The notes below the pieces were generated by a model. That model did not search any database and was not told the DNA's origin. It saw only the letters and a list, made by a program, of their open reading frames with translations. From Macrostomum lignano (Eukaryota): 25,956 nucleotides of DNA. The DNA lies in contig NIVC01005112.1 in assembly GCA_002269645.1 (NCBI GenBank), positions 1-25,956 on the forward strand. The letters run 5' to 3'. Both the position numbers and the translations under genes were made by a program. Position 1 is the first letter of the stretch, and each line of letters begins with the position of its first letter. This document shows, piece by piece, positions 1 to 25,956 of the stretch.

Positions 1-11466: not shown

Positions 11467-11567
11467 GCATTCCATTCAGACCAAAACACGAGACCAATTT
11501 TTATCTTTTTATTTTTCGAAATTTTCTTCTCGCGTTTTGGTCTCGCGTTTTGGTCTGAATGGAATGC
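11467..11567. repeat. 31-bp near-perfect inverted repeat with a 39-nt AT-rich spacer
   Basis: GCATTCCATTCAGACCAAAACACGAGACCAA (11467-11497) versus TTGGTCTCGCGTTTTGGTCTGAATGGAATGC (11537-11567), one mismatch. Confidence 0.9.
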
Positions 11568-11575
11568 ATGACTCA

Positions 11576-12055
11576 GTGTAGCAAGAGTATAAGATAAAAA
11601 ATATAAAACCCCGAATTCCTGTGTTAGTCATCGAGTGAAGTTTGCCTACTTGCTTTGCTATCTTGGTCGGACAATAGCCGACCATATTGTTGCGGTGCGA
11701 GCTTGCTTCTGTGTAGCAAGAGTAGATGAAAAATATAAAACCCCGAATTCCTGTGTTAGTCATCGAGTGAAGTTTGCCTACTTGCTTTACTATCTTGGTC
11801 GGACAATAGCCGACCATATTGTTGCGGTGCGAGCTTGCTTCTGTGTAGCAAGAGTATAAGATAAAAAATATACAACCCCGAATTCCTGCGTTACTCATTG
11901 AGTAAAGTTTGCCTACTTGCTTTGCTACGGTGGTTGGACAATAGCCGACCATATTATTGCTCTGCGAGATTGCTTCTGTGTGTAGCAAAAGTAGATGAAA
12001 AATATACAACCCCGAATTCCTGCGTTAGTCACTGAGTGAAGTTTGCCTACTTGCC
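11576..12055. repeat. ~135-bp tandem repeat array, ~3.6 copies
   Basis: GTGTAGCAA recurs at 11576, 11711, 11843 and 11980; each unit contains CCCCGAATTCCTG. Confidence 0.92.
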
Positions 12056-12150
12056 AGCTTCCTAAGATAGTAATTTTTTGTTTATTGACCCCGTTGGGAG
12101 TTTTTGTACTTATGTTGTGTTTTTAATGGTGACTATGGTATTATGTCTAA

Positions 12151-13524
12151 TTATGTGACAATTATGTCTAAAATCGGATAAAGTTGAAAGCCTGAAACAA
12201 TAAGAACAGTTGATCCTTCAGTGGCTGAATTAATATGCACTCTATAACCGGAGAATTTTTCGGTGGAAGCTACTTCAAAATATTTCATCACTCCAGGAAC
12301 TAAACCAGCATTTTCGGTAGAAAAAATATTCCTAAAGTCTCTCTTGTTATTGCTCCTTTCAGAATAAAACTTTTTGGTTGATTTTTTATAATTTCACTAC
12401 CTACTGCTTTGGTTCCTTTCAATCCGAATTTCCAAATTTGAATAGATTCAGGAAGTTGTACTTCAATGTAAGAATTGGGTTCATTCCTCGATGCCCATTC
12501 TGAATTAGATACTATATAACCCCAATTATCTGACGTTTCAAATGCTCCTGATGACGCTACATTGAAACCCCTTTCTCTATAGTTTTGACGTGTTGCTAGT
12601 GAGGGAATATATCCTGTATAAGATTTGAAACCTAGTCCCCGCCTTAGTCGCAGCTCCACTGATTCAAGTGCATTGTCTACGTATAGCTTTGGTACAGCTT
12701 GAAGTCTATCTATAGGCCACACTAAATCATTAACCACTGTTTGTCTCTCAAGTAATTCAACTTTTGTAAGCTTTACGGAACCAGAAAAATTAAGAGAATA
12801 ATGGAAATAATATGAGGGTTGGGTATTTTTTTCCTAAGATGTGCATTGCCCCTTCGTAGTTCAATGGGTGCACTTTGTTCAACAGGTGTCCAGTTTGTTC
12901 CATTTAGGCTCACACTAACAGACCAACCAGGCCACACCTCTCCTTCCAACTTTATCTCTACAACTTTCCTAGCTCTTTTCAAAATTGAAATCGTATCCAC
13001 TTGTCTGAGTCATCTGCACTGCTCCATTCTGAAGCTGGGTTTGAATCTGCAACATGATATGCTGCTGAAGAGTTATGAGAAGCGGTCACTTTCATGTCAG
13101 GATGGAAGCGTTTGAAGTCAGTAATGAAAGAATATTGACTAATTTCGAACTCTCTGTACCCCCGCAGTACCTTGCCTTTCTGCTAACAAAGTGTCAATCT
13201 CAGTTTTAGAATACATCTTAGTGTCAATTTCGGTTTTAGAATACATCTTAGTGTCAGTTTCGGTTTTTGTGTAGACATTGTTTACGCGCCCATGAGCATC
13301 GTCAATTAATTGTAGCATGGTGATATTCATTGCGTCACTATCTTCCTTTGAATAAGAGTCTGAAACATTTCTCTTTGCTAACAATAAATTATCTATTTCC
13401 TCTCTCTTATATCCTTCATTTTCATTGATGTATCGATCATCAGCTAACGCTATTGTTATTCCAGGTGCTATATCATTTGAATTTGACGAGTAACCAAATT
13501 GATTGCAGTATTCTTGTAACTCAT
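12151..13524 (-). pseudogene. Putative spike/fiber: N-terminal anchor, YSKTEIDTKM repeats and two F5/8 type C (discoidin/CBM32-like) domains; at least 4 frameshifts
   Basis: Stitched frames give NQFG...DDRYINENE; 30-bp repeats at ~13191-13272; VTASHNSSAAYHVAD...EWSS...WIRFQF...SVSLNGTNWT; EWASRNEPNSYIEVQLP...KFSGYRVHIN...VSGFQLY. Confidence 0.65.
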
Positions 13525-13952
13525 TTTAATTGCTGCAAAATTTCATTATAGCTATCTCCTTTATCGATTCGATGTAAAAAGTACAGCGACATTTGACCAC
13601 AAAATTTCTTATCTAAAGTTTGAATTTGTTCTTCCATGTCTCCACATATTCTATTCTTTGTGTGATTAAACTTTTCCATAATTTCCAGTGTGGGCGGTAG
13701 TGCATAGGAATCAAAAAAATAAACCTTATCATGAGCTGAAAAGATAGCTGAATGATGTATACCCCGTTCTTTCGAAGTGTGAATATTTGTCATAAAGTAA
13801 CCATACTGTGGTAAATCAACAATTTCATCTCTCATGGCATAGCGAAATGGTTTTAACTTGAGATATTTTGCCCAATTTATCAGATCAATATTAGTCGTAG
13901 TGTCAGTCCCAAACTTTTGTTTAAATGCATTCCATGTCTCAGCTTCGCTCAT
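13521..13952 (-). CDS. Adenain-like cysteine maturation protease
   Basis: GIHHSA (catalytic His), YFFDSY (Asp), QIQ...FCGQ (oxyanion Gln and catalytic Cys); TAAAAATG start at 13952. Confidence 0.88.
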   Translation of the reverse strand: MSEAETWNAFKQKFGTDTTTNIDLINWAKYLKLKPFRYAMRDEIVDLPQYGYFMTNIHTSKERGIHHSAIFSAHDKVYFFDSYALPPTLEIMEKFNHTKNRICGDMEEQIQTLDKKFCGQMSLYFLHRIDKGDSYNEILQQLK

Positions 13953-13961
13953 TTTTAACAC

Positions 13962-14753
13962 TCATATTTGTCGTACGTGTAGATTTATAAATATTTCCTC
14001 GCCATCAAAGTCGTATAGAACACCAGACTCATCTTCGATGACAAAGTCGAATGTGCTCAACATGTTTGTAGTTAGTGGTAGGTACACAGGATTTGCAGGC
14101 TCTTGAATAATTTTACTTCCCATTGGGACAGAGAACGATGGAATTGAAAGAAGTATTTGCTTATCAATTAAATGATTTCCATTGGCTGGATCAGTGATAA
14201 AACCCCCTTTGATATTGAGACAACGAACCATGATCGCACTTCTAGCTCCGTCTATCCGAGCTGGATTTGGAGCTCTCTCAAATGGTTTCAAATACACTTC
14301 CGAATTGAATCCCAACAGTCTTCTAAAGTTATTGGAATGTGCATCCCTGAAATCAACTTGATACTCTGTGGCTAACCGTAACTCAACCCTACGCGTGTCT
14401 AGGCTTGCACTGAAAACAATAGCCCCCTCTTTCCAATCATTTGCAGCTGTTAGCAATCTTTGAATCTCGCTTGACAGACTTTTAACTTCCCAAGATCCTG
14501 CTTGAATCTTTATTTTCTTCCATGTTCTACCACTATCCCTCGAGTATCGCAACTCATTATTGCCTCCTTCAATATTGTTAATAGCATCAAAGACTGCAAA
14601 CTTTTTTATACCAGCTTCGTATTCTCGATCTTCATACAAATTTATCGGAGTGCCTAGAGTTTGTCGAAATGGGTTTTTAATTGAAAAGAAGTCAAATGTG
14701 CGTTGAAACTTTTTACTCAAGAGGATGTTGACTTTTTCTATTTCTTTTTCCAT
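13962..14753 (-). CDS. Minor capsid (penton-like single jelly-roll) protein
   Basis: Polinton penton pattern NNIEGGNNELRY...IKIQAGSWE...LLGF...VRCLNIKG...EPANPVYLPL...IEDESG...DFDGE...LHVRQ. Confidence 0.85.
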   Translation of the reverse strand: MEKEIEKVNILLSKKFQRTFDFFSIKNPFRQTLGTPINLYEDREYEAGIKKFAVFDAINNIEGGNNELRYSRDSGRTWKKIKIQAGSWEVKSLSSEIQRLLTAANDWKEGAIVFSASLDTRRVELRLATEYQVDFRDAHSNNFRRLLGFNSEVYLKPFERAPNPARIDGARSAIMVRCLNIKGGFITDPANGNHLIDKQILLSIPSFSVPMGSKIIQEPANPVYLPLTTNMLSTFDFVIEDESGVLYDFDGEEIFINLHVRQI

Positions 14754-14755
14754 TT

Positions 14756-15487
14756 TTAAGCAAGTAATTCTACTAGCTCTTTATCAACATTGTTATGTCC
14801 CTCTGCTTTTGCGGCTAGTAATGTCAACACTCTTTCACTGAGTCCAGATCCCGGTTTTACTCGATATCCTGGTGGATTATCTTTCAATATCCTTACTGCT
14901 TGCTTATAATTCCCACTTGATTTGGCCGCTGGATTTTTACAGTGTTCAATGAGGTTAACATAATCCTGCAATGTTTGCATCTTGAATTGCTTCAGCTCTT
15001 CACCATTTTCAGTTACTTTAGGCATTTTGAACAACTCTTCAAGATCTTCAGAAAATGGCATTCGGAATTCGTTGACAATGATGTCCCGACCTTGTTCATG
15101 GAATTCAACCTCTATTACAGATGATCCAAATATATATCCAGCATCAGTTTTTTGAATCCGTATACTAGGCGCTGGTCTTTGAGTTATTGGAATCTTTCCA
15201 ATTTCTTCAATTATTTTGTCAAATACTTCCAGAGGTTCAAATCGTCCTTTTGGTGTACTTAATTGCGGAACTGGAACTTTTTGATTCTGAAGTTTATCAA
15301 CAAGGTTGGCATTGAAATCAATAAATTCATCAAGCTTTTCTGTGACAGGTTTTTGAGCTAATGGAGCCACTCTTGCATATAAACTCTCTTCTCCAATTTT
15401 CAAATAGCGTTGAGCATCATTTCTGGATTTGTACGTTTCTCGCTGCTTTGCTAAATTAATGAGTTCTCTTATATATTCATTAGTCAT
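14756..15487 (-). CDS. Conserved Polinton core protein
   Basis: C-terminal GSGLSERVLTLLAAKAEGHNN motif, paralleled by GKGIAEIYKRVAVLLGAAKTG in 23842-25056. Confidence 0.6.
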   Translation of the reverse strand: MTNEYIRELINLAKQRETYKSRNDAQRYLKIGEESLYARVAPLAQKPVTEKLDEFIDFNANLVDKLQNQKVPVPQLSTPKGRFEPLEVFDKIIEEIGKIPITQRPAPSIRIQKTDAGYIFGSSVIEVEFHEQGRDIIVNEFRMPFSEDLEELFKMPKVTENGEELKQFKMQTLQDYVNLIEHCKNPAAKSSGNYKQAVRILKDNPPGYRVKPGSGLSERVLTLLAAKAEGHNNVDKELVELLA

Positions 15488-15489
15488 TT

Positions 15490-16262
15490 TTACAATGGGA
15501 TTTTAGTTAGAACATCCTTATACAAATCTTGCTCATCCTCATCAGCTCTTGTATTTATATAGATATAGCCATACTTCTTTTTCCAAGCCTCTCTACATTT
15601 AGCCTTGAATATAGCGGGTTCATAATTCGTTTCTATATTTCTAGCAATGTGATTTAAGTTTGTATCTTTTTGTTTAAAGATTATGTAACATGTCGTATTC
15701 TCCCTGACAGTATTGCGATCTAGTTTGGTAAAATTTTGAGCTAGATAAAAACCACAACAGTTTCCATGCCTGCCTCTCTGAAACAGACTTTCCTGAAATT
15801 TTGATTAGCCTCTCCCAAAACATCGTCCAATATCACACATGTCTTTAGTCCATTATGAAAAATTTCTTCATTTGGAGTATGGGAAAGAGTGACAGGAATT
15901 TTCTCTATTACTTCTGAATTTTCTGATGTGCTTTGCACTCGACCAGGGTTGGCTGCCTCTCGACAAATATGTCTAATATCTTCAGGAGATGCATCCTCAC
16001 TCACCTGGTAGACATGATAGAGTGAGTTGATAAGAGAAGGTGGGAGACCATTTTCAAAGCCATATTTTAGAAACTGATACTCTGGATCCATTTGAGATGC
16101 TCTGGGAACATATAAAACTAACTCATTAAAGTCAACTAGTTTTTCAGGACTTGTAAGAATATGGAATAGTAAATATGTTTTACCCGTATTTGTAGCGCCG
16201 ATAATACAACATAAAAGAGGATTAGGGAAAATAGGATCATGCTGAAATTTTACTTTGGGCAT
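15490..16262 (-). pseudogene. FtsK/A32-like genome-packaging ATPase, one frameshift (~15780)
   Basis: Walker A GATNTGKT; Walker B VILDD; alternative frame continues RGRHGNCCGFYLAQNF...NTVREN...to TAA at 15490. Confidence 0.9.
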
Positions 16263-16283
16263 TTAAAAAAAGAAAAAATGACC

Positions 16284-17648
16284 TTATTCGACGCGGGTCA
16301 TTTGATATTCACTGGTAACTTTTATTACATTCTTTGTTTGTTCAAGAATTAGTGCAAAAGCAGTCAGCTCAACATTTGTTGACTTCTTGATAAATAATTG
16401 AATATTCACTCCACTCTTGACCAGAAACTCATCTTGAGCTGTTAGATCAAAGCAAAAGATTGGATAGATGGTTAGAAAGTCTTGTTTATTGAATGGAGGA
16501 GTTACACCGAAACGGCTGCAGATGTCTTCGTACATTTCATACGCTCTGTGAATGTCTTGAGCTACTGGATCAATTTCAACATAATCATTCGGATACATCA
16601 CCTGATTTAATCTGACTTGAAGCTGGGTTATTTTCACTGCATTTGCTCCAGTTTTGTAAGACACATACTTGTGATCATTAACTATATATGATGGGTTGTT
16701 TACGTCATATTTGAAAGCTACAAAGATTGCAAGTGGCATATTGGAGATGTTGGCTATGTTCCATGTATATGGACTTCCTTGAATGAGTTGTGGTGGAACC
16801 GTTACCCTCTCTGGAAATGATACTGTAATGTCCTTGTTGAGTGATTTTAGAAAAGCTGCTTCAGCACTGGGTGACAAAGTAATAGCAGGGATCCAAATCT
16901 CAAAGCTATTAATAGTTAACTTAGCTTCCGTCCCGGCAGCTCCAAAGAAAATTTCAGCATCGTTAGTCTTTCTTGTCCATGTGAATTTATATTTAATTCC
17001 TTTGCTAATCTTCTGCCAATCAAGGAACCCAATGAGAGGTGTTAATGATAGTTTGATTGTTCCACCTCTGTTTGGAGCATTAGTGACATTGTTATAATTT
17101 TCAAGCCTCCTAATGTATCCAGTATTCGAATCCTTCTTATTGAGTCTATTTTTCATAGCGATTGCTGCAGTTCTCACAGCTTCAGCATCTGCGTTGTTTG
17201 CTAGAGGTATATCAGAAACAGTCCCAGCATCTCCAGTGTCTGGAATCCATCCGTATGCTTCTCCAACTTCATTCATTAATTTTGAGTACATTACGGACTT
17301 TAAGATTGTGTCATACTCTCCAGGATCATTATAGACTTTCTTTGTTCCTCCAATGTCAACTATGAGTTGAGAGAAAAGTCTCATAGGCCAATTATGTTCT
17401 AGAGTAATGTTCGTATTCAAGTCGGTGTTATCTCGTTGTGTTATTGAGTATTTTATACAACCGAATGCCTCTGACATGAGAATGTATGACTCTGTTGAAT
17501 TGACTTCATGAACTATTTGACCTCCTGCAACATTGAGATTATTAGTGCTACCTGGAGTTGGAGAAATCTTAATATAGTCTTCTTTCTTTTTGAAAAAGCT
17601 AAAAGTTTTGTCCTCATATATGCTCAGTATATCCTTTTTGTTCTCCAT
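16284..17648 (-). CDS. Major capsid protein (double jelly-roll, hexon-like), intact 454 aa
   Basis: Size and position beside the ATPase and penton; motifs RLFSQLIV, PLIGFLD, LQVRLNQVMYP, YPIFCFDLT. Confidence 0.88.
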   Translation of the reverse strand: MENKKDILSIYEDKTFSFFKKKEDYIKISPTPGSTNNLNVAGGQIVHEVNSTESYILMSEAFGCIKYSITQRDNTDLNTNITLEHNWPMRLFSQLIVDIGGTKKVYNDPGEYDTILKSVMYSKLMNEVGEAYGWIPDTGDAGTVSDIPLANNADAEAVRTAAIAMKNRLNKKDSNTGYIRRLENYNNVTNAPNRGGTIKLSLTPLIGFLDWQKISKGIKYKFTWTRKTNDAEIFFGAAGTEAKLTINSFEIWIPAITLSPSAEAAFLKSLNKDITVSFPERVTVPPQLIQGSPYTWNIANISNMPLAIFVAFKYDVNNPSYIVNDHKYVSYKTGANAVKITQLQVRLNQVMYPNDYVEIDPVAQDIHRAYEMYEDICSRFGVTPPFNKQDFLTIYPIFCFDLTAQDEFLVKSGVNIQLFIKKSTNVELTAFALILEQTKNVIKVTSEYQMTRVE

Positions 17649-17668
17649 TTTTATAAGAGAAATTTCAA

Positions 17669-18121
17669 CTAAGCTTCATGAGGTCTAAGAATTATCCCAT
17701 TACCCTGTTTCTCCTTTTCAACTTTAAAAGTCTTTAGCAGCCACTTGACTGCTTCGCTGGGTACTTGTTCGACTCTTTTAGCCGCATCAACTAATACTCC
17801 ACTCCCTTGAGCCTTTTTCAACTCTTCTAGTTTTTGCCGTTCAATGCTTTCTATTGTCTTATTATGTTTAGCATTGTTGGCTGTATTAACACTTTTTGCA
17901 ATCATTGTACCAACTCCTGAGGCTGCTCCGATACCACCCAAAATTGCTGGTAGTAAGCCTAATAGAGGAATTATTCCACCTTCATGTTCTTTCTGTTTCT
18001 CTTGCAATTCTCGAATCTTCTCTTTAGAAAGATATTGCTTTTGCTTATTTACAGTAACATATCTTGGTTTTCCCTCTCGAACATATCGATTGAGTCTTGC
18101 TTCAGTGTTTTTCTCGCTCAT
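17669..18121 (-). CDS. Virion core protein with Gly-rich hydrophobic segment (protein X/VI-like)
   Basis: EGGIIPLLGLLPAILGGIGAASG, resembling the GGFLP-type motif; QGSG and QGNG candidate cleavage sites. Confidence 0.6.
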   Translation of the reverse strand: MSEKNTEARLNRYVREGKPRYVTVNKQKQYLSKEKIRELQEKQKEHEGGIIPLLGLLPAILGGIGAASGVGTMIAKSVNTANNAKHNKTIESIERQKLEELKKAQGSGVLVDAAKRVEQVPSEAVKWLLKTFKVEKEKQGNGIILRPHEA

Positions 18122-18129
18122 TTTTAAGG

Positions 18130-18552
18130 TCAGAATTTCTTCAAACCATTGCCTTGTCTCAAAGACACTTGAGACTGTTCTGCTGTTCCTAGAGCCTTTT
18201 TAACAATATCTTGAATAGCCTTATTTGATTGAGAAGCTATCTGTTGCTCTTCTTCCATTCTTTTCTTTGCTTCTTTATCTCTACGTTTCTTTTTAATATA
18301 TTCCAGTTCCTCACCTGCTTTAGACATGTCACTGTATGATTTCTTCGCATCGAATATGTTCTTCGCTGTGGTAGCTGTTTTACCTATTGCATCAGCTCCA
18401 CTCACAATTTTACTTCCATGATTTGATAAAAAGTTTGTGACACCACTGATCATATCACCAATTCCTTCACCCTCTTTATCAGCTAGTAGTTGTGAATCAG
18501 ACGTTTCAATCTGACCTTTCGCCCGTTTGCAGTTTGTTCGATAGGCGCTCAT
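18130..18552 (-). CDS. Virion core protein with amphipathic helix (protein VI-like)
   Basis: TAAAAATG start at 18552; GEG-IGDMISGVTNFLSNHG; terminal GNGL; similar to 23448-23825. Confidence 0.55.
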   Translation of the reverse strand: MSAYRTNCKRAKGQIETSDSQLLADKEGEGIGDMISGVTNFLSNHGSKIVSGADAIGKTATTAKNIFDAKKSYSDMSKAGEELEYIKKKRRDKEAKKRMEEEQQIASQSNKAIQDIVKKALGTAEQSQVSLRQGNGLKKF

Positions 18553-19412
18553 TTTTAGTTGAAAAATTTGCTGGTAGAAGCTGGGATTTGTAAAATGATC
18601 CAATGATTTCTTCTCCATTCTCATCCTCAATAATGTAGGTTATGGGATTGGAGTAAACTATTTTCTTTATCCTAAACACTTCTGAAATTTTCCAATATCC
18701 TCTTCGACCCTTTTCAAAGTGCTCCTTATATCTATAGATATGAACTTTGTCACCTACTTTGAAGTTTGGTTTCTCATTTGAATACTCGAAAGTTGGCTTT
18801 GGTACTCGCTCAGGATGTTTAGATGCTTCTGAAGGAGTTATCAGAATCTCAGAATGGATTGTGTTGTTGTATTTTTCAACAATAGCTGGCAATGTGTGGA
18901 GCCACTTCTGATTACCCTGTAGATCAAATTCAAACCAGAGTTTATTTGTGAGAGTACGATTGAACCTCTCAATCATTGCATTCTTGGACTCGCCATAAAT
19001 TGAAAACATCTTGTTATATATTCACCCTTTCATCCTTCTTTCTAATGTTGTCTTTTGAAAACGAGTATAGCTTGTACATATGCTGATTATAAAACTCCTT
19101 GCCTTCATCTACACAAAGTCTCTCTGATCGTCTTCCTGATTCCTTAAATACTTTTTGGAAAGCTTCTGCAACTTCCGCTCCCGTCTTTGTTTTCAAAGGA
19201 ACTGCCCAGGCGTAACGTGTAAAACCATCTATGATAGTGAGAGCATATTTGTAACCTCTTTCGGGCTGCATAATGATATCTGCATGCCAAATTGTGTCTT
19301 TTGCATAGTGAATCATTTTTCTAAATACTCTTGGCTTTCGATATTCTTTATGCAATTTTACTGCATCTTCATAGCTAAGACCCTTACCATAAATTGTTAG
19401 ACAGTCATACAA
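18506..19412 (-). pseudogene. int: Retroviral-type DDE integrase, frameshift at ~19010
   Basis: WHADII (D); IIDGFTRYAWAVPLKTK; VDEGKEFYN (D); IERFNRTL (E); YNNTIHS; FKVGDKV; C-terminal GSFY. Confidence 0.95.
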
Positions 19413-19745
19413 TTGTTGGGGTTGTGAGTATGAATGCCTAATCCAAACCGAACTTTAGCCTTGATAATACGCTTTACTAGATTTCGAATGAGTCTCTCTT
19501 TCACAGACAAGTCACTGGTTGGAATAGCATCTAAATCAGCTATCATTTTTTCATCAGCTATATGCTTCTTTGCTAGAGCTTCCTCTGGATTTGAAGAAGT
19601 GTTTTCAGCATCTCTATAGTTTTTGTCATGATAGTAAGCAGTCCAATCGATTGGGTTAATTGGTAGACTGTCATACCGAGGCCGGTCTGTAATTGGATTG
19701 AGTCTCTTGTCTAAATTTGTACCCGGCAGTTGTTCCTCAATCTTT
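19400..19745 (-). pseudogene. Parvovirus-type phospholipase A2 (PLA2X) domain, not in the ORF track
   Basis: My translation: LPGTNLDKRL...PINPIDWTAYYHDKNYRD...KHIADEKMIADL...KAKVRFGLG; catalytic HD at 19625-19630. Confidence 0.8.
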
Positions 19746-19841
19746 CGAAAGAGGCTGGACTTTATCTTAAGGCTTCATCAGGATTGACCAGATCCTTCAG
19801 CCCCACCCCCATTAAGTCTCTGAACCTTCTCCATATCCTTG

Positions 19842-20527
19842 TCAACTTCGTTCGGACTTAGGAGCTTGGCTGCGGATTTCCACCATGTCCTCAAGCTTGT
19901 TACCATCGAACCATAGGTTCGCGGACGAAGTCCGATTGGGAACAGGAATTACCTGTGTTCCTTCAGAAGATTTCTCAACTGAAGTGGTACTTGAGGCTGT
20001 TATTGACGTACTAGAATCGGACGGAGTTCCCGCAATTTGAAGGTGTCGCCAATCACTAAGCACTTGTTTAATGTTGGTTATAATGTTTTTGTATTGATCA
20101 CCATAAAGAAATTTCAATGCAAATTCTCCTGTTATAAGGGTGATTCCATTGTCTAGTAAAATATTCTTAGGTTCCTTTGTAGTTTTATTGATGCATACAT
20201 AATACAACTGATAGGTGGGATAAGAATTTTTATAGTCTAATAGTTTCTGATAATTCCTTTCACGACTTGATGAATGTCCGTGTTATCAGAAGATTTAAGC
20301 TCTAATGCAATCTTTCGCTCAACGTGAACCAGGTCAATCTTTTTTACCTTCTCGAATCCAAAATAATTTTCTGCTAATATTTCATATAGTCTGCCTAGTC
20401 TCATTTGAATAACTTTAATCTTGTGTGAAATTATTAACTCTTCTTGGAAAAGATCATGAAGAATTTGATCATGCCCAACCTTATCATCAATTGGTTTCAG
20501 AAGAATTTCTCGAATTGTTTGCTCCAT
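19842..20527 (-). pseudogene. PD-(D/E)xK restriction-endonuclease-like protein (Eco47II-like), one 1-nt deletion at ~20275
   Basis: MRLGRLYEILA...KIDL...ALELKSSDNTD; adding one A gives NSSSRERNYQKL and joins ORFs 20237-20527 and 19842-20207. Confidence 0.7.
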
Positions 20528-20685
20528 TTTTACTATAGAAACTTTAACAAGTGCTTATTTGATGACTAGCAAGGACATTGACTTCCTCACTCAGGCCACT
20601 ACGTAACCTGCAAAAGAATACCCTGGAATATGAAGTTCTCCTGGGTATTTTCCAGTGGCGAAGATGGGTGGTAGTTTTGTTATAG

Positions 20686-21261
20686 CTGACTGAATATCTA
20701 AAGCATTTCCTAGAAATAATGGTTTACTGAAGGCCATTTTATATATATAAAATTTACTATCGTTGAATTGGATGACACTTTCATATTGTATATACCTGAA
20801 ATTGCATTAAATTGACCCGAGGATCCAACCTTTCTCATGGTTTTAGAGCTGGAATCGTGAAAATTGCACTTTTTAAAAAAAATAGAAAATCACAAAAAAT
20901 CGCTGTTTTCAGACCATTTTCACCTGTTTTTAGTCATTTTTCAGTTATTTTTAGTGATTTTCAAAATGAGTGAGGGCATGAGGGCGAGGGCACCCCCCTT
21001 TTTAAAAGTATAAAAAATCCGGAAATTCTGTCTTCTGAGAAATATACCACAGGCCAATGCCCCCCACATGCCCTCACCCTCAACACCCTCAGTCACAGAT
21101 ATATGTATATTTATATATTTTTATATTTATCACACACACACTTGAATCCATGACCACCTGGTAGTAGTAGTATGTTATAAGGGGCTGAGTCATCCAGCGA
21201 GCTGGCGCGTAATGCGCCCGAGCGATAAGTGTGGCGCAGCCCCTTATAACATACTACTACT
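20686..21261 (-). repeat. Right terminal inverted repeat (576 bp), including the fold-back cassette 21163-21261
   Basis: Reverse complement of 3043-3616. Confidence 0.95.
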
Positions 21262-21527
21262 GATCCAGATAGAACAGACACAGATCCTAGAATCATATTG
21301 CTGTAGTCGAAAAATTTACAGTGGCTTTCATAGCGTTTAATTTTCTTTGTGTTGTGGAAAATATTTTTTTCAAGATCATCTCGCATTTTTTGAATCTCTA
21401 CCAGTCGAAACTGTTGAGAGTTACAAGTAATGACGGGGTAGAGTTTTTGTTGCTCATATTGGGGTGCACTAGGTGCACTAGGTGTTGTGGGAGCATTCGG
21501 ATCATAAAGAGAATTTTGAGCATCCAT
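21262..21527 (-). pseudogene. GasderminX-like protein truncated by the element-1 right end
   Basis: LYPVI...FRLVEIQKMRDDLEK...KKIKRY...DYSNMILGSVSVLSG aligns with the 3688 ORF; the reading frame runs into the TIR at LSGS|VVVCYKG. Confidence 0.75.
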
Positions 21528-21638
21528 TTTTTTAAAGAAATTTTTAAAAAAATAATCGGCAACTAGTTGGTGGTGGTTAGATTTGTTTTACGGTTGATTG
21601 CTTCGTCTGCAGTGACGGCAACAGGTCTCTGAATCTGC

Positions 21639-22382
21639 CTATTCATTATCTGTGAGCTCCATTCTACGCATGATCTCAAACAAGTCGGTTGGATCACTTG
21701 TTTCCCTTGTGGTCTGTGGTGCCTCTTCAGCGTCAATGTTTTTGAGATTATGCAAGCGTTCAAGACGACCGATTCTTCTCACCGATTTCTGCCATTCGGT
21801 AAAAACTAAATCTACAAAGACTTTAATTGCAGTAATTCTTACTTTGATTTGATCATGCAACGCTGTTGACTGAGTCATGAACTCTTCTAAATTCCTCACT
21901 TTACATGTGTTGGTTGCGACGTTTTCTTTAATTCTATCATGCAATGCTGTTGACTGGTTCATGAACTCTTCTAAATTCCTCACTTTAACTGTGTTTGTGA
22001 AAACTCCTTCTTCAAGAATGCGCATCCGCCTATCAATGGAGTTTCTCAGAAGATTAATTGTCGATGCTAAATTTGTTCTTAAACCGTTGATTTGCGAGAC
22101 TGCCGAAGTTATTTCTGACCTAAGTTCATTAGTTGCGTTTAACAACGGCACATAAAGCTTATCACTTTCAAACTTCTGCCTAGCTACTTTAAGCCTGAGA
22201 TCTTCCATGTTTATTTGCAACTGGTGCATGGAGCGCTCCAGGGCTTTCAGTCTGTTTTTATTCAGTTTGATCTCTGGGATCTTTTCGTCGCTGTTGATAT
22301 ATCGCCTGTCAAGTATGGATATTTGAGCTGATGTAAGAGCGCTGTTGCCAGAAATGGATTCACCTGCAAAGTTTATTGACAT
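21639..22382 (-). CDS. Coiled-coil protein with spike-like N-terminal anchor and an 84-bp internal duplication
   Basis: MSINFAGES...LDRRYINSDE resembles NQFGYSS...DDRYINENE of the element-1 spike; two 28-aa repeats containing KVRNLEEFMxQSTALHD. Confidence 0.6.
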   Translation of the reverse strand: MSINFAGESISGNSALTSAQISILDRRYINSDEKIPEIKLNKNRLKALERSMHQLQINMEDLRLKVARQKFESDKLYVPLLNATNELRSEITSAVSQINGLRTNLASTINLLRNSIDRRMRILEEGVFTNTVKVRNLEEFMNQSTALHDRIKENVATNTCKVRNLEEFMTQSTALHDQIKVRITAIKVFVDLVFTEWQKSVRRIGRLERLHNLKNIDAEEAPQTTRETSDPTDLFEIMRRMELTDNE

Positions 22383-22398
22383 CTTTTAATAGCAAATT

Positions 22399-23199
22399 TT
22401 AAATTACAGTTCTTTTTTCTTTGCTGATAATCACAAACTGGTAAGGCTGATTCCACTTGTCATAGCAAAGATTAACGAATTCCTCTTGTGAAATCTTTCT
22501 GCTTGAGTTTTTTGTTGGATTTATGAAATAGGCAGGCGCAATGACCTCATTGTAAAATCTTTTTAACCTGTCCTGTGGAATGGTTGGAAACAGGAGAATC
22601 AGATTGCAGTTCCCACGAATTGTTTTGTTCGGGAGCTCGAACCAGTTCTGTGCAATGTAAATTACATTACAATTGTTATGTCGTCCTCTTGTAAAATAGT
22701 TTTCTATCTGCTTCTGTGGGCCTGTCATACAATCATCAAAGACGATCAAATGCTTTCTCCCCTTTTCTAGCTCATCTGGTTGGGGTAGAAGTTTGGTCTT
22801 TGGATCAGCCTGTGGATCTCCATAGGTGAACACTTTAATGTTCTGCCATTTTTCATTGTCTTTGAGGTGCTTTGCATATTCGGCAGCTACAATTTCAGGG
22901 TTACTGGGAAGGCTCATTTGGTTATTAAAACATGCAATAATGTCCTCTTTGTTCAGCTTGTTTTGAAGCCCTGCAATCAGCATTCTATACTCATCTTGAT
23001 ACAGTGTGGGAGAGTAGATGTGCAGAGTGTCATAGTCGATAAAGCCAGGTCTAAGAAGCATGTTAAAGACTCTGAATGTTTTACCTGAACCTGATGAACC
23101 AACAACAATGCATCTGAAGTGACTCGGGATTGACTCATGATGAGAAAACTTAATCTGATTACGTGTCCAGTGAGGATTGAAGTCGTTTGAAAAGTCCAT
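22399..23199 (-). CDS. FtsK/A32-like packaging ATPase (element 2), intact
   Basis: GSSGSGKT; LIVFDD; FTRGRHNNCNVIYIAQ; IRGN. Confidence 0.92.
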   Translation of the reverse strand: MDFSNDFNPHWTRNQIKFSHHESIPSHFRCIVVGSSGSGKTFRVFNMLLRPGFIDYDTLHIYSPTLYQDEYRMLIAGLQNKLNKEDIIACFNNQMSLPSNPEIVAAEYAKHLKDNEKWQNIKVFTYGDPQADPKTKLLPQPDELEKGRKHLIVFDDCMTGPQKQIENYFTRGRHNNCNVIYIAQNWFELPNKTIRGNCNLILLFPTIPQDRLKRFYNEVIAPAYFINPTKNSSRKISQEEFVNLCYDKWNQPYQFVIISKEKRTVI

Positions 23200-23239
23200 T
23201 TTTTCTATGATGAAAAAAATTTAAATAATAAATAATGTA

Positions 23240-23407
23240 GATGTGTCATTTCGGGACTTAGATGTGTCATTTTGGGACTTAGATGTGTCATTTTGGGACT
23301 TGGATGTGTTATTTTGGGACTTAGATGTGTCATTTTGGGACTTAGATGTGTCATTTTGGGACTTAAATGTGTCATTTTGGTACTTAATTGTGTCATTTTG
23401 GGACTAG
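23240..23407. repeat. 21-bp tandem repeat, 8 copies, intergenic
   Basis: Unit GATGTGTCATTTTGGGACTTA at 23240, 23261, 23282, 23303, 23324, 23345, 23366 and 23387. Confidence 0.95.
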
Positions 23408-23447
23408 TCTTGTACCTTTACATTTCTTGTACCCTCGGAAAGTACCT

Positions 23448-23825
23448 TTAGTCAAATTTGAAACCACTTCCTTTTTTAATGCTAGCTCTCATCTTCTCAT
23501 AGACTGCAGGGTCCACACTGTCTGGATTTGGGGCCAGCGGGGCCAGCGGTTGAATCTCTTGTTTAGGTGTTACAGTATCCTTTATCTTTTTGGCTGCTGT
23601 GGCTACACTGCCAGCCGCTTCGGCAACGTTCTTGATGTTCTCTTTGTTCTCTCCAATGACCTTAAAAATCTTAGCCCCCTGAGCGATCAAATCAGCAAGG
23701 CCATTCCCAGAGCGTTCTTTTCTTGGATAGTGGCCTGCAGGGAAAAGTCCAGATCCGCGTTTAATGAGATTAAGTTCCTCTTTGTCATAGTATTTGTCAA
23801 TGTCTTTTTCGAAAATAATTGGCAT
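23448..23825 (-). CDS. Protein VI-like core protein (element 2)
   Basis: TAAAAAGATG start at 23825; GSGL, GNG-LADLIAQGAKIF amphipathic helix, terminal GSGF. Confidence 0.55.
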   Translation of the reverse strand: MPIIFEKDIDKYYDKEELNLIKRGSGLFPAGHYPRKERSGNGLADLIAQGAKIFKVIGENKENIKNVAEAAGSVATAAKKIKDTVTPKQEIQPLAPLAPNPDSVDPAVYEKMRASIKKGSGFKFD

Positions 23826-23841
23826 CTTTTTAAATAGAAAT

Positions 23842-25056
23842 TTATTTTTTGTTAAACCGTGAAAGCAGAAGCTCTCTCGCCCTCTTATCGATGTATTTTC
23901 TCTCAAGCATTTTATTGAGGATGTGAACGAACTCTTTTCTATTCTCATCTTTCATTCCGGTCTTTGCTGCTCCTAGAAGAACCGCTACTCGCTTGTAGAT
24001 TTCAGCTATTCCTTTTCCAGTTGAAGGCGGTTGGTCTTGAGGTTGTGGAGTTGGTTGGGCTTGTGGCTGCTGGGGAGGTGATGCAAAAGACTGCTCACTT
24101 TCAGAGATGGAACTGTCATGTGGTGCCTGTCTCTGTTGAGGTGTGAAAACTCTTTGCTTGATTCTGTTCATTCGATCTGGGGAGTGTTGTTCTAAGTGTT
24201 GCCAGTCTGTTGGGTTTTGTTTCTTATATTCAGCTACTTTCAAAGGGTCTAACTGCTCGAGATGACTGAGTACTTGTTCTTCTGTGGAATGTTGCTGCTG
24301 TTGTGGCGGTCGTTGTTGTTGTTGTGGTTGCTGTTGCTGTTGTTCTAGATATTTCATCTGATCAATGACTTCCCCCTGATCTGGCAAACCAAACCATTGT
24401 TTAAAGTGCTTGTACTTTTTGAAATTAGTCAGGTTGACACCGCCATCGTACATGTGTTTCAGAACTTCTGGGACCTTTAGTATTTCTATATCTCTAGCAA
24501 GAGAAAAAATCACTAGATCTCTGTAGTTCTTTAGCTGTTTGTCCGAGATTCTCTCTTGGTTCTTGGTCATAAAATTCAGTAAGGTTTCTGTGAAAGGAAT
24601 GCTCTTAGTTTCCGAGCCTTTGACAACAGAAATATGTTTCTTATTTATGTCGATATAATATTCCACTGGTTCATTATAAATGTTTCTTCTCCACATACTT
24701 ATTCCAAATACATATTTCCCATCATGTTCTACACGCTCTACTGGTCCAAAAATGTTATCTGTCACTTTTAGTTGCTGTTGTGGTTGTGATTGTTGTGGTT
24801 GCGGCTGTATCTGTGGTGCTTCTGGAATTTTGCCCAAAACCTTTTGCACTTGGGTTTCCTGTATGTCGTCGATAGTTTCTTTGACCTGATCAATATTTTT
24901 CTTAGCTTCTCCATACCCGGGTTTATGAAACTCTGTGGCTGCTTGGACAAACTCATTGTAGGATTGTTGCTCCTTATTTATTAGCTTGGTAACTCTCTTT
25001 TCTGCCTGCGCCAGCTTTTCTAGTTCAGATATCTGCTGTGTACTTTTTCGCTTCAT
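23842..25056 (-). CDS. Gln/Pro-rich core protein (element 2)
   Basis: 404-aa intact ORF; C-terminal motif shared with 14756-15487. Confidence 0.6.
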   Translation of the reverse strand: MKRKSTQQISELEKLAQAEKRVTKLINKEQQSYNEFVQAATEFHKPGYGEAKKNIDQVKETIDDIQETQVQKVLGKIPEAPQIQPQPQQSQPQQQLKVTDNIFGPVERVEHDGKYVFGISMWRRNIYNEPVEYYIDINKKHISVVKGSETKSIPFTETLLNFMTKNQERISDKQLKNYRDLVIFSLARDIEILKVPEVLKHMYDGGVNLTNFKKYKHFKQWFGLPDQGEVIDQMKYLEQQQQQPQQQQRPPQQQQHSTEEQVLSHLEQLDPLKVAEYKKQNPTDWQHLEQHSPDRMNRIKQRVFTPQQRQAPHDSSISESEQSFASPPQQPQAQPTPQPQDQPPSTGKGIAEIYKRVAVLLGAAKTGMKDENRKEFVHILNKMLERKYIDKRARELLLSRFNKK

Positions 25057-25087
25057 TTCTTATTTTATTTTATTTTTAGTTAAAAAA

Positions 25088-25956
25088 ATGAACGACCCAC
25101 TGACACCAGTTTTCTACAAGATTAACAAGCCTATTTTGAGTGATGATAGCACAATCAAAGCGACTCAGGTAAGAGTTCCCAGTCAGGAAAATCAGAATGA
25201 AACTAATCTTGGTCCTGGTCAAACACTGACATTTACATACAATGGATGTTCGTCTTTGGTTAGTGTGCACAGTCTTAAGAGCGGCTTCCATATGACATTT
25301 CAATTCAAGACAAAGGGTGGTGCGGATGCGGCTCGTGCTAACGTTGACAAGCATGATGCGGATGTGGCTCTGATCAGTAACTTTTGGGCGTACATGTTCA
25401 AGGAGTTTAGTGTATCGAATGGGAGCACTGAGTTGGAGCGAATCGCCAACTTTGGAATTGTCTATGACGCTCATTGTTTGATCGAGAATCCTGATTTTAT
25501 TCAATTGGGAAGTGGTGCGGGTTTTATTGCAGACGAAAAAGAAGGAGATATCAATGACAGTGGCTATAAAAAGGAAGAAGAGATACAACTATGCATTGCA
25601 AGGTGCTGATGATGCTGCTAAGAACCCGCTGTATCGGTCTGTTGATGTATTTGTACCATTGAGATTCATGAGTGGATTCTGTAATACATTTAATCGACTG
25701 ACTAGTAACTTTAGCTACACCTTTAAGATGACTAGAGATGATCGCAGTAGAGTGTTGTGGACTGGGCGGACCACACAAGGATGGAGGTGAAGCTAACCGG
25801 AATCGAGCTGTATTTGGAAGTCATTGAGCCAAGACTGCACTGCACTAAAAGCTGATTATCTTAAGGCAATAGAGAAGGACATTGATGTTGCATACACGGC
25901 CTACATGTGTCGAGATGAGCGAAACGAAACTAGAACAAACATCTGCATTAAAGAGG
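25088..25956 (+). pseudogene. Major capsid protein of element 2, 5' part, frameshifted (~25590, ~25770, ~25850)
   Basis: TAAAAAAATG start; NL...GQTLTF...ALISNFWAYMFKEF...IANFG...GFIAD pattern parallels element-1 MCP; continues VPLRFMSGF...FKMTR...KLTGIELYLEVIEP. Confidence 0.7.

What the first reader, a model, noticed from the sequence alone, without database searches (positions are those of the whole stretch)
19400..19745. Protein-level consequence: no Gly-Pro dipeptides, and the PLA2 calcium loop (GPG) appears deleted
Gly-Pro is encoded GGN-CCN, which always contains GGNCC. Seen: no GP in any element-1 ORF I read, whereas element-2 proteins have it (MTGPQ, FGPVE, LGPGQ). The PLA2X here reads EEQLPG-TNLDKRL. 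Known: parvoviral-type PLA2 has a YxGPG Ca-binding loop, typically LPGYxYCGPGT in Polintons. Inference: ~7 residues between the two PG repeats were lost, possibly because the nuclease forbids GP, leaving a Ca-independent or repurposed PLA2 that keeps its HD dyad.
Basis: partly seen in the sequence, partly recalled or inferred. Interest (0 to 1): 0.75.

Follow-up and report, generated by a model that had tools for sequence, protein, structure and literature searches.

The report
Intron-borne restriction enzyme in Polinton phospholipase
The phospholipase calcium loop of this virus-like Polinton element is not deleted but interrupted by a self-splicing intron that carries a gene resembling a five-base-cutting restriction enzyme; the intron sits exactly in the likely cut site, and the rest of the element has no such site.

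Summary
The Gly-Pro absence is real: 0 in 4,978 aa of element-1 ORFs against 8.9 expected. GGNCC is absent from the 18.2-kb element against 14 expected. The loop deletion is wrong. The missing PLA2X N-terminus, ending YSFAG, lies upstream at 20737-20606 and matches residues 1-44 of homolog P0001 at 80%; the downstream part resumes at residue 45, PGT. Between them is an 879-nt group I intron, 20605-19727 (Rfam 88.9 bits, E 5e-23), with U·G 5' site, P7 G-site, P9.0 and terminal G. 'EEQL' is translated intron RNA. The intron splits a GGT|CC site and encodes an Eco47II-like nuclease (frameshifted in this copy) whose nearest solved folds include EcoO109I and AvaII. A giant-virus-like relative pairs the nuclease with a C5 methylase and is GGNCC-depleted; element 1 shows no such methylase. 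Best reading: a mobile intron with a short-site, restriction-type homing nuclease, where genome-wide site loss replaces methylation and splicing supplies the one needed Gly-Pro. Splicing, cleavage and homing are inferred, not shown.

The parts
3043..21261 (.). Element 1: Polinton/Maverick of 18.2 kb (pPolB pieces, D5-like primase-helicase, RING, fibre-like pieces, protease-like, penton-like, ATPase, double-jelly-roll capsid, rve integrase, PLA2X) with about 580-bp terminal inverted repeats; no GGNCC site
   Evidence: Inverted repeats; Pfam DJR, rve, D5_N, PriCT_2 and Endonuclease_7 hits; pPolB, protease, penton and fibre labels are my reading of motifs and gene order, without a significant Pfam hit; GGNCC counts
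20606..20737 (-). PLA2X exon 1, 44 codons, ending ...ELHIPGYSFAG (first half of the calcium loop); starts inside the right TIR
   Evidence: 80% identical to P0001 residues 1-44, E 2e-26; alignment
19727..20605 (-). Group I self-splicing intron, 879 nt, IC1-like, inserted between the Gly and Pro codons (GGT|CCG), i.e. inside a GGTCC site
   Evidence: Rfam RF00028 at 19736-20119, 88.9 bits against gathering score 50, E 4.9e-23; only gathering-level hit in the window; helices
20592..20610 (-). P1 helix, 8 of 8 pairs, with the last exon U (20606) in a U·G wobble = 5' splice site
20048..20570 (-). P2.1 long-range stem (20570-20546 with 20068-20048; 9 of 9 and 12 of 12 pairs) whose loop holds most of the nuclease ORF
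   Evidence: Duplex -30.6 kcal/mol; 0 of 500 shuffles reach it
19727..20045 (-). Ribozyme core: P3 7/7, P4 6/6, P5abc-like extension with A-rich bulge, P7 5/5 plus G-C and bulged A (guanosine site), P8 6/6, P9, P9.0 2/2, terminal G at 19727 = 3' splice site
19842..20527 (-). Intron-encoded Eco47II-like PD-(D/E)xK nuclease (IDL...ELK, TDxSSSR motifs), in two pieces (20527-20237 and 20282-19842) broken by a frameshift near 20275; the C-terminal tail runs into the ribozyme core
   Evidence: Homologs 45-65% identical; P0004 Pfam RE_Eco47II E 1.1e-5, 25.6 bits, just under cut-off 25.9; Atlas 0.96 for P0137; folds
19397..19726 (-). PLA2X exon 2, starting PGTNL (second half of the calcium loop), with the HD dyad at 19630-19625
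   Evidence: 70% identical to P0001 from residue 45; Pfam Phospholip_A2_4 E 1.2e-4
18506..19409 (-). rve integrase pieces directly downstream; probably the C-terminal part of a PLA2X-integrase fusion, broken near 19400 and 19010 in this copy
   Evidence: P0002 spans both domains in one ORF (78%, 82%); 9 of 26 long PLA2 homologs also carry rve

Best explanation
A mobile group I intron has invaded the calcium-loop Gly-Pro codons of the Polinton PLA2X(-integrase) gene. SHOWN by sequence: two exons that abut exactly, a complete IC1-like ribozyme, insertion inside a GGTCC site, a nuclease ORF in the P2.1 loop, and no GGNCC anywhere in the element. INFERRED: (1) The pre-mRNA self-splices (exogenous G attacks after the U·G pair; ligation after the terminal G), so the mRNA encodes a normal PLA2X with GPG loop and HD dyad, the only Gly-Pro of the element. 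(2) The nuclease is a type II restriction-enzyme derivative that cuts GGNCC as a short site. (3) It cuts intron-less alleles at the insertion site, giving homing by recombination, and cuts any co-resident DNA bearing GGNCC (rival Polintons, helper or giant virus, host). (4) With no methylase, the carrier survives by having lost every other GGNCC, while the ribozyme masks the one site that protein function needs. In this copy the nuclease and several other genes are frameshifted, by decay or read error.
For: Exon contiguity at P0001 44|45. Rfam hit. Helices and splice signals; of 8 candidate terminal Gs, only 19727 gives both zero extra codons and the P9.0 partner CU. G|P at the junction position in 86 of 118 homologs. 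Family: Pfam Eco47II; Atlas feature hits to Eco47II 0.96 and EcoO109I family 0.94. Fold: VIA top hit EcoO109I, Z 9.6, rmsd 5.0, 173 aligned, next Z 6.7; Foldseek EcoO109I rank 2 and AvaII rank 4. Their sites, GGNCC, RGGNCCY and GGWCC, are recalled. Specificity support: locus L001 has a relative next to a C5 methylase (E 3.5e-66), with GGNCC the most depleted of 256 patterns, O/E 0.33. Giant-virus GGNCC R-M is reported in PMC10960955 (passages). Element 1: 0 GGNCC; the L001 methylase has no tblastn hit at E<=1. Recurrence: 9 of 18 nuclease homologs have tails matching the translated ribozyme core at E<=0.01, against 0 of 118 PLA2 controls and 0 of 180 shuffles.
Against: No splicing or cleavage data. 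The nuclease is broken in this copy. Pfam score is just below the curated cut-off; structural similarity to EcoO109I is moderate (13% identity, rmsd 5 Å), and Foldseek's top row was DdmD. The L001 relative is distant (33% identity, branch length 3.5). No convincing P10 was found, and my hand-placed P6 coordinates did not pair; P6 rests on the Rfam alignment and local fold. No DNA of intron-bearing relatives was available, so their insertion sites, GGNCC depletion and covariation are unchecked. The nuclease tree is unresolved, so origin and order of events are not shown. How the nuclease ORF is translated is unclear: it lies behind a 48-codon upstream frame. The methylase test covers only the C5 class by homology plus motif scans.
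Confidence: 0.72

Rival explanations
1. One reading: about 7 residues of the Ca loop were deleted between two PG repeats, leaving a Ca-independent PLA2.
For: The local frame does read EEQLPGTNL, and GP is absent.
Against: The missing residues are present as exon 1; EEQL lies in the intron's P9 region; 0 of 118 homologs match the deletion pattern.
Confidence: 0.01
2. The intron is a shield first. GGNCC loss was driven by an outside cutter (giant or helper virus R-M system, or a rival element); the intron spread because it masks the one unavoidable site. The nuclease was captured later and may have a longer, ordinary homing site centred on GGNCC.
For: GGNCC R-M systems occur in giant viruses (L001; PMC10960955 passages). 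9 of 118 PLA2 homologs replace the loop Pro, consistent with wider pressure on this site. Collaborative homing is a described route (PMC11296320 passages).
Against: Depletion is complete, including non-GP frames, and confined to the element carrying the nuclease, while neighbouring element 2 keeps 8 sites in 4.7 kb. The nuclease is a compact REase core with no extra DNA-binding domain: the model is ordered over 1-166 and the tail is disordered ribozyme-derived sequence.
Confidence: 0.17
3. The nuclease cuts GGNCC but has been domesticated as a weapon (host chromatin degradation or defence against a giant virus), and homing is incidental or no longer happens.
For: A 5-bp cutter would cut any unprotected genome about once per kb. 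Purging every site costs more than homing alone would repay. Interference by intron endonucleases is proposed for BsV (PMC5871332 passages).
Against: Exact insertion in the recognition site and persistence inside an intron in many homologs are hallmarks of homing. This model is not exclusive of the best explanation.
Confidence: 0.1

Closest known systems
Mobile group I introns with PD-(D/E)xK homing endonucleases (I-Ssp6803I; EDxHD I-Bth0305I)
   Same: Self-splicing intron with an in-loop nuclease of restriction-enzyme fold, inserted at the presumed target.
   Different: I-Ssp6803I reads a 23-bp site, and homing endonucleases generally read 14 to over 30 bp (PMC3384342, PMC3943268 passages). 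Here the enzyme belongs to a 5-bp type II family, and the whole carrier genome lacks the site.
Eco47II-family type II R-M systems (Pfam PF09553), including giant-virus GGNCC systems (Budvirus; locus L001)
   Same: Nuclease family and fold; GGNCC depletion in the carrier.
   Different: Those are paired with a C5 methylase, and L001 keeps 33 sites. Here no methylase was found, there are zero sites, and the gene sits inside an intron.
Group I introns in protist polinton-like viruses (PMC12220804)
   Same: RF00028 introns inside small integrating dsDNA viruses.
   Different: Those described in R. lacustris are 309-376 bp, in a ~50-aa unannotated gene, with no endonuclease annotated (passages; 0 hits for Eco47II or PF09553 in 2 supplement files). 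This one is 879 nt, in PLA2X, with an REase-type ORF.
Intron homing endonucleases of Bodo saltans virus (PMC5871332)
   Same: Introns mask endonuclease targets in essential viral genes; interference competition is proposed.
   Different: HNH and GIY-YIG enzymes in RNA polymerase genes of a 1.39-Mb virus; no short-site genome purge in the passages read.
Adintovirus/Polinton PLA2X (PMC8502044; Pfam PF08398)
   Same: Parvovirus-type PLA2 domain with GPG loop and HD dyad.
   Different: Here split by an intron and probably fused to the integrase; 'intron' had 0 hits in that paper's supplement file, which was cut when stored.

Membership tests
Group I intron | Covariance-model match above the curated threshold | tested here: met
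   88.9 bits against 50, model 1-253
Group I intron | 5' exon ends in U, paired U·G in P1 | tested here: met
   P1 8/8, U20606
Group I intron | P3/P7 pseudoknot with guanosine-binding site; P4, P8 | tested here: met
   P3 7/7, P4 6/6, P7 5/5 plus G-C and bulged A, P8 6/6
Group I intron | Terminal omega-G, with P9.0 | tested here: met
   G19727; AG/CU 2/2
Group I intron | P10 pairing of the 3' exon with the guide sequence | tested here: inconclusive
   The best duplex overlaps the P1 guide rather than a canonical P10
Group I intron | Self-splicing activity | not testable with these tools
   Needs RNA data or an in-vitro assay
Subgroup IC1 | P2/P2.1 and P5abc with A-rich bulge | tested here: inconclusive
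   Both features are seen in single-sequence folds; subgroup criteria are recalled and no subgroup model was run
Eco47II-family restriction endonuclease | Profile match PF09553 | tested here: inconclusive
   P0004 E 1.1e-5, 25.6 bits against cut-off 25.9; precomputed label on 6 of 18 homologs; Atlas 0.96; the window's own pieces give no hit
Eco47II-family restriction endonuclease | PD-(D/E)xK type IIP fold | tested here: met
   EcoO109I Z 9.6, rmsd 5.0, 173 aligned, for homolog P0131; D and ExK conserved in the window piece
Eco47II-family restriction endonuclease | Cleaves GGNCC | not testable with these tools
   Indirect only: depletion in element 1 and L001 and the insertion site
Type II R-M system | Cognate methyltransferase nearby | tested here: not met
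   No tblastn hit of the L001 C5 methylase in the window; no methylase among 30 Pfam-scanned ORFs; no convincing motif
Classical homing endonuclease | Encoded in an intron inserted at its own target | tested here: inconclusive
   Intron-encoded: met. Target equals insertion site only if the specificity is GGNCC, which is inferred
Classical homing endonuclease | Long (14-40 bp) recognition site | not testable with these tools
   Family, fold and genome-wide depletion point to a 5-bp site, so it is not filed as a classical member
Parvovirus-type PLA2 (PLA2X) | Calcium loop (Y/F)xGPG | tested here: met
   Split across exons FAG|PG, colinear with P0001
Parvovirus-type PLA2 (PLA2X) | HDxxY and downstream Asp | tested here: met
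   YYHDKNY and ADEK in exon 2; H77, D78, Y81 in 49 of 49 and D100 in 47 of 49 hand-picked homologs
Parvovirus-type PLA2 (PLA2X) | sPLA2 fold | tested here: inconclusive
   P0001 model pLDDT 86.9; only weak sPLA2 rows, E>=2.7
Polinton/Maverick | TIRs, pPolB, rve integrase, ATPase, protease, DJR capsid | tested here: met
   pPolB and protease by motif reading only
Polinton/Maverick | 6-bp target-site duplication | tested here: not met
   Flanks differ; the right TIR truncates an element-2 gene, suggesting later rearrangement

The most novel reading that the evidence does not exclude
A recurrent family of eukaryotic-virus group I introns has recruited a frequent-cutting type II restriction enzyme as its homing nuclease. 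The Polinton carrier replaces methyl protection with total genome-wide loss of GGNCC, and so of Gly-Pro in its DNA-encoded frames, and uses RNA splicing to create the single indispensable Gly-Pro of its entry phospholipase. This is a methylase-free restriction system whose immunity is site loss plus a ribozyme, able to shred competing elements, giant viruses or host DNA.
Probability: 0.55. Interest if true: 0.92.

Novelty: new variant of a known kind. Interest (0 to 1): 0.85.

Why it matters
Homing endonucleases are thought to need long sites to avoid killing their carrier, and restriction enzymes to need a methylase. This locus appears to break both rules by a third route: purge the site everywhere and hide the one essential copy behind a ribozyme. 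It offers a testable intermediate between R-M systems and homing endonucleases, a mechanism for interference among Polintons and giant viruses, and a case where a selfish gene removes a dipeptide from a viral proteome's DNA coding. It also warns that apparent loop-less PLA2X annotations can be intron artefacts. If the host proves to be an animal, a group I intron residing in its nuclear DNA would be unusual (recalled; one phrase search returned no paper).

Tried and rejected
Spliceosomal intron: the nearest AG before exon 2 does not give the homolog-colinear junction, and the Rfam match is decisive. Alternative 3' splice site at 19736 (the Rfam end): in frame but adds 3 codons and lacks the P9.0 partner. 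Loop deletion and assembly deletion: rejected. Protein-level selection against GP alone: rejected, since non-GP frames are also purged. Phage collection: no match for nuclease P0131 or the intron core. PDB sequence search with the nuclease profile: 0 hits. GTDB scan: 1 relative among 76 pattern hits, with no intron in it. Nuclease tree: unresolved; intron-tail labels not clustered beyond shuffles (422 of 500), so no origin or direction is claimed. GP is absent from all 18 nuclease homologs, but they are too short and Pro-poor for that to count. PLA2 fold search was inconclusive. mis-located some short helix arms; corrected coordinates are. Literature, 9 answered searches: PLA2X; group I intron + polinton; Eco47II + intron (20 of 52 listed); group I intron + restriction endonuclease + giant virus + homing; maverick + self-splicing + intron + phospholipase A2 (54); GGNCC + giant virus; group I introns + animal nuclear genomes; I-Ssp6803I set; group I intron + virophage + endonuclease; and a tenth, GGNCC + homing endonuclease. 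No listing described this arrangement; subscription journals are largely not covered and bioRxiv supplements could not be seen.

Full report
Context. The finding lies in an 18.2-kb Polinton (element 1, 3043-21261) bounded by about 580-bp inverted repeats. Pfam finds a double-jelly-roll capsid, rve integrase, D5 and PriCT domains and a PLA2 domain among 30 scanned ORFs. Many genes are in pieces. A second Polinton-like element follows to the right. The host was not identified.

Observation. GP is absent from 31 ORF pieces totalling 4,978 aa; shuffles give 8.9 on average and 0 of 3,000 give zero. Element 2 has 3 GP, as expected. GGNCC is absent from element 1 against 14.35 expected (P 6e-7) and ranks first of 256 XXNXX patterns for depletion, whereas it is not depleted in either flank (ranks 235 and 250). 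Holding proteins fixed and resampling synonymous codons still predicts 7.0 sites, with 1 of 1,000 runs at zero. The constraint is therefore on DNA, and the GP gap is its unavoidable protein-level shadow.

The loop is interrupted, not deleted. The closest homolog, P0001 (70%), has an intact loop. Its residues 1-44 match a separate upstream frame at 20737-20606 (80%), and its residue 45 onward matches from 19726, with no gap or overlap. Most of the 116 representative hits begin aligning at or after query position 17, the Pro, because the 16 preceding residues are not PLA2. At the junction position, 86 of 118 homologs have G|P, 9 have G followed by another residue, 5 have another residue before P, 10 are truncated and 8 are misaligned or other; 0 of 118 match the proposed deletion.

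The insertion is a group I intron. Rfam RF00028 scores 88.9 bits (gathering score 50; E 4.9e-23) at 19736-20119 minus. Exon 1 ends in a U held in a U·G pair within an 8/8 P1. P2 is 5/5. A 9+12-bp stem encloses the nuclease ORF (0 of 500 shuffles reach it). P3 is 7/7, P4 6/6, P7 5/5 plus the G-C pair and bulged A, P8 6/6, and P9.0 2/2 precedes the terminal G at 19727. Of 8 candidate terminal Gs, only 19727 has the P9.0 partner and restores colinearity. A P5abc-like extension with an A-rich bulge suggests subgroup IC1 (criteria recalled). P10 is not evident, and my manual P6 placement failed. The intron is 879 nt (20605-19727) and splits GGT|CC, itself a GGNCC site.

The intron's ORF. The 20527-19842 frame, broken near 20275, has 18 homologs at 45-65% identity. 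P0004 matches Pfam RE_Eco47II at E 1.1e-5, just below cut-off; 6 of 18 carry that label. Atlas features and structures point to Eco47II and EcoO109I families, including a Nucleocytoviricota-rich cluster. A model of P0131 is ordered over 1-166 and disordered in the tail. Its best VIA match is EcoO109I (Z 9.6, rmsd 5.0, 173 aligned; next 6.7). Foldseek ranks DdmD first, EcoO109I second and AvaII fourth. The recalled sites of these enzymes (GGNCC, RGGNCCY, GGWCC) share the GGNCC core. The single GTDB relative (1 of 76 pattern hits; 33% identity) lies in a giant-virus-like contig beside a C5 methylase, and GGNCC is again the most depleted pattern, 33 sites at O/E 0.33. That methylase finds nothing in the window. 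Tails of 9 of 18 homologs at E<=0.01 (10 at E<=0.05) match the translated ribozyme core, against 0 of 118 and 0 of 180 controls. They enter it in two different frames, as expected for RNA-level conservation. So the intron-nuclease unit recurs in independent sequences. Four homologs have no tail, three end early, and one has a tail visible only by eye. The tree does not resolve their order.

Mechanism. Shown: the anatomy above. Inferred: the pre-mRNA self-splices to give a conventional Ca-dependent PLA2X, probably fused to the integrase (P0002; 9 of 26 long homologs). The nuclease cuts GGNCC. An intron-less allele carries the site at the insertion point and is cut and converted. Other co-resident DNA is also cut. 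The carrier, lacking a methylase, survives by having no sites, and the ribozyme hides the one site that the conserved loop requires. How the ORF is translated (reinitiation, excised intron or internal start) is unknown. This copy may be inactive; decay and read error cannot be separated. About 1.75 new sites would be expected from TIR-level divergence, so zero is compatible with modest decay. Confidence: intron interruption about 0.97, GGNCC specificity about 0.85, whole mechanism 0.72.

Comparison. It works like a mobile group I intron with a homing endonuclease. It is a group I intron by all testable core features except P10. It is not filed as an R-M system (no methylase) or as a classical homing endonuclease (long site not expected). 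Papers were seen as keyword passages only: PMC8502044 (supplement search, file cut when stored), PMC12220804 (supplement search), PMC11296320, PMC10748475, PMC3671162, PMC10960955, PMC3384342, PMC3943268, PMC10675990 and PMC5871332. They establish group I introns in protist polinton-like viruses without an annotated nuclease, intron endonucleases in giant viruses with proposed interference, GGNCC R-M in a giant virus, and 14 to over 30-bp sites for homing endonucleases. Searches listed no description of an Eco47II-type intron nuclease or of genome-wide site loss in a Polinton; coverage is limited to open-access text.

Verdict. New variant of a known kind, interest 0.85. The main gaps are biochemical proof and the DNA context of relatives.

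Noticed in passing
window 19409-18506 (-) and exon 2: PLA2X is probably fused to the rve integrase (P0002 continuous; 9 of 26 long homologs carry both domains), so intron splicing may also gate integrase expression.
   Followed up: partly
PLA2 homologs P0008, P0013, P0037, P0049, P0078, P0080, P0101, P0103, P0116: 9 of 118 homologs keep the loop Gly but replace the Pro, which would remove the GGNCC; possible escape alleles, untested.
   Followed up: no
window 21262-21527 (-): An element-2 gene, a distant paralog of element-1 ORF 3667-4305 (E 1.5e-5), is cut off by element 1's right TIR. No target-site duplication, and the left flank is microsatellite-rich host-like DNA: nested insertion followed by rearrangement.
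   Followed up: partly
window 21262-25956: A second Polinton-like element (A32-type ATPase 22399-23199, ATPases 30% identical) keeps 8 GGNCC sites, a potential victim of the element-1 nuclease.
   Followed up: partly
window 3043-3625 vs 20677-21261: The TIRs differ by 16 substitutions and 4 gaps in 586 columns, mostly A<->T and G<->C swaps; the terminal 100 nt form an internal hairpin with a flipped centre.
   Followed up: no
window 20737 and 3566: The PLA2X start lies inside the TIR, so the left TIR carries a truncated copy of exon 1's first ~17 codons.
   Followed up: no
L001 8205-9504: A giant-virus-like contig (PCNA, XRN, GFAT) in a bacterial MAG encodes a distant nuclease relative, apparently frameshifted, next to a C5 methylase; GGNCC O/E 0.33.
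   Followed up: yes
window 9969-10259 and 11168-11389 (-): Two unexplained small ORFs, plus 132-135-nt tandem repeats at 11566-12054; an immunity or regulatory role is not excluded.
   Followed up: no
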